Of a stretch of DNA of 64,000 nt, positions 1-64,000 are shown piece after piece; positions within the stretch are counted from its first letter, which is position 1, and each line of letters starts with the position of its first letter. Below the pieces are notes generated by a model, which worked only from the letters and a program-made list of their open reading frames with translations, was not told where the DNA came from and ran no database searches. The translations under genes were made by a program, and so were the position numbers. Source of the stretch: a virus; the IMG/VR virus record IMGVR_UViG_3300023174_000121, positions 21,947-85,946 of that record; one strand, written 5' to 3'.

Positions 1-876
1 ACAAATCCTGGATTTGATTATCTTGGAGCACACGTTTCATCTAATAGAGTATCTATCTATTTTTATAAAGGAGAACCAACATCACCTTTACCAAATAATA
101 CCGAAGGAAATAATTCATATTTGACAGGCAATGATTTTGGAACTTTGGAAGAGTTTTCTAAAAAAGATGCTAATTCTATTGCTAGACAAATTATTGAATT
201 GGTGGGATGGATTTATAGGGGCGAATTCGAATCGGGTCCAAGAGATGAAAATATTCGAACTGAAGTTGCAAAAACTGTAGAAGCACTACAAAAACTTAAT
301 TATAAAACACTCGGTTCAGGATTACTCTCTGCAACAGCAGATCAACTTGATACTTCTATAACTAAATTCAATTACATAAAGCCTGTTTTCTATGATAAAA
401 CAGATGAACAATACATATATGATACACAAGTCGCGAGCAAATTGGCTGCTGGACATGATATAGCAAGAACTGTATATAATGCTCAAACCGGAACATATGT
501 AGGCGGTGCACCAGCAAATGTGTTTGGATATGATTCTTTTGGAAGACCTATCTATGATTTAAATAATGATAATATGATTAATGATGCAGACTTTAAAACA
601 AGTCTTGCTGATATTCAAAAAATTATTCCTACAGCAACGGCGACAAATGTTGGAAATCTTGGAAGTTACGTTTCTTCTAATTCGGCTTATCCAGATTATA
701 TTTTGCGTGGATCAACCGCAACGTCTGGATCATCGGGTGCTTCAGGTGGAAGCACCGTTGTAGCTGGAAACAATAGTAATAATACAACAAATAATACTAC
801 TGTCGTTCGACAAGTATCTAGTGTTGATGTTTTAAGAGGAATGACTACTCAAACTGCACTTCCAGTAACTGGATAA
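1..876 (+). CDS. C-terminal part of a virion/baseplate or tape-measure-like protein (5' truncated by window)
   Basis: Frame is open from position 1. S/T/N-rich tail (GGSTVVAGNNSNNTTNNTTV) resembles T4-like baseplate hub/tape-measure C-termini; convergent with gp32. Confidence 0.45.
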   Translation, partial: TNPGFDYLGAHVSSNRVSIYFYKGEPTSPLPNNTEGNNSYLTGNDFGTLEEFSKKDANSIARQIIELVGWIYRGEFESGPRDENIRTEVAKTVEALQKLNYKTLGSGLLSATADQLDTSITKFNYIKPVFYDKTDEQYIYDTQVASKLAAGHDIARTVYNAQTGTYVGGAPANVFGYDSFGRPIYDLNNDNMINDADFKTSLADIQKIIPTATATNVGNLGSYVSSNSAYPDYILRGSTATSGSSGASGGSTVVAGNNSNNTTNNTTVVRQVSSVDVLRGMTTQTALPVTG

Positions 877-903
877 AAAAAAGGAGAGCATTCGCTCTCC
901 TTT
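875..903. terminator. Rho-independent, probably bidirectional terminator
   Basis: AAAGGAGAGC-ATTC-GCTCTCCTTT hairpin with an A-run on the left (U-run on the minus strand), between convergent genes. Confidence 0.85.
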
Positions 904-923
904 CACATAATATAAGTTTGAAA

Positions 924-1826
924 TTAGTCTTCTGCTAATTTCTCAAAGTAACTTAAAGATTCGTCATCGTCATCTTCTGATGCATCAGCAACAGTCTTCT
1001 TTGCTTTACTTGCTACTGGAGCTGCTGGTGCGCTCTTTGCAACGATAGAAGAGATTGAATCTCCATCGCTACCGCTATCAAGACCAAGAACTTTATTGAG
1101 TTTAGCTTTCAATTCGTCATACGATTTGAAATTCTTTGGATCAAGAAACTCTGACAATGCGTGTTCTTGTTTCCAAATGTTCTCAAGGTCATCATCATCT
1201 TGCGACAAAGGACCTGGACGATCAAACTCAGACTTGTCGTAGTTTTGATAGCCTTCAACTTTACGAATCTTCAGTTTGAAGTTAGCGCCTTCCCAAAGAT
1301 CGAATGGGTTCGTTGGTGCTTCATCTTCAAATTCAGGATTCATCAAATCGTTTAGCTTGTCGAAGATTTTCTTACCAAATTTATATAAAAATACTTTGCC
1401 TTCGTTCTCGGGATTAGAAGGATCTTTAATGACATAGATGTTGCTGATGTACTGCAACTTACGCTTCTGTTTACGCGCAACGTCTTTGTTTGAATCGATA
1501 CCAGAGTTCCAAAGAACAGTATTGTGTTCTGAGACTGGATCTTTTTTGTTTATTGATGTGAGGGAATTTTCAATATACCATCCACCTGGACCCTGAAAGG
1601 AGTGTGTATAATATTGAATCCAGGGAACGTCTTCGCCTTCTGGTGCAGGAAGAAAGCGGATTGTTGCGAAACCGTTGCCAGCTTTATCTACTGTGGGTTT
1701 CCAGAATCGAAGGTCTTCGTATGATTTTTTACCTTCTTCTTTGTTTGAGAGTTTAGAAACTTCTTGTGTTAGTTTCTCTAAGTCCTTGTTGCGGGACTTC
1801 TTTAGATCTGCAAATGATGATGCCAT
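924..1826 (-). CDS. 32: T4-like single-stranded DNA-binding protein gp32
   Basis: RFWKP..DKAGNG.A.IRFLPAP, GKKIFDK, NPFDLWEGANFKLKIRKVEGYQNYDKSEF, acidic tail ending YFEKLAED. Confidence 0.97.
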   Translation of the reverse strand: MASSFADLKKSRNKDLEKLTQEVSKLSNKEEGKKSYEDLRFWKPTVDKAGNGFATIRFLPAPEGEDVPWIQYYTHSFQGPGGWYIENSLTSINKKDPVSEHNTVLWNSGIDSNKDVARKQKRKLQYISNIYVIKDPSNPENEGKVFLYKFGKKIFDKLNDLMNPEFEDEAPTNPFDLWEGANFKLKIRKVEGYQNYDKSEFDRPGPLSQDDDDLENIWKQEHALSEFLDPKNFKSYDELKAKLNKVLGLDSGSDGDSISSIVAKSAPAAPVASKAKKTVADASEDDDDESLSYFEKLAED

Positions 1827-2024
1827 AGTATGTTACCTCGTATTGAAATGTATAAATGTGTATTTACTGCGTACTTAAAGTATATGTAGATTTCTCTACA
1901 ACTTTATTTATAAGGCTTTGTGCCTTATTCTTTGGCAATACTAATGCACAAAGTGTTTTGTTGCTTTTAGTCTTAGTATTGAGTTGTCGTTTTGTTGGAG
2001 TTGTTGATTGTAGAAGAACTGGAA

Positions 2025-2453
2025 TCATTGCTCTTCGATTTTCAATGGACCAGAAACATTGATTTCGCAATCAACAGACACCCATCCATCTTGCTCTAAT
2101 CCCCATGTACCATCTTCTTCATATATTGAATTGAATGCTTCTCTATCTTCTTCTGGCATGTTGCTTGGAAATTCCCAATCTTCCCAAACACCATCTTGTG
2201 TTTCGAAATCATATACATCACCAAAGTCTTCGTATAGATCAGTTCCGACATCCGAATGATATGATGCTAACCATTGTTCGATAGTATAATCATCTGGTGC
2301 TGGTACTGTAAACGTTCCCCATCGCCAACCCATGTTTTGTTGAACCATGTAGTCGCCTTTTCTCCAATAACAAATGTCATTGATGCACTTTTTGTGTTCT
2401 GGAGTAATTACCCAAACTCTGTCATTTACTTCTGGTTCCATAAGTTTAATCAT
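2025..2453 (-). CDS. hypothetical acidic phage protein
   Basis: ORF overlapping the gp33 stop, in operon orientation. Confidence 0.75.
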   Translation of the reverse strand: MIKLMEPEVNDRVWVITPEHKKCINDICYWRKGDYMVQQNMGWRWGTFTVPAPDDYTIEQWLASYHSDVGTDLYEDFGDVYDFETQDGVWEDWEFPSNMPEEDREAFNSIYEEDGTWGLEQDGWVSVDCEINVSGPLKIEEQ

Positions 2454-2685
2454 CCTCTTCTAGTGGTAATCTTGCTTTTTGTGGAATCAATCTAGCTTTC
2501 ATTGCTTCGCTTTCAATCGTCGCTTTCATCTTTGGCGTAATGAGTGCTGCCGCAGTTTCTACTTCGATTTTCTTCCGTTCGCAATATTCTAGAATTGTGT
2601 CTAACATTGTAATCGGTTGTAGCTGTTTTTGCAAGGATTTGATTTCTCCTTCAAACTCTTTCTGAGTTAGAATTTTAAGATTCAT
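2446..2685 (-). CDS. 33: late promoter transcription coactivator gp33
   Basis: LDTILEYCERKKIEVETAAALITPKMKATIESEA...ARLPL; near gp32. Confidence 0.9.
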   Translation of the reverse strand: MNLKILTQKEFEGEIKSLQKQLQPITMLDTILEYCERKKIEVETAAALITPKMKATIESEAMKARLIPQKARLPLEEDD

Positions 2686-2709
2686 AGTTTTCCTATTGAA
2701 GAAAGGACA

Positions 2710-2738
2710 AGTATAACAGACTCTTACGCTGAAGTCAA
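2710..2738 (-). promoter_or_regulatory. sigma70-type promoter upstream of gp33
   Basis: TTGACT-N17-TATACT on the minus strand. Confidence 0.65.
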
Positions 2739-3710
2739 CATTGCGTTTACCACGCGAGTGTAATCTTGCCAGACACTCTCTTTGCTATACGTTTTATATA
2801 ATGGCTCTAGAGGAGTAGTTCCATTTGCAATAATCTGCTTGATACTACTATTCTCAATCAATACGCTTGGTTCCAGATCCCAATAGTTCCGCATCTGATG
2901 GCTTCTTGTTACCGCGATTGGTCGCTTCGCTGCCAATGCATAGTCTGGGCTGCTTGCTAATCCGCATCCATCTAAGTAATCATAGAAATAACAATTAATT
3001 GTGTTTTGTGCTAATAGATCGATAATTTGTTGCGTATCTAAAAGGTCGTGCGTAATAATAACATCAATTCCTGGTTTTGTGATGATTTGCTTCACTTCGT
3101 TTGCGCGAGCATATGCATTGCTGCCTTTGTAACCGTGAATCAAATCTTCATAGAATCCTAAAGGAATATGCAATCTTAGTGTTGCTTCATCAAACTCTTC
3201 TTGCACCTTATGTGCGAGTCTAGCGATACCTTTGTGTGGAGGTCCGAAGCCTTGAAATCCAATGATTGGTTTTTCTGGTTCAACATAAGATACTGTTGGT
3301 GCTCCGGGCAATAAACGATTCGTTGTAAATACATGCTTCGTTTCTTTCACGCTAGGATCATCTGCGATGATAAATTGCCAACCATGATTTGCTTCTGGTC
3401 TAAACGAATCAGCGATTGGCTGACTCATATCATGCATGATTCTCGCATGTTTGATATGTGGAAATGGCGCTCGCATTTGAGGATGATCCATCCACGGAGT
3501 AGTACCTGGAGCATAATTGTAAATGACAACTTGCGGATCAAACGACAAAATTCTTTCTTGCGTTTCATGCATACTATCTGTGTAGATCATATCGAAATGC
3601 AATCCTGGATGTTGCAATAGCACTTTACCCGTAACGTCACCCATCAAGCCAATTCCACAAGCAGCTTTTGCTCCAAGTGTTTGTGTAACAAATAGAACTT
3701 TAGTTTTCAT
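2724..3710 (-). CDS. putative GT-B glycosyltransferase (paralog of 4672-5616)
   Basis: N-terminal CGI motif, GFGPPHKG, and SSPDYALAAKRP resembling the GT-B 'EAMA.G.P' region; lies in the sugar cluster. Confidence 0.55.
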   Translation of the reverse strand: MKTKVLFVTQTLGAKAACGIGLMGDVTGKVLLQHPGLHFDMIYTDSMHETQERILSFDPQVVIYNYAPGTTPWMDHPQMRAPFPHIKHARIMHDMSQPIADSFRPEANHGWQFIIADDPSVKETKHVFTTNRLLPGAPTVSYVEPEKPIIGFQGFGPPHKGIARLAHKVQEEFDEATLRLHIPLGFYEDLIHGYKGSNAYARANEVKQIITKPGIDVIITHDLLDTQQIIDLLAQNTINCYFYDYLDGCGLASSPDYALAAKRPIAVTRSHQMRNYWDLEPSVLIENSSIKQIIANGTTPLEPLYKTYSKESVWQDYTRVVNAMLTSA

Positions 3711-4675
3711 TTTTGTTTTCCCACTTGCTCATAAATCCAGCCGTATGTAGTCTCTAGACCTTCGCGAAGATTTTGTTCTGGAGACCAATTCAATTTTTCT
3801 GCGATCAATTCATTGTTGCTATTGCGACCACGAACGCCAGTCGGACCATCAATGTGTTTCTTACGAATTGTCTTGCCAGCAATTTTCGCAACAAGATCGA
3901 CCGTATCATTAATGCTAATCATTTGATCTGCGCCAATGTTTACTGGACCATGAAATGTTTCACTCTGCATCAAACGGCGAACAGCTTCAACGCATTCTCC
4001 AATGTATAGAAAACTTCTTGTTTGTTCTCCGTCACCCCAAATTTCAATTTCATCACCGTCTTTTGCTTTTGCAATCTTTCTACAAACAGCAGCAGGAAAC
4101 TTTTCTTTACCGCCATCCCATGTGCCGTACGGACCAAAGATATTGTGAAACCGTGCTACTTTGTTTTGCATTCCATGTTGACGATTATATGCATGGAATA
4201 GTCTCTCTGAGAATAGTTTCTCCCAACCATACTCTGAGTCTGGATGTGCTGGATAAGCACTTGCTTCTCTGCAGTCTGGATTCTCATTCGTAGACTGCAA
4301 CTCTTCGTTATAGACGCAAGCACTACTACTAAAAAATACTTTTTTGATTCCCATCTCTTTGCATCGATGGAGTACGTTTAGATTAATGCTTGCGCTATTA
4401 TGCATAACGTCTGCGTCATAAAGATTCGTATTGATGTATCCAGCACCACCCATGTCTGCAGCCAGCTGATACACTTCATCGAAATGTCTATTGATGACAC
4501 GCCGAACTTCGCTTTGTTCTGTTAGATCCGCAAGAAAAAATTCATCTGCATTTAGATTTTTATATTCGTGTGTTTTCTTATCTGCAGCACGGACATAATA
4601 ACCTTCACTCTTCAGTCGGCTAACCATATGCCCGCCGATGAATCCTCCACCACCTAATACTAATGCATTTTTCAT
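3707..4675 (-). CDS. GDP-mannose 3,5-epimerase-like NAD-dependent epimerase
   Basis: GGGGFIG, LAADMGG, SSACVY, YGWEK, RFHNIFGPYGTWDGGKEK, WGDGEQTRSF, GVRGRNS. Confidence 0.9.
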   Translation of the reverse strand: MKNALVLGGGGFIGGHMVSRLKSEGYYVRAADKKTHEYKNLNADEFFLADLTEQSEVRRVINRHFDEVYQLAADMGGAGYINTNLYDADVMHNSASINLNVLHRCKEMGIKKVFFSSSACVYNEELQSTNENPDCREASAYPAHPDSEYGWEKLFSERLFHAYNRQHGMQNKVARFHNIFGPYGTWDGGKEKFPAAVCRKIAKAKDGDEIEIWGDGEQTRSFLYIGECVEAVRRLMQSETFHGPVNIGADQMISINDTVDLVAKIAGKTIRKKHIDGPTGVRGRNSNNELIAEKLNWSPEQNLREGLETTYGWIYEQVGKQK

Positions 4676-5616
4676 TTTTCGATTATATCCTCATAAAGAT
4701 TTAAAAGATTAGTTGGATTCCATGCGTCATAGAATTCCTGAAGTGGCTCAACACCAGCAGTAATTATATCTTTAATTGATACTTTTGTCAAATCATTAAA
4801 ATCTCTTCTCACATGTGAAAGGAAACTAGAATGATTCACACCAAAAGGCTTTCTTGATGCTAATGCACGATCAACAGATCCAGAGACACCAGGAACATCT
4901 GGCGTCTGATACCAATAAAGATTGATATCATTTTGATTTAGCCATGAGATTAGATTTCTTTTTGAGAGAAAATCTCTAGTGAAATTAATTTTCACATTGC
5001 TATTTGCAAGTTCCAAACATTGATCCACTAATGCGCCAGAGAGTTTTCCGCTTGGATCAACAAACACTCCATCAGAAACATGCAGATTTAGAATTACATC
5101 TTCTGTGAATTGTTCATTGATTAATCGAATCAATGTTGGCAAGTCTTTAGTTCGATTACCAATTCCACTAGTTCCAATTCGAATCGTTCCTTCGGGCTTG
5201 CTATATTGAATGTCATCATAGTATGTAATTGGAGGAATTCCAGCAAACTCGCCCGATGCAAGAAAATCATTATGACCAGCATTTGGATCTGTATGTATGT
5301 AATGATCAACACCAGTGAATGTGTTTAGATGCTCATGCCCAAAGATTACAATCTGCTTTACAAGACCAGAATTTTTAATTGGACGAGTGATTCCACTATT
5401 CAACCAATTCATTGTGTGTGGATGATGATTGTAGATGATTGCTACTGTATTATTTTCTTCGTTTTCTATGTGATTGAACAAATCATCTTTGTTGTTTGTC
5501 GCAAGAAAAGTAAATTCGTATTTCTTTGAAGTCTTTAAAATTTCGAAGACAGAATCAGCATATTGATAGATGCCACACTCTTTAGATTCACCAGTAACTA
5601 ATAATACATTTTTCAT
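4672..5616 (-). CDS. putative GT-B glycosyltransferase (paralog of 2724-3710)
   Basis: ECGIYQY, QNDINLYWY, SGSVDRALASRKPF and SIKDII.AGVEPL shared with its paralog. Confidence 0.55.
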   Translation of the reverse strand: MKNVLLVTGESKECGIYQYADSVFEILKTSKKYEFTFLATNNKDDLFNHIENEENNTVAIIYNHHPHTMNWLNSGITRPIKNSGLVKQIVIFGHEHLNTFTGVDHYIHTDPNAGHNDFLASGEFAGIPPITYYDDIQYSKPEGTIRIGTSGIGNRTKDLPTLIRLINEQFTEDVILNLHVSDGVFVDPSGKLSGALVDQCLELANSNVKINFTRDFLSKRNLISWLNQNDINLYWYQTPDVPGVSGSVDRALASRKPFGVNHSSFLSHVRRDFNDLTKVSIKDIITAGVEPLQEFYDAWNPTNLLNLYEDIIEK

Positions 5617-6530
5617 TCAAATAACTCCACAGTGGGCTTTTTATAATTTGCATATGATGGGTATTGTATCAAATTTTCACAGATTTCAATTGCTTTCGTA
5701 TCATCAACAGTATCACTAAAAAATGAATTCGCTAAGTATTCTCCTTCACCCATCAAACAATCTCTCATCTTATGCGAAAAGCACATGAACGTCTTTTGAT
5801 AGTTATTCATGTTTTCTTTGATATGTGCATAAGTGAATGGACCACTATTCTTACCAATAATCAACTTAACGAACATGCTTAGAAATGCAATTTGATTTAG
5901 ATTTCCAGTAGGAGCAGAAAACAAATAATCAGTACATGTTACGTTTGGCAAATCAACATCAACTTTATGTGTAATGAGAAACTCTTTTTCTGGAAACTTT
6001 GTAGCAAGTCCAATAATAATATTTCGCATATCACCCATGCTACTTTGTTCGCTTTGTTGAACGCCGTTACAAACTAAAATGATTTCTTTAGGATCAACTC
6101 TAAACAAATAGTTATTTGCTTCTGTAAGATCAAACTTTCTAAAATCTATAGAAGGATGATAGTATGAATAATCACCCTTCATTTCTAAATTCAATGCTTG
6201 ATAGAATTCTTTCCACATGTCATGCAAACAATAAAAGTTTGCATGATCCTTTTCTTTTAGATGTTTACCAATCCAGCAACCAACCCAAGTGTTGATGTAA
6301 AGAATGTTCTCTACTTGTGCGAGTGGAGTAAACGTACCAATCGGATGAATTGAACTTAAAGAAACATGCTCACAATTCAAATCCGAAACAATGTTCGGAT
6401 GATTATCATGAGCATATCTAAAAGTTACTCCGTTGGGATATCTGCTAATGATATCCCTAACGTATTCCTTATTAATGAAACAGTCACCATTTCTCCAACG
6501 ATTGAAGAATGTTATGTTGGTGATGTTCAT
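5613..6530 (-). CDS. putative glycosyltransferase (GT9-like)
   Basis: N-terminal RNGD and IIGKNSGPFTYA resembling GT9 'DSGP.H.A'; cluster context. Confidence 0.45.
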   Translation of the reverse strand: MNITNITFFNRWRNGDCFINKEYVRDIISRYPNGVTFRYAHDNHPNIVSDLNCEHVSLSSIHPIGTFTPLAQVENILYINTWVGCWIGKHLKEKDHANFYCLHDMWKEFYQALNLEMKGDYSYYHPSIDFRKFDLTEANNYLFRVDPKEIILVCNGVQQSEQSSMGDMRNIIIGLATKFPEKEFLITHKVDVDLPNVTCTDYLFSAPTGNLNQIAFLSMFVKLIIGKNSGPFTYAHIKENMNNYQKTFMCFSHKMRDCLMGEGEYLANSFFSDTVDDTKAIEICENLIQYPSYANYKKPTVELFE

Positions 6531-7786
6531 TTAGAGATGATTTCGAAGATTGGACAAGGAACAATAAACGCTCCACCTCCATCTAAAAATGCTTTCTCTC
6601 TTACTTGAAATTCGCTAATGAAGTGCCAAGGCAACACCAATGCATAGTCTGGTTTTGCTTTTCGCATTTCTTCTTCGCTAATGATGGGAATGTTTGATCC
6701 GATTGTTTTGTAACCAAACTTATATGGACTACGTTCTGCAATTGCTTTAACATGTGTATTGTCAATGCCAAAGTATTGAAGAAGTGTATTACCTTTGGTG
6801 CTTGCGCCATAGCCATATACGCTCTTACCGCTATGCTTTGCTTTCTCAATGAATTCAAGAACATCAATTTTCAAATCATCAAGTCGGTGCTTGAATGAAT
6901 TCCAAATGACTGGACTTGAAATGTCTACCACATTGTTCTCATAGTTTAGAATTGTTTCGACACGATAGTCGCAAACATCACGCAAAGGTGAGCTGCCGAA
7001 ACTACTGACTGGCGCACTTTCTTTTTGGAAATAAATTCTAAAACTTCCGCCGTTGGTGTCATTCAAACTACAGTCAACAACTTTAAAGCCATGCTGAGAG
7101 AACAACTTGTTAATACTCTTCAGATCATAGTAATAAACATGCTCATGGCAAATGTTATCAAATGCTAGTTGATTAATCATCAAAGGAGTATAACTCATTT
7201 GAAGAACTGCAACACCATCATCATCAAGAACATCATACATGTCTTGAACAAATGGATGCGGATCATCTAGGTCATAAAACATTGCAATGCAAGTAATGAC
7301 TTTTGCTTTCTTGCCAGAAAATCCAGCTTCAATCCATGCATCTTTGCTAAAGTAATCTTGCACAACTGTTGCGACTTTGCTGCTCTCTGCATAGAATGAA
7401 TCGTCGCAAGGATCGATACCAACTTTTTTTAGATTATCTGGAACAGCTTTCAATAGAGTTCCGTCATTACATGCAATGTCAAGCCAAACGTCATTGTCTT
7501 TCAACTTAACGCGGGATGTGATTTCTTTTACGATACCTTGCAATTCAAGCGTCATGCTTGTATTGATTGCACTACGATACCAATACCTACCCCACATAGT
7601 AGATGGTGGTGCAATGTCTGCTGGATTCAAGCGTGGTGCGCCCAACTCTTCGTCAAGATACAAATCTAGACTATACTTTTGGCGACCTTCCATTTCGCTA
7701 TCATCTTTGATGAAATCACTTACATAATGATTTCCAAGTTCAAGTAATTTTTTCATTAGTTTCTCCATGGTAAGACTTTTCTTCAA
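6527..7786 (-). CDS. NDP-sugar C-methyltransferase (class I SAM-dependent)
   Basis: DIACNDGTLL, FDNICHEHVYYY, NGGSFR, GYGASTKGNTLL, VLPWHF. Start may be the MKKLLELG Met. Confidence 0.88.
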   Translation of the reverse strand: MKKSLTMEKLMKKLLELGNHYVSDFIKDDSEMEGRQKYSLDLYLDEELGAPRLNPADIAPPSTMWGRYWYRSAINTSMTLELQGIVKEITSRVKLKDNDVWLDIACNDGTLLKAVPDNLKKVGIDPCDDSFYAESSKVATVVQDYFSKDAWIEAGFSGKKAKVITCIAMFYDLDDPHPFVQDMYDVLDDDGVAVLQMSYTPLMINQLAFDNICHEHVYYYDLKSINKLFSQHGFKVVDCSLNDTNGGSFRIYFQKESAPVSSFGSSPLRDVCDYRVETILNYENNVVDISSPVIWNSFKHRLDDLKIDVLEFIEKAKHSGKSVYGYGASTKGNTLLQYFGIDNTHVKAIAERSPYKFGYKTIGSNIPIISEEEMRKAKPDYALVLPWHFISEFQVREKAFLDGGGAFIVPCPIFEIISK

Positions 7787-8234
7787 TCAATTCAGAATTG
7801 CAAAGTAGATTAATTTCTTTCTTAATTCTTGCACGTTCATCATTAGTTTTTGGAATCAATCTAGCGACATTGATAAAGTGTTCGCCATAAGATTGTGCAG
7901 CAATCAGATCACGAATATCATCTTCAAGATTCCAGATTTTGTAATTGACAACAAACAGTTCATTGAAAAGTTTATTAACAGTATCTTTCGTTTGCTTGTA
8001 TATATCTAGGGAAATTAAAAGACGATGTTCTTTATCAATATTGATTAGCTTCGCTTCATCTTTGATTTCAATCATTTTGATTTGAAGAATCGTAATTCGA
8101 TCAAACAAATCACCAATGCTTCCAGGAATATACACAGCTCCAGCAGGTGGAGATTTGATTAGAGTTTTTTCCAATGAACCAAATTCTCTTTTGTAAACTG
8201 TTTTACCTTTATCTGGACTTTCGTAGATTTGCAT
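7740..8234 (-). CDS. DUF6165-like protein
   Basis: [15 protein letters not shown]...IWNLEDDIR...[12 protein letters not shown]...EEKSY; this family usually accompanies glycosylation genes. Confidence 0.7.
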
Positions 8235-9252
8235 TTTTTTGTTTCTCCATTTCACTTTCACACATTTCGAATACCAAGTCTTTGAACGTGTACTCTGGCT
8301 TCCAGTCTAACACTTTCTTAGCTTTACTGCAATCACCGAAAATTGTTGGCACTTCTGCGGGACGATAGAAGTCTTTATTAACTTCAATAATTTTCGCACC
8401 AGTAGAAACATTGATACCGATTTCGCTAAGACCTTCGCCACGCCATTCAATTTTGAATCCGAGATACTCTGCAACATCTTCGCAAAAATCGCGAACCGAA
8501 TGCTCTTCATCGCTGGAGATAACATAGTCATCTGGTTTATCTTGTTGTAGCATCGCCCACATTGCACGGACATAATCTTTAGCGTGACCCCAATCACGGC
8601 GAGCATTTAGATTACCTAATTGAAGAATTGATTGCAAGCCTAGATGGGTACGAATCATTCCCTGAACGATCTTTCGAGTAACGAACTCTGGTCCACGTCG
8701 CGGACTTTCATGATTGAATAGAATGCCATTACATGCGAAGAGATTAAAACTTTCGCGATAGTTTACAACAATCCAGTAGCCGTAGAGTTTAGCAACAGCA
8801 TATGGCGAGCGTGGATAGAATGGTGTGGCTTCAGTTTGTGGAGTCTCTTTTACTTTGCCATACAATTCACTTGTTGATGCTTGATAAAATTTTACTTGTT
8901 TCTCTTTTGAGAGAGTCTTAACTGCTTCAAGCAATTTTAAAACACCGATTGCGTTTGCGTCACCAGTGTATGTTGGGCAATCATAGCTTACGCTAACGTG
9001 GCTTTGTGCGCCGAGATTATAAACCTCATCTGGCTTCACTTTAAAAACAATAGACTCTAGATTTGCAGAATCAGTCAAATCGCCATAATGAAGTTTAAGT
9101 CTATGTTGAATGAATTCAATGTTGCCGGCATTGATTCCTGTACTTGAACGTCTAACAATTCCATGAACTTCGTATCCTTTATCAAGTAGAAGTTCTGCGA
9201 GATAGCTTCCGTCTTGACCAGTAATACCAGTAATCAATGCAACTTTACTCAT
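8209..9252 (-). CDS. gmd: GDP-mannose 4,6-dehydratase
   Basis: [55 protein letters not shown]. Confidence 0.97.
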
Positions 9253-9320
9253 AATTTTTCACCTCTAAAGAAAAACATTATTCTAACATACAACTATATA
9301 TCTAGCAAATTTTCTCAAAC

Positions 9321-9328
9321 AATAAATA
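9321..9328 (+). promoter_or_regulatory. putative T4-type late promoter (AATAAATA)
   Basis: One mismatch to TATAAATA, just upstream of the GGAG RBS and ATG 9346. Confidence 0.55.
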
Positions 9329-9345
9329 ATAAAAACGGAGAAAAT

Positions 9346-9630
9346 ATGGAATTTACCGACATTACTACTATCGTCGCTGATGTTGGATTTCCAATCTCAG
9401 CAGCAATTGCTGCTGGTTATTTCGTATTACTCTGTCTCAAATTCATTCTAGCTGGAGTCACCTCTTCTATCAAGTCATTAGAAGAGATTACAAAAAGCCT
9501 AGACAAAAGAATTGACATAATGAATTCCGAAGTAGAAAGAATTGACATTAAAATATCTCATGCTTTAGGATTACAGCCCAATTTTGGAAGAATTGCTCGG
9601 GCTAATCATAATGATGTTAGAAAAGATTAA
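9346..9630 (+). CDS. small membrane protein, GFPI/YvrJ-like, with coiled coil
   Basis: DVGFPISAAIAAGYFVLL transmembrane segment followed by heptads; RBS GGAG. Confidence 0.75.
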   Translation: MEFTDITTIVADVGFPISAAIAAGYFVLLCLKFILAGVTSSIKSLEEITKSLDKRIDIMNSEVERIDIKISHALGLQPNFGRIARANHNDVRKD

Positions 9631-9651
9631 AAACACTAGGGTCATTAGTCA

Positions 9652-9825
9652 ATGCCAAATACTAAAAGGCAAACGCATCATAGACAACCACATAAGTCTT
9701 CTTCCCCACAGGAGTCTGACAAAAAAGCACACACTGCTGGGATTGGCATACTTTTAATTTTACTCACCAACTATCAGGCTGAAATTAAACAAATTGTTTC
9801 GGCCCTACTAAAGGGTATAACATGA
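9652..9825 (+). CDS. 57-aa small membrane protein (below ORF-track cutoff)
   Basis: MPNTKRQ...AGIGILLILLTNYQ...KGIT*; its TGA overlaps the ATG at 9822 (ATGA coupling). Confidence 0.6.
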   Translation: MPNTKRQTHHRQPHKSSSPQESDKKAHTAGIGILLILLTNYQAEIKQIVSALLKGIT

Positions 9826-10556
9826 CTGCATTATTAAATAAAGTTTTTGAATATAAGAAACTACCTTTTATTCTTGGTGGTTTAATATTTGCATCTTCTC
9901 TGACACTTCTTTCTGTCTTTAAGACTGCTGAGACACAACTCACACAACTTGATAATGCACGAAAAGTTGCAAAAGAAATGTCTAAGAGTTCAGATGATCT
10001 AACTGCATATGCAAGATATTATGTCACTACTAAAAACGATAAATGGAAAATTGAATTTGAAAAAGTCTTAGCAATTCGTTCTGGTGAAATTCCAAACGAT
10101 GATGGACTAAAAAAATCTTTTAAAGATAAAGTCAAAGAAGTTGGATTTGAACAGAACGAACTCGATATGATTCTAAAGTCAGAACTCTTATCTAATGAAC
10201 TTGCAAAACTTGAAATCAAAGCATTTAAGAATATTGAAGATTATAAAGCAGAGAAAGAACCCGAAAAGAACGCAGAGAAATTAGGCATTCTTGCAGTACA
10301 GGCAGAAATGGCAATGTTTGGAGAAGATTACCAAAAGCATAAATTTCTTGTCATGGACGCTGCAAACGAATTCTATAATATTGTTCATGGTCGATTGAAC
10401 TCTGCATATAACAAATCAATGACGATTGCATGGGCTTTGATTTCTACAATTAATGTGTCTCTCCTAATGTTAATGATCTTCATTCAACATGGAAATAAAA
10501 TTGTAAAGAAACCAGTGCGTAAACCAAGAAAAGTAATTCCAAAAAAGGTAGAGTGA
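9822..10556 (+). CDS. two-TM protein with a chemoreceptor/histidine-kinase-type periplasmic helical sensor domain and no signalling domain
   Basis: TM1, then SSDDLTAYARYYVT...VLAIRSG...GF...SNELAKLE..AF...MFGEDY..K..VM, then TM2 and a short basic tail. Confidence 0.7.
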   Translation: MTALLNKVFEYKKLPFILGGLIFASSLTLLSVFKTAETQLTQLDNARKVAKEMSKSSDDLTAYARYYVTTKNDKWKIEFEKVLAIRSGEIPNDDGLKKSFKDKVKEVGFEQNELDMILKSELLSNELAKLEIKAFKNIEDYKAEKEPEKNAEKLGILAVQAEMAMFGEDYQKHKFLVMDAANEFYNIVHGRLNSAYNKSMTIAWALISTINVSLLMLMIFIQHGNKIVKKPVRKPRKVIPKKVE

Positions 10557-10840
10557 TGTATATTGTAGAGTTGATTAACAAGTATGGGTTTCCAATCATT
10601 GCTGCATTTGGACTAGCATACTTTGTTCACTACACTTGGATTTGGGTAACACTAGAAATAAAACCTGTTATTTCTAGTGCAAATAAATCACTCATCGATT
10701 TGATCGATAGAATAAGAACTCTTGATAATGATTTAATTCGACTCAATGAAAAGATCGACACAGTTCTACAACTTCGCGGCAGAACAATTGACGCAGAAAG
10801 AATAGCAGTAGACAAACAAATCAATAAAAATCAAGCATAG
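10553..10840 (+). CDS. small membrane protein, GFPI/YvrJ-like, with coiled coil (paralog of 9346-9630)
   Basis: KYGFPIIAAFGLAYFV transmembrane segment, LIDRIRTLDNDLIRL. Confidence 0.75.
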   Translation: MMYIVELINKYGFPIIAAFGLAYFVHYTWIWVTLEIKPVISSANKSLIDLIDRIRTLDNDLIRLNEKIDTVLQLRGRTIDAERIAVDKQINKNQA

Positions 10841-11322
10841 AAAATGTGTTTGCCTATTTTGGTAATCACTTTCTTATTCCATCTAGGATTTACATAATTA
10901 GCATGATAATAAAGGGCATTGTCTAGCTTCTTTATTCTATGCCCACCAACAAGAATTCTATACGCAGCTTCTTTAGATGCGATAAATTCTTGTGAATCAT
11001 ATCTCATAAGCCGACTCTTCTTTTCACATACCCAAGAGAATTGACATGTTTTGTTAACTTTTTGATAGACTGTTTTGCAAACAGTATTACCAAACTTACC
11101 AGATTTAACTCTATTAAGAGTCACTTGCGCTACTGCAAGTTTACCCTCAAAAGATTCTGTTGCTGCTTCGTAATATATGTTTTGTGCTAAACAATTGATT
11201 TGTTGTTCTGTACTAGGAGTTATCAACTGATATTTGCTCTCTACAATTCCACTATCTACCGATAATATCAAACCAAAAAATAAAAAAGATCCTAGTAAGA
11301 CTTTTATAGTCTTTAGTATCAT
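10831..11322 (-). CDS. cell wall hydrolase (SleB/Hydrolase_2 family)
   Basis: CLAQNIYYEA, AVAQVTLNRV, CQFSW, ALYYHANYVNPRW, IGKHIFY; N-terminal hydrophobic segment. Confidence 0.92.
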   Translation of the reverse strand: MILKTIKVLLGSFLFFGLILSVDSGIVESKYQLITPSTEQQINCLAQNIYYEAATESFEGKLAVAQVTLNRVKSGKFGNTVCKTVYQKVNKTCQFSWVCEKKSRLMRYDSQEFIASKEAAYRILVGGHRIKKLDNALYYHANYVNPRWNKKVITKIGKHIFYA

Positions 11323-11344
11323 CTACTTCCTTATCGAGTTTTGA

Positions 11345-11687
11345 AAGTGGTAGGTTATTCTGTTACGAGGAAACCTACCGAAACCCTAAGTGGTTATCAC
11401 GCCACTAATCTGTATTCGCTATCGTTTGCGTTTACTTGATTTGCTTCTACGGCCGAGTTGCCTCAACTCTACGGCTTTCGCATTGCCGTGTTGTCTGCAT
11501 CGATACTCTTTGCTCTGTCGAACCTAATTCGGGCCCATCATAAACATAATGTTTGGAACTTTTATTATGAGCATTATTATCTCATTCACCAGTAGACAAT
11601 ATGTTTATGGTGGACCCGGGGGAGAACTGCCCTCCCCGTCCAAAACTCATTTTTCTTTGCTTCTTTCCTTTCAGAGTTTACAACAAT
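11345..11687 (-). ncRNA. ssrA: two-piece (circularly permuted) tmRNA
   Basis: Acceptor piece ends T-arm-CGGGTCC-A-CCA at 11608. A self-pairing intervening segment follows, then the coding piece starts GGGCCCGA..TTCGAC at 11536. G3-U70 pair present. Tag (A)NDSEYRLVA** at 11429-11394. Outer ends approximate. Confidence 0.92.
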
Positions 11688-11706
11688 ACTTTTATTTAGT
11701 ATATCA

Positions 11707-12063
11707 TTATTTTACAAATGGTGCAAGGTTGGGTGATTTCCATCCCTCTGGCTTTAGCACTTTGCCATCTTCACGCTTTCGAACCTTTCCTGTGTCTTTA
11801 TCTATCTTGTCAAAATTGCTTCTTGCGACTTCACCCCATGCACCATTAACATCATAGCCTTTCATGTAGCAATAGCCAAGAATAACCCAAATCATATCCA
11901 TACATGCATCAAGTTTTTCTACTTCATCATCTTTATTGTTTGCTTGAATGAATTCATTAAACTCTTCAACAATTAGATTTCGATATAGACTTGCATTTGC
12001 TTTAGTCTTTTCTTGATCACACGCATCAATAAAAATTCGAACATCATCATACATTCTATTCAT
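11707..12063 (-). CDS. MazG/PRA-PH-like NTP pyrophosphohydrolase
   Basis: LIVEEFNEF, LDACMD, AWGEVARSNFDK, REDGKVLKPEGW. Confidence 0.85.
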   Translation of the reverse strand: MNRMYDDVRIFIDACDQEKTKANASLYRNLIVEEFNEFIQANNKDDEVEKLDACMDMIWVILGYCYMKGYDVNGAWGEVARSNFDKIDKDTGKVRKREDGKVLKPEGWKSPNLAPFVK

Positions 12064-12724
12064 ATAAAACTCCATCATATGCTTCACGGTAAGAAATAAA
12101 CTCTTTGATATAGTCATCGCGCTTTTTAATAAACACTTGCGGATGATCTGAATCAACTGCAATCATAATAACTAATTGAGTAACTGGAATTCCAGTACGC
12201 TCTTCATACATTACTGCATAAGCAGAGCATTGCATGAAATAGTTTTTAATATTAGCTTCTTTCTTTTGTTTAGAAGATGTTTTAAAATCAATGATTGAAA
12301 GTTTATTGTCATACTCTGCAATGCAATCAACACGACCAGCGACTTTCAAATGATGCGAATAGAGCGGAATCTCAATCGCATGGATGTTATTGATATGCTC
12401 ATCCATCAAAGGCTGCAATGATTTGAACATTACAAACGAATCTGGAATTGCTTTCTCTGCATACTTTTCTGAATTATTCAGATAGTCTTCACAGATTTTA
12501 TGCACTCTTGTTCCGCGACTCGATGCTTTAGTAGATATTCGATTTGCTTCCTCTTCACCAACTCTTTTACGCCAAGCAATAATATCTGCTTTGGTATGCT
12601 GTGATGTAATAGTTGTCACCGACGGATATAATTGTCCGTCGGGAGTTTTATAGAATCTTTTACCATTTACGGTTTCAGTTTCTAAGTCATAGTCAATTGC
12701 ACATGGCACATGATTAAATTTCAC
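12056..12724 (-). CDS. PD-(D/E)XK exonuclease (T4-like phage exonuclease)
   Basis: YPSVTTI, RGTRVH, AGRVDCIAEYD..LSIIDFKTS, YFMQCSAYA. Confidence 0.88.
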   Translation of the reverse strand: MKFNHVPCAIDYDLETETVNGKRFYKTPDGQLYPSVTTITSQHTKADIIAWRKRVGEEEANRISTKASSRGTRVHKICEDYLNNSEKYAEKAIPDSFVMFKSLQPLMDEHINNIHAIEIPLYSHHLKVAGRVDCIAEYDNKLSIIDFKTSSKQKKEANIKNYFMQCSAYAVMYEERTGIPVTQLVIMIAVDSDHPQVFIKKRDDYIKEFISYREAYDGVLYE

Positions 12725-12737
12725 TTTGCATAATCCA

Positions 12738-13520
12738 TTAATTTTGTATTGTGTCTTCGTATTGTAGTTTTGCTAATATGTAGTCTTTAACCAAAGAGGA
12801 TCGAACAATATCATCAGCAGTAAATTCGATTCTGGTGAATGCTTTCATGTGCATAGCAACGTCAAAGAATTTTAGAATACCTGTCTTGTCGTTTGATTTC
12901 CTTAGATCTGTTTGTCTATAGTCGCCACACCAAATAATTTTAGAGCGATATCCAACGCGAGTCATTACGGTATCAATCTCTTCGAAATTCATATTCTGCA
13001 TTTCGTCAACGATAATGATAGCATCATCAAATGACATACCGCGAATGAATGAAGTAGAAATGAATTCTACATAACCTTGCTCTGAAAGTCTAGCCCATGC
13101 ATCTTTACGTCCAAAGATTGTTTGGCAAATCTGTTGATATGGTTGCTGATAGATTTCCATCTTTTCAGTAACGTCACCAGGCAAATGACCAATCTCTCTT
13201 GATTGAACAGCGGAACGAACAACAATGATTTTATCAAATGGATTGTTCTTGTCGAGAACTTCCATTAATGATTTATACATTGCAATAAATGTCTTTCCTG
13301 TTCCAGCAACACCATGCAATGCTACGAAATAATCACCTCTATCATATGCATCAAAGAATAATTTTTGATTCTCTGTTAGTGGCTCAAACTTCTTTACATC
13401 ATCAAGTTTCAACTTCAATGTGTTATTAACTTGTCTTGGAGTTTTTGTTGACGTTTGTGGACCAGAAATTTCCAATTCATCAGATTGTGGAATTTTTGGT
13501 ACAGCAGGTTTTCTAGCCAT
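12738..13520 (-). CDS. phoH: PhoH-family ATPase
   Basis: GVAGTGKT, IGHLPG, FIRGMSF, IVDEMQN, GDYRQTDL, DIVRS. Confidence 0.95.
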   Translation of the reverse strand: MARKPAVPKIPQSDELEISGPQTSTKTPRQVNNTLKLKLDDVKKFEPLTENQKLFFDAYDRGDYFVALHGVAGTGKTFIAMYKSLMEVLDKNNPFDKIIVVRSAVQSREIGHLPGDVTEKMEIYQQPYQQICQTIFGRKDAWARLSEQGYVEFISTSFIRGMSFDDAIIIVDEMQNMNFEEIDTVMTRVGYRSKIIWCGDYRQTDLRKSNDKTGILKFFDVAMHMKAFTRIEFTADDIVRSSLVKDYILAKLQYEDTIQN

Positions 13521-13560
13521 TGAAGACCTCTTTCTAGTATTGTAATGAAGGGCTCCAACA

Positions 13561-13797
13561 TTAGAATGTATTTACATTCCCCTTAGGATGTGCAGCTTTA
13601 GCCTTAGCTAGAACTTCTCTAAATCCATTGTCTGGTTTACGAACTCCCAATCGGATTGGATCACCTAATGCTGGAGGGCTTAACATAACAGATTCGAATT
13701 GAGGATTCTCTTTTAGAAAATCATCTTTCTCACTCATTTTAAAGATTCTTTCGATTATCTCTCCAGATTCTTTATTTCTAAAATTATAAGTTGGCAT
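13561..13797 (-). CDS. FmdB-like small regulatory protein
   Basis: MPTYNFRNKESGE start; conserved position next to phoH. Confidence 0.65.
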   Translation of the reverse strand: MPTYNFRNKESGEIIERIFKMSEKDDFLKENPQFESVMLSPPALGDPIRLGVRKPDNGFREVLAKAKAAHPKGNVNTF

Positions 13798-14314
13798 TAT
13801 TAATTCCTTGCGTAAACCAATTTGGCGCAGGACGTTTAGTCCATCTTGCAATGCGCGCCTTTTCATGTATATAGTATTTTTTGTAGGATATAATTGCGTC
13901 GCCGTTCACCTTGTATATATCTGGCATTGCAGGAGTTGGCTCAGACCAACCTTCTGTACCAATATTCTTAGGCACATTCTTATATAGAACAAAGCATAAA
14001 CCTGTACGTTCTACTTTATGCACCTTTTCATATCGATAAGTATACTCTTCGCATAGATCAATTAGAAGATTACTTAACCAAATGTAATTCTCTTTAGACT
14101 TTCTTGCCCATATAGCAGATGGATGATTCTTGTGGGTTGCTTTGTACATGATTGAATCATGTAGAGGATCAGCAAGCACATTATCAATGCCATCTAATGT
14201 ACGATGCGCTGTTGATAACAATTGTCCATATTCAAGAATCATCTTGACAACATGCTTGTCCAGATGCATTCTAGCGCAATTCACTGTGTCTTTATCTAAG
14301 TAAAAGATATTAAT
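13784..14314 (-). CDS. pyrimidine dimer DNA glycosylase/endonuclease V-like protein; probable ATT start
   Basis: (M)NIFYLD...HLDKHVVKMILEYGQLLSTAH, THKNHPSAIW, PTPAMPD; GAGG RBS 8 nt before ATT. Confidence 0.8.
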   Translation of the reverse strand: MNIFYLDKDTVNCARMHLDKHVVKMILEYGQLLSTAHRTLDGIDNVLADPLHDSIMYKATHKNHPSAIWARKSKENYIWLSNLLIDLCEEYTYRYEKVHKVERTGLCFVLYKNVPKNIGTEGWSEPTPAMPDIYKVNGDAIISYKKYYIHEKARIARWTKRPAPNWFTQGINNANL

Positions 14315-14334
14315 TTTGTTTTCCTCTTACAAAT

Positions 14335-14359
14335 GAAAAGTGGCGAATGAATCGCCACT
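14335..14359 (-). terminator. putative Rho-independent terminator
   Basis: AGTGGCGA-N5-TCGCCACT hairpin with a short U-run on the minus strand. Confidence 0.55.
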
Positions 14360-14525
14360 GGTGTCTCATCAATAGTTGTCATCAATAAATTTCGCGACTA
14401 TTGGGTGAATAACACCTTCAGCTAATCCGGTAGCAGCAATGATGTACTCAATAACTTCATTGCCGGTTAAACCGAGATCCCAAGCAGTTAGTATCAGGCT
14501 TTCAACTAATGGTACTGTGTCTTCT

Positions 14526-15071
14526 TTACGTCGTAGCAACATAATCTTCTGCGTACCGACGATCTTCATAGTCGGTTACGTCCGTGTCAATTTCATCCAA
14601 AATATCGATTGGTCCGCTTACGCTAACCATGTTCGACATAGCTGTTTCGAGCGAATCCTCTTCGAACTGAGGAATCTCTACAACCTTAGCTGGCTTCACT
14701 TTAGCAACTTTGGGTGCTTTCGCAACCTTCGGTGCTTTGGGAGTAACAGCTTTAGGCACTTTGGGCTGAACTGACTTCGGATTAGATTCTACTTTCGTAA
14801 ATGTTTCTGCATCAAAACCTCGAGCAGCAATCCATTCACGCATTTCTTGCACATTCATTAGTTCGTAACCAACGACATTACGACCATCGCGGTGTGTTTT
14901 GATTATCGCACCACGCTTCTTTGCTCGCCAGAGTTCTGTCGAAATCCGATACATGCAATCATATTGCAAATCTGTTTCAATCTGATTTGGACTACAAACC
15001 CAACCGTCACCACATTTAGCCATAAGGATGATTAGACGTTCGCAAGTACGGGGTGCTTTAACTTTAGCCAT
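14526..15071 (-). CDS. hypothetical early protein with Lys/Pro/Ala repeats
   Basis: PKVPKAVTPKAPKVAKAPKVAKVKPAK linker and acidic C-terminus. Confidence 0.7.
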   Translation of the reverse strand: MAKVKAPRTCERLIILMAKCGDGWVCSPNQIETDLQYDCMYRISTELWRAKKRGAIIKTHRDGRNVVGYELMNVQEMREWIAARGFDAETFTKVESNPKSVQPKVPKAVTPKAPKVAKAPKVAKVKPAKVVEIPQFEEDSLETAMSNMVSVSGPIDILDEIDTDVTDYEDRRYAEDYVATT

Positions 15072-15290
15072 GATTAAATTCCTTTTCTCAAAAATATATA
15101 AATTACATCAAGCCGTAATGTACGGCGTCAAGATCATAAAAATGCTCGGCTTCAATCTGCGGGTTCTGATGAGGAACCTCTACATCTTCTTGGGCTTGAA
15201 GTAGAGCAACATGCAGCGCTTCGTAATTAACTAACTGAACAATCAACTGGTCGAGGGTCATTTCAATCTCCTTTCTCATCCAATACAATC

Positions 15291-15349
15291 ATTATAACAC
15301 TGTGGATCTGCGAAGTCAAGGCTTTTCTGTCTGTTGTTTTTTTACGACA
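15291..15349 (-). promoter_or_regulatory. early sigma70 promoter cassette with 18-bp palindrome
   Basis: TTGACT-N17-TATAAT; TGTTGT-N6-ACGACA at 15332-15349. Confidence 0.8.
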
Positions 15350-15587
15350 AAAGGGCGTCAAAATCGAACTTCCGCATGACAGTCTTGCCTTGTACAACCA
15401 CTGGAAACTGCTCAGGATAGAACGTATCGCCGTATTCATCAATCTCCAGAAGTTTACCAGATGCGATCCAATCTTCAATTGAAAGTTTCATTTCAGTAAA
15501 CTCATTTAGGTATTGTCGGCATTCTTGCATTGAATCAAAAGTTTTTGATTTCAAACCATTCTTAAAGTAAGGCTTTGCTAAAAACAT
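15342..15587 (-). CDS. hypothetical protein
   Basis: ORF with GGAG RBS. Confidence 0.6.
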   Translation of the reverse strand: MFLAKPYFKNGLKSKTFDSMQECRQYLNEFTEMKLSIEDWIASGKLLEIDEYGDTFYPEQFPVVVQGKTVMRKFDFDALLS

Positions 15588-15661
15588 TTTATGCAGCTCC
15601 AGTCAAAACTAATGTAATAACCGCTAACCAACCAGCAACAATAAATCCCAATACAATACGA

Positions 15662-15850
15662 TCACTCATTTACATTTTCCTCTTTATATTCCCATTGGCG
15701 AACATAAAAATGCACACCAAATGATTTCATAACATCTTCTGGATATCCAGCCCAAACAATCCATTCTTCAAAATTTTTATGTTTCTCGGAATCCCACACT
15801 TTAGGAAATCCGTATTTCCATCCAGAAGGTGGATCAACCCATACTTTCAT
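15662..15850 (-). CDS. conserved phage hypothetical protein
   Basis: DPPSGWKYGFPK motif; coupled to neighbours. Confidence 0.7.
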   Translation of the reverse strand: MKVWVDPPSGWKYGFPKVWDSEKHKNFEEWIVWAGYPEDVMKSFGVHFYVRQWEYKEENVNE

Positions 15851-16065
15851 TATTTAACTCCAAAATGATTTTTAATTGCACTTGCTGCACCAGAACTTGT
15901 CGTTTGGGTCGCATTACCTAATTCACAAACTGTAATGCATTCGTTTATAAGCAAATTAGCAAATTGCAATATAACTTTTTCATTTGCTAATACTGGTTCG
16001 CCTTTAGAGAATCCAGCAGAAAGAAATCCAGCTTCAAATGCCAAGTCTTTAATATTTTTATTCAT
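15850..16065 (-). CDS. MNERI-family small protein
   Basis: MNKNIKDLA...FANLLINECI...IKNHFGVK. Confidence 0.7.
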   Translation of the reverse strand: MNKNIKDLAFEAGFLSAGFSKGEPVLANEKVILQFANLLINECITVCELGNATQTTSSGAASAIKNHFGVK

Positions 16066-16396
16066 ATACTAACTCCATAAAATTTGTTTCCGCAGGGAGA
16101 ATTTCAACAACACAATCATGCACTTCTAATCCAGATACAATAAATTCTTTCAATATATTTTCTCCGTATTCAGTGGTACCGTACGCAAGTTTATTGCACA
16201 TGTAAACTGAACCAGAGTAGCCTTCAAAATAATATGACCGTGGATCTTCAGTAATTTTGATCACTCCAGAATTCAATCTCCAGCGCATATCAATATTACG
16301 CCATGATCCGAAGATTTTGTAAAGAATCTTGTCTCCTTCTGGAAGAACATTCCTCGTCACCTTAATCATCACCCATTTGTCTGGATAATACTGCAT
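16058..16396 (-). CDS. conserved phage hypothetical protein
   Basis: YPDKWV, WRLNSG, FEGYSGSVY. Confidence 0.7.
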   Translation of the reverse strand: MQYYPDKWVMIKVTRNVLPEGDKILYKIFGSWRNIDMRWRLNSGVIKITEDPRSYYFEGYSGSVYMCNKLAYGTTEYGENILKEFIVSGLEVHDCVVEILPAETNFMELVYE

Positions 16397-16413
16397 TATT
16401 TTTTCCTTATTTT

Positions 16414-16644
16414 TTATTCTTTAATTTCAAATCTATACTTGATCATCTCAATACATTTACCAACAGTCCAAGAAATATCACCAAAATCATCATTCTCGAA
16501 GTTTGAAACTCCAACCATTGCAACTTGTGCGAGGCAATCTTGTATTATCAGTTCGGCGAACCTTTGAAAATTATCACCTTGGATGTGTAGTTCATTTTTC
16601 GAAAATTCAGCCTGTTTAGCAAATTGTTTAATTCGTTCGTTCAT
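16414..16644 (-). CDS. MNERI-family small protein
   Basis: MNERIKQFA...FAELIIQDC...IKYRFEIKE. Confidence 0.7.
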   Translation of the reverse strand: MNERIKQFAKQAEFSKNELHIQGDNFQRFAELIIQDCLAQVAMVGVSNFENDDFGDISWTVGKCIEMIKYRFEIKE

Positions 16645-17461
16645 GATTTTTCCTTGATTTTCGCTCTTTGATTGCTCCATCCAATTCTTCAATCTGTCTC
16701 AATCGTATATCGTCCATAATATTCCAACCAATATATTCGCATGTTATATTTCGTTGTGTCATTTTCCATAACGTATCACGATACTTTTGTAATGCATCAA
16801 TCACAACATCATAATCTCGTTCTGTGGATCGGGTGTTCTTCTCCTTGAGTTTGGCTTCTACTGTTCGGACTAATTCGTAACGCGCAAACCTTTTTACAAT
16901 TTCATCCATCTCTTCCTCCGTCAGCCCGACCCACTGGCGGCGCGGGTTGGTGTACAAGTCAACAATGCGTCTTGCCAGTTCTCTGCGGCTACGCTTACCG
17001 CCGCACTCATCCCAGTCAATAATGATTTTATAAACAGTCTCCAACGCATCCAGTCCGACCCACGGGCGCGGGGCGGTGTAGAGCGATGCAATCTTTTTCA
17101 GACGCGGATTGCCTTTCTCAAAACCCGATTCAAGTTGCTGCGCATCAACACACATGGTGCGCCCAGTTTCTTCGTGCTGAAACATCCACGCCACCGGCTC
17201 CTGCTGAGTCGCTTGCGTCTCCCTGAATTGCTCCGCCGTGTCGCACCCGGTTGCTTCTTGGAATTCAAACAGTTCTGTTAAGCCAAATTCTACTACCGTC
17301 TTTCCGTCGATAGTTAACTCTGGTTGCGCCAGCCTATCGCGTAGGGCGGTGATGGCCTTGTGCTGTCTTTGGGATTGTTCTTTGTTCCCGTAATCTTCAA
17401 TGACCGGCAGATTCCATTCCAACGCTTCCAGCGCCTGTTGCATAAGTTCGCGGTCAGTCAT
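16628..17461 (-). CDS. GC-rich mosaic hypothetical protein
   Basis: MTDRELMQQALEAL, QEPVAWM, WVGL twice, EAKLKEKNT; visibly higher GC than its flanks. Confidence 0.65.
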   Translation of the reverse strand: MTDRELMQQALEALEWNLPVIEDYGNKEQSQRQHKAITALRDRLAQPELTIDGKTVVEFGLTELFEFQEATGCDTAEQFRETQATQQEPVAWMFQHEETGRTMCVDAQQLESGFEKGNPRLKKIASLYTAPRPWVGLDALETVYKIIIDWDECGGKRSRRELARRIVDLYTNPRRQWVGLTEEEMDEIVKRFARYELVRTVEAKLKEKNTRSTERDYDVVIDALQKYRDTLWKMTQRNITCEYIGWNIMDDIRLRQIEELDGAIKERKSRKNHERTN

Positions 17462-17721
17462 GATTCAACTCCAAAATGTTCTTTAATCAATTGAGCATCA
17501 ACTCCAAAATGTTCTTTAATCAATTGATCAGTTTCCCAAAGTGGATCAGCTTCATGATAACTGTACTCGTGTCTATTAACAATGTCCAAACAGTCTCGCA
17601 CAATCAACTCGGCGAATTTATATAAATGATCCATATGATGGCCAGGATTCAATTCATTAGGCGCAGTCTTGTATTTGAAACTAAACACTTCTTGCGCTAA
17701 TTCTTTAATTCGTTCGTTCAT
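17458..17721 (-). CDS. MNERI-family small protein with duplicated C-terminus
   Basis: MNERIKELA...FAELIVRDC...QLIKEHFGV twice. Confidence 0.7.
   Translation of the reverse strand: MNERIKELAQEVFSFKYKTAPNELNPGHHMDHLYKFAELIVRDCLDIVNRHEYSYHEADPLWETDQLIKEHFGVDAQLIKEHFGVES
17465..17527. repeat. tandem duplication, period 33 bp
   Basis: TCAACTCCAAAATGTTCTTTAATCAATTGA at 17465 and 17498. Confidence 0.9.
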
Positions 17722-17987
17722 CTTGGATCCATTCCTCCGTTACTAACAATGTCAGTATAACACGGATTATCTTTATTTTTCAAATAGTTCATAGCCTCTT
17801 CCCAACCTTCTTGAAAAGTATTCCAATGATCTTCCAAACTATCACTTACATATTCGCCACTAGGTTTGCGGCGTAAACTGTGTCCTGATGTTATTCCAAA
17901 GTTGGGATAACATACAGTTTCAAACACATGACGAATCGGGTCTTTGGGAAAGTCAACAGGATTACTTGTGTTTGTGTAATGTCTCAT
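17718..17987 (-). CDS. hypothetical protein
   Basis: ATGA-coupled ORF. Confidence 0.6.
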   Translation of the reverse strand: MRHYTNTSNPVDFPKDPIRHVFETVCYPNFGITSGHSLRRKPSGEYVSDSLEDHWNTFQEGWEEAMNYLKNKDNPCYTDIVSNGGMDPR

Positions 17988-18181
17988 TCTTCCTCCGAGA
18001 TATCAATATCAAAGTGTATAGCAATGCGTTCAGCATCACCATCAGTAAAGCATTGGTCAATACATTCACTGACAATCAACCGGGCGAATCGTTCAATAAA
18101 TTCTTCTTGCGTATCCCACTTATCATCGGAATCTTCTCTAGCAGCCTTTAACCAACATTCTCTAATTTGTTTGTTCATCAT
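17984..18181 (-). CDS. MNERI-family small protein
   Basis: MNKQIRE...FARLIVSECI...IHFDI. Confidence 0.65.
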   Translation of the reverse strand: MMNKQIRECWLKAAREDSDDKWDTQEEFIERFARLIVSECIDQCFTDGDAERIAIHFDIDISEEE

Positions 18182-18558
18182 TAAGTCCTTACAGCCCGAG
18201 CCCGAGCCTCTAATACATTTTCAATATTGCCTTTAACAATCACATTGGTATAGGTATCTACACAACCGCTGGCATGATCTACCACACGATTATCAGGTTC
18301 ATGATAAGTTCTAATGCGTTCATTACCGGCAAGAAATCTTTCTTTGTCTTTGTGGAAATGCTGTTGAATTCGTGCCATACACACAGCCATAGCATTGCGT
18401 TTATTATCTTCACGACTGCGACTGTTAGTACCATTAGCACTGATGCCAGTAGGTTCGTGAATACAGCGGCAACAATTTTGGTGTTTATTCCTATGTTGGC
18501 CTCCTTTACCCGTACCACTGAACCATTCAAACCTAAATTGATCCTCGGTGATTTTCAT
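18181..18558 (-). CDS. peptide chain release factor-like (RF-1 domain) GGQ protein
   Basis: SGTGKGGQHRNK, HEPTGI, RSREDNK, ERIRTYHEPDNRVVDH; no codon-recognition domain. Confidence 0.88.
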   Translation of the reverse strand: MKITEDQFRFEWFSGTGKGGQHRNKHQNCCRCIHEPTGISANGTNSRSREDNKRNAMAVCMARIQQHFHKDKERFLAGNERIRTYHEPDNRVVDHASGCVDTYTNVIVKGNIENVLEARARAVRT

Positions 18559-18851
18559 TATTCAATCCCAAAGTGTTGTTTAATCATTCTTGCAATTCCA
18601 CCATCTTGTAGAGGGTCACCAGAGTCACCGACTTCTGCACATTCACTGACAATCAACTCAGCGAACTTTTCTAATTCATCGTAGCCTACAGTAGTAGCAG
18701 GTTTATTGCCAAACCGAAAACACTCTGCTCTAGCCTGCGCTAAAAGTTGTTCAATTCGTTCGTTCATCATTCGTCCTTTATGTACAACAGTGGCGGAATC
18801 GTGAATGGCATCAACCAGTATTTTATGTTCGTCTGATGTAAGTTCATTCAT
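18558..18851 (-). CDS. MNERI-family small protein
   Basis: Internal MNERIEQLL...FAELIVSECA...IKQHFGIE. Confidence 0.65.
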   Translation of the reverse strand: MNELTSDEHKILVDAIHDSATVVHKGRMMNERIEQLLAQARAECFRFGNKPATTVGYDELEKFAELIVSECAEVGDSGDPLQDGGIARMIKQHFGIE

Positions 18852-19072
18852 TTAATTTGTTCCCATGTCAATCGAAATGCTTTGTAACAGAGCCATCGTT
18901 GGAATCGATTAGGTGGATTCTCAAGATATACATTGTAATGGATATTGTTTTTGATGCTATCGCCGAAATAGAATTTCCAATTTGGTTCTGGTGGAAGTTC
19001 AAATCTGTGAGTTTTGATACCCGTAGGTTGTATTTTACTCAAATCAACAATTACATCATTTTCTTTATCCAT
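18848..19072 (-). CDS. hypothetical protein
   Basis: Coupled ORF, PNRFQRW. Confidence 0.6.
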   Translation of the reverse strand: MDKENDVIVDLSKIQPTGIKTHRFELPPEPNWKFYFGDSIKNNIHYNVYLENPPNRFQRWLCYKAFRLTWEQIK

Positions 19073-19075
19073 GAT

Positions 19076-19432
19076 TCAATCCCACTTGATCTTAGAATTA
19101 ACACGTTCGTATAGTTCGACTAGTTGATCCAATGTCCAAACATCATCAGTTTCAAATGTTTCAAGCCAATTACCAAATCTAGCCCAATCCTCACTCTGCA
19201 TAGGAGGTACACCTATTTCCTCACCATGCGGATCGTCAGTTCCTCTTACATCAATTCTACCACAACTATAATGTGTGGTAATTTCTTTAGACTCATATTG
19301 ATCACCAGCCTTAAGTCCACTAAAAGTAGAGTCCTCCTCCAGTGTGATCATTTTAGTTTCAACAAGGCCACGTTGTTCATACCAATTCATACTAACTGGA
19401 CCCATCCAATTAGTGCTATATCTGATTTTCAT
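19076..19432 (-). CDS. conserved phage hypothetical protein
   Basis: MKIRYSTNWMGPV. Confidence 0.65.
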   Translation of the reverse strand: MKIRYSTNWMGPVSMNWYEQRGLVETKMITLEEDSTFSGLKAGDQYESKEITTHYSCGRIDVRGTDDPHGEEIGVPPMQSEDWARFGNWLETFETDDVWTLDQLVELYERVNSKIKWD

Positions 19433-19532
19433 TCTTCAACTTCTACTGATTTACATTTGTGAAATGGCATAATTCGACCAAACCATCCAACGAGTTCACC
19501 GCAATTTTGGCAACAGTATGATGGATATTTCT

Positions 19533-19712
19533 TCATTCTTCAACTCCAAAATGTTGTTTGACCGAGCCGGGCGTAATCCAGGCGTTTTGTGGATCCATAT
19601 TATCCTCAACTAGTTGGGCAAATTCCCGGACCAGCAACTCGGCAAACTTGAAATCATCATAGTGTGCTGAGCCATATACTTGTTCAGCAAGTTCTTTAAT
19701 TCGTTCGTTCAT
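19533..19712 (-). CDS. MNERI-family small protein (59 aa, not in track)
   Basis: MNERIKELAEQ...KFAELLVRE...VKQHFGVEE*. Confidence 0.7.
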   Translation of the reverse strand: MNERIKELAEQVYGSAHYDDFKFAELLVREFAQLVEDNMDPQNAWITPGSVKQHFGVEE

Positions 19713-19870
19713 TCTTTATACACCAATGATTTCGATTTGTTCTGAGTTTCGGGACATACAAAATACATAATGTCCCGACCAATATAATCCTCTTCAACAT
19801 CAAGGAATTCTACGTCTTTGACCGAATGCTTATTCTGACATTCAGCACAATGGACATAAAAATTAGTCAT
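19709..19870 (-). CDS. small Zn-ribbon-like protein
   Basis: CAEC...H...FVCPE. Confidence 0.55.
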   Translation of the reverse strand: MTNFYVHCAECQNKHSVKDVEFLDVEEDYIGRDIMYFVCPETQNKSKSLVYKE

Positions 19871-20279
19871 GTCGTTTGCCCGAAAAGTAACCGTAATTGA
19901 CGCCGAGATTATATTCCAAATACTCGATGTCGCCGTTTGTTTCGTAAGCCTCATGCAGCCAACGAATCGCCATCTCACGATTTCGACAACCACAATCCAT
20001 CATCTTATAGATGGTTTCCTCTAGCCGCTGACCTGCTCGGATTTCATCTTCGATTCTATCATCTTCCTCGCGCTTGATGACCATAGCGAGGTACTTCAGC
20101 TCAGCTTCAAGCTGCGCCTCTGTCATCTTTGAAGTGTCCACGTGCCTAGGGCGAAAACCATGTGCATCTTTGTATGCATCCCAGAAGGTGCATGACAATT
20201 GCTCATGGCGTGACAGTTCTTCCCACGGAGTGTACTTGTATTCCATTACAGCATCGACGGTTTGATTAGCTTGGGTCAT
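19863..20279 (-). CDS. conserved phage hypothetical protein
   Basis: FWDAYKDAHGFRPRH, AIRWL, YGYF. Confidence 0.7.
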   Translation of the reverse strand: MTQANQTVDAVMEYKYTPWEELSRHEQLSCTFWDAYKDAHGFRPRHVDTSKMTEAQLEAELKYLAMVIKREEDDRIEDEIRAGQRLEETIYKMMDCGCRNREMAIRWLHEAYETNGDIEYLEYNLGVNYGYFSGKRHD

Positions 20280-20322
20280 TTTGATTTCCTTAAAGATTAG
20301 CCGAGAGTTTTCAAATACAACA

Positions 20323-20505
20323 TTAACTAGTCGAACCTGCTTTTGATAGACCAGCATTTCGAAGATTGGTTGCTTGCCTACCAATGTTAGCAATAGTATA
20401 CTTCATTGCTGGAAATGTTTGATTCCGCTTAGGAGTCTTTGGTTTAAATACGGTGACAAGAATGCCTTCTTCTGTCATGTACTGATGATCAATTAGTTTT
20501 GTCAT
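20323..20505 (-). CDS. hypothetical protein
   Basis: ORF with GGGAG RBS. Confidence 0.55.
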   Translation of the reverse strand: MTKLIDHQYMTEEGILVTVFKPKTPKRNQTFPAMKYTIANIGRQATNLRNAGLSKAGSTS

Positions 20506-20624
20506 TGCCCATCTCCCAAGAGGAATTCTAGCATATCCAAATCGTATTCGTAAAATTCTTCTAGCATTTCGTAGAACTCTTCGCCGATTTGGCTGACATA
20601 TGCATTAAACACTTTTTTCTCCAG

Positions 20625-20702
20625 TTTCTCTCACCACAAGATCCATTGTACGCTGATCTCCAGAAAAGTCAAGGCTTTTCTTGGTGTTGCGCTGACGCAA
20701 CA
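20625..20702 (-). promoter_or_regulatory. early sigma70 promoter cassette
   Basis: TTGACT-N16-TACAAT, leader GGATCTTGTGGTGAGAGAAA, perfect palindrome TGTTGC-N6-GCAACA at 20685-20702. Confidence 0.8.
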
Positions 20703-21025
20703 AAATCGTCGGTGTCGGCGTCATCCCAGTGGTTTTCACACCAAGTTCGGTCAAGACCGTAGCTGACGCAATCGCGAACGTATTGGGCTTTTAGTGGATC
20801 AATTTTAGCAATTACTTGTTGCACAATTGACGTTTGAATTGGAATTTCTAATTGCTGTTGTCTTTGCTTTTCGTGTTCAAAGTATGCACCCAATCCGCAA
20901 AAGATTACAACAAATCCAATCGCACCAATTAAAACAATTCTCCAGCAATAATATAACAAAAGTCCAACTATTGCTGATGCAAAAATGATTTCCACATTAA
21001 TTCCTATTGGAGATATGGCTCGCAA
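20669..21025 (-). CDS. membrane protein
   Basis: Two hydrophobic segments; start uncertain. Confidence 0.55.
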   Translation of the reverse strand: MRAISPIGINVEIIFASAIVGLLLYYCWRIVLIGAIGFVVIFCGLGAYFEHEKQRQQQLEIPIQTSIVQQVIAKIDPLKAQYVRDCVSYGLDRTWCENHWDDADTDDFVASAQHQEKP

Positions 21026-21321
21026 TGCACATTAACTGGTACCATAACTTTAGATCCAGTATCAGTTCGAACTGAAATGTATTCTACATTAGGACGCATC
21101 TTTGCAAATAAACATTGTTTTGCTGCTTGAATTGCTTCATTACGATCCATTGCATCTGGACCATTGTAATTATTTAGTTTGTATACTGGATTTACAATTG
21201 CAGCAACCTTTTGTGGTTCATTTCGCCCAATTGAATTGCCAATTTTAGATGAAGTCTCAAAGGTTGAAGCACAGCCAGTAAGTAGCGACACAACTAGAGT
21301 AGACGCGATCAATTTCCTCAT
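21004..21321 (-). CDS. lipoprotein
   Basis: MRKLIASTLVVSLLTGC lipobox. Confidence 0.75.
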   Translation of the reverse strand: MRKLIASTLVVSLLTGCASTFETSSKIGNSIGRNEPQKVAAIVNPVYKLNNYNGPDAMDRNEAIQAAKQCLFAKMRPNVEYISVRTDTGSKVMVPVNVHCEPYLQ

Positions 21322-21355
21322 TTCGAACTCCTTTTCGGGTTTATTTGATTCTACT

Positions 21356-21418
21356 ATTGTCTAACAAATTTCCAGGAAAGTCAAGGACTATTCCACGTTT
21401 TGTTGTGTAAAAACAACA
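21356..21418 (-). promoter_or_regulatory. early sigma70 promoter cassette
   Basis: TTGACT-N17-GACAAT; TGTTGT-N6-ACAACA at 21401-21418. Confidence 0.7.
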
Positions 21419-21422
21419 AAAA

Positions 21423-21522
21423 CCAGCTCTATAGGACGCTCTATAGGCTGGTTTCGGCTCATAGGTGAGGGGTAAGTAAGGGGTCTGTTCTAAAACGCTC
21501 CTATGGCGCGTCCTAGGACTGG
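21423..21522. repeat. GC-rich double-hairpin element (copy 1)
   Basis: CCAGC-t-CTATAG-N6-CTATAG-GCTGG plus a second hairpin; related to 61825-61910. Confidence 0.6.
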
Positions 21523-21944
21523 TCCATCGTGCGCCATTCGTCCGCCATTTTGTTAATCGCCAGCGGATCGTATGCATATGAGGTTGTGGATCCAGCCAGA
21601 AAAGAATCGTGCCCATGCAAATCTGCAGTTGTCAATGCACTAAAGTTTGTTGTATTCAATGCAGGAATTGGATCTTGAGGTTTCATAAAACTTTGTTGAA
21701 ATCCTGCTGTAACAAATGTATTGTTATCTTCATCGCGAACTGCATTCCAAACTGTATTTAAAGATTCATTTAATGAATCAGAAGCATCTACGATAGTTTG
21801 CTCCAAAGAATATAATACTGATTTGATAACTTTCAATTCAACATCACTTTCAAGTCCAGCAATAACAAGTTTAAAAATATTCTTAAAATCTTCGACTTTA
21901 TGAATACTTTCTTCAAGACTACTTAATTCATCATAGTGTTTCAT
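21513..21944 (-). CDS. hypothetical protein
   Basis: MKHYDELS start after AAGGAG RBS. Confidence 0.6.
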   Translation of the reverse strand: MKHYDELSSLEESIHKVEDFKNIFKLVIAGLESDVELKVIKSVLYSLEQTIVDASDSLNESLNTVWNAVRDEDNNTFVTAGFQQSFMKPQDPIPALNTTNFSALTTADLHGHDSFLAGSTTSYAYDPLAINKMADEWRTMDQS

Positions 21945-21957
21945 AGCAAACTCCTTT

Positions 21958-22230
21958 TTAATCATCATCGCCAATTGCATAAGTCACATCATATCCACCT
22001 TTACGATCTGTCCAACAATCGTCGTATGTCCATTCCCATCCAAGATCGAAGCCATTGTCTTCTGCGTAATCAATAACATCGATAGGATCAAGTGTTCCAT
22101 CTTCAAATGCTTTCAAATGCAATTCCATTTCATCTTCATCATCCGAATAAACGTCACGAATCAAATCTTCTGTAATTTCGATTTCATATTGTTTTTCGAC
22201 TTGATGCCATTCTGATTTAATCACTTTCAT
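21958..22230 (-). CDS. acidic hypothetical protein
   Basis: KSEWHQVE...WTDRKGGYDVTY; AAGGAG RBS. Confidence 0.7.
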   Translation of the reverse strand: MKVIKSEWHQVEKQYEIEITEDLIRDVYSDDEDEMELHLKAFEDGTLDPIDVIDYAEDNGFDLGWEWTYDDCWTDRKGGYDVTYAIGDDD

Positions 22231-22242
22231 AATGAACTCCTT

Positions 22243-22719
22243 TTAAGCTAATTTCAAACTTTTCAATCTATCAGCAGCGTAAGAAGCAGCAAATGCTTTG
22301 GGCTTTATCATCGGAATCACATTGCATGTTCCTTTTATAAATCCAATCGCTTCATTTATAACGCAAAAACTTCCATGCAAATCACTTGGATTAATATCCA
22401 AATGCACTTCTACATATCTATCTTCCAACACATCAGCAAGTTTTAAATATAACTCAGAAACTTTATAAACTTCATTCATTAAACGATATCTAGGTTTAGA
22501 AACTTTCTGATCGAAATCTCGTTCTCTTTGCACTTCACCAAATAGTTTGCATCCATGCTTACCATCTAGATGAATCACAATAGCAAGAATGTAATCCGCG
22601 TGCCATACTCCATTTACGTTAACTCTTTCAGAATCACAACCAACATAGATTTTTGTTTCTTCAGATTGATTTAAAATAAATTCTTTGACTTCTTCTATAT
22701 TGAGTTTATGATGATACAT
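22243..22719 (-). CDS. RNase H-like YkuK/DUF458 family protein
   Basis: IYVGCDS, RLMNEV, EVHLDIN, AFAASYAAD. Confidence 0.8.
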   Translation of the reverse strand: MYHHKLNIEEVKEFILNQSEETKIYVGCDSERVNVNGVWHADYILAIVIHLDGKHGCKLFGEVQRERDFDQKVSKPRYRLMNEVYKVSELYLKLADVLEDRYVEVHLDINPSDLHGSFCVINEAIGFIKGTCNVIPMIKPKAFAASYAADRLKSLKLA

Positions 22720-22733
22720 TTTTCTTTTTAAAT

Positions 22734-22808
22734 TGGTGGGCCCACTAGGAATTGAACCTAGACTCAATCGATTATGAGTCGAACGCTTTACCATTAAGCT
22801 ATAGGCCC
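22734..22808 (-). tRNA. tRNA-CAT (likely Ile2; Met possible)
   Basis: Cloverleaf GGGCCTA...CTCATAA...TGGGCCCACCA. Confidence 0.9.
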
Positions 22809-22820
22809 GTGAAATTTATT

Positions 22821-22849
22821 ACTATAACACTAAATTTATTTAATGTCAA
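22821..22849 (-). promoter_or_regulatory. sigma70-type promoter for tRNA-CAT
   Basis: TTGACA-N17-TATAGT. Confidence 0.65.
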
Positions 22850-22857
22850 TGTAATTT

Positions 22858-22940
22858 TGGTGGGGCTGGAGAGACTCGAACTCTCAAGCCGAAGCGTCTG
22901 GGCTTAAACCAGATGTGTTTGCCAATTTCACCACAGCCCC
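22858..22940 (-). tRNA. tRNA-Leu(TAA)
   Basis: GGGGCTG...TTTAAGC loop, long variable arm, CAGCCCCACCA. Confidence 0.9.
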
Positions 22941-23564
22941 ATGTAATAATTCGTTAGCCCTACTATAATTAGCTCCTTTTGGCGTCAATCCAAGTTTTAA
23001 CAATGCTTGTCTAATATTTTTAGTTGTATTTAATGCTTGCAAAAAATCATCATCAGAAACATATTGATCTTTTCTTTTATGTATGTTTTTCCCTTTCCAA
23101 GTTTCGGTAAATGAATGACAGTTAGGACATAATAGTTTCAAATTCTCCTTAACATTATTTTGATTATTCCCGTCTATATGTTCCAATTCTAATGTTATAG
23201 GTTTATCCAGCCATTTAGATAAACCACAATTTTCACAATTATGCCCACGTTCATTAATCAAAAATCCTTTATGATTTCCCAATTTACCATATTCGAATTT
23301 TGTATTTAAAAATTTATTTTTACTCCAAGCCATTCTTTTTTTAGTCTCTTCTGGTAGATTTTTATATCTCTCTGATCCAGAAATTCTTAAACCATTTTCA
23401 TATACTTTTTTTGTCGATTCTCTATTTTTAGATTTTATGGCTGGACAAGATTGTGATCTTTGTAAACACATTAAATTTCCCGAACCATTTTTATATGTGG
23501 CTACATTCCCACATCCATACGAGCATAAATCAGTAGTAATTATTGGATTTGCTATAAGTTTCAT
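22884..23564 (-). CDS. HNH homing endonuclease
   Basis: CENCG, LELEHIDGNNQNNVKENLKLLCPNCH; AGGAG RBS and TATAAATA upstream; frame reads into tRNA-Leu. Confidence 0.9.
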   Translation of the reverse strand: MKLIANPIITTDLCSYGCGNVATYKNGSGNLMCLQRSQSCPAIKSKNRESTKKVYENGLRISGSERYKNLPEETKKRMAWSKNKFLNTKFEYGKLGNHKGFLINERGHNCENCGLSKWLDKPITLELEHIDGNNQNNVKENLKLLCPNCHSFTETWKGKNIHKRKDQYVSDDDFLQALNTTKNIRQALLKLGLTPKGANYSRANELLHGAVVKLANTSGLSPDASA

Positions 23565-23593
23565 AAAGCGACTCCTGTTAAAACGGTATACTT

Positions 23594-23601
23594 TATTTAT
23601 A
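23594..23601 (-). promoter_or_regulatory. T4-type late promoter TATAAATA
   Basis: Perfect consensus about 30 nt upstream of the HNH start. Confidence 0.75.
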
Positions 23602-23611
23602 AAAAAACAAA

Positions 23612-23635
23612 TGTATACCGTTCCACCACTCTCGC
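23612..23635 (-). pseudogene. 5' fragment of a tRNA-Leu
   Basis: GCGAGAG-TGGTGGAACGGTATACA is an acceptor 5' strand plus a Leu-type D arm, then stops abruptly. Confidence 0.6.
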
Positions 23636-23644
23636 ATTTTTGTA

Positions 23645-24133
23645 TCATATCACAATGTTTCCGTCGTTGTCAACTTCAATCCAAGTAGAGTCGCCCATGT
23701 AGCGAACTCTGCTTATGTATTCGTAATGTTCTGGTGCACCACAAGCCCAATCACTTGGACCATTGATGGTTAATCCAATGACGTTTGTTTGTTTGTTTAA
23801 GAATAGCCAATAGCATTGACCATGAAAGACTTGAAAGCTGTATTCAGCAGAATGTACTGCATCAGTAATATACAATCGACGTTTGATTTGTTCTGCTTGC
23901 TTTTGAAGCACGTTGACCATTTCCATGATTCGATCATATTCTTGTTGGGCATGCATTCTCGCAACATTAAGCATTAAATCTTTCTGCTGCTTTACTGGAA
24001 CTAACTCAAACTTTGGTGCACCTGCTTCTGTTGGATACTCTGTGATATTTCTATTCAAGAAGGTGACAAGACTATCTCCAATTTTACTATCAAAACTAGT
24101 TCTACCTTTGGATATATTAGACTTGTCACCCAT
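23645..24133 (-). CDS. DUF2452-like protein
   Basis: YPTEAGAPKF, AQQEYDRI, DSTW. Confidence 0.6.
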   Translation of the reverse strand: MGDKSNISKGRTSFDSKIGDSLVTFLNRNITEYPTEAGAPKFELVPVKQQKDLMLNVARMHAQQEYDRIMEMVNVLQKQAEQIKRRLYITDAVHSAEYSFQVFHGQCYWLFLNKQTNVIGLTINGPSDWACGAPEHYEYISRVRYMGDSTWIEVDNDGNIVI

Positions 24134-24135
24134 TA

Positions 24136-24273
24136 TCACTCTTGTTCTAGGGGAACGTATTCGTCTTTATGACAACCGCAACTAGGGCAAAGATAAAACA
24201 TTGGCAAGTCTTCAAACTTACCATCAACTTCTTCATCATGAATATGGTTACACACTTGACATTCGTATTTCAT
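24136..24273 (-). CDS. rubredoxin (45 aa, not in track)
   Basis: MKYECQVCNHIHD...FEDLP..LCPSCGCHKDEY; AGGAG RBS. Confidence 0.8.
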   Translation of the reverse strand: MKYECQVCNHIHDEEVDGKFEDLPMFYLCPSCGCHKDEYVPLEQE

Positions 24274-24297
24274 AAAAAAACTCCTAAAAAAATAAAG

Positions 24298-24373
24298 TGG
24301 CGCGGCTGGAGAGATTCGAACTCCCGACAGACCGGGTAGAAGCCGGTTACTCTATCCACTGAGTTACAGCCGC
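24298..24373 (-). tRNA. tRNA-Arg(TCT)
   Basis: Cloverleaf, CTTCTAC loop, CCA. Confidence 0.93.
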
Positions 24374-24395
24374 ATTGTGAAAACATTATATAACA

Positions 24396-25046
24396 CTAAT
24401 TCCTGGAAATCAAGTCATCCACGAACTCTATCAATAACTGATGATGTTTGTAGTCATGCCATTTGGATTCTAAATATTGCCAAGGCTCTTCGTACCAATA
24501 TTTCATACTTTCTGGATGACAACCAATTAAGCCAACTCGCCGTTGTATGATTGCCATCGGATCTCCATTTGCATACCTAGCAATAACATCAAATTTTGAT
24601 TCGTCGCCTATGATAGCACATCCATCATAGAAAAACATATCTTGTTCAGAACCTTTCCAATTCACTTTTGCTATAGTAGCATATGATCGCTTTATCTCAG
24701 CATTGTCTCGTTTGATATATTGCACAACATCCATATCATTCACTATGTCAAAATATCTTGGAGCTGCCCAATACGCACCCATGCATATGCCTAGATAACG
24801 TCCACCCCAGAATACATAATCTGCAACTTTGTTTGCAACTTTTCTTTTGAAAAGATGATGATAAGAATTACTGTCGCCAATTCCACCAGGGAATATTACG
24901 CAATAGAATTGATTTAGATTTAATTCGCCAGCTAATTCGTTTATGTCAAATACTTGAACTTCATACTTTGAAGATAGTATTGCTGAGATTGCGACACAGC
25001 AATCTTGAGAACACTCTGGATGATTAATGAATAGTCCGACTTTCAT
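24396..25046 (-). CDS. BPL_N / class I glutamine-amidotransferase-like protein
   Basis: IFPGG, GGRYLGICMGAYWA, GCHPE. Confidence 0.8.
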   Translation of the reverse strand: MKVGLFINHPECSQDCCVAISAILSSKYEVQVFDINELAGELNLNQFYCVIFPGGIGDSNSYHHLFKRKVANKVADYVFWGGRYLGICMGAYWAAPRYFDIVNDMDVVQYIKRDNAEIKRSYATIAKVNWKGSEQDMFFYDGCAIIGDESKFDVIARYANGDPMAIIQRRVGLIGCHPESMKYWYEEPWQYLESKWHDYKHHQLLIEFVDDLISRN

Positions 25047-25119
25047 GGAGCGGGATATCGGAATCGAACCGATGACCGAAGATTGGAAATCTGCTGTTTT
25101 GCCATTAAACTAATCCCGC
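25046..25119 (-). tRNA. tRNA-Gly(TCC)
   Basis: GCGGGAT...TTTCCAA...ATCCCGCTCCA. Confidence 0.92.
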
Positions 25120-25126
25120 ATTCACT

Positions 25127-25522
25127 TTATGCAATAAGTCTTTTCTGCTTCACTTTCTCTGCTGTTTCTTTTAATACAACTTTTAAATTTTCAACGTTTT
25201 TTAAAATCTCTGCTGCATCTTCCCGGACATTTGGATTGAATGCTTTAAAATTATCTCCATGACCAATCAATAGATGACAATCATTGTCCATGCATAGGGT
25301 GATTAGATTGCTTTCTTCCAATTCTAATTCTGGATGCAAATGAAATGGCTGAACGTGATGTACATTTAAATGCTCTTTAGAACCACACGCTGCACAAGAC
25401 GGATGCTTTTTAATAAATTTATGTTGAACAGTAGGCCAATGTGGACTTCTTTCTTGCGTGATTCCTTTGTCTTTATTGTCTAATTTCTTTTGACTCTTTT
25501 TTCTCCGCGCGGTTGTTGTCAT
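25127..25522 (-). CDS. HNH endonuclease
   Basis: CAACG, LNVHHVQPF, NLITLC...CHLLIGH. Confidence 0.85.
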   Translation of the reverse strand: MTTTARRKKSQKKLDNKDKGITQERSPHWPTVQHKFIKKHPSCAACGSKEHLNVHHVQPFHLHPELELEESNLITLCMDNDCHLLIGHGDNFKAFNPNVREDAAEILKNVENLKVVLKETAEKVKQKRLIA

Positions 25523-25546
25523 TTTTATTATCCTTTTTTAATTGTA

Positions 25547-25617
25547 TGCCCCTTGACAGAATCGAACTGCCAATTGATGATTACAAATCAACTGTTATAC
25601 CATTTAACTAAAAGGGC
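25547..25617 (-). tRNA. tRNA-Thr(TGT), CCA not encoded
   Basis: GCCCTTT...TTTGTAA...AAGGGGCA. Confidence 0.88.
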
Positions 25618-25637
25618 TTCGAAAACACACACATTGT

Positions 25638-25712
25638 TGGCTCCCCGACCTGGGATCGAACCAGGGACCGACGGATTAACAGTCCGGCGCTCTACCGCTG
25701 AGCTATCAGGGA
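25638..25712 (-). tRNA. tRNA-Asn(GTT)
   Basis: Cloverleaf, CTGTTAA loop. Confidence 0.93.
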
Positions 25713-25745
25713 ATGTATAGTATATAGCATTAAAAAAGAACAATT

Positions 25746-25833
25746 TGGCGGATAGTATAGGATTCGAACCTATGCGCCGATTTCTCAGCGACAGTTTAGC
25801 AAACTGCTCCTTTAACCACTCAGGCAACTATCC
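25746..25833 (-). tRNA. tRNA-Ser(GCT)
   Basis: TTGCTAA loop, long variable arm. Confidence 0.93.
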
Positions 25834-25838
25834 TCGTC

Positions 25839-25928
25839 TGGCGGAAGCGGTGAGATTCGAACTCACGGAGCCTTTGCAGACTCTTCAGTTTTCAAGACTG
25901 ACGGATTAAACCACTCTCCCACGCTTCC
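25839..25928 (-). tRNA. tRNA-Ser(TGA)
   Basis: CTTGAAA loop, long variable arm. Confidence 0.93.
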
Positions 25929-25934
25929 TGAAAT

Positions 25935-26011
25935 TGGTTGGTCTACCCGGATTCGAACCGGGAACTCTCAGATTAAAAGTCTGATAATCTGACCAATTGA
26001 GTTATAGACCA
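25935..26011 (-). tRNA. tRNA-Lys(TTT)
   Basis: CTTTTAA loop, CCA. Confidence 0.9.
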
Positions 26012-26016
26012 GTTGT

Positions 26017-26093
26017 TGGTGCCTCCACCTGGATTTGAACCAGGGACTTCCACCTTATCAAGATGGCACTCTGACCAACTGAGTTATAGAGGC
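26017..26093 (-). tRNA. tRNA-Ile(GAT)
   Basis: TTGATAA loop, CCA. Confidence 0.92.
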
Positions 26094-26096
26094 AAT

Positions 26097-26171
26097 TGGC
26101 GGTCCCAGCGAGAATCGAACTCGCCTCTACGGCGTGACAAGCCGTTATACTAACCGATATACTATGGAACC
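26097..26171 (-). tRNA. tRNA-Asp(GTC)
   Basis: TTGTCAC loop, GCCA. Confidence 0.92.
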
Positions 26172-26176
26172 AATTA

Positions 26177-26251
26177 TGGTGGATCGTGACAGGATCGAAC
26201 TGCCGACATTCGCCGTGTAAAGGCGCTACTCTACCTCTGAGTTAACGATCC
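26177..26251 (-). tRNA. tRNA-Val(TAC)
   Basis: TTTACAC loop, ACCA. Confidence 0.92.
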
Positions 26252-26257
26252 AAAATT

Positions 26258-26340
26258 TGGTGGAGGATGGGAGGATGGGAGGATCGAACTCCCACTAAAG
26301 GCTTGCAAAGCCCCTGTGCTCCCATTATCACTAATCCCCC
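26258..26340 (-). tRNA. tRNA-Ala(TGC) with an 8-nt duplication at the 3' end
   Basis: TTTGCAA loop, G3-U70; 3' end reads ATCCTCCC-ATCCTCCC-ATCCTCC-ACCA. Confidence 0.8.
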
Positions 26341-26357
26341 AATACTGTTAAAGAACA

Positions 26358-26434
<77 letters not shown>

Positions 26435-26445
26435 AAATTTGTCAA

Positions 26446-26519
26446 TGGCTCCGGTGGAGAGAATCGAACTCCCACTAGTGGTTTTGGAGACCACCGCACT
26501 GCCATTATACTACACCGGA
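26446..26519 (-). tRNA. tRNA-Trp(CCA)
   Basis: CTCCAAA loop, GCCA. Confidence 0.92.
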
Positions 26520-26590
26520 ACAAACCATATGGAAACACACTCCTCTCTTTGTTGTCGCCGCCTAGGTTCGGCTCAGAATGTGTTTCCATA

Positions 26591-26677
26591 TGGTGGGTAG
26601 CCAGGGAATCGAACCCCGTTGCCGCTAAGGACCACAGATTTACAGTCTGCTGCATTCACCAATGATGCTCGCTACCC
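26591..26677 (-). tRNA. tRNA-Tyr(GTA)
   Basis: CTGTAAA loop, long variable arm. Confidence 0.92.
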
Positions 26678-26712
26678 ATATTGAAACACACTAATTCTAA
26701 TGTGCTTGAATA

Positions 26713-26764
26713 TGGTGTCACTCTCCTGACCACTTTTAACGGAGGGGGTAGAGCCTTGAGTGAC
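26713..26764 (-). ncRNA. putative small CCA-ended tRNA-like RNA
   Basis: 7-bp stem GTCACTC/GAGTGAC followed by ACCA, inside the tRNA array; no cloverleaf. Confidence 0.4.
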
Positions 26765-26803
26765 TTGTCTTAGACAGGCTTTATTCCTGGTTACTAACCA
26801 TTT

Positions 26804-26881
26804 TGGTGCCCAAGGTCGGATTCGAACCGACACGACCTTGCTTCTAAGGCAAGTACCTCATACCAATTGGGTTACTTGGGC
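26804..26881 (-). tRNA. tRNA-Leu(TAG) with short variable loop
   Basis: CTTAGAA loop, GCCCAAG/CTTGGGC-ACCA. Confidence 0.88.
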
Positions 26882-26898
26882 TTGTTTATATAGTCTTT

Positions 26899-27078
26899 TT
26901 ATCTAAATTGATTTTTAATATACTGATTTACCCGATTCGAATCTTCTGCATACATTTCTAATGGAGTCTTCATATCAAATGCTTTGTTTTTAGAAACCCA
27001 CCACTTTTCAACCAATGATTCTTTTCCAAGTAAAGCCATCAACATTCTATCGTACTTTGCTTTCATTTCAGAATTCAT
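26899..27078 (-). CDS. 59-aa protein resembling Xre/MbcA/ParS antitoxin C-terminal domain
   Basis: VEKWWVSKNKAFDMKTPLEM. Confidence 0.45.
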   Translation of the reverse strand: MNSEMKAKYDRMLMALLGKESLVEKWWVSKNKAFDMKTPLEMYAEDSNRVNQYIKNQFR

Positions 27079-27344
27079 TTACTATACTCCGACATAAACT
27101 TCTCTAAGGGAATTTCACGAATTTCCGTTGAGTTAGCCCATCGATCAAAATTAGCAGCTGGTTCTGATACATCAACTACCCATGTACTTCCTGGACCATT
27201 ACCGCGAAGTCGAAAGTAACGACCATTTCTACTAAAACAACCACAATTATATTTTATAACATTACGCCAATTATCTCGATATGTTAATCCAAATCCATTT
27301 CTTTTGAACCAAGTTTTTATATCACTTTTCGACATTTTGCTCAC
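27075..27344 (-). CDS. hypothetical protein
   Basis: ORF in operon, FDRWANS. Confidence 0.6.
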   Translation of the reverse strand: MSKMSKSDIKTWFKRNGFGLTYRDNWRNVIKYNCGCFSRNGRYFRLRGNGPGSTWVVDVSEPAANFDRWANSTEIREIPLEKFMSEYSK

Positions 27345-27615
27345 TCCCGAAAATCTTAGACCAGCATTTCAATTTTTGAAGTTTGTTTTCAATTGCACGA
27401 TCCACTGCTGCACCCTCAATCAATTGGCGTTCAGCCATCAATTCAATCATGCAAAGCAAATCACCGATTTCTTCTTCCAATCGTTCTTTGTTTGTTTGAA
27501 TTTCTTTTGGGTGTTTTGAGTCAAAACCAAATCGAAACACTTTACTGATTGCTTGTGTCACTTCAGCACATTCTTCCAATGCAATGAGCAACACTTCTTT
27601 ATCAATTTCATTCAT
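27322..27615 (-). CDS. MazG-like nucleotide pyrophosphohydrolase
   Basis: EECAEVTQAISKVFRFG, LEEEIGDLL. Confidence 0.8.
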   Translation of the reverse strand: MNEIDKEVLLIALEECAEVTQAISKVFRFGFDSKHPKEIQTNKERLEEEIGDLLCMIELMAERQLIEGAAVDRAIENKLQKLKCWSKIFGSEQNVEK

Positions 27616-28050
27616 ATCATAATCCAGATTGTATAAAACGCTTCACAATGTATTCTTTTGCTTCACTCAAATTTCGCACATTCACATTATGCGCTTCGTC
27701 GTTTAGCTTGTATCGAATATTAATCTTTCCTGCTGAATAAATTACAACTGCGCCATAAAAATATTTGTTCTGTCCAAACGGAACTACATAAGCATCCTTG
27801 TCTTCGAACCTACGCTTGTAGTATGTACCAGCACCATTGATTTTGTCAAGAGAACCAAAGCGGATAGTATCCAACAACTCTGATGCAATTGATTCTCTTG
27901 GGCCCATACCAGGTTTAAATGACTGCATAAAAATCACCGTGTTTATGTTTAGGGTTCTTTTTACGCTTATCGCCAACAACCCGCATACGATACTTAGGAC
28001 TTCTGAGATCCTTAGAAACTAAGTTTCTAGGTTTACCAGAAGCTGGAATT

Positions 28051-28299
28051 TTAAAATTCATCACCATAATGTCCATAATCCTCGTCGGTTCCCCAACCAA
28101 TAGATGCTAGTGCATTAGCATCTGCTTCAGCATCGGAGAGAAAAGTTTCTTCCTCAAAAAAGATTTCTTCTTCCAAATCAGTCTTTATCGATTCAACCCA
28201 ATCAAGAGGCACACAGAACTTTGCTGCTACCTCTTCGACAGTATACTCTGCTTCAAGCATTTCCACAATGTCTGACCACAATTCTTTCATCTTACTCAT
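28051..28299 (-). CDS. acidic hypothetical protein
   Basis: DANALASIGWGTDEDYG. Confidence 0.7.
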   Translation of the reverse strand: MSKMKELWSDIVEMLEAEYTVEEVAAKFCVPLDWVESIKTDLEEEIFFEEETFLSDAEADANALASIGWGTDEDYGHYGDEF

Positions 28300-28314
28300 T
28301 TCTTCAATTCCTAT

Positions 28315-28662
28315 TTAAGCACCAGTCCAAGCAACTTGACCGAAGTCCCGAGCCATCGTGTTACCGCGAGCAAAATTCTTCGCAGGAGCATTCCAGCCAG
28401 CAGCCTTGAGAATGTCACCTTTAGTAAACTTACCCATGTCACGCAAACAAACAAACGAATGGACGCTACGCGATCCGCCGTTAGTCGTAATGATCTTAGC
28501 AAACTTGGTGCCGTACTCAATCGAAAGACCCATGCAAAACTGGATGCAACCTTGCTGTTTCCAAGGATCGTTATCTTCTGGTTTCACCCACTGAATGTAG
28601 TTCATACGGATGTGATCAAGATACTCTTCAAGGCCGTCGATTTTGAATTCGTTTGTCATCAT
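28315..28662 (-). CDS. conserved early hypothetical protein
   Basis: GDILKAAGWNAPAKNFARGN; start lies downstream of the promoter cassette. Confidence 0.7.
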   Translation of the reverse strand: MMTNEFKIDGLEEYLDHIRMNYIQWVKPEDNDPWKQQGCIQFCMGLSIEYGTKFAKIITTNGGSRSVHSFVCLRDMGKFTKGDILKAAGWNAPAKNFARGNTMARDFGQVAWTGA

Positions 28663-28679
28663 TTCTTCCTGTTTATTCC

Positions 28680-28752
28680 CTACCACAAGATCCATTCTAC
28701 GCTGGTTTGGGTTTACTGTCAAGGCTTTTCTCGGTGTCGTATTTTTACTACG
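28680..28752 (-). promoter_or_regulatory. early sigma70 promoter cassette
   Basis: TTGACA-N17-TAGAAT, GGATCTTGTGGT leader, degenerate palindrome 28735-28752. Confidence 0.8.
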
Positions 28753-28864
28753 GTTCAACCGAGGGTCTTGACAGAGCCGCCAACGGCAACCCCACACAAG
28801 ACTAGAGCAACAAAACCAACCATCACAACTGCTAAAAACGTAATCATCTCAAACTCCTATCAAT

Positions 28865-28943
28865 TTCTCTCTCACCACAAGATCTATTATACTCTGATCG
28901 CGGCAAAAGTCAAGGCTTTTCTTGGTGTCGTTTTTTCGCAACA
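28865..28943 (-). promoter_or_regulatory. early sigma70 promoter cassette
   Basis: TTGACT-N16-TATAAT, AGATCTTGTGGTGAGAGAGAAA leader, palindrome 28926-28943. Confidence 0.8.
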
Positions 28944-28945
28944 AT

Positions 28946-29260
28946 TCAAAAGGTGTTTAGGCTGGGCACTAGTTCAGCAATCAACTGACGCTCGCGCTGG
29001 TGTGCTGGCTTGCGTCCACGCACAATTTCGACAACCTCATACTTCCAGTCGCATTGTGCTAGTTCGCGGATTGCTACACACATAGCCCAGTCTTTGTTCT
29101 CACACTTTGCTCGGCTCACATGCTTCTGCCACCGTACTTTGACGGCGCGGAGGAATGCTCGTCCTGTTGCTACGGTGATACCGATGTAGGTGTCGCCCGT
29201 GTCTACGCAAGTCACGCGGTAGACCACGTGGTTTCTGTCTGATCGTTTCTTTCTTTCCAT
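28946..29260 (-). CDS. GIY-YIG-like nuclease-domain protein, probably leaderless
   Basis: HVVYRVT...YIGIT...RWQKH...ERQLI...LNT. Confidence 0.7.
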   Translation of the reverse strand: MERKKRSDRNHVVYRVTCVDTGDTYIGITVATGRAFLRAVKVRWQKHVSRAKCENKDWAMCVAIRELAQCDWKYEVVEIVRGRKPAHQRERQLIAELVPSLNTF

Positions 29261-29267
29261 ACATACA

Positions 29268-29349
29268 AGTATACGCTGATCTCCAGGAAAGTCAAGGACT
29301 TCCTGGGTGTTGCGAAAAAACGACACTTTTGTGTTGCTAAAAAGCAACA
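29268..29349 (-). promoter_or_regulatory. early sigma70 promoter with two 18-bp palindromes
   Basis: TTGACT-N16-TATACT; palindromes at 29308-29325 and 29332-29349. Confidence 0.8.
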
Positions 29350-29563
29350 AGTATGGATTTGTTTTAATTACTCCGCAAAGTCTTCGTATTCGTCCCATTC
29401 ATCTTCACGGATATTGTTGGGATCAATAAACTTTGTCTGATGCTTGAACTTTGTTTTTTGTTTTTTTGATTCGTTCAATCTAGGCTTTCCATGTGAACGA
29501 CCATCTTCGTTCTCATAAAAGTCCCTAAAGCCGCTATACTTTTTATTTGTCTTGGACATGGCG

Positions 29564-30004
29564 TTACTTTGATTCTCCAACAAAAAGTTCTGGTAGTGCT
29601 TCCTCGACTAATTTTCGAGTGATGCCTTTGTAAGTTAGTTTTTTATTCTTGACCATAAGAACTAGCTTTGCCTCTTCTGGAGAAACTGTTTCCAACAATT
29701 CAATGAAAAGTTTTTCTCGTTTGATTGTATTCAGATTGCTTTCTTTAAAGAAATACTGAAACTTTCGCATTTCCCTAGGCAATCGATTGTGACCCATGTT
29801 TTCTGGAGTTTCCATTTCTTTGTATGGAGGATCTCCTTCAGGCAAATCAAATTTAACGTCTTTATGATATGCGTACTTCAAAAGAGTTTTCAAGTCAGGT
29901 GTTAAGTTTGCAATCTGCTTTAAAGCATTCGTCCTCTTTTCTGTCGGTAATCCAGATACATGGATTAACAACTCTGGCAATGTCATCTTACTAATGTCCA
30001 TCAA
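29564..30004 (-). CDS. conserved T4-like protein downstream of rnh
   Basis: FDLPEGDPPY, KREKLFIELLE..PEEA. Confidence 0.75.
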   Translation of the reverse strand: MMDISKMTLPELLIHVSGLPTEKRTNALKQIANLTPDLKTLLKYAYHKDVKFDLPEGDPPYKEMETPENMGHNRLPREMRKFQYFFKESNLNTIKREKLFIELLETVSPEEAKLVLMVKNKKLTYKGITRKLVEEALPELFVGESK

Positions 30005-30867
30005 AATTCCTGTATGTGATCCATGAGCATTTTCATGCGATGTTGAATAAAATAATTAAAAATCTTCTCTCTTCCACGCTTTGGAGTAGTCTCGTATGTA
30101 TCTATGATTTTGCTTTGATATTCATCGGGAATCTTTGATAGATCGATTAGGAGTTCATTCCGTCGATAATTCCGCAATGTGATTTCATTACAAAATGATT
30201 CTGGTTCTTGAGTCAACCAAGTATTTAGTTTTTTCTCTGTTACAGGCTTCTGACGGGCTTCGCTAACGAATGTATCATCTGATGATAGAAAATTAGGAAT
30301 ACCGTCAGAACGATCACCTTTAATGATATGTTCTTTTAGAAACTCCGACGGACTATTAGTTCTAAGAAACTTCTTCGCCATTGGGCTATATTGCTCGACA
30401 TTGACAAACTTTTGCAATTGTAAAAAATCTTTGTCTGAAGATAGAATGAGTATATTCTCTGTCGCGTCGTTTTTGATGTATGTACCATACTTATGGCAGA
30501 GTGTTGCGATAACATCATCTGCTTCGGTTTTATCAACCTGGACAACTTTATATGGAAAGTATTCCTTGATTTCATCTCTGACTCGATTAAGGGTTTCGAA
30601 TATTAGATTCCAATCAAACGGTGATGCTTCTCGGTCTTTCTTGCGACTTGCTTTATAGTATGGAAAAAAGTCTCGGCGCCAATAACCTTTGTCATCACAA
30701 CAAATCGTTATGTCGCCATACTTTTCTTTGAATTTAACATTGTACATGCGAATGCTATTTAGCACCATGTGCCTTATCAAATTCTCGTCAATCGCATTTG
30801 ATGCATTTGAATTCACTTGCATCATCAGGTTAGAAATCATAACCTGATTCATATCAATCAGAATCAT
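30001..30867 (-). CDS. rnh: T4-like RNase H / 5'-3' exonuclease
   Basis: ILIDMNQ, YWRRDFFPYYKASR, EADDVIA, SSDKDFLQL, GDRSDGIPN. Confidence 0.95.
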   Translation of the reverse strand: MILIDMNQVMISNLMMQVNSNASNAIDENLIRHMVLNSIRMYNVKFKEKYGDITICCDDKGYWRRDFFPYYKASRKKDREASPFDWNLIFETLNRVRDEIKEYFPYKVVQVDKTEADDVIATLCHKYGTYIKNDATENILILSSDKDFLQLQKFVNVEQYSPMAKKFLRTNSPSEFLKEHIIKGDRSDGIPNFLSSDDTFVSEARQKPVTEKKLNTWLTQEPESFCNEITLRNYRRNELLIDLSKIPDEYQSKIIDTYETTPKRGREKIFNYFIQHRMKMLMDHIQEF

Positions 30868-31010
30868 AGCATTCCTTCAAGAAACTCTTTTAGTTCTTGC
30901 TTGTGCTTTTTTTCAAGATCGGTTGCAATGCCGAATTTGATTTCAGCATTCAACCACACAATCCACTTTTCAATCAACTCTTTGTTGTCCATGATATATT
31001 CTTCCATTTC

Positions 31011-32138
31011 TTACGCTACCCTAACGATGATGGTATCAGAGTTTAGGCGACCTGTCAACAACGATTCCTTCGTGGAGAGTTCGCTCAGAATTTTCTTGAG
31101 TTTGATTTTACCAGCTTCAAGAAGTTCTTTGATCGTCACCTCAGGCTTTCGCAGTCGCTTGCCAATTGACGTTTCGACATTGAAGTTTTGTAGTGTGCTA
31201 CCTTTGACCGTCAAGCCTTTTGCATTCTCTGCATTGTACACACCAAGCAATTTTGTCTTAGTATTGTAAGCCCACACTTGACTTGCTCCAATGATCTTTT
31301 CTGGTGCAATCGACTTCAATCCTAACTCTGCAAATTCTTGTAAGTAATTGAGTTTTGCAACAACTACAGATGCTGGCTTTTCTTTTACAGTACGCTTCTT
31401 GCGAATTGGCTTGTTTGCAACTGCACTACGATTTGTTTCTGAAACCAAGGAATCGTAGAATTCTTTCACCTTACGCAATTGAACCTTAGTAAAGTTCGAA
31501 TAGCCTTCTTTGATATCAGCATCAGTAGAGTTCATCACATCTTCGAATTCTTTAGCTTTTCGAATGAAGAATTCGCACATGCGATTCAGTACAACAGTAG
31601 AGAGATTCTTCCCTTTAAAGTATGCACTAACATCAACTGATGATTTACATCCATTAGTAATGAAGTCATCAACGAGTCCTTCGACTTCACCAACTTCATC
31701 TTCTGCTTTTTCTTTAATCCGATCTTGAATCGATACAGTATGCACTGGCGCAACTGGTTGTACAGCAACTACTGTATCTTTAACTTGTTTCTTTGCAGAT
31801 GCGAGAATCGATTTGAATTCTTTAACGAACCGCTCTTTCACCTCTGGAGGCGGAACATAGCCCATGCATAGCATCCGAGCAATCCAACCAACTTGATTGG
31901 GAATTTTACCTTCAGCAATGATCAATGCAATTTCATCTTTTGGTCGATTTACACTTGTCATGTAATCGACCAGAAAATTCTTTGCTTGCTTGTTATCACA
32001 AAAATAGTTATACCAAGTCAATGCTCGCATTAGATCAATGCGCTCATAGGTTTGACCAGCTACCCAAGTTGGTTCTTTACCAATTTGGGTTGCATCAGCA
32101 CCAGGATTAACTTTAGTAAATTTCATAGTGTATATCAA
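31011..32138 (-). CDS. conserved T4-like hypothetical protein
   Basis: ALTWYNY, VKGSTL, LRKPE, GRLNSDTII. Confidence 0.75.
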   Translation of the reverse strand: MIYTMKFTKVNPGADATQIGKEPTWVAGQTYERIDLMRALTWYNYFCDNKQAKNFLVDYMTSVNRPKDEIALIIAEGKIPNQVGWIARMLCMGYVPPPEVKERFVKEFKSILASAKKQVKDTVVAVQPVAPVHTVSIQDRIKEKAEDEVGEVEGLVDDFITNGCKSSVDVSAYFKGKNLSTVVLNRMCEFFIRKAKEFEDVMNSTDADIKEGYSNFTKVQLRKVKEFYDSLVSETNRSAVANKPIRKKRTVKEKPASVVVAKLNYLQEFAELGLKSIAPEKIIGASQVWAYNTKTKLLGVYNAENAKGLTVKGSTLQNFNVETSIGKRLRKPEVTIKELLEAGKIKLKKILSELSTKESLLTGRLNSDTIIVRVA

Positions 32139-32461
32139 CCACCAATGTTAAATGAAACCGAACGAATAGCATCATAGCGAAACGCTCGCCATTCTTTCTT
32201 TTCTAAGTCTACAACAGCAATCGATTCTTGAGGCACAGCTCGCTTTGGAGCATCCTCAGCTTTCTTTGCAAACAGATTCGTTGGAATTAGATTCTCTTGC
32301 AATGTGCAAGTCATCTTACGAACCGATCCATCTTTCTTTAAAAATTCTACAACGACTTCGCCATGTTTCAATTGCGCTTTAAGCCAATCGCGGAATACTT
32401 GTTTCTCGGATTCGTTTGCAACCAGGTAATATGAGCCATCATTCTTCATCAAGTTCTCCAT
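32135..32461 (-). CDS. SH3 beta-barrel (WYL_2-like) protein
   Basis: FLKKDGSVRKMTCTL, DLEKKEWRAFR. Confidence 0.8.
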   Translation of the reverse strand: MENLMKNDGSYYLVANESEKQVFRDWLKAQLKHGEVVVEFLKKDGSVRKMTCTLQENLIPTNLFAKKAEDAPKRAVPQESIAVVDLEKKEWRAFRYDAIRSVSFNIGG

Positions 32462-32487
32462 AAAATATTCACCTCATCAGTATAGTA

Positions 32488-32763
32488 TCACGCTCCGCTT
32501 TCGCTGTCAACCCCACGTTCTCCGGGAGACGGCTGCTTAACGTGGACGTTCAGATATTCAAACAACTCCCGCACACCACCAATATACTCTAGTCCGTCGT
32601 AAATGTGTGGCAAATGATTTGTGTCTGGAATCAATCTTAGCAATTGCTGCAACGTATAGTCTTCACCCAGAATAAAAACTTTGTAAGGTCTTCTACACAT
32701 TGATAATATCATTTCGACATTATTTGTCGCTTTGCTATTGTATGCTCCGTAGACATAAAACAT
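32488..32763 (-). CDS. glutaredoxin-like protein (no CxxC)
   Basis: LPHIYDGLEYIGGVREL. Confidence 0.6.
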   Translation of the reverse strand: MFYVYGAYNSKATNNVEMILSMCRRPYKVFILGEDYTLQQLLRLIPDTNHLPHIYDGLEYIGGVRELFEYLNVHVKQPSPGERGVDSESGA

Positions 32764-32767
32764 ATAT

Positions 32768-32986
32768 CTATTTTCCTCGAACGTCTTTCACAATTGCACC
32801 AACTATAAAACTCAACCAAGACATTGCAGCAATTGATTCAAATTCAATAGGAATCGAAGTTCCAAATATAACGTTAATCGAAAAAATTGTTATCGTTGAA
32901 ACAATAATGCTTAGTGAAGCAAATCCTAAAATCAATCCAATTGCTGCGCCCCAACTATCAATTTTCATATTTTCACCTTTTGTCAT
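32768..32986 (-). CDS. small membrane protein
   Basis: Two hydrophobic segments. Confidence 0.6.
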   Translation of the reverse strand: MTKGENMKIDSWGAAIGLILGFASLSIIVSTITIFSINVIFGTSIPIEFESIAAMSWLSFIVGAIVKDVRGK

Positions 32987-33606
32987 GCTAAAACCTCTAG
33001 TGCGTTGTTGTAATGTGCAAGTCTATCTTCTAAGCCTATGTAGCCACCATTGATTCTCTTTGTCATTGTCTTTATGTCGCCAGAGTCGGCTAATGCATTT
33101 AGATGACTAGCATTCCAGAACCAACATGCAGAGTGTATTGCATAGTGTGGCTCTAGCAACAAGTCTGGGTTCTCTAGTAAATGTGTTTCATCTTCAAATA
33201 ATGCAATAGAACATTTAGAGTAATTGTTTTTTCCAGTAATTTGTACGATACCGCGACCACGATACATGTAGCCGTCACCAGAGTCTTCGTCGCCATTACC
33301 CATCCGATTTGCATAAACTCTATTTGCAATCATCTCTGGTTTTCTTGCATATTGCTTTGCAAGTTCTGCTGTTGGAAAGTATTTACCGAAAATCTTTTTT
33401 AGTCCGTCTGCAGAGTAATTTAGATTTTCTTGTAGAACTGTGAATCCTGCTGATTCGTGTCCACATTGTGCAATGAATGCTGCAACTCTATTTGGTGTAT
33501 CAATTTCATATTGAGGTAACACATCCAATAACTGCTCATGCCACTCTTGTAAGTTTTTTACTTTTGGTAGCAACTGTTTTGTAACATCTTCTGTTAGAAA
33601 CTCCAT
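32983..33606 (-). CDS. GH19-family endolysin
   Basis: AAFIAQCGHES, ENLNYS, ANRMGNG, YRGRGIVQITGKNNY, TKRINGG. Confidence 0.93.
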   Translation of the reverse strand: MEFLTEDVTKQLLPKVKNLQEWHEQLLDVLPQYEIDTPNRVAAFIAQCGHESAGFTVLQENLNYSADGLKKIFGKYFPTAELAKQYARKPEMIANRVYANRMGNGDEDSGDGYMYRGRGIVQITGKNNYSKCSIALFEDETHLLENPDLLLEPHYAIHSACWFWNASHLNALADSGDIKTMTKRINGGYIGLEDRLAHYNNALEVLA

Positions 33607-33655
33607 GATCTTTTTCCCCTAATAAATAATAGACTATTCTTTAAAAGGAAGAATC

Positions 33656-33850
33656 ATGTCAACAGTTTCTGAACTAAAAACATTTATAGATTGGATTCAA
33701 ATTTCGAAACGAGATTTTGTTCAAAAATTTATTCCAGGAAATGCAAACAAGGTGTTTTTAGAGAGTCTCATCAACGCAGAAAATGATTTTAATAATAAAT
33801 GGATTGACGCTTCCTATCAATTATTTATAGATTCCAGAAAGTCTTATTAA
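33656..33850 (+). CDS. small late hypothetical protein
   Basis: AATAAATA at 33621 and AAGGA RBS upstream. Confidence 0.6.
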   Translation: MSTVSELKTFIDWIQISKRDFVQKFIPGNANKVFLESLINAENDFNNKWIDASYQLFIDSRKSY

Positions 33851-34485
33851 TCCCATAGACCTTCGTAGTATTTCCCAAAGAGTCGATATCCGTTTCTGTT
33901 TCGTTCGGAGTGCGCTTTAAGTGCTTCCCAATCTGTTTTCATAGTATGATTAGGACCTTCTACCATTTTTGAAATATTTGGATCAGATTCTTCTTTGACG
34001 AAAATATAATTACATTCGCCAGTAGAGTATTGATCTTCCCAATCTTGATTCAACTTGCATTCAAATGCTTGAATCATTTCATCAAGAACCCAATCCCAAC
34101 GCTTGAAATGATTGTCATCAATACCATAGTCATCTTCTTTTTTGGGTACTGCTGTGCTTCGTAATTCTTCTGGAACGTCTTCATCATCAACAAATGGAGC
34201 GCCATTCTTAGTATCTTTTAATTGCTTGAGCATTGGAAGAATGATCTGTGCAAGTGTGCTATCCATTGACCAAGTATCCCACTTGTCAATCTTTATATAA
34301 TTAATTTTTGGATGCAAAAAATCTAAAAACTTTAGAAGTGCTTTGCTTGCTGGTTCAAGTCTATTAGACCATTTGACAATCATTGGATCATCGTAATCGA
34401 TTTCTTTTTTCCAAAAGAAAACCTTCTCCAAAATTGTGTATGGAGATAGCCAATGATCGCGATAATTATTAATATAAACTTTCAT
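33847..34485 (-). CDS. conserved phage hypothetical protein
   Basis: IDKWDTWSMDSTLA, RWDWVLDEMIQAF, LFGKYYEGLWD. Confidence 0.8.
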   Translation of the reverse strand: MKVYINNYRDHWLSPYTILEKVFFWKKEIDYDDPMIVKWSNRLEPASKALLKFLDFLHPKINYIKIDKWDTWSMDSTLAQIILPMLKQLKDTKNGAPFVDDEDVPEELRSTAVPKKEDDYGIDDNHFKRWDWVLDEMIQAFECKLNQDWEDQYSTGECNYIFVKEESDPNISKMVEGPNHTMKTDWEALKAHSERNRNGYRLFGKYYEGLWD

Positions 34486-34931
34486 TCTTTATCTTCCCAA
34501 GGAGTATAGAATGCTTTCACTTTCATATCATCATTCCAATTACTTGCATATTCATTGTCCGTATCGCATAGCGTCATTGCTTCTTTTCTAGAAACAACTC
34601 GATGACTAACAATTGTCTCACCCAAATGCTCTTGACTAAATTCTTTAGCTTCATTGCAAGTTACTGTATCAAGTGCCCATAGAGATTTGTCGTTTCCTTG
34701 TTCATCTGTGCCGACAGGAACTTCTACCATGTACCTTTGTCGAAACATAGAAACAGTTTCAACAAGAACTAATTGAGTTTCTTCAACTTTTTTCATAGTC
34801 CAACTCCCATCTTTATTATCAATCCATTGAATTGTGTCGCCGATTTTCCAACCCAATCCGTCAAAAATCTCATCAGAAAGCGGAAGAATTAAGTCTCCTG
34901 TTTCTGGATCTTTTATGAGTTCAACTATCAT
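34482..34931 (-). CDS. hypothetical protein with AbrB-like N-terminus
   Basis: GDLILPLSDEI..LGWKIGDTIQW. Confidence 0.6.
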   Translation of the reverse strand: MIVELIKDPETGDLILPLSDEIFDGLGWKIGDTIQWIDNKDGSWTMKKVEETQLVLVETVSMFRQRYMVEVPVGTDEQGNDKSLWALDTVTCNEAKEFSQEHLGETIVSHRVVSRKEAMTLCDTDNEYASNWNDDMKVKAFYTPWEDKE

Positions 34932-34961
34932 GGTACATTCTCCAAGGAAAAAAGTCAAAAA

Positions 34962-35249
34962 TCAGAAAATCATTCTTACCAAGCCTGTGGCGTCAATGGT
35001 GACAAGCAGAAGGTAGTTAGCGAGCATACCAAATGAGCGGCGAGACCAAGAACACCAGGCATAGATAGCACAACCAGTAATCCAAGCGGGATAAAGAGCC
35101 ATAAGTGGAGGGTTTGGTACTGTTCCAGCCATCGTAGCAGCACACCCAATACTAAGAGCCCAAGCAAGTAACTCCATAACAAACCTAACACGATTTGATT
35201 TGTAATCATCTCTGATCCAGTTTATTGTAGGTCCGAAAATGTTATTCAT
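34962..35249 (-). CDS. membrane protein
   Basis: Three hydrophobic segments. Confidence 0.7.
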   Translation of the reverse strand: MNNIFGPTINWIRDDYKSNRVRFVMELLAWALSIGCAATMAGTVPNPPLMALYPAWITGCAIYAWCSWSRRSFGMLANYLLLVTIDATGLVRMIF

Positions 35250-35254
35250 AGCAA

Positions 35255-36070
35255 TCAATCTAAATGAAATACTCTTGGATGATCAATTAAAATTCGTTCT
35301 CTTAAACCATGCCAACGTTTATATGTGTCTATGTCTTTAGTCTCTATAGACTGTCTTTTCAAATGATTTAGTGTTTCTAATACACTTTCAAACTCAGGAA
35401 CTTGATATACAGAGTAATCATAAGGATTGCTATAAACCTTATACTCTTTATTTAGATGAAGAAAGGTAGAAAACAATCTTTCAACAATGAATGGAAACAT
35501 CGTCAATTCTTTGTCTCTGCTATAGTTTGCTGATGAACCATATATTCTAGCATCTTCACCAGTCAAATCTTCAAGTCTGGATTTCATATCATCTAGAAAG
35601 TCTAAGTAATCGCGCCAGAACACTTTTTTAGCAACAAAATAACTTGAATAGCAAACATTGCTTCCCATTACTTCATTTAAAACTTTTGTGTCATATCCAG
35701 CAGCTTTCAATGCTGATTCAGTCACTCGCTGAATTCCTTTGTGAAAGACTTCACCATGCTCCCACACGTTATGCGTCAATGCATCTACAACTCTAGCATG
35801 ATTGAAAACGTAAACATGATATCCGGGATTGTTATCAATCGCATTAGTAATTGTTTCAGCACTAAACCTTAGCTTCTCTTGCCATCTTGGACCAAACACA
35901 CCAAATGCATCTAGTCCCTTCGCATGGCCTTCTTCATAAATTCTTTTAAATGATTGATACTCTCTCAACTCAGGATGAAGATTCTCTGTATTGTCGAATG
36001 GAGTAAACAAAGGATCAACTCTTTCGATTTGATCCTTCTCAAAACAAATTTGAAAAACTTTGTAGTTCAA
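35255..36070 (-). CDS. putative glycan-related protein
   Basis: PELREY, YSSYFVAKK.FW, ERLFS. Confidence 0.5.
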   Translation of the reverse strand: MNYKVFQICFEKDQIERVDPLFTPFDNTENLHPELREYQSFKRIYEEGHAKGLDAFGVFGPRWQEKLRFSAETITNAIDNNPGYHVYVFNHARVVDALTHNVWEHGEVFHKGIQRVTESALKAAGYDTKVLNEVMGSNVCYSSYFVAKKVFWRDYLDFLDDMKSRLEDLTGEDARIYGSSANYSRDKELTMFPFIVERLFSTFLHLNKEYKVYSNPYDYSVYQVPEFESVLETLNHLKRQSIETKDIDTYKRWHGLRERILIDHPRVFHLD

Positions 36071-36870
36071 TCTGAAATCCTCACGCCATTGGGTGCAATA
36101 TTACCATCAAGACCTAGCTTACCAATATTCTCAATTAGAGACAGATCCAAATGATGGAATAGCAAATGCTCAATATCAATATAACCTTTTTTCGCAAGCT
36201 GATCATTCATATGCTGAAACATGTCAACATAAATGTCCCGAATGTACGGCAATAGAAATGCATCAAAACTCCAAAGCCGTGACATATACTGTAGAGTCAC
36301 TCCACCAGTTGTGTCTGGACTAAATTGACTAGTGAATGGACCACGAATGATAATCTTATCTTTAGCATCCATGTGCTTTTGATAATTAAAAGTATCATTC
36401 AAAGTATAACGACCAGACATTTTAAAGATTCGTTTATATTTCTCTCGCCAACCTTCTTCAGCAACTCTATCGTAAAATGATCCATACATGACTAGTTCAA
36501 TCATGTTCTTTACGATATCGTGATTAGGAATGCTTTGAATCTGTTTAACAATCTCTTCTTCACTAAACGTGTAGAATTCGTCAATGTAATCTACAAGTTC
36601 AGCTTTCTCTTCAGAAGTTAAATCTTTGTATCCGCCATCAAGAATGATGATTTTAGTATCACACCTTTCGCGAATTGATTTACAAGTTTCAATCGTTTGT
36701 TTGAATCTTGTTTCTGTGTCATAGACTCCATGCTTTGCATGAATTGCTGATGACACTAGAAAAACACTTTCAGGATTGCTTTGGCTTTTTTGCTGGTCGC
36801 TTTGTTGCTGGAGCGACTGGTCCGTCGTTTGTAGGTTGTTTGTCTGCAACTGGTTCTGGTTTAACGTCAT
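36067..36870 (-). CDS. putative glycosyltransferase-like protein (start uncertain)
   Basis: FLVSSAI, RFKQT..T..SI, RIFKMSGRY, DIEH. Confidence 0.5.
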   Translation of the reverse strand: MTLNQNQLQTNNLQTTDQSLQQQSDQQKSQSNPESVFLVSSAIHAKHGVYDTETRFKQTIETCKSIRERCDTKIIILDGGYKDLTSEEKAELVDYIDEFYTFSEEEIVKQIQSIPNHDIVKNMIELVMYGSFYDRVAEEGWREKYKRIFKMSGRYTLNDTFNYQKHMDAKDKIIIRGPFTSQFSPDTTGGVTLQYMSRLWSFDAFLLPYIRDIYVDMFQHMNDQLAKKGYIDIEHLLFHHLDLSLIENIGKLGLDGNIAPNGVRISD

Positions 36871-37459
36871 CTTTTTTCACCTTAGTTTTATTAGCAGACT
36901 TCTCTGCCTTTTTACCTTTCAATCGTTTAATTACTTCTTCACCGCTCATCCAGATATCTTTGTTGTTCAATATGGACTTGATTTCTTCTTCGGTTAAGAA
37001 TCCTTCATATGATCCGCGTAAAATCTTTTCAGACCACTTGCGTTCGTGCGTAATGTTGTCGTACATTTCACCACCCTTACCCATAGTGATACCAGAGTAA
37101 TTGTGAAACATGAACATGGAATGTTCTGAGATTTCATGTGTATCTGCTGGTAAGAATATCATAGTTGCTGCAGACATGCAAGCGCCTTCTACGGAACAAA
37201 TCACATGTGCTTGCGTTTCTCCAAGAACTCTCAAAAATTGAATTGCGGTAAACAGATCGCCGCCTTGAGAATTGATGTGAATTTTAACAATGTCCATCTG
37301 AGATGCATTTCGAATAGTTTCGAACCATTCGATATAATCTTCTGGACTAGTGATTTGACCAGTAAGATAGAATGTATATAATTGCGCTACTGCTTTTGGC
37401 TGTCTGGCTTTTTTGTTGTCGTTAAAATTAAAAATTGAAACGGGTTTATCATCTTCCAT
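36770..37459 (-). CDS. ClpP-like serine protease
   Basis: IHINSQGGDL, GACMSAAT (catalytic Ser), FMFHN (His), DIWM. Confidence 0.85.
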   Translation of the reverse strand: MEDDKPVSIFNFNDNKKARQPKAVAQLYTFYLTGQITSPEDYIEWFETIRNASQMDIVKIHINSQGGDLFTAIQFLRVLGETQAHVICSVEGACMSAATMIFLPADTHEISEHSMFMFHNYSGITMGKGGEMYDNITHERKWSEKILRGSYEGFLTEEEIKSILNNKDIWMSGEEVIKRLKGKKAEKSANKTKVKKDDVKPEPVADKQPTNDGPVAPATKRPAKKPKQS

Positions 37460-37467
37460 AATGTACC

Positions 37468-38022
37468 TTATTGTAGTGTGTTATCATTCAAACCATATTT
37501 ACATATGTAGTATGCATCTATTAAATCTGATGATGGATTCCATTGCTTATCGGTCATATTAAATAATTGTTTTAGTTTCACCTCATTCTGTTCTTCAAAC
37601 ACTTCTTGCATACGCTCTTTGTTAGCATTTCCTTTTCCGCTTGCAAATTTCTTAATGACTGTTGGCGGAATCGTTTGAAATGGAATTCCAAAACTCCACA
37701 TGCGATATTTCAAAACTCCTGTGTTCTCTGCAATGTGAAACACTCGACCCTTTGATCCCATAGAATAGTCTTCCATGTATACTTTGTCAACTTCATTCTC
37801 CATTATTCTATCAAGAAAATAACTGGAGATTGTATCATATCTCTGCATTTCGTTGTCGTATTCGAAAAGCATTCCATGAATATTTTCTGAATCTATTTCA
37901 TACTTCTTACTTTGTGTAAGAAAATAGAATGTACAATTATCAAATGAAAATTCTCCAGATTCTGTATTGTAAACACACAATGCTGGAGAAGTCATCGAAT
38001 AGTCGATTCCAGCAACAATCAA
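37468..38022 (-). CDS. RuvC-like Holliday junction resolvase
   Basis: AGIDYSMTSPA, EDYS, KKFASGKGNANK, DLIDAY. Confidence 0.75.
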   Translation of the reverse strand: MIVAGIDYSMTSPALCVYNTESGEFSFDNCTFYFLTQSKKYEIDSENIHGMLFEYDNEMQRYDTISSYFLDRIMENEVDKVYMEDYSMGSKGRVFHIAENTGVLKYRMWSFGIPFQTIPPTVIKKFASGKGNANKERMQEVFEEQNEVKLKQLFNMTDKQWNPSSDLIDAYYICKYGLNDNTLQ

Positions 38023-38252
38023 TTATCTTCCCAGTCTTCAGAATTATCTTTAAAAGATTCTTCAACTAGTTTTTCCCAATCCTCTTCGTCTTCATCAAAG
38101 TCTAATTCTTCTTGACTATCGACAGCATTATTTTTATCTAAATCTGATCCACAAAATGAACATACTGTTGGCGGATCTCTAAATTCATCTCCCATCGGAA
38201 CTAACTTATATTCCGTATCACATGATTCGCAAAAAACTATAAAATTTGACAT
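38019..38252 (-). CDS. Zn-ribbon protein
   Basis: CESC...CSFCG and acidic tail. Confidence 0.7.
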   Translation of the reverse strand: MSNFIVFCESCDTEYKLVPMGDEFRDPPTVCSFCGSDLDKNNAVDSQEELDFDEDEEDWEKLVEESFKDNSEDWEDN

Positions 38253-38262
38253 ATGTGTCCCT

Positions 38263-38898
38263 CTATTCGTAAGTAACTATGTTGGTGTCACCTAAAGCCC
38301 ATTTTGAATTTTGTTCGACAATATATTTCTTAGTGCAAACTTTAAAGTCTGGAAAACTCAATTCTTTAGGATTCGAAGCTGCATCCAAAAATATTGTACG
38401 ATTATTTGGTTGTGCCGCATATTGCCCATTATCTAGTTCGATAAAATTAAAAGACTTGTGGTCTTCAGGCCATTCTGCGTATGTAGTATCTAAAATATTT
38501 GAATCTGGAGCACCATTATCTACCGTGAATAGATATCCACCACTATGCCACTCTTTGTTCTTTGCGTAAAACTTTGCTGTCAAATTTGAAAGAAATGATT
38601 TCTTAATCACAGTAATATCGTGACTAAAGCAATCCCAAATCTGAAGATAATCTAAAGGAAGAAACTTCTTAGCATCTAAATTCTTATTTCGCGAAACGTA
38701 TGCATGAAGAGGCAACTTATCATATAGCGCACCATATCTTGGAAGATATGCTTCTATACGAAATGCTTGTCCGCGAATTGATTTGATTGAAACCCAAATG
38801 CAAGGCTCGTATTCAAAAAATCCTTTTTCAAAGTCATAAAGAAATTCTTTCCTAACATAACAATGTACTGGAGGAAGATTTGCTACGAGAAATGCCAT
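38263..38898 (-). CDS. conserved phage hypothetical protein
   Basis: MAFLVANLPP, LQIWDCFS, NGQYAAQPNNR. Confidence 0.8.
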   Translation of the reverse strand: MAFLVANLPPVHCYVRKEFLYDFEKGFFEYEPCIWVSIKSIRGQAFRIEAYLPRYGALYDKLPLHAYVSRNKNLDAKKFLPLDYLQIWDCFSHDITVIKKSFLSNLTAKFYAKNKEWHSGGYLFTVDNGAPDSNILDTTYAEWPEDHKSFNFIELDNGQYAAQPNNRTIFLDAASNPKELSFPDFKVCTKKYIVEQNSKWALGDTNIVTYE

Positions 38899-38899
38899 A

Positions 38900-39133
38900 T
38901 TATTCCTTAATTACTTTTAAGTTTAGAACAAAATTTTCTACAACTAATTTTGTAATTGTTGCAAGCATTGCTACTTGATTTTCAATTTGCCATGGCTCAT
39001 TGAATTTTTCTAGAATAGATGCACCAATCAAACGATATGCATCTTCTTCATTAATAGTTAGCATTCCCCAATCGATCGGATCTTCCATTTCGATTTCTTT
39101 TGCTAAAGTCACAAGTGTTTCAAGTGTAATCAT
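38900..39133 (-). CDS. hypothetical protein
   Basis: Coupled to the nrdB stop; KLVVENF. Confidence 0.65.
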   Translation of the reverse strand: MITLETLVTLAKEIEMEDPIDWGMLTINEEDAYRLIGASILEKFNEPWQIENQVAMLATITKLVVENFVLNLKVIKE

Positions 39134-40116
39134 GCTGCTTTGCCCCATACGTCATCCCATTTACCGCTCAATGCACCCTTTGCATAGTCGGTAGCACGGT
39201 TTTCAAAAAAGTTAGTGTGTGTTGGTGCATTAATCATTTCTTCAACCCATGGTAAAGGATTCTTTTTACGTTTAAAGATTCCTTTCATGCCAAGTGAAAT
39301 AAGTCTACGATCAGCAATGTATCTAATATATTCTTTAACGTCTTCTGAAGATAAGTTCTCCATCGGACCCATGCTAAATGCTAAATCAATAAACTTATCT
39401 TCTAGCTGAACCATTTTCTCTGCGATAGTATATATCTCTGATTTTAATTCATCAACCCAAATTTCTCTGTTTTCTTCAATGTAAGTTCTAAACAATTTAA
39501 TCATAGACTCAGCGTGTTGTGTTTCATCAACAATCGACCATGTAATGATTTGTCCCATGCCTTTCATCTTTCCATGTCTAGGAAAATTTAATAGCATAAT
39601 GAACGAAGAGAACAATTGCATACCTTCTGTGAATGCAGAAAACACAGCAATGTGCTTTGCGATAGATCCTTTGTTTCCATTCTTTGATGAAATATCTAAA
39701 ATATATTCGTGCTTCTCGCGCATTTGTTGATACTCTAGAAACTCACTATAAGTTGTTTCTGGTAGTCCTAGTGTTTCAATCAAATGTGAATATGCAGCAA
39801 CGTGTAATGCTTCTCTTGCTGCGAAGCCAAGCAACATCATTCTTACTTCTGGTTGAGGAAAATATGGCAAATAATTCCCAACATAACCACCAGCAACGTC
39901 AATGTCGCCTTGCGTGAAAAATCGAAATATATGTGTAAGAAATGACTTTTCTTGTTCTGTTAGCTTCTTCTTCCAATCTTTTACGTCTTCTGCCATTGGA
40001 ACCTCGGTATGCAACCAATGCGACTGCTCATGCTTTAGCCATGCGTCATATGCCCAAGGATAATTAAATGGTTTAAATTCATCTCTTCCCAACATTACGT
40101 TTTTTAACTTTGACAT
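39130..40116 (-). CDS. nrdB: ribonucleotide reductase class Ia beta subunit
   Basis: FFTQGD, REALHVAAY, EGMQLFSSF, DETQH, NFFENRATDY. Confidence 0.97.
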   Translation of the reverse strand: MSKLKNVMLGRDEFKPFNYPWAYDAWLKHEQSHWLHTEVPMAEDVKDWKKKLTEQEKSFLTHIFRFFTQGDIDVAGGYVGNYLPYFPQPEVRMMLLGFAAREALHVAAYSHLIETLGLPETTYSEFLEYQQMREKHEYILDISSKNGNKGSIAKHIAVFSAFTEGMQLFSSFIMLLNFPRHGKMKGMGQIITWSIVDETQHAESMIKLFRTYIEENREIWVDELKSEIYTIAEKMVQLEDKFIDLAFSMGPMENLSSEDVKEYIRYIADRRLISLGMKGIFKRKKNPLPWVEEMINAPTHTNFFENRATDYAKGALSGKWDDVWGKAA

Positions 40117-40117
40117 T

Positions 40118-41116
40118 TTATCTCGCTCTAATTAAGTTATCTTTAAAAATATCCCAGCAACTCTTCCAAGTCCATCTCTTTGAAGACTCTTGTACTTTAA
40201 CTCTATTTAAATACAAACAGCCTTCAATGCATTCGTATAAACTATTTCCCACATATCCATTCACACTATTTAAAATAATATCTTTTGGTCCAGTAACATC
40301 ATATGCTGCAACTGGTGTACCAAGACTCATTGCTTCAATCATTACTATTCCAAATGTATCGTTTCTACTTGGAAAACAAAATACATCTGCAGATGCGTAA
40401 TGATTAGCTAATTCGACTCCAATCTTATATCCAACAAATTCTACTCTAGAATATCTCTTCTCTAATTCTTTTCTATATGGCCCATCACCAACAATGACAA
40501 TATTAAATTCATTTTCATATTGGCAAAGATCGTCTAAATTCTTTTCTTTTGAAACTCTACCAACATAAAGAACTTTTGGAACAATTTGTTTCAGATGTCT
40601 TACGCTTGGATTCAACTGTTCTCTATTTACACCTCTAGTCCATGGGATTATATCAGATCTAAAGCCTCTTGTCTTTAATTCATCAACCATAGAATTTGTG
40701 GTAGTTAAGACTCTACCAGAATGTTTATGAAACCATCTAACATAACGATAGGTTAATTTTGTGGGTATCTTATATATCGTATTCAGAAACTCTGGAAACT
40801 TCGTATGATAGCTTGTATTATAAAAGTATCCATTTCTGTCGCACCAAATTCTTGCTGCTAAACCTACGGGCCCTTCCGTAGCAATGTGAATGTGATCTGG
40901 ATTAATCTCTTCAATTCTTTTTCCGATTCCTCTAGGCCAAGCGATTTTAACTTCAGCATAACCAGGACAATTAATATAATGGAACTGCCCGGGATCAATA
41001 TAAACAAAATCGTACCCATCAGAATCAGCGCATATTTCAATATTGTTAAAAGTCGAGACAACCCCATTTATTTGATCCTTTAGATTGTCTGTGACAATTA
41101 AGATTTTTTTACGCAT
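40118..41116 (-). CDS. GT4 glycosyltransferase, Agt-like (DAG glycosyltransferase)
   Basis: IVTD...QINGVV, HIATEGPVG, TSYHTKFPEF, WTRGV, YVGRVSKEKN, FPSRNDTFGIVMIEA. Confidence 0.85.
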   Translation of the reverse strand: MRKKILIVTDNLKDQINGVVSTFNNIEICADSDGYDFVYIDPGQFHYINCPGYAEVKIAWPRGIGKRIEEINPDHIHIATEGPVGLAARIWCDRNGYFYNTSYHTKFPEFLNTIYKIPTKLTYRYVRWFHKHSGRVLTTTNSMVDELKTRGFRSDIIPWTRGVNREQLNPSVRHLKQIVPKVLYVGRVSKEKNLDDLCQYENEFNIVIVGDGPYRKELEKRYSRVEFVGYKIGVELANHYASADVFCFPSRNDTFGIVMIEAMSLGTPVAAYDVTGPKDIILNSVNGYVGNSLYECIEGCLYLNRVKVQESSKRWTWKSCWDIFKDNLIRAR

Positions 41117-41224
41117 TTACCTTCTACCTTAAATGTATCAAATTTTAACCAATATTTTAAAGTGCTTAAACTATGTTCACATGATTCTTTTGTTTCAAAT
41201 TCTAAAGATAATCTACCAGGTATG

Positions 41225-42016
41225 TCATTCGGATTCGTCGAGTGTACCGCTATCAATAGTAGTAACCACATTTGAGTCTCCTTTAGTATATGTTAAGATT
41301 TCCCATCTTCCATCTACATGTTCAACTAATGCAGTCAATGATTCAACCCAGTCACCATCATTCATATAGATTATACCATCTATTGTTTTAATCTCTGCAT
41401 GATGTATATGCCCACATATAACGCCATCGAATCCACGTTTCTTGCAATACTCTGCTAAATTTCTTTCGAATTGAAAGATAAAGTCTACTGCTTTCTTTAC
41501 TCTATGCTTAAGGTATTTGCTAAGACTAAAGTACCCAAAACCAAGACGATGGCGTATCCAATTGTATTTGCTATTAATCGATAAAATAAAGTCATATGCT
41601 TTATCCCCTAAAAATGCTAGCCAAGGTGCAAGTCTAGTAATACCATCAAATAGATCACCATGAGTTACTAGATATCTTTTACCATCAACACCTAGATGTT
41701 CATATTGATTATGAATCTCGATACGACCAAATGCAAGTTTATATTGCATGAATGGACGTAAGAATTCATCATGATTACCAGCAATGTAAATTACTTTACT
41801 GCCATCTTTGCTATAGTTTAAAAATCTACGAATTACATTAGAGTGACTTTGTTTCCAATGTAATTTGTTTTGTTGTATTTTCCATCCATCAATGATATCA
41901 CCAACAAGATATAATGTATCACAACTATTTTTTTTTAGAAAATTGTTTAGTCTATCAGCCTTACATTCTTTAGATCCCAAATGAACATCAGATATGAAGA
42001 TTGATTTGTAATGCAT
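41225..42016 (-). CDS. PlcP-like / LpxH-like metallophosphoesterase
   Basis: ISDVHLG, VGDIIDGW, GNHDE, THGD, CGHIHHAE, NDGDWVES. Confidence 0.88.
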   Translation of the reverse strand: MHYKSIFISDVHLGSKECKADRLNNFLKKNSCDTLYLVGDIIDGWKIQQNKLHWKQSHSNVIRRFLNYSKDGSKVIYIAGNHDEFLRPFMQYKLAFGRIEIHNQYEHLGVDGKRYLVTHGDLFDGITRLAPWLAFLGDKAYDFILSINSKYNWIRHRLGFGYFSLSKYLKHRVKKAVDFIFQFERNLAEYCKKRGFDGVICGHIHHAEIKTIDGIIYMNDGDWVESLTALVEHVDGRWEILTYTKGDSNVVTTIDSGTLDESE

Positions 42017-42118
42017 TTTACTCCTTTGTTACCAGTGATGCCATGCGTTGAGTATGATATGTATGCAGGTGATCATTTCGACTATGCGAAATAACCACCA
42101 TATGTAAACATTATTCAT

Positions 42119-43924
42119 TTACCCCTCACATGCTAAACAAGTATCTCCTTCAATAAGTGCTTTCATATCTAATTCTTTGATTGCTTCACGTTCGATTCGT
42201 TTTGCAACTTTGTCTGCTTTACCGATCTTCTCAGAACGACAATAGTAAAGCGTCTTTAAACCTTGCTTCCATGCTTGAAAGTGTACAGCATGTAAATATT
42301 TGATATTAACATCTGGTCTAAAGAATAGATTCAATGATTGTGCTTGATCTATGTATTCTTGTCTATCTGCAGCATGACTGACTAGCCAACGCTGATCAAT
42401 CTCCATAGAAGTCTTGAATACATCCTTTGTCCAATCATCCATCCATGTCAAATGTTGACAAGATCCATCATTTGCAATAATGCTCGACCATATTTCATTA
42501 TATTCATCACCACTAATTGAAGCATTGTCATTTCCGTGCTGAAGATATTTTTCGATAACTCTATTCAACCATTTATTCTTATTTAACGAAGATCCCGAAA
42601 GAGTATCTTGCCGATAAGCATTAGCCCGATAAGGCTCAATACTAGGGCTAGTGTTCCCCATAATGATGGAAGAACTAGCATTAGGAGCAATGGCCATAAG
42701 ATGACTAAATCGTAAGCCAGTACCAACGGCGTCAGGCGCTTCACCTCGTATTTTGCCCAATTCAAGATTTGCATTGTTTAATCCTTCTCTAATGTGTTTA
42801 AAAATTTGTCTATTTCTTCCTACTGCGAGTGCTGATTCGAACGGTGTGTTATTTCGTTGTAAATAAGCATGGAAGCCAAGAGCACCGATGCCAATACTCC
42901 GCTCACGACTGGCAGAGAACCTTGCACGTTCCACGGCTGTAGGCGCATTATCAATGAAATACTGAAGAACATTGTCAAGCATTTCAGCAATATCACGCAA
43001 GAAAGTTGGATGGTCTTTCCATTCATCAAAATACTCCAAATTAACAGATGATAAGCAACACACGGCAGTTCTAGTTCTATCTGTAGCTAGAATAATTTCT
43101 GAGCATAGATTACTTTGTTTGATTGACAAGCCTAAGTCTTTTTGAAACTGTGGCATTGCTCTATTGCTTGCGTCAATGAAGTGTAGATAAGGCTCACCAG
43201 TTTGCATACGAATATCAAGAATGCGCTGCCACAAGTCTTTAGCAGAAACTACTTCTCGCACCTCATTGCTATGTGGATCACGCAATTCCCAAGAATCATC
43301 AAAGTTCTTATCCAGCATTGAATTTTCAATGATCTTCATGAATGCGTCTGGAATATTGATTCCATGATGTAGATTCAAGCAACGAAGATTAGGATCGCCC
43401 GTAGGCTTTCTCATTTCAAGAAATAGAAGAATGTCAGGATGAGAAATATCAAGGTATGTAGCGTAACTACCGCGACGAGTCCTACCTTGTCTATAAGCGA
43501 GAGATGATGCGTCATATGTGCGAAGGTGTGGCATGACTCCAACCGACTTATCATCCGAACTACGAATGCCGATACCAATTCCAACTCCACCTCCTAGCAT
43601 TGAAAGCCAATTCACCTCAGCAAGACAGTCTACCAATCCTTCTGCACTATCATGTAGGAACGGAAGAAAGCAGCTGATAGGCAAGCCACGCCTAGAGCGA
43701 CCAAAACTAAGAATGGGAGTAGAATAACTAAGCCAATGCCTGCTAGAATAATCGTACAGACGCTGAGCATGATCTTTATTCGATCCAAAAGCGTTTGAAA
43801 CATATGCAAATCTCTCCTGTGGTGACACTTCATCTTCTCGCATGTACGATTCTTTGAGTCTCTTAATTCCCAATTCATCAAAGAGCGAGTCTCTACTATA
43901 GTCTAAAACAATTTCATTTTTCAT
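42119..43924 (-). CDS. nrdA: ribonucleotide reductase class Ia alpha subunit (no ATP cone)
   Basis: PISCF, QGRTRRGS, SNLCSEI, AIAPNASSS, DQAQSLN, KTLYYCR, C-terminal CLACEG. Confidence 0.97.
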   Translation of the reverse strand: MKNEIVLDYSRDSLFDELGIKRLKESYMREDEVSPQERFAYVSNAFGSNKDHAQRLYDYSSRHWLSYSTPILSFGRSRRGLPISCFLPFLHDSAEGLVDCLAEVNWLSMLGGGVGIGIGIRSSDDKSVGVMPHLRTYDASSLAYRQGRTRRGSYATYLDISHPDILLFLEMRKPTGDPNLRCLNLHHGINIPDAFMKIIENSMLDKNFDDSWELRDPHSNEVREVVSAKDLWQRILDIRMQTGEPYLHFIDASNRAMPQFQKDLGLSIKQSNLCSEIILATDRTRTAVCCLSSVNLEYFDEWKDHPTFLRDIAEMLDNVLQYFIDNAPTAVERARFSASRERSIGIGALGFHAYLQRNNTPFESALAVGRNRQIFKHIREGLNNANLELGKIRGEAPDAVGTGLRFSHLMAIAPNASSSIIMGNTSPSIEPYRANAYRQDTLSGSSLNKNKWLNRVIEKYLQHGNDNASISGDEYNEIWSSIIANDGSCQHLTWMDDWTKDVFKTSMEIDQRWLVSHAADRQEYIDQAQSLNLFFRPDVNIKYLHAVHFQAWKQGLKTLYYCRSEKIGKADKVAKRIEREAIKELDMKALIEGDTCLACEG

Positions 43925-44620
43925 TCAACCCTCTCTTATACTTTTAATTATTGGAAATACTTTTGCAATTACTTCTGCACATGCTCTTGCAATTTCTGCG
44001 TGTTCAAGCTGTGTTCCATTTCCATCTCTGAGTTCGATGTAGTGGATCCAAGATCTAAGTGTTCCGTTGACGTAGAGTCTTGAGAGCGTGTTTCCTTCAG
44101 GAAGAACCACTCGCGCCTGCTCCTTTGCGATGCCATTACTAATCGCCCAACTGTACGCATTGATAGCCTCTCTAATTACATTATCTTGAAGTTTATTCCA
44201 CTGCTTCTGTAACTCAGCATCATCAGTCTTTATGCTATTCTGTCTATTTTTTACGTCTTGGAGTCTAGCTTCTCTAAGTACGAAATTGAGTTCCTTAGTT
44301 GGGTCAGCATATCGCTGGCTAAATTCTTGGAACGAGAAACTTCTGTGTCGCAGGAGCTGTCTTGCAATGTCTCTTGTAGTTTCGATTTCGAGACAAACTG
44401 AGACCATTTCGAGTGGGCTCCAGTGCTTGTTTCGTATGAGGTATTTGATGAGTTTTTCTGAAGTGTCGCTATTGGACTGATTGCTTGGATTCGATACTCG
44501 CGCACAATACGCAACGAGTTCTTGTAGGTTGGGTAGTTCAAATTCAACTCCGTCTAATTTATCAGGATCAACTGCTTGCTGCGAATAACTAACTAATTTT
44601 ACTGTCATACCATTCTCCAT
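43925..44620 (-). CDS. thyX: flavin-dependent thymidylate synthase
   Basis: HWSPLEM, RHRSFSFQEFSQRY, KEQAR, TQLEH. Confidence 0.96.
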   Translation of the reverse strand: MENGMTVKLVSYSQQAVDPDKLDGVEFELPNLQELVAYCARVSNPSNQSNSDTSEKLIKYLIRNKHWSPLEMVSVCLEIETTRDIARQLLRHRSFSFQEFSQRYADPTKELNFVLREARLQDVKNRQNSIKTDDAELQKQWNKLQDNVIREAINAYSWAISNGIAKEQARVVLPEGNTLSRLYVNGTLRSWIHYIELRDGNGTQLEHAEIARACAEVIAKVFPIIKSIREG

Positions 44621-45630
44621 TCATTATAACACAATAATGCTTCCGCGTTCTGAAAAGTATTTTTATTTATTGTATTGAGGATCTCTTCCTCACTCTTCCC
44701 AGCTAGTACCATCTCATTAATATCTTTTTCTTTAAAAGATTTGGGCCAGATACAGATTTTTGCTGAAGCATCAATAGCACTTTTCATTTCTCTAACGATC
44801 TCTTTGTTTCTTGGTTCATTGTCATAGATTAGAACAATGTTCTCATTTGAATCCATGACTTTGATTGCATACTTTAGATTTGAGTTTCCAACGGCAACAG
44901 CATTTGGAAGAAACAAACTATCAATAGCACCTTCGGTAACGTATATAGAATCATTTTTATTGATGTGATTCATATTGAATAGCATCGGCAATTCATCTTT
45001 GATTCTCAATACAAGATATCTTTGCTTTTCACCACGAATACCACGACAAGATAAGCCAACCAATTCATTTTCACCATCATAGAATGGAAAAACAATTCTT
45101 GGCTCTTCGGTTACAATCTTCGATTCATACTCTGGCGAAAACGATTTGAGTTTTTGTACATTGTCAACAAAATACAATTCACTAAATTTTGCTTTAGGAA
45201 TTCTTCGCTTGTTTGCATAAACAATAGCTTCATGCATAGAATCAAGTTCAGACAAAGGAATAAGAATGCCTTTAAAGTTTTCAGACTTGTTACTTCCAAA
45301 CTTTACTGGCTTAAATACGAATCCGTGCTCTTTGTGTGGCTTTCTTCCAGTCTCGCCTTCTTTATATCGCTCTAAGCAATATTCTTTGTAAAGATTTGGA
45401 TCTACAGCTTTAATTAGATTACCTAGAGTAGTGCTTGCAGAACAATTATGGCATTTGTAAAACATGCCACCCTTTTGCGCGAATATGTATCCGCGAGCCT
45501 TTGTTCTATTTGTTTGGGAGTCTCCGCAAATTGGACAGCGGAAGTTATATAGATAATCGCTTTTACGAACGAATTTATCTAAACGAACGGAAATACATCC
45601 GATGTATTTGTGATCGATCCACATGCTCAT
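44605..45630 (-). CDS. 61: DNA primase gp61
   Basis: NFRCPICGDS...KCHNC, TEGAIDSLF, YDNEPRN, KDINEM. Confidence 0.95.
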   Translation of the reverse strand: MSMWIDHKYIGCISVRLDKFVRKSDYLYNFRCPICGDSQTNRTKARGYIFAQKGGMFYKCHNCSASTTLGNLIKAVDPNLYKEYCLERYKEGETGRKPHKEHGFVFKPVKFGSNKSENFKGILIPLSELDSMHEAIVYANKRRIPKAKFSELYFVDNVQKLKSFSPEYESKIVTEEPRIVFPFYDGENELVGLSCRGIRGEKQRYLVLRIKDELPMLFNMNHINKNDSIYVTEGAIDSLFLPNAVAVGNSNLKYAIKVMDSNENIVLIYDNEPRNKEIVREMKSAIDASAKICIWPKSFKEKDINEMVLAGKSEEEILNTINKNTFQNAEALLCYNEWRMV

Positions 45631-45663
45631 AATATTGTCTGCGCTCTGTTACAAGTATCTTAC

Positions 45664-45692
45664 AGTATAGCGCATCTTGAGAGGAGAGTCAA
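45664..45692 (-). promoter_or_regulatory. sigma70-type promoter upstream of primase
   Basis: TTGACT-N17-TATACT. Confidence 0.65.
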
Positions 45693-45693
45693 G

Positions 45694-46131
45694 TCAATGG
45701 AAAAGTTTCGCTAACCCTTCAAGTTTTAGTTGCGACACGATCCAGACAGCAACCCCAATTCCTCCAGCAACCATCCAACGCCACTCTAGTAGCTTCTTGA
45801 ATTCGCCATCTTCTTTTTTGTTATGTTCGCTAATATCATTTCGCAAGGACTTGATTTCGTCCATGATTCTACGTTCAGTCAGTTCAACCTTATCCGACAA
45901 TTCTCTACTAATTGTGGTAATTCTTGAGTGCAATTCTTTTACATCCGTGTTGGTGTCTGACTTTCGTTTTTCCATATCTTGGTATATTTGTGCGATCATC
46001 TTGTCGTTATTATCAACAAGTTTTTCGATCAATGTATCTATTTTATTACAAAGTTGGGTGAGTGTCAAGACTTTTTCCTTCAACACCTCAACGTCAACTC
46101 TTAAGGATTCTTGTATTTCGTTTGCAGCCAT
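45694..46131 (-). CDS. coiled-coil protein with C-terminal TM (holin-like candidate)
   Basis: ELHSRITT...LEWRWMVAGGIGVAVWIV; adjacent to the spanins. Confidence 0.6.
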   Translation of the reverse strand: MAANEIQESLRVDVEVLKEKVLTLTQLCNKIDTLIEKLVDNNDKMIAQIYQDMEKRKSDTNTDVKELHSRITTISRELSDKVELTERRIMDEIKSLRNDISEHNKKEDGEFKKLLEWRWMVAGGIGVAVWIVSQLKLEGLAKLFH

Positions 46132-46133
46132 TT

Positions 46134-46403
46134 TTAGTCGCTAGCCTTTTCATAGATTTGTTTTTGTTTTTGATACCATTCAATCCACGAATCAGTCTTA
46201 GCTGAACACTCATGATACAACGAATAATTTTGTGATACTGTCTTTGCTACATCACTTAATTTTGCTTCGGCTTCTATTTTTTTCAAAGATGAACATTTTT
46301 CTAGAATGTATTTATTTGCTTCTGGAAATCTGGCAACTATTGGAACAGGTTGTGTTGCACATCCAACAACAAACAATAATAAAAATAATGAAATCTTTTT
46401 CAT
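46134..46403 (-). CDS. o-spanin (Rz1-like lipoprotein)
   Basis: FVVGC lipobox, NYSLYHEC...WIEWY. Confidence 0.75.
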   Translation of the reverse strand: MKKISLFLLLFVVGCATQPVPIVARFPEANKYILEKCSSLKKIEAEAKLSDVAKTVSQNYSLYHECSAKTDSWIEWYQKQKQIYEKASD

Positions 46404-46825
46404 TGCTTAAATCCTTCTGAAGAATCATTTAATGATTTAATAAACTCTTGTGGGATTTCACATTTAGAATCATATTTCACAACTTCTTTATCAATGTATT
46501 TCACAACTTCTTCACCACGTTCTTTGATGATCTGTTTCTTTGTTACAATTTTTTCTACTATCTTTATATTTTCTTTTATAGATTGAACTTCACTACTTGC
46601 TAATTTGACTTCTAGTTCTTTTACTTTTGCTTCCCAAATATCTCTTTCACTATTGATACCAATCATTAAACAACTAAAACATAAAATAAAAATACCAATA
46701 AATTTAATAACAATCTTATAAAGATTGTTTGGAATGAACAACGAAATTACAATTACAAGAATTCCAAGTAGAAAACTTAATTGTGAAACCCAGTTTGGTA
46801 CATGCTCTAATAACCACATTATCAT
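46400..46825 (-). CDS. i-spanin (Rz-like)
   Basis: N-terminal TMs, coiled coil, CEIP near C-terminus; directly upstream of the lipoprotein. Confidence 0.72.
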   Translation of the reverse strand: MIMWLLEHVPNWVSQLSFLLGILVIVISLFIPNNLYKIVIKFIGIFILCFSCLMIGINSERDIWEAKVKELEVKLASSEVQSIKENIKIVEKIVTKKQIIKERGEEVVKYIDKEVVKYDSKCEIPQEFIKSLNDSSEGFKQ

Positions 46826-46840
46826 AATAATGCTCCGTCT

Positions 46841-47971
46841 TTATACCGATAGTTTTTGATTCTGAGTCATGAAGTTCTTTTTACGCATAACAGTCTTTGC
46901 GACTAAATCCAACTCTTGAGAGTTTCTGTCCCAATTCAAAACGAATGGCATATTGATATTTGTTCTCATATCATTAAGTACAGCTTCAGCATCTGGACCT
47001 AGCTTTGAAATTTTCTTTCCATACTTCTCATAAGACTTTCTAAAAAGATCAGTCAATTCATCTGGAGTGATTTGTTTGACATTTCTTGCATCATTTACAC
47101 GATCCAAAAAGTGTCTTGTGAAATTAACATCTATGCCTACAGCTTTGAATAACTTGTCTGCATAGACTTCAATAGTTTTTAAATCTGCTTGAGTGATTTC
47201 TTTTGGCTTATTATCAAATTGCTCAGTAAACATTCCACTTTTACCATGACGTAAAAAGATCATTGATCCAGTCTTTTCATCTTGTAGAATGATTGGCTTC
47301 TTTGGATACTTTCTTCCAAAGTCTCTAATTGCATTACCAACATCATCTGAACCGACATACTTTTCATACTTTACGAATTTCTTTTTGCCCATTCTCGCAT
47401 TGTTAAATCTTTGCTGATCAACAACGAATACATCATTTTGTGCAAATCTGCGCATCATTACTTTAGTTGGTCGAGGAGGATCGCCTTGTGTTCCAGCAAT
47501 ATTGCCACCACCAACATTATTTGCTGGTGCGTCTTCATTCTTTTCTTTTCCTTGACAATGCGCTCTTTGTGAAAACCCTTTTGGATTGTTGCAATCAATA
47601 CTTCTTTTATATTTTTGCGACCACTTCTCATTTATAAGTTCTGATTTATTACAATAGTTCATAAAACGCTCTTCAAGATTTTCTTCAGTAAGATTCTTTT
47701 CTTCTTTTATAAGAAACAATGCTGCAGCGTATGATGCTAGTTTTGTTTTTCCAAATGGCAACACACCCAAAACCCTTTTAAGTTTCAACATCAATAAATC
47801 AAACTTAGTAAAAGACTCTTGCTCTTCTGCTGTTCTACGATCATACGCTTTCTTAATAAGATTGCCTTCAGCGTCAATTACGCCAGTCTTATATGCATCC
47901 CAGTTTTCGAATGGAGTTGTCAGTTGACGCAATACTCTATAAACAAGATATAAGTCTACTAAATTTGCCAT
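46841..47971 (-). CDS. multi-domain virion/internal head protein
   Basis: LTTPFENWDAYKTGVID, YAAALFLIKE, KYKRSIDC..PKGFSQRAHC, C-terminal HFLDR domain. Confidence 0.65.
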   Translation of the reverse strand: MANLVDLYLVYRVLRQLTTPFENWDAYKTGVIDAEGNLIKKAYDRRTAEEQESFTKFDLLMLKLKRVLGVLPFGKTKLASYAAALFLIKEEKNLTEENLEERFMNYCNKSELINEKWSQKYKRSIDCNNPKGFSQRAHCQGKEKNEDAPANNVGGGNIAGTQGDPPRPTKVMMRRFAQNDVFVVDQQRFNNARMGKKKFVKYEKYVGSDDVGNAIRDFGRKYPKKPIILQDEKTGSMIFLRHGKSGMFTEQFDNKPKEITQADLKTIEVYADKLFKAVGIDVNFTRHFLDRVNDARNVKQITPDELTDLFRKSYEKYGKKISKLGPDAEAVLNDMRTNINMPFVLNWDRNSQELDLVAKTVMRKKNFMTQNQKLSV

Positions 47972-47973
47972 CT

Positions 47974-48330
47974 CTAAATCTTCTTCTTTAGTTGATTGTA
48001 TAAATTTAAATCTAAAACATCCATATTTTCCGGAGCATCATAATTTAGGTAAAGAAAAAACGCATTGATGATATCGTGATTCTTTTTTTGAATCTTGAAT
48101 CTCAACATAGTTACAGTAGCTTCAACACCAAAAACATTTGAAAGAGAAATTATATGGTTTAATATCAATCTTTCTTTTAAGTCTTTTTTATCTGAGTATC
48201 TATTTACAAGTCTTTTAATGTATTTGATAGTTTGCAAATCATCAAGAAACTCTAAAATAGATACACAGTTTGGATTTACATAATTTTTTACTGCATATTC
48301 ATCAAAATTATCATCAGTCAAAACAATCAT
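47974..48330 (-). CDS. conserved T4-like hypothetical protein
   Basis: YAVKNY.NPNC, ERLILNHII.L.NVFG. Confidence 0.8.
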   Translation of the reverse strand: MIVLTDDNFDEYAVKNYVNPNCVSILEFLDDLQTIKYIKRLVNRYSDKKDLKERLILNHIISLSNVFGVEATVTMLRFKIQKKNHDIINAFFLYLNYDAPENMDVLDLNLYNQLKKKI

Positions 48331-48333
48331 AAA

Positions 48334-48861
48334 TTAGAATGTGCTTAATGCAGCCCTCTTAGTGACACCTGCACTTGTTGTGACGTAAATATAGTTTGCG
48401 TCCCAAGTAATTGTTCCAACCTGCCAATTGACAGATGAACTTGCTGGTGTATTCGCTGTACGAATTCTAACTGAGTCTGCATTAATATCAAGCGCAGACG
48501 TTGGAGAATTTGTAAGAATTCCAATTCTATCAGTAGATGCTTTAACATAAAACATATTCTCTTGATTGTCTGATTTGATTTGTGTATCAGACGCAGCACC
48601 ACTACTATTAATAACTACGCCTGTGCTAATAGTTACTGTGTTTGATGCAGTGAATGTGAAATTATTTGCGACTAATGTTGTATCACCAGTTGCAGTTAAA
48701 GCAATTGCATTTACGCTTACTGGTGATGTTGTTCCAAAAAAATCACCAATAGTAATTTTTTTGCTAATTGGGGATCCTAAAGGATCATCAATAATTAACA
48801 ACAAGTCTTCTTTTGTTGGTACAGTCAATGCGGCTAACTGCGTTACCTTCTTATCTGCCAT
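48334..48861 (-). CDS. putative virion structural protein
   Basis: MADKKVTQL, DDPLGSPISKKIT, GTITWDANYIYV. Confidence 0.7.
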   Translation of the reverse strand: MADKKVTQLAALTVPTKEDLLLIIDDPLGSPISKKITIGDFFGTTSPVSVNAIALTATGDTTLVANNFTFTASNTVTISTGVVINSSGAASDTQIKSDNQENMFYVKASTDRIGILTNSPTSALDINADSVRIRTANTPASSSVNWQVGTITWDANYIYVTTSAGVTKRAALSTF

Positions 48862-48962
48862 TCTTTTCTCCTAATGTAAACCCAATTGAATGGGAATGCT
48901 ACTACCGGGACTCGGACCAAAATGGGTGATAGTTTTACCTATCACCCCATAAGATAAAGTTT

Positions 48963-49769
48963 TTATACTGTAATCAATAGTGCGTTTGCAGATGTTGTGT
49001 TTGCAGACTGACCAACTGAAGACATTGTGACGCGGAAGATCGCATTCGATAGTCCACCACCACCAGCAGCAATTGTATTGTTTGCAATTGTCAATGTTGC
49101 ATTGGTTGTGTTTGTGTATGTACCAGTGTTTGTTAGATCCACGAATGCTGCATTTGCATTCGCTGCGCGCTGCCAACGGTAGTTGATTGTATTTCCAGTA
49201 GGCTGAATTGTTGCAACAATTGTAAACGATGCTGCCGAATTGTTGGCTGCCGAGTTTGCACTTGGTTGTGTAACAATAGTAATGAAACTGTCTGGGAATG
49301 TTGCATCGTCATCTGTATCATTGTAAATATTCGGGAATGCAACTAATGTCTCATACTTTTTACGAGAATTACCATGCATGTCGGTATATCGAATAACGTT
49401 TACCCAACCAGCATGTGTGTGTGAATCAGCTCTAGCTTCATTTGAATCGACACCAAATGTGTAGATTGTGTTTGCTAATTGTGAACTTTGAACTGTTGCA
49501 CTATTAGCTGTTAACCATTTTGGTGTGTCTCTTCCATAAATAGTTGTAGCAACGTTAGCAGCTGTCCAAGCAGGTTCAAATGTCAATGATGTATTGCTTG
49601 CAATTGATAGAATTTTGCGGCTTGAGCCATTAATTAAAATTGTACTACCAACTTGAAGTTCTGTTGTAAAAACAGTTCCAGTTCCTGTTAAAATTGATGT
49701 ATTAACTGTGTTATTTGCAAAAGCAGTTCCAGTTAATGTGAAAGTGTCTCTTTGTCCCCATAGTGCCAT
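48963..49769 (-). CDS. virion structural protein with Ig-like domain
   Basis: MALWG, HAGWV...ETLVA, TQPS...YRWQ. Confidence 0.75.
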   Translation of the reverse strand: MALWGQRDTFTLTGTAFANNTVNTSILTGTGTVFTTELQVGSTILINGSSRKILSIASNTSLTFEPAWTAANVATTIYGRDTPKWLTANSATVQSSQLANTIYTFGVDSNEARADSHTHAGWVNVIRYTDMHGNSRKKYETLVAFPNIYNDTDDDATFPDSFITIVTQPSANSAANNSAASFTIVATIQPTGNTINYRWQRAANANAAFVDLTNTGTYTNTTNATLTIANNTIAAGGGGLSNAIFRVTMSSVGQSANTTSANALLITV

Positions 49770-49782
49770 GGTGGTCTCCTTT

Positions 49783-50277
49783 TTAGTATCCTAGTTTTCT
49801 TAATTGCGAAATTGTATTCATACTATTTATATGGCGAACTCCAACACCACCTTTAGCAATCCACTCTTTAATGTTCTTTTCGTAATCGTCAATTAAAAGA
49901 TTTGGTCTTCCATCTTCACTTACTGCATATTGTTGTTTATCTTCTCTTGGAACAAGAAGAATTTTTTCTACATGACCCAAATGTTTTCTAACCCATTCAA
50001 TCTTTTCTGGCTTACATGTAATCATGCGCTTAGATGGAGTCGATAGAATATATGGATTATGTGGACGAATGAATCTCCAAAGTGTTAGTGCATCTGGCAT
50101 AGGCTCTAGATTCGCCCAAAACTTTGGAACTTGTTTCATTGCTTCCCACTTAGCATTCTTTTCTTCTTCTGGAAAAGGTTTTAGTCCAGCAGCAGCTAAC
50201 ACTTTATTAGCACCACCGACGAAGTTAACCAAAACCTGATCCATGTCACAATAAATTTGAGGCAATTCATTCGTCAT
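49783..50277 (-). CDS. 5'(3')-deoxyribonucleotidase-like HAD hydrolase
   Basis: IYCDMDQVLVNF, ILST, K..W, LLIDD. Confidence 0.85.
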   Translation of the reverse strand: MTNELPQIYCDMDQVLVNFVGGANKVLAAAGLKPFPEEEKNAKWEAMKQVPKFWANLEPMPDALTLWRFIRPHNPYILSTPSKRMITCKPEKIEWVRKHLGHVEKILLVPREDKQQYAVSEDGRPNLLIDDYEKNIKEWIAKGGVGVRHINSMNTISQLRKLGY

Positions 50278-50278
50278 T

Positions 50279-52036
50279 TTAACTCTTCATCTCTGGATTA
50301 ATTTCAATTGGCTCTTTCTTTCCAGTCAATTGATCGCCCTTTTCGACGTTTGCTTTGCTTGGAGTTTCTTCTTCTTTCTTCATCATTTTCTTTTTAGCTA
50401 AGTCTTTAACACGCTTCACAACTCTAGATGCTTCTGAAACAACTTCTTCATTAGCTGAAACATTTCCAACAGTTTTGATTTTAACTTTAGCATCAACACC
50501 TAAGTCTTTAAACGCTTTGTTGAATTTCTTCTCTAAAGGCTTTCCACCAGATTTGAATTCTGGAATCTTCTCTTCTTTTTTCATATTATCAGAACCAGTA
50601 GCAAGCCATTTAGCAACACCAGTTTTTGTCACTTGTCCCTTCATCAATTTTTTTGTTTCTTGATTGATTGGCTGACTTTCATCTGTCAATTGCTTTTCAG
50701 CTTTATTCAATTTTTGATTATACGAACGCTCTAAACTGTCTGATTTTGGACTACCATTTTGTTCTAATTGAACTTCTTCTTTCTTAACGTCATGTCCATA
50801 TTTCTTTTTATACCAATCTGGCATACCATTCTTTTGACGGAAGTATCTAACTGTCGCAGCATCATTAGCTTGATCGCGATATTTGTTCTCTGCATTAGTA
50901 TTGTGACCTTTCATTGCTTCTGCAGCTTTGTGTGCGTCTTTACCAATGTAAATTAATTCAGCATCACTCTTCTTGTGATAGTCATGGCCTTCTAATGGAT
51001 GACGCTGTGATGGGCGTCCTTCATCCAATTGTGTTTCTTCATTAGTTTTTGATCTAACAATTCCGTTACCACCTTTTTCTTTTACCGATGATAAAAACTT
51101 ATGTGCATCATCTTTTGATTTATAATGTGCAACTGCAATTTTTGGATCAGTTTTTTTCATTTTATACAAAACAGAATGTTGTTCTTCTTTAAGTTCAATT
51201 TCTTCTTTTTTCATGCCCATGCGATTGACACGATTCTTTGCAAGACCAGAAACAAACTTAATACCTGCGTCTGAAAGTGTTTGCAATTCTGGCTTACCCA
51301 ACTTATCTAACATAGAAATAAGTTTCTTATAGTTATCGCTAGACGGATCAATTCTATCAATCTTAGAATACTCAGCTTTCATTCTACTAATTTGTGCTGA
51401 ACTAATTCCTTCTTGCAATTTAACTTCTTCATCCATATCATCTGGATCACTTTCATCTTTTCCTTTTGCAGTCCATTTAACGGATGATTGCTTCTTTCCG
51501 TCAACTTTTCTTGCAATTTTATTCTTGTCATCAAACCATGTATATGAACCATCAGAATTTTGTTTAACACGATGACCCATATTCATGTGTGCTTTCATTG
51601 CTGCATCATTTTCATCTAAAGTCTCGGACTCAGCAACTTTCTTTTTCACTTCACCAGTCTTTGGATTTACATGATCGCCTTTGCTTACGCCAGACTTATA
51701 AACTTTTTCGCCAGTTGTTGGATGAACAAAATAGTCACCTCTCTTTGGATCATATCCAATAGATTTGACTTTGTATTGTTCGCCACCTTCTTCTAAATCT
51801 TGATCTTCATCCATATTTCCATTAGATGCAAGTCTTTCTTTACGTCTTTGTGCGGCAAAGTCCGCACCTTGTGGTTTCTTTTTATTGCGTAAAGCAGAAA
51901 GATCCTCACCATCAATCTTGCCATTCTTATTCTTGTCGATTTTCTTTTGCTTGTCGCTTAGTTCTTCAGACAATACACCTTTAACTGCGTCCAAAAGACC
52001 TTTAGGCAATCCCATTTTATCTGCTAGTGTTGACAT
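50279..52036 (-). CDS. K/E-rich putative internal head/core protein
   Basis: Repeated L-x-E motifs (LEE, LDE, LQE, LKE) and DKNKNGKIDGED. Confidence 0.6.
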   Translation of the reverse strand: MSTLADKMGLPKGLLDAVKGVLSEELSDKQKKIDKNKNGKIDGEDLSALRNKKKPQGADFAAQRRKERLASNGNMDEDQDLEEGGEQYKVKSIGYDPKRGDYFVHPTTGEKVYKSGVSKGDHVNPKTGEVKKKVAESETLDENDAAMKAHMNMGHRVKQNSDGSYTWFDDKNKIARKVDGKKQSSVKWTAKGKDESDPDDMDEEVKLQEGISSAQISRMKAEYSKIDRIDPSSDNYKKLISMLDKLGKPELQTLSDAGIKFVSGLAKNRVNRMGMKKEEIELKEEQHSVLYKMKKTDPKIAVAHYKSKDDAHKFLSSVKEKGGNGIVRSKTNEETQLDEGRPSQRHPLEGHDYHKKSDAELIYIGKDAHKAAEAMKGHNTNAENKYRDQANDAATVRYFRQKNGMPDWYKKKYGHDVKKEEVQLEQNGSPKSDSLERSYNQKLNKAEKQLTDESQPINQETKKLMKGQVTKTGVAKWLATGSDNMKKEEKIPEFKSGGKPLEKKFNKAFKDLGVDAKVKIKTVGNVSANEEVVSEASRVVKRVKDLAKKKMMKKEEETPSKANVEKGDQLTGKKEPIEINPEMKS

Positions 52037-52081
52037 TTTACTATCTCCTGTATTTTTTAATCTGAATTACTTATATTAAGG

Positions 52082-52666
52082 CTATACGAATAGTGATGGC
52101 GTTTCATACGCACCAGAAATATCGAAATGGCTTGTGTTTGATGTTGCGCCAACTGGTGTGTTGGCTTTCCACGCAAGGTCTGTTGTGCTACCGGAATAGT
52201 AAAATAACATTGTTGTATTTCCCGTTGTATCGAGATCCGTAATACCCGCTATATGGTATTTTGTATCTCCAGTTACCTGATGTAATGTTCCACCTCGTTG
52301 TGTCATCGTTGAGCTTGATGCAAAAGGCAATGTGCATTGAAATTGACTGTTTGCACCAAAATCTGTTGTGTTTGCAAAACTTACGTTCACTCTAAAGTGG
52401 ACAATCGCACCTTGTTTGACATAACTTCCTGTTGATACTGTGCCAGATAATGTATTACCAGATACAGTTTTGAATTGTGGGTCAAATGATGAACTGATCG
52501 AAGAAATGCCAAAAGGTATGCCACCAGGCGTTGTGCCATTAGAAAGTCTCAGTGGCGTTGTGCCATCTACATCATAGAATACTTCACCAATTGTACCGAT
52601 GTAAGTATTAGCCCGTGTGCCACCCATTTTGTCGGTGAATATTTTAAATGTTGAATTAGTTGTCAT
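52082..52666 (-). CDS. putative virion structural protein
   Basis: GEVFYD...LRLSNGTTPGG; T/S/G-rich. Confidence 0.6.
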   Translation of the reverse strand: MTTNSTFKIFTDKMGGTRANTYIGTIGEVFYDVDGTTPLRLSNGTTPGGIPFGISSISSSFDPQFKTVSGNTLSGTVSTGSYVKQGAIVHFRVNVSFANTTDFGANSQFQCTLPFASSSTMTQRGGTLHQVTGDTKYHIAGITDLDTTGNTTMLFYYSGSTTDLAWKANTPVGATSNTSHFDISGAYETPSLFV

Positions 52667-52692
52667 TGTATCTCTCTCGTATTACTCTCGTA

Positions 52693-55600
52693 TTAACTAT
52701 CTACTTTGGAACCAGCACGCCATTGATAGCATGACCAATAGTTTGCTTTCCACTTAGGACCTGGATTATCGCAACCATGTCTTGCTCTATAACTTGCTCT
52801 ACGTTCAGGATCGTCACGTTTGATTTCCATATTAGGATCACCAAATCTAACAATCACAACATCACCATTTGGTCCCATAGTATAAACGCCAAACTTTTTA
52901 TTTTCGCCTGGTGTTCTAAAAGGATCATTTAATTTAACAGTTTTACCTTGATAATCTGCTTCAACTAAAATATTTTCCCAATCTACAGTTTCGACAATCT
53001 CATCTTTACAATCACCACAACATGAAGTTTCTTCATCAAAAATCTTTTTCTTTCTTTGTGTAGTGATATCATTCAATGTATTCATCACACTATTTGCTGA
53101 ATATTTAGCCGTAATGATATCTGGGCTTTGTCCTGGAGTTGCTCTTGCATAAGACATTCTTAGTGCATCTGTTCCCCATTCTAATGCTTCAGCGAATTTA
53201 GAGAACTCTTCATTCTTTTTTACTTTAGATGCTAAGTCACTATCCGCTCCACCCCAGGTACCTTGACCTTTTGTAATGAATGAATTAACTCTAGCAAATG
53301 CCCATTGCTGTGGTGTAGTTCCTGGACGATGACCACCTTGCCATGCAGCCATACCACGATTGTAGACTTGTTTCAATATGCTATATGAAATGCCAGACTT
53401 TTCAGCTTTCTTTTGAAGCCCCTCAATTTCTTCGATGATTGGTCTAAATTCTTCATATGCTGAACCATAATCACTTGCTGGTGCATCCATTGTGTATTGG
53501 TCAAGAACGGAATCATCGATTTCACCAGAATATTCTCCATCGTCATCTTCTTCGTCACCCATTTCAAAATTATCTTCAAATTGCAAATAGTCTGATGCAG
53601 TTGCAATGTAATCAGCAGCCTTTGTAATCTTTGAAAGAACCCACTGATCTGGTTCTTCGTCCATTTCATCAAGCATATCTAATAAATCGTTTGCATCTTC
53701 AATCATGTTTGCTAATTCGATTTGAGCCATTTCGATTCCATCCATTTCTGGAGAATCTTCGTAATTATCTTCATAATCATCCATAGACTCTTTAACTACT
53801 TTGAAATAGTCTTCAGCGTCTTTTTTACTCTTAAATGTTCTAGTCTCGCTTGATAGTTTTCCTGTCACTTTCCACTCAGTTCCATTTCCAGACTTTCCTG
53901 CTGGAGTAGAAATCTTTTCAATCTTTGGTGTAGACTTTGATGCTGGAGTAATATACTTTTTAAATTTATCATCAACAGATTCTTTTTGCAATTGCTTTCT
54001 TGTCATTCCAAATAGACTATCAGAAGATAGAACCATATCTAGAAGTGTAGATAGCAAATCATTTGTTGCAGACTTTTCTTGTGTGCTTAATTGATCGCCA
54101 GATTTTAGTTTCTCCATTGAACGCTTGAGAACAGATAACATCTTTGTGTCAGCTAATCCCATGCGAACTAATTGGTCTAGTCTTGATGATTCTTTTCTAT
54201 CCATAGATTCACCATACATCTTTTTAAATTTAAGTGTGTGTTTTGATTGAGGCATTCCTTTTTCTCTCGCTTCTTTATCTCCTGGCGCATCTTCATAGCC
54301 AGACTTATCTGAATCTGATTTTGGTCCATTCTTTTCAAAATGAGCTGATCGTAATTCTTTTGTATTTTTATCTAGTCCAGCATAATATTTTTTAGGCTGA
54401 GTGCCTTCTTTACTTTTAATATCTGGATCTTGAGCAACTTCATTCAAATTAAAAGTTAGAGAAAATAACTCATCCATTGTGCTTTCTCTTTTCATCAATG
54501 CTTTTTGTTTTCTTTGCATTTCTTTTTGTCTTTCAGCACCAACTAATCTTGCTGCAAGTTTTTTAATTCCCGGCAACATCTTCTGTAGTCTTGTGTCTAC
54601 GCTAATCTTTTCGCCTGTGCTTAATGATGCATAATTCTTCCCGCCAGTAATTCTAGCCCTAAACAATTTGTATGCATCTTTAACTGCACGACCTTTTAGG
54701 CGTTTAGGATCAGCAAATCGTTTCGCTTGAGCAAGTCTTGTTCTAAGTAAACGCTTCTGCATTCTCTTAAATCTTTGACCTCTTGCAAGTCTTTGTGAAT
54801 AGCCCAAAATAGATTCGTTTTTCTCGTCTTCTTTTTTCTTTTGATCGTGAGAATTAATCATTGCTGTCAATCTCCTTTCTCTATCTTGTGCTGCAGCGTA
54901 TGGCTTGTTTCGTTCTCTTTCTTTTTCAATTGCTCTCTGTATTTTTTGTGCAGCAGTTAGTTTAATCTTTGCTTCATCTAAGTCTTCTTTTACTACTTTC
55001 TTTGGATTATTACCTGGTCTCTTCACTTTGATTTGTCCCGATGAAAGACCAGTCTGAAACTTTTCCATGTGCTTCTTTGCTTCAGCACTAGAAAACATTG
55101 GTCCTAGATGTTTATGAAATTGTTCTAAATCACCCTTTTCTGCAGCAGTTCTCATTGCTGTTCCAGACATTCCATGCGATCTATCAGAGTCTTCTGGATG
55201 ATGAATAGTGATAGAAGTCCATCTATTGTCTCCCATCTCTTTAATCTTACCAGCTTCTAATGATGCCTTTAGTCCTTGTGCAAAATCTTTTCTATCGTGT
55301 CCGACTAGAATGTGTAAATGCTTTTCACCAGTCTTAGGTAAAGCATTGTATGCATTAGCAATAGTTTCTCCACCAGACTTTACCAAATGCGTTTGTAGAT
55401 TAGACTGCTTCCATTGTTTGGAAAGAATATCTTTTCTTTCTTCTCCAGAGTAAAGATCAGCTTTATTTGAAACGCCAATATGCTTTGCGCCAGGCAATTT
55501 CTTTAAAGCTGCACCAAGATCAAGTGCATGTCCCATGTGCGATATTGGAGAAAATCCAGTCAAAGGAATAACACTAGCGTGATGTACATCGTCTTTCTTT

Positions 55601-57072
55601 TCTAAAATAGGATTAAAACTTTCTTTTGCTAAACTAGTAGTAACCCATGGATCCATGATCACTAATGTTTTACCTCTTTGCATTACATTGCTATTATTAA
55701 AATCCATAATATCAATACTAAAATCTAATTTACGACCAGTCGATATAATCGATTTCATCGTTTCATAAAACTTTGCATATTTTTTATATTCTGGATTTAG
55801 TGGTTTATTCTGTTCAGCATCATCTACCATATCTAAAATCATATCATCATAATCTGGATCTAGTTCTTGCAATCGTTCCATTGCTATTTGTCGAAACTGT
55901 TCACCATCCATTTCAAATGTTGCATGATGCTGTCCCTGAACTTCTACAAATTTTGGTAGATGTGGATTGCTTTTATTCTTTTGACAATAATCATAAAATG
56001 CTAGAAAAGTATTGTCAGCAGTTTTAATGTCACCAGATTCTGGTACTAGTATTTTAATAACTGGTCCTGTCTTTTTAGCAAACACTTGTGCATCTGTTCC
56101 ATCGCCAAGTTGGCCATAACCCAATTTGTGCATATGGGCGCGAATCAAATCGACATGTTTTTTATGATCAAATTCATTTAATGTGTTTTCAGCAACAGTA
56201 TCTTTAACTCCAAGCTGCTTTCTTAAAAGTTCTAATGCTGGCTTGTTATTGATATGTTTATTTGTTTTAGTTACATCACCCTTAAACTTATCATAAATTG
56301 CTTGATGATGTGACTTAGGTATGTGCTTTTTAATTAGTTGTACAATACCTTGAAAAGAATGTAATTGTTTAGCATCAGCATTTGATCCAAACAATGTTTT
56401 TGTCATTTTTTCAATGCTATTTTCCCAAGCAGCGTCTTTATTTGTTCTTGATCCAACGCCATATAGGATTGAAAATTTGTGTTGATCTGTTCCAACAGCA
56501 TTTAATAGTTGCTTATGATGTACGCCTTTGATACCAAGTTTTGTATCACTCCAATCGGCTGAATGTGCAAACTGATCAAACTCTGAAGGCTCATGGTCAC
56601 TATATGCAGACTTCTCAAAATCTAGCTGATGATGTTCTCCACTATCATGGCGCATAATTGCATGATGTTCTGCACCACCACTCTTCATTCCAACGTATGT
56701 GTATTTGCCGAACTTTTGCCCAGGAGTTAAATGCTGTGCTATTGTTGGCATATGTTCTTGTGGAATCTTTACGTCAATGTCACCAGCTTCTTTTTTATGT
56801 GTAGTAAACTCAACATCAGAAATACTTTTGTTCATTAGACTTTTAGTCGAACCAGAATACGTTGTTCCAGTTGCTAATGCCTTTGCGTCTTTACCAAATA
56901 GATCTGCACCGTATGCTTTATTAAATGATTGATGCATTGCATGAAGCATATCATATGTATCTTTTTGAACTTGCGCTCTATTTTCTGGAGTGATTTTAAT
57001 TGGAACAGCAGTCTCACCAGTCTTTAATTTGACATTGCCACCTTCATCTAATATTTCTTTAAACGACAACAT
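52693..57072 (-). CDS. large multidomain polyprotein: nucleotidyltransferase-like + kinase-like + HxGH cytidyltransferase-like + C-terminal head-protein domains
   Basis: SGS...GDIDV; LGDGTDAQVF..VIK...HLPK...MERL...NVM...IMDP; HMGH...GMSGT; PQQWAFARVNSF; FGDPNM...RARHGC. Confidence 0.7.
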   Translation of the reverse strand: MLSFKEILDEGGNVKLKTGETAVPIKITPENRAQVQKDTYDMLHAMHQSFNKAYGADLFGKDAKALATGTTYSGSTKSLMNKSISDVEFTTHKKEAGDIDVKIPQEHMPTIAQHLTPGQKFGKYTYVGMKSGGAEHHAIMRHDSGEHHQLDFEKSAYSDHEPSEFDQFAHSADWSDTKLGIKGVHHKQLLNAVGTDQHKFSILYGVGSRTNKDAAWENSIEKMTKTLFGSNADAKQLHSFQGIVQLIKKHIPKSHHQAIYDKFKGDVTKTNKHINNKPALELLRKQLGVKDTVAENTLNEFDHKKHVDLIRAHMHKLGYGQLGDGTDAQVFAKKTGPVIKILVPESGDIKTADNTFLAFYDYCQKNKSNPHLPKFVEVQGQHHATFEMDGEQFRQIAMERLQELDPDYDDMILDMVDDAEQNKPLNPEYKKYAKFYETMKSIISTGRKLDFSIDIMDFNNSNVMQRGKTLVIMDPWVTTSLAKESFNPILEKKDDVHHASVIPLTGFSPISHMGHALDLGAALKKLPGAKHIGVSNKADLYSGEERKDILSKQWKQSNLQTHLVKSGGETIANAYNALPKTGEKHLHILVGHDRKDFAQGLKASLEAGKIKEMGDNRWTSITIHHPEDSDRSHGMSGTAMRTAAEKGDLEQFHKHLGPMFSSAEAKKHMEKFQTGLSSGQIKVKRPGNNPKKVVKEDLDEAKIKLTAAQKIQRAIEKERERNKPYAAAQDRERRLTAMINSHDQKKKEDEKNESILGYSQRLARGQRFKRMQKRLLRTRLAQAKRFADPKRLKGRAVKDAYKLFRARITGGKNYASLSTGEKISVDTRLQKMLPGIKKLAARLVGAERQKEMQRKQKALMKRESTMDELFSLTFNLNEVAQDPDIKSKEGTQPKKYYAGLDKNTKELRSAHFEKNGPKSDSDKSGYEDAPGDKEAREKGMPQSKHTLKFKKMYGESMDRKESSRLDQLVRMGLADTKMLSVLKRSMEKLKSGDQLSTQEKSATNDLLSTLLDMVLSSDSLFGMTRKQLQKESVDDKFKKYITPASKSTPKIEKISTPAGKSGNGTEWKVTGKLSSETRTFKSKKDAEDYFKVVKESMDDYEDNYEDSPEMDGIEMAQIELANMIEDANDLLDMLDEMDEEPDQWVLSKITKAADYIATASDYLQFEDNFEMGDEEDDDGEYSGEIDDSVLDQYTMDAPASDYGSAYEEFRPIIEEIEGLQKKAEKSGISYSILKQVYNRGMAAWQGGHRPGTTPQQWAFARVNSFITKGQGTWGGADSDLASKVKKNEEFSKFAEALEWGTDALRMSYARATPGQSPDIITAKYSANSVMNTLNDITTQRKKKIFDEETSCCGDCKDEIVETVDWENILVEADYQGKTVKLNDPFRTPGENKKFGVYTMGPNGDVVIVRFGDPNMEIKRDDPERRASYRARHGCDNPGPKWKANYWSCYQWRAGSKVDS

Positions 57073-57073
57073 T

Positions 57074-58063
57074 TTAATCTCTCTTTTTTAAATTTTTAGC
57101 AGCATCTGACGCTCTATATTCTCTAAATGTGTCACTTGTCACTTTAAATCTTGGTGCATGTGGATTTGCTTCAGAAGGATGAATAACAGCACCTTCTGTT
57201 CCAGATCCCCATTTTGGTTTAATATTCAATCCTTTTACATGCGAATCTACTTTATCCGACACTTTCTTTTTGATAACATCAAACTTAGCAAGTTCAAGTG
57301 CTTTTTCTTCTTTATTTGTTTTTGTTGTTCTAGCTTTGATTAATTCGTGATTCAATTTATCGAATTCTTTTCTTTCATGGCTTACATCAACATTACCTTT
57401 AGTGTGATCTACTTTATCATCATCGAAATTGATGTTTGCGTCTGATAAATTCTTTTTAAAATATTCAATATCAAGATTTTTATTCTCTGGTAATTTAGAA
57501 TGAATTACGAATTTACCAACTTTACCCATGTGATGGGTAGCATAAGATGTTCCAACGAATTTAATTTCGCCTTCATGTTCACTTGGCTTTCCCCATGGCT
57601 TATAAAATGATTCACCTCTTACTTTAACTTCTTCGCCAGTTTTTTTATGCAAATCATTTAGATATTTTACTAATTTATGATTTGACTGCAATGTTCTATG
57701 AATGTGTGCAAATGCTTTTGCTGCTGTATAATCTGGTTCTTTTCCAGTTACTTCAGCTCTCTTTTTAACTCTATTTGAATAATCTTCTGGGTGACGCATT
57801 TTGTCATTTCCAGAACCTGTCGATTGTGTATAAAATCCTTGATCATCATAGCCAATCATCATTGATTGACCATCTGTCTTTTCTGTTGTAGTGTGAATGT
57901 GGACTTTATTGTCGTGAGTCAGATTTTGAAACTGCTCATGGTCCATTGTTGTAATGTGAGGTAAGCCTTGGCGAATAGATTCGGTAATTGTTTCCGATCT
58001 ATCTTCTTTCAATAGTCCTGCTTTTTGAAGCCAAATTTTGCTTTTAAATTCTTTCAAGTACAT
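57074..58063 (-). CDS. ligase/nucleotidyltransferase-fold protein
   Basis: TEKTDG (KxDG), VRGE, EGAVI, RFKV. Confidence 0.6.
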   Translation of the reverse strand: MYLKEFKSKIWLQKAGLLKEDRSETITESIRQGLPHITTMDHEQFQNLTHDNKVHIHTTTEKTDGQSMMIGYDDQGFYTQSTGSGNDKMRHPEDYSNRVKKRAEVTGKEPDYTAAKAFAHIHRTLQSNHKLVKYLNDLHKKTGEEVKVRGESFYKPWGKPSEHEGEIKFVGTSYATHHMGKVGKFVIHSKLPENKNLDIEYFKKNLSDANINFDDDKVDHTKGNVDVSHERKEFDKLNHELIKARTTKTNKEEKALELAKFDVIKKKVSDKVDSHVKGLNIKPKWGSGTEGAVIHPSEANPHAPRFKVTSDTFREYRASDAAKNLKKRD

Positions 58064-58123
58064 ATAGAGATTGCCTTAGCCTTATCTGTTGCAGGTTTAC
58101 CTTAGTCTAACTGCGTTATGCTT

Positions 58124-58131
58124 TATTTATA
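58124..58131 (-). promoter_or_regulatory. T4-type late promoter TATAAATA
   Basis: Perfect consensus upstream of the 58063 start. Confidence 0.8.
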
Positions 58132-58137
58132 ATATTA

Positions 58138-59160
58138 TTAAAGTTCGATTTTAATTAAACCCGTTCTTGTCGCCATTAGTTTTTGTGGATAGATACCTAA
58201 TCTTACGCCATTATATCTTTTGTTTTTATATTCAAAACCGCGACCAGCCCTAAATGTTGCACCAAAAACTGGTAAAAAGTTTCCAGTAAAGTGACTTAAA
58301 TTCCCAGATAATCCCATTCCACCATCAAATGTCAATTCTGTACTTTTACCACTAACAGTAAATTTTGCATGACCTTGGCCAATTGCTTGAACATGTTGTA
58401 ATGAAAATGCTTTACCAAATTCTGGTCCATAGATTGATAGATTTGACAATCTAATATCTTTAAATGTACCCATAACTGGTGATGGTAATTGATCTTTATC
58501 GCCAAGAATATTAACAACATTACCTAAAAATTTTTGAACTAGAGGATGATTATAAATTTCTTCTCCAGCAAGTTCTGATAATCCACCATATTGCTGAAAC
58601 GCTTCAGCTCCACCAGCTTTTTTATGTGACAAGTATATCGATCCTTTAACTAGAGGCGTTTTTATGTCTTTACATAGAATAATATCTGCTTTAGGATCTC
58701 CCCTTACTCCGCCTAGACGTTTTAGAGTTTTGTCAACTTTAATTGCATACGCAATATCTTTGTATATTGTGCTGTCGCCTTTTAATTTTATGTCAACTTT
58801 ACCGCCACATTCTAAAATGTAATTATTGATTGCTTCGACAACTTCATCTTCGTATTGTGTGCTATTAGCATTCGTTGGTTTTCTAATTTTGTTGATTTCG
58901 ATCATTCCTTCGACCGCACCAATTTTAACCTTAGCAAGTTTCAATCCAGAAATTTCATATAATTTTGTGTCTATAATCTTAAACTTTGTCTCTGCTTTTA
59001 ATTGTTTTACTATGACAAGACCAGTTTTAGCTGTTTTATATAAGTTTCCAATTAAGCCTTTCTCAATTTCATACTCAATTTCTTTATATCTTTTATTGTC
59101 AGTAACGTACTTTGTGAAAGATAGTCTTCCGTCGGTTGCTTTGGATGCTAAGTGTGCCAT
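58138..59160 (-). CDS. PD-(D/E)XK restriction-endonuclease-like protein
   Basis: QYEDE..., DPKADIIL...YLSHKK...FQQYGG; start MAHLASK. Confidence 0.65.
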   Translation of the reverse strand: MAHLASKATDGRLSFTKYVTDNKRYKEIEYEIEKGLIGNLYKTAKTGLVIVKQLKAETKFKIIDTKLYEISGLKLAKVKIGAVEGMIEINKIRKPTNANSTQYEDEVVEAINNYILECGGKVDIKLKGDSTIYKDIAYAIKVDKTLKRLGGVRGDPKADIILCKDIKTPLVKGSIYLSHKKAGGAEAFQQYGGLSELAGEEIYNHPLVQKFLGNVVNILGDKDQLPSPVMGTFKDIRLSNLSIYGPEFGKAFSLQHVQAIGQGHAKFTVSGKSTELTFDGGMGLSGNLSHFTGNFLPVFGATFRAGRGFEYKNKRYNGVRLGIYPQKLMATRTGLIKIEL

Positions 59161-59178
59161 GTCTTTATTCCGTCCAAT

Positions 59179-59208
59179 AAAAAAAAGCCTGTATTTGATT
59201 ACAGGCTT
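59179..59208 (-). terminator. Rho-independent terminator overlapped by a late promoter
   Basis: AAGCCTGTA-N6-TACAGGCTT plus U-run; CATAAATA at 59208-59215. Confidence 0.8.
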
Positions 59209-59230
59209 ATTTATGTCTCGGGATTTAAAG

Positions 59231-59566
59231 TTATCGGCGCATTGATGCTTGGTCTTTTGCTTCATCGTCTGTAAAGATTGGAACTGCATTCGACTTATGC
59301 AACGTACCAATGCCAATCATTTTGTTGCCAGTATAGACTTTTCCATGAATTGGCTTTGTCGCAGCACCAACGCCAGAATCATAACTCTTTGCGTTATGTA
59401 TTTCTCTATGAGGCAAAGGAGCAACTTCGTATTGTTTGGATTCTGCTTTGACTACAATCTTTTTTGGACTATACTTGTCGAGCAGTTTATTCCAATCAGC
59501 TTCAAGTTCTCTCTGCTTTGCATTAGGCTTGCGCCGCTTGGATTTCTGATGTGTATAGACTATCAT
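59231..59566 (-). CDS. conserved T4-like hypothetical protein
   Basis: YTG..MIGIGTLHKSNAVP...MRR. Confidence 0.75.
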   Translation of the reverse strand: MIVYTHQKSKRRKPNAKQRELEADWNKLLDKYSPKKIVVKAESKQYEVAPLPHREIHNAKSYDSGVGAATKPIHGKVYTGNKMIGIGTLHKSNAVPIFTDDEAKDQASMRR

Positions 59567-59760
59567 TGTAGATCCGCAAGAACACCTTCATAATCTTCTG
59601 GATCCATAATGTATTCCAAAATAGTTTTAATTGACGCCTGCAATTGCAAACTATTATCGATGGGCAGATCTTTGTTCACTTCGAATAGATGAAGCAAATA
59701 TGCGACTGTCAAATCTTTAACCGAATCTTCTGTAACTTCTAGATTAACGTTAATATTCAT
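59563..59760 (-). CDS. hypothetical protein
   Basis: ATGA-coupled ORF. Confidence 0.6.
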   Translation of the reverse strand: MNINVNLEVTEDSVKDLTVAYLLHLFEVNKDLPIDNSLQLQASIKTILEYIMDPEDYEGVLADLQ

Positions 59761-60017
59761 TCTGTTGTATCTCCATTTTGTGAAAGCATGTATTTACTAA
59801 GGGCTGCATCTGCTGCAGAAAAACTTGTGACGTTTAGAATTCCAAGTTCTACTTGTTTGGATATGATATACCACTTTGCGGTTTCAAGCAACTCCATAGC
59901 ATATGAAATATCATCATCATCCATTTCAGCATGCCATTGTTGCATCACTTCATCACTTGCAAACAAAAGAAAATCCAAATTGTCTTGATCGTATTCTGAC
60001 ATTTCTTCGAATTTCAT
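59757..60017 (-). CDS. hypothetical protein
   Basis: MKFEEM start with AGGAG RBS; DQDNLDFLL. Confidence 0.6.
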   Translation of the reverse strand: MKFEEMSEYDQDNLDFLLFASDEVMQQWHAEMDDDDISYAMELLETAKWYIISKQVELGILNVTSFSAADAALSKYMLSQNGDTTE

Positions 60018-60031
60018 ATAACTCCTTTGAA

Positions 60032-60448
60032 TTAAACTGTAACTTGATAAGGAGCATTCCACTTACCAATGTTAACATGCACATAATATGCGGTATCAAA
60101 GTAATCGATTTGTGCATCACTATTGTTATAGTAATCAGCAGAGTAAAGAATTGGAATAATTTCTTCCAACGCTTGCTTTGCAGCACCAGAATAATGACTC
60201 TGATAGTGGTAAGTATTCACTTGCTCATAGTCGGTTTTATTAGGAACAAATCCGCGAGCAACCTGATAAAAGTCTTTCGAACAAGTCTCATTGGAGTTAC
60301 CAATGAAATCAATTGGACCACTCTTGATGGTCAAGCAAATCGAGGAATGATTGTGCACCGACAAAGAACCTTTGATGCCATACTTTTTTAGAACAGGCTT
60401 TAGCTTGGCAGCAATCTTTGCTTTCTTTTCTTGGTTCATGTAAGCCAT
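60032..60448 (-). CDS. conserved phage hypothetical protein
   Basis: MAYMNQEKK, SDAQIDYFDTAYY..NIGKWN. Confidence 0.75.
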   Translation of the reverse strand: MAYMNQEKKAKIAAKLKPVLKKYGIKGSLSVHNHSSICLTIKSGPIDFIGNSNETCSKDFYQVARGFVPNKTDYEQVNTYHYQSHYSGAAKQALEEIIPILYSADYYNNSDAQIDYFDTAYYVHVNIGKWNAPYQVTV

Positions 60449-60449
60449 T

Positions 60450-60674
60450 TCAAATGTCTCCAGCAATAATGGTAATACGCTCAAGGATATCGGCTCGCAA
60501 CAACTTGCGCCGCGCTTTTGGAACTTGATTAATAAGATTGTGCTGAACGTATGATCCTAGATAACCAAGAGCAAAAATTCGCGCATCGGTATCTGAAAGA
60601 CCCTTTGACTTTTCACGTTTGACAATAACGTCAATCAACATCTCCATTTCAGTTTTCACTAACATTCCAATCAC
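60450..60674 (-). CDS. hypothetical protein
   Basis: ORF in early operon. Confidence 0.55.
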   Translation of the reverse strand: MIGMLVKTEMEMLIDVIVKREKSKGLSDTDARIFALGYLGSYVQHNLINQVPKARRKLLRADILERITIIAGDI

Positions 60675-60871
60675 TCCCGAAAATTATCAAAACCGCGCTG
60701 AATTTCTGGATCACCAAGAACAGCCGCTTCGTAGGCCTCAATGTAATCATTGTAGAATGACAACACATCAGCAAGGTTTAACTTGAAAACCGCAGCAACG
60801 GCTTCTGGCGACCAACCACAATCAAACGCATCAGCAATATCTGTACAAGTAATCATCTCTGGACTCCGCTG

Positions 60872-60922
60872 TTTCTCTCTCACCACAAGATCCATTGTAC
60901 GCTGGTTCTGGTCTGCTGTCAA
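60872..60922 (-). promoter_or_regulatory. early sigma70 promoter cassette
   Basis: TTGACA-N17-TACAAT-GGATCTTGTGGTGAGAGAGAAAC; no palindrome seen. Confidence 0.8.
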
Positions 60923-60931
60923 GGCTTTTTT

Positions 60932-61165
60932 TTACAGAATTTCGAAGTGGTCATCGCCCTCGACGCGGTAGACGGGAACCTTCTTACCGTAGGCCATGAT
61001 GAATCCCAATTCACCTTCTGCGTAAATTCCATGCGGACAGGTTTCGAAAGTCACTTCCCGCACAATTTCGCAACAACCCCACCGCCACGTCGGCAATTTC
61101 ATCTTAAAGAAATTTGTATTGTCATGATGATGGACAACAATCGTGGCTTTGGTGGTTTTCATCAT
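60932..61165 (-). CDS. hypothetical early protein
   Basis: ORF in early operon. Confidence 0.55.
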   Translation of the reverse strand: MMKTTKATIVVHHHDNTNFFKMKLPTWRWGCCEIVREVTFETCPHGIYAEGELGFIMAYGKKVPVYRVEGDDHFEIL

Positions 61166-61166
61166 T

Positions 61167-61406
61167 TTAGCCGACCACTACAACGCGAGGGAAAGTTTTA
61201 TTGTCACCAAACATTGTGCCCTGCATGGGAGCGGTGAAGTAGTCGGTTTTGAATTTCGTATCCTCCTCATCTTCCCAAACCCGCTTGATGAATTTCGCAC
61301 GGAAGAGACCATCGCTCTGGATTCCGACAACTTCGCCAACCATGTAGCAGCTATCGATTCCGTTGAAATCGAAGGACATTACCTTATCGCCTACTTTCAT
61401 TTTCAA
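61167..61406 (-). CDS. hypothetical early protein
   Basis: MKVGDKVMSFDF...CYMVGEV. Confidence 0.65.
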   Translation of the reverse strand: MKMKVGDKVMSFDFNGIDSCYMVGEVVGIQSDGLFRAKFIKRVWEDEEDTKFKTDYFTAPMQGTMFGDNKTFPRVVVVG

Positions 61407-61520
61407 TTCCTCAATTACTTAGCTAGGGCGTCAACAAGAGCAGTCATCAGAAAGAGTGTCGCAACACCCACGAAACTCATTAGAAACAAGTCTAGGATTT
61501 TTTCTTCGATCTTACGCATT

Positions 61521-61709
61521 TTAAGCAGCCTTTGGAGCAAACAGTTTGCTCATTTCGATACACACAACGCGATAGGCGCGGACTTCTTCGTCAGTCATCT
61601 CTTCGCGGTTGCGTGGCACAGCCATGAATTCAAGGGTTTCGAGCAACCCAGGCAAGCACCAGGTTTCTTTGAATTCTTCAACAACGATCATAGCTTCTTT
61701 GAAATTCAT
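61521..61709 (-). CDS. hypothetical early protein
   Basis: MNFKEAM...GLLETL; first gene after the promoter cassette. Confidence 0.6.
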   Translation of the reverse strand: MNFKEAMIVVEEFKETWCLPGLLETLEFMAVPRNREEMTDEEVRAYRVVCIEMSKLFAPKAA

Positions 61710-61723
61710 TTTCTGTTCCTTTG

Positions 61724-61819
61724 TTTCTCTCTCACCACAAGATCTATTGTACTCTGATCGTGGAAAAAAGCAAGGACTTTTTTGGTGTCGCACAAATACA
61801 ACGTTGTAAATTTACAACA
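61724..61819 (-). promoter_or_regulatory. early sigma70 promoter cassette with two palindromes
   Basis: TTGCTT-N16-TACAAT, AGATCTTGTGGTGAGAGAGAAAC leader, palindromes 61786-61803 and 61802-61819. Confidence 0.75.
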
Positions 61820-61824
61820 GTTTT

Positions 61825-61910
61825 ACGGCGCTATAGGAGCGTCTATAGGCGCCGTGTAGGGTAGTGTCGGTGGGTTAGTAAGAATCGCCTGGAGGCGCTT
61901 CCAGGCGGGT
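61825..61910. repeat. GC-rich double-hairpin element (copy 2)
   Basis: ACGGCG-CTATAG-N6-CTATAG-g-CGCCGT and CGCCTGGA-N6-TCCAGGCG. Confidence 0.6.
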
Positions 61911-61932
61911 TCTAGAGGTGGGCGTTAAAGTC

Positions 61933-63351
61933 TCATACCTTAAGATTTGAAAAATCTCTTTTATTTTTCAATGACTTACCAATTGTGCTTTTATCAAAGA
62001 TTGGAGTATCGTCTTCTTTATTGTCGTATTGACCGCTATCTGATATATTGTTTTGCGATGAATTAGGTGCATCATAAAGTTTCATCTTTGCTCTATCAAC
62101 TCCAATTACAAATCTTTTATTTGTTGTTGGATCCGAATAACGATTCTTTAATTGCTTTACCATAATTTGATTCGCTTCTGCCAATTCTTCTGTTGAAATT
62201 AATGCAAACATTAAATCAGCAGTTGCAGGAAGACCAAAAGACTCTGATGTATCTTCCAATCCAACATCGGAATTAGAATATCCACTTCTTGTCGTTTGTG
62301 TAGCAGAAACAATTGGAACTCTGTTCTCTACAGCAAGACCACGCAATTCTTCTGCAATCGATTTGATGTATGTATACGAATTAACATTTGATCCATGTTT
62401 CATTCTTGATGATGCACAAATATTCAAATAGTCAATGTAGATAATATCGGGAATGAATTGTCGTTTCAATTTCAATTCGTTTAGCAGATGACTAAAGTTT
62501 GTTGCACTTGCACTTGCAGTCGGATACTCTTTGATGATTAGCTTGCCTTTAGTCTTTTCTTTCACTTCTTGAATTCGTTTTAGATATGTTGCTTTAGGCA
62601 TTGCAACTAGATGATTCAATTCAATGTTAAGTAGATTAGCATCAATTCGTTCTGCAATTCTTTCTTCTGCCATCTCTAATGTAATGTACAGTACGTTCTT
62701 TCCCATTGTGAGATTAGCTGCTGCACAATGACACATAAAAAGACTTTTACCGACACCAGTGCCAGCAAGAACAATGTTTAATGATTTCTCTGCGAGACCG
62801 CCTTTTGTAATTCTATTGAGGTAGTCCAAGTCGAATGGGATTCGCTTTTCAACTCTATGGTAGAATTCGTAGCGTGTTTCAGCGTCATCAATAAAATCAT
62901 GACCAATGTGATTATCAAAAGAAACGGATAGCGCATCTGCAAGTATTTTTGGAATTGAACCTTTATCTAATTTTTCGACTTTGTTTTTACTATCTAGGAT
63001 TTGAATGCTTTGCATGATCCCATTGTAAATTGCTTTTTCTTGACAAAAAGTTTCTGTTGCATCAATCAACCATTTTGTGTCTGACGTATCATCACTAGTG
63101 CAAACTTCTGAGATTAATTCAATAGTTCTTTTATGATGATCGTCAGTCAGATTTACTTTGTTGTCAATTTCAATGCTCAATGCCTCTTTTGAAGGCATTG
63201 AGTTATATTTAACAACATAGTTTTTTATCTCTTCGAAAAGAATTTTCTCTGAGGAATCTTGGAAGTATTCGCTTTTAATGAAAGGTAAAGTTTTTCTTGT
63301 GTATTCCTCATCAGTCAACAGGTGTTTCAGTATTTTCTGCTCTAAGTTCAT
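61933..63351 (-). CDS. 41: replicative DNA helicase gp41
   Basis: AGTGVGKS, LEMAEERIAERIDAN, IDYLNIC, SATQTTRSG, SESFGLPATAD, KQLKNRY. Confidence 0.97.
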   Translation of the reverse strand: MNLEQKILKHLLTDEEYTRKTLPFIKSEYFQDSSEKILFEEIKNYVVKYNSMPSKEALSIEIDNKVNLTDDHHKRTIELISEVCTSDDTSDTKWLIDATETFCQEKAIYNGIMQSIQILDSKNKVEKLDKGSIPKILADALSVSFDNHIGHDFIDDAETRYEFYHRVEKRIPFDLDYLNRITKGGLAEKSLNIVLAGTGVGKSLFMCHCAAANLTMGKNVLYITLEMAEERIAERIDANLLNIELNHLVAMPKATYLKRIQEVKEKTKGKLIIKEYPTASASATNFSHLLNELKLKRQFIPDIIYIDYLNICASSRMKHGSNVNSYTYIKSIAEELRGLAVENRVPIVSATQTTRSGYSNSDVGLEDTSESFGLPATADLMFALISTEELAEANQIMVKQLKNRYSDPTTNKRFVIGVDRAKMKLYDAPNSSQNNISDSGQYDNKEDDTPIFDKSTIGKSLKNKRDFSNLKV

Positions 63352-63646
63352 TTTTGTACCTTTTCTCAGCTGCGTTTATTGATTCCAACAAAAGATCATT
63401 TAGAATTGTTCCAACAACTTTTTCGAAGTTTTCATCACTCTTTAGATTTTTATATTCTTCTGGTAGAATATCATAATTGAAGCTGATTGTAAATGTTCCG
63501 TCAGGATTCTCTTCATCTCCAAAACTAATTTCTCCAAAGTTAAATTCTATATCAGCATACTCTCCAGTCAAAATTTTAATAGTAGCGACGGTATCTCTGT
63601 CTTTGTACTTAATGTCTGTTTCAGTTACTTGATAATCTTCATTCAT
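63311..63646 (-). CDS. hypothetical protein between uvsX and 41 (gp40 position)
   Basis: Synteny; IKILTGEY...FNYDI...GTIL. Confidence 0.6.
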
Positions 63647-64000
63647 TTTCATGTTCTTCTTCCTCAACTCTGTCTTCGTCAACAATAGATTCTTGACCAT
63701 ACAAAAATTCTTTCTTACATGCTTCGTCAATTAAATCAAGAATTTCTTTTGTGTAATACTTTTCAGGCTCATCATTAATTGATTTGCCAAAGACTTTGTT
63801 TCCGTTTGGCAATTCATATCGTGTAGATACTTTCTTAATGATGTTATACTTCTCAGCAATATCAAGTAGACCATAATAGCGATCCAGACCTTTGCTATAA
63901 GTTAATCGAATCTCTACTGCAGAATGCTCTTTGGTGAATCGACTCTTCTGCATTCTCGCTCTAATGATATTGCCTACAACTTCAGTACCATCTTTGTCTT
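63639..64000 (-). CDS. uvsX: UvsX recombinase, C-terminal part (truncated by window)
   Basis: [11 protein letters not shown]...KSRFTKE...GLDRYYGLL. Confidence 0.9.

Follow-up and report, generated by a model that had tools for sequence, protein, structure and literature searches.

The window, a 64,000-nucleotide stretch of DNA from a freshwater T4-like phage, carries four packed genes at 9346-10840, all on the + strand, while every open reading frame of at least 200 amino acids on either side lies on the - strand. This arrangement agrees with the preliminary description, in which four genes ran against the genome flow behind a late-promoter-like sequence. The locus contains the following features.

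9322-9328, + strand: ATAAATA motif resembling a T4-type late promoter; the ATG of gene A follows after 17 nt
9346-9630, + strand: gene A, encoding a 94-aa GFPI protein (phrog_18771, E 1.2e-26)
9652-9825, + strand: F1, encoding a 57-aa partner protein (open reading frame; 47 of 47 loci; 30-sequence alignment)
9822-10556, + strand: F0, encoding a 244-aa output-less sensor protein (open reading frame and homology)
9858-9926, + strand: first transmembrane segment of F0 (TM1), residues 13-35 (Kyte-Doolittle)
9927-10415, + strand: predicted four-helix periplasmic sensor of F0, residues ~36-198
10416-10493, + strand: second transmembrane segment of F0 (TM2), residues 199-224 (Kyte-Doolittle)
10494-10553, + strand: Lys/Arg/Pro-rich tail of F0, residues 225-244
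10553 (GTG) or 10556 (ATG) to 10840, + strand: gene B, encoding a 94-95-aa GFPI paralog (phrog_18771, E 8.2e-28)
10831-11322, - strand: SleB/Hydrolase_2-type wall hydrolase, a candidate Sec-exported or signal-anchored endolysin (PF07486, E 3.9e-26)

A gap of 21 nt separates gene A from F1. F1 and F0 overlap in ATGA (9822-9825), F0 and B overlap in GTGATG (10553-10558), and B overlaps the 3' end of the convergent hydrolase gene by 10 nt. Hydropathy was calculated for all proteins of the region by the Kyte-Doolittle method with a 19-residue window.

The F0 protein, a predicted inner-membrane protein, consists of a transmembrane helix, an all-helical periplasmic domain, a second transmembrane helix and a strongly basic cytoplasmic tail, as the preliminary description had it when it spoke of a TM-periplasmic-TM protein with a short Lys-rich tail. 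The AlphaFold2 model (pLDDT 86.5) contains helices at residues 14-70, 73-87, 100-107, 111-143, 151-166 and 168-227. Just 20 residues follow TM2. The absence of HAMP, kinase and MCP domains, noted previously by eye, was confirmed by a Pfam scan at E <= 1, and F0 has neither the HAMP and MCP pair nor the HisKA and HATPase pair of a complete receptor.

A phmmer search with F0 against 1.84 billion representatives returned 1049 matches at E <= 0.001. Outside the close family, the matches are N-terminal regions of proteins of 450-1500 amino acids, and N-terminal sensor modules of chemoreceptors and kinases were matched with E values from 6e-21 to 1e-10. The matched regions are N-terminal in 85 of 93 cellular homologs. 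All 18 long homologs that were scanned carry output domains, either MCPsignal (10) or HisKA/HATPase (8). The motifs in F0 had been attributed earlier to the sensor domains of MCPs, histidine kinases and cyclases; the first two attributions hold, but cyclases were not seen among these 18 proteins. The motifs themselves (SSDDLT, ARYYVTT, LAIR.G, LSN.L..LE..AF and FG.DY..K) are signature positions of a large cellular sensor family, which has at least 583 relatives in species-representative genomes. F0 is identical at 42 of the 92 periplasmic positions that are common to at least 50% of 60 cellular homologs. The retention of these signature residues suggests that F0 may have kept ordinary ligand sensing.

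The predicted fold points in the same direction. When the F0 model was compared with 48,161 chains in an exhaustive VIA structural search, the ten best matches were all sensor or ligand-binding domains of kinases and chemoreceptors, in line with the similarity to sensor domains expected from the preliminary description, though a Foldseek search of the model against the PDB returned nothing at E <= 0.001. The solved domains closest to F0 in fold include 3va9, MCP2201, PcaY_PP, Tsr, McpN and NarQ. The best match is 3va9 (Z 13.2, rmsd 2.4, 127 aligned residues) and the lowest of the top ten is McpN (Z 10.5); because helical bundles readily reach such Z scores, the fold match counts only together with the sequence evidence. 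Profile searches of the PDB sequences with the phage family alignment (A1) and a broader one (A2) gave chance-level matches only. CHASE3 (PF05227), 4HB_MCP_1, TarH and PilJ did not match F0 or 16 cellular homologs in Pfam at E <= 1, and NCBIfam, like Pfam, has no model that matches F0 or its cellular homologs. The cellular family is large and has strong signature residues, yet it lacks a Pfam or NCBIfam model and a solved structure detectable by sequence. Language-model neighbours of F0 include CHASE3 clusters (score 0.95), which serves as a lead only. Judged by sequence and predicted fold, the periplasmic part of F0 is a sensor of the chemoreceptor/kinase type, 4HB/CHASE3-like at the superfamily level; the resemblance to CHASE3 is a lead, and F0 is not filed under those Pfam families. 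F0 shares with the 4HB/CHASE3-like modules of MCPs and kinases a topology of a transmembrane helix, a helical domain of ~165 amino acids and a second transmembrane helix. It differs from the sensor modules of these receptors by its own invariant polar transmembrane residues, its basic tail and an obligate 57-aa partner. In addition, complete MCPs and histidine kinases carry cytoplasmic outputs, whereas F0 has no HAMP, MCP, kinase or other output domain.

F0 belongs to a phage family of considerable spread. At E <= 0.001, at least 182 full-length, stand-alone homologs were found, and F0 is present at 54 viral loci. Identity within the family alignment goes down to 36%, while the length class, 26 invariant columns and the basic tail are retained. 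The 10 closest representatives (E <= 1e-30) are all at most 290 amino acids long, with no longer form among them. These data effectively rule out that F0 is a recently truncated pseudogene of a captured chemoreceptor, a reading that its lack of output domains would fit and that the preliminary description had named as a point to be checked. The most conserved parts of the phage family include the membrane helices and not only the sensor. Among 126 family members, I22, F23, S26 and N211 in the transmembrane helices are 100% conserved, W204, I207 and L214 are 99% conserved and H223 is 98% conserved; the transmembrane regions of 60 cellular homologs have no conserved residues. The net charge of the tail is at least +4 in 125 of the 126 members by an alignment-based count. 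F0 represents a family, conserved and confined to viruses, whose bacterial sensor module has lost its output domain and acquired a micro-protein partner and conserved polar membrane helices. Blastn with the region and tblastn with F0 found nothing in the phage isolate collection, which holds no cultured carrier.

In a quick version of the F0 tree, with 9 of the 126 phage and 60 of the 93 cellular rows, the 9 phage sequences form one side of a branch (SH-aLRT 98) and are sister to three MCPs, a relation that is provisional and may shift. It was suggested previously that F0 could be a decoy or dominant-negative receptor, which would heterodimerise with a host chemoreceptor or kinase and silence it, or soak up its ligand. 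The nearest cellular clade in the tree, the three MCPs, fits this idea, and a sensor module including both transmembrane helices is the dimerisation part of such receptors. However, the cellular relatives are at most ~35% identical to F0, no close host-like copy was found, and a sample of 401 genomes from the class of G001 contained the sensor domain in only 12. Relatives of the window phage infect streamlined SAR11 and OM43 cells, which are not known to be motile. A mimic would also have no need of invariant residues in its membrane helices or of an obligate 57-aa partner. The decoy proposal is weakened by these findings, and we consider it highly improbable.

The partner protein F1 is encoded immediately upstream of F0 in all 47 loci that have upstream sequence, as determined by tblastn. 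It is 51-64 amino acids long across relatives. Its N-terminus is basic and rich in Pro, and the protein also contains a helix of marginal hydrophobicity and the motif LTNYQAE(V/I)KQ, which is invariant (30 distinct sequences aligned). The preliminary description called it a 57-aa TM peptide. The length is correct, but the transmembrane assignment is less certain because the F1 hydropathy maximum of 1.23 is marginal. The conserved unit at this locus is the two-gene F1-F0 cassette and not the four-gene operon. The cassette is translationally coupled and lies behind a late motif, and it behaves as a movable accessory cassette in the variable regions of T4-like genomes.

The ATAAATA sequence is rarer in the window than expected by chance (11 occurrences versus 23.5 ± 4.7). 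Of 7 loci examined, 6 carry it upstream of gene A, and of 31 distinct regions upstream of F1, 11 contain it no more than 120 nt from the gene. The motif at 9322-9328 is a putative late promoter, an assignment that gains support from the relatives. CTAAATA was seen by eye in some of the F1 upstream regions, outside the count of 11. A single metatranscriptome run yielded exact contigs over 9205-9634 and 11010-11288, which cover gene A and the hydrolase gene; one of them starts upstream of the putative promoter. Their depth of 3.5-5.5 is similar to that in DNA runs, which may reflect DNA carry-over. Contigs over 10118-10331 in the same RNA library belong to a relative, because their ends are loose on both sides. 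Given the DNA-like depth, the possible carry-over and the presence of a relative's contigs, we do not take the RNA-library contigs as evidence of transcription or of a start site, and stretches without coverage in this run carry no meaning either.

The genes that flank the cassette, A and B, both match phrog_18771 over their full length, as do all 18 aligned GFPI members, and their products are 24% identical over the full length. They had been described as two paralogous single-TM GFPI proteins. The paralogy stands, while the transmembrane segment is strong in A and only marginal in B (maximum 1.44). The gene A product consists of an N-terminal transmembrane helix, its one strong hydrophobic segment, and a C-terminal coiled-coil-like helix. 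For gene B, a threshold of E <= 0.001 gives 1528 homologs. Of 18 GFPI members, 13 match the holin PHROG phrog_4898 weakly at their N-terminus (best E 1.1e-4).

The preliminary description saw the sensor as the centre of the operon, suggested that its output might come from the GFPI coiled coils, and proposed a survey of what lies between GFPI gene pairs. We found the F1-F0 cassette between the two GFPI genes only in the window and in loci L005 and L007. The pair is uninterrupted in Melnitz, HTVC008M, L006 and L008, and none of the five large viral records with F0 contains a GFPI homolog, although two of these records are at least 98% complete. Because GFPI genes flank the cassette only in the window lineage and are missing from all five distant records, they cannot be a general output of F0, and an obligatory role of this kind is rejected. 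The F1-F0 cassette landed between two older paralogous GFPI genes in the window lineage.

A related gene pair is known from pelagimyophages, whose curli (CsgF/CsgG) cluster has been described as including 'two hypothetical proteins of the same size' (PMC7029224). This pair (genes 97 and 98 of Melnitz and the pair in HTVC008M) is homologous to A and B of the window, with 44-45% identity for B, and has the late motif at the same position; its two genes are adjacent, whereas A and B are split by F1-F0. The 86-kb record to which the window belongs, 52% complete, yielded no CsgG. A second likeness is to releasin gp25 (DUF2730) of phage Mu, which, like pinholin systems, acts on signal-anchored endolysins (PMC9239132). 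As characterised there, the releasin is similar to the GFPI proteins in being small, with an N-terminal transmembrane helix and a cytoplasmic helical part, and in lying beside an exported endolysin. The likeness is one of architecture only, since GFPI proteins gave no match to DUF2730 in Pfam at E <= 1. The endolysins of these systems are described in the same source as having lysines in a short N-terminus; the window hydrolase starts with MILKTIK.

This hydrolase matches the endolysin family phrog_938 (E 7.4e-22), and its residues 38-162 match endolysin-annotated genes in many phages. The hydrophobic stretch at its N-terminus (residues 1-28) falls beyond the region in common with other endolysins and may be either an anchor or a cleaved signal. 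Lysis genes also occur beside the cassette elsewhere. Of 30 loci with 2 kb or more of sequence on each side, 12 have an endolysin, a spanin or a SleB-type hydrolase no further than 1.5 kb from F0, and among all 55 sources the number is 14; the loci come from related phages, and these counts do not represent independent events. The neighbours include a GH19 endolysin (phrog_181, E 1.6e-77) and Rz-like spanins (phrog_456, E 5.1e-9; phrog_312, E 3.1e-5). A manual reading of the gene map shows at least five gene orders that place the cassette by endolysin or spanin genes.

First order, five loci: i-spanin, o-spanin, endolysin, F1, F0
Second order: spanins, F1, F0, DUF4337, F3 and, further on, endolysin
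Third order: F1 and F0 convergent on an endolysin gene
Fourth order: a fused spanin-like gene, F1, F0
Fifth order, the window: A, F1, F0, B and the convergent hydrolase

The map is based on open reading frames called by a simple script, which missed F1 in some loci where tblastn found it. In the first order, no other membrane gene adjacent to the endolysin is common to all five loci.

Among the functions listed in the preliminary description, lysis timing is the one favoured by these neighbourhoods, although 39 of the 55 sources have no recognised lysis gene within 3.5 kb of F0. We tentatively propose, with somewhat less than even confidence, that F1-F0 is a sensor-coupled lysis-timing module of the holin/antiholin type. 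F0 would then have its output within the membrane: when a ligand moves the sensor helices, the motion would be passed to the polar transmembrane helices (S26, N211, S213 and H223) and to F1, and would change the oligomeric or hole-forming state of the complex. It is from such a ligand-driven change in state that F1-F0 could act as a timer or modulator, setting when the membrane is depolarised or permeabilised. The membrane event would in turn time the action of the endolysin and spanins, in response to a chemical cue from the periplasm or the environment. In the window, the weakly holin-like GFPI proteins might be local co-players and not the obligatory output. We further consider a broader version of this proposal, in which a chemoreceptor sensor triggers the F0 and F1 complex, so that lysis is set by an extracellular or periplasmic small molecule and not by protein accumulation alone, and in which this arrangement is widespread in freshwater and marine T4-like phages. 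This broader version is doubtful.

Several observations weigh against lysis timing. Neither F0 nor F1 matches a holin, an antiholin or any other lysis family in Pfam, PHROGs or NCBIfam. With 244 amino acids, F0 is larger than most holins. In one 98%-complete record, the GH19 endolysin gene is located 25 kb from F0. Other nearby proteins could be the real holins, namely the GFPI pair, a 148-aa two-TM protein, DUF4337 and F3. As to the general traits of holins, F0 has two transmembrane helices and a charged tail, and F1 is small and only marginally hydrophobic. If lysis timing, or another membrane decision, is tied to a chemical cue through F1-F0, a virus would have a new means of sensing its environment, and F1-F0 would be a compact natural example of transmembrane signalling without an enzymatic output. 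It would also bear on lysis by pelagimyophage-like phages, whose hosts are abundant, streamlined aquatic bacteria.

The T4 holin T and antiholin RI provide a precedent for timing of this kind. They form an inner-membrane lysis timer responsible for lysis inhibition, are expressed late, and their genes are not necessarily near the endolysin gene. Holin T has a periplasmic domain of ~160 amino acids that receives a signal from outside the cytoplasm. F1-F0 would work similarly but from unrelated parts, by analogy: the Pfam scan found no such family in F0, holin T has one transmembrane segment whereas F0 has two, and the periplasmic domain of F0 resembles a bacterial sensor for small molecules. 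Signalling through protein contacts alone has been described for GlnX of Corynebacterium, a transmembrane four-helix-bundle transducer without enzymatic output (PMC9769921). Like F0, GlnX is presented there as a membrane protein with periplasmic helical-bundle sensing parts; it is cellular, has another architecture and acts with GlnH and PknG, and we liken F0 to it by description. We found no paper whose main text connects lysis or holins of phages with CHASE3 or four-helix sensor domains. The word 'holin' is absent from the main text of the Melnitz paper, which proposed a curli pore as the timer.

The surroundings of the cassette are varied. It adjoins a DNA polymerase gene in one group of loci and lies between two IscA-like genes in L029. 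A neighbouring lipoprotein matches a Cor exclusion PHROG weakly, over its first 21 residues only (E 0.0012). In 26 loci, the genes after the cassette encode a DUF4337 membrane protein (PF14235, E 3.5e-32) and then a coiled-coil transmembrane protein (F3).

Superinfection exclusion or immunity is a second function to be weighed. From the inner membrane, F0 and F1 would stop a second infecting phage at DNA entry or at a periplasmic step, in the manner of T4 Imm and Sp, and the sensor would serve as a periplasmic binding surface and not to detect a small molecule. A membrane pair with a large periplasmic domain, encoded by a movable accessory cassette in variable T4-like regions, is what such a function might look like, and the T4 imm gene also lies beside gene 43, comparable to the position by the polymerase gene in one group. 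The weak Cor match of the lipoprotein, confined to its first 21 residues, can be added. The late-promoter motifs sit awkwardly with exclusion, a function usually required early, and no PADLOC or exclusion-family match was found for F0 or F1. The signature residues of the cellular sensor are kept in F0, suggesting ordinary ligand sensing, and the adjacency to endolysin and spanin genes is left unexplained. Taken together, exclusion appears unlikely.

Alternatively, F0 and F1 may form a complex with two basic cytoplasmic tails that serves another late function in the membrane, tuning the host envelope, transport or division, or anchoring a phage complex. The lysis neighbourhood would then reflect the clustering of small membrane genes in variable regions. 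The DUF4337 and coiled-coil transmembrane proteins downstream in 26 loci, the lack of a recognised lysis gene nearby in most sources and the cassette between IscA-like genes in L029 are consistent with such a role. It names no specific mechanism, however, and does not account for the recurrence of endolysin and spanin genes directly beside the cassette across several gene orders; we regard it as somewhat unlikely.

F0, the 244-residue sensor protein that lacks an output domain, lies in a four-gene + strand block of the window (9346-10840) whose large neighbours are all on the - strand. It is preceded by F1, its 57-residue partner, and the pair is flanked by A and B, two paralogous genes of the GFPI family (phrog_18771, which has no assigned function).

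9322-9328, + strand: ATAAATA motif, 17 nt 5' of A
9346-9630, + strand: A, 94 residues
9652-9825, + strand: F1, 57 residues
9822-10556, + strand: F0, 244 residues
10553/10556-10840, + strand: B, 94-95 residues
10831-11322, - strand, convergent to B: SleB-type cell-wall hydrolase (PF07486, E 3.9e-26; phrog_938 endolysin, E 7.4e-22)
11349-11730, - strand, directly after the hydrolase gene: permuted two-piece tmRNA (Rfam RF04321, 81.9 bits; RF01849, 51.2 bits)

F1 and F0 overlap by ATGA, F0 and B by GTGATG, and the 3' part of B shares 10 nt with the end of the hydrolase gene. Hydrophobic segments in F0 were located by hydropathy at residues 13-35 and 199-224. The predicted structure is confident and all-helical (pLDDT 86.5, pTM 0.68), in which the first and last helices of a four-helix bundle are continuous with TM1 and TM2, respectively. 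In a word-indexed search, 182 homologs passed E <= 0.001; nearly all of the best 120 are 239-264 residues long with no Pfam domain. That F0 is a pseudogene is thus a reading we consider vanishingly improbable. Exhaustive phmmer gave 1049 matches at E <= 0.001. The ten at E <= 1e-30 are all 290 residues or shorter, and the weaker ones (E 6e-21 and worse) cover the N-terminal 200-240 residues of proteins of 450-1500 residues. All 18 long homologs scanned carry an output: ten have MCPsignal and eight HisKA/HATPase, and HAMP, PAS or receiver domains are often present as well; their sensor part has no Pfam or NCBIfam model.

The preliminary description had likened F0 to chemoreceptor-type sensors from motifs picked out by eye. 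An alignment of 60 cellular homologs bears this out, as these motifs are the signature of a cellular sensor family (proteins P0134-P0272; loci L059-L138): SSDDLT..R.YV.TGD..W...VL.IRNG..PR.DG...LSN.L...E..AF...MF...Y..K..IM.P...F...R. At the 92 periplasmic positions common to at least half of these sequences, F0 is identical at 42 and the phage consensus at 46, including nearly all positions that are at least 90% conserved in the cellular sequences. The top ten hits of an exhaustive structural search are all sensor or ligand-binding domains of kinases or chemoreceptors, ranging from HK9 3va9 (Z 13.2) to McpN (Z 10.5); Tsr, Tar, NarQ and QseE rank lower. Since helical bundles commonly reach such Z values, the homology was rested on sequence. 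An uncharacterised 194-residue protein of an uncultured phage also has a predicted fold similar to F0 (E 4.4e-5).

Across many phyla, species-representative genomes yielded at least 583 confirmed cellular relatives with 23-35% identity to F0. The family has no Pfam or NCBIfam model, and sequence searches detected no solved structure for it. In a quick maximum-likelihood tree, the nine phage rows group together (SH-aLRT 98), provisionally as sister to three MCPs (SH-aLRT 97). The domain is sparse in the class of genome G001 (12 of 401 sampled genomes), where it always lies in open frames of 308-644 residues. A sensor without output could also serve as a decoy of host receptors, which we regard as very unlikely.

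A scan of viral contigs identified 54 F0 loci, and an F1 homolog directly precedes F0 in all 47 with sequence upstream of F0. The N-terminus is basic and rich in proline throughout the 30 distinct F1 sequences, which also share a nearly invariant helix, ...LTNYQAE(V/I)KQ.... The phage family is almost certainly a chemoreceptor-sensor derivative without output that has an obligate micro-protein partner. Only the four closest relatives have GFPI genes in the locus. L005 and L007 share the window's arrangement, with one gene on either side of the cassette; L006 and L008 carry the two genes side by side at a distance of 1.3-2.3 kb from it. The earlier proposal that the GFPI coiled coils supply the output does not hold generally, as a search for GFPI genes found none in five large records of more distant F0 carriers, two of them at least 98% complete. 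The constant pairing with F1 and the restriction of in-locus GFPI genes to the closest relatives show F1-F0 to be a movable cassette of two genes, which here landed between A and B. In L029 (459-2048), F1-F0 lies between two divergent IscA-like paralogs beside an IscU-like gene, a second instance of the cassette between a paralogous gene pair.

The membrane helices are conserved as much as the sensor among 126 F0 family members. I22, F23, S26 and N211 are 100% conserved, W204, I207 and L214 99%, and H223 98%; comparable conservation was not seen in the TM regions of the 60 aligned cellular homologs. The proteins end in a tail of median length 25 that contains 9 K+R and 1 D+E; in 125 of the 126 it carries a net charge of at least +4. 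By hydropathy, the F1 helix is only marginally hydrophobic. Signalling would end in the membrane, with F1 contacting the F0 helices.

ORFs were called and clustered for every locus, and recurrent neighbours were annotated. Five loci have the order i-spanin (Rz-like, phrog_312/2536), o-spanin (Rz-like, phrog_456, E 5.1e-9, with a lipobox), GH19 endolysin (phrog_181, E 1.6e-77), F1, F0. The order is spanins, F1, F0, DUF4337, F3 (a membrane-protein gene) in four loci, with the endolysin 1.9 kb beyond. F1 and F0 converge on the endolysin in two loci, a fused spanin-like gene precedes F1 in one, and the SleB-type hydrolase lies 275 bp past F0 in the window and L005. Among the 30 fully flanked loci, 12 have a recognised lysis gene no more than 1.5 kb off; counted over all 55 sources, 14 have one at that distance and 16 within 3.5 kb. 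These counts are weak evidence for a lysis role, because the loci come from related phages. The best-supported reading, tentatively, is that F1-F0 couples its sensor to the timing or modulation of lysis; it would resemble T4 holin T and RI in its working and differ in its parts.

However, 26 loci have only DUF4337 and other uncharacterised membrane proteins downstream, and the endolysin is 25 kb from F0 in one 98%-complete record. Lysis genes are scattered in T4-type phages, so distance to the endolysin is weak evidence against a lysis role. Some other membrane role is rather unlikely, and superinfection exclusion is unlikely. Directly downstream of F0, in loci from L009-L044 and many others, come the DUF4337 membrane protein (PF14235, E 3.5e-32) in 26 loci and a coiled-coil protein of ~200 residues with a C-proximal TM helix in 25; both may belong to the same module as the cassette. 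Our literature search found no paper on a phage module of output-less sensor and micro-protein.

In L042, a single 190-residue ORF directly before F1-F0 (5243-5815, + strand; phrog_4952, E 6.6e-47) matches both i-spanin and o-spanin profiles built from neighbouring loci and may be a fused spanin. Residues 1-28 of the window's wall hydrolase form a hydrophobic N-terminal segment outside the region that the protein has in common with genes annotated as endolysin in other phages.

Late promoters of T4 have the sequence TATAAATA. ATAAATA is found 5' of gene A in six of seven loci, in three as TATAAATA; the sole exception is HTVC008M, where A directly follows another gene and the motif is absent upstream. 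Of 31 distinct regions upstream of F1, 11 also have it within 120 nt of the gene, mainly those in which F1 opens a transcription unit. The window has 11 copies against 23.5 +/- 4.7 expected, a scarcity that selection against spurious late promoters would give, and at least two further copies are 25-35 nt before start codons (23594, - strand; 33622, + strand). The motif probably works as a late promoter here.

A and B share 24% identity over their full length, and B has 1528 homologs (E <= 0.001). The GFPI genes of Methylophilales phage Melnitz and of Pelagibacter phage HTVC008M lie side by side just upstream of csgF/csgG. A paper on the pelagimyophage curli cluster mentions 'two hypothetical proteins of the same size' (PMC7029224), evidently this gene pair. 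Lysis timing by the curli pore was proposed for Melnitz in a paper whose main text does not contain the word 'holin' (PMC9004378). Weak matches to a holin-annotated PHROG (best E 1.1e-4) were found for the first ~25 residues of 13 out of 18 GFPI proteins, a resemblance that is a lead and no more. In four loci (L009:8366-8542 and relatives), a protein of 50-61 residues after PhoH has a GFPI-like architecture, an N-terminal TM helix and a coiled-coil tail; the GFPI profile search did not detect it.

ARAGORN reported no tmRNA, though it listed 17 tRNAs. The source record is an 85.9 kb viral sequence, 52% complete, and DNA near-identical to the window is present in freshwater and lake metagenome runs from several studies.
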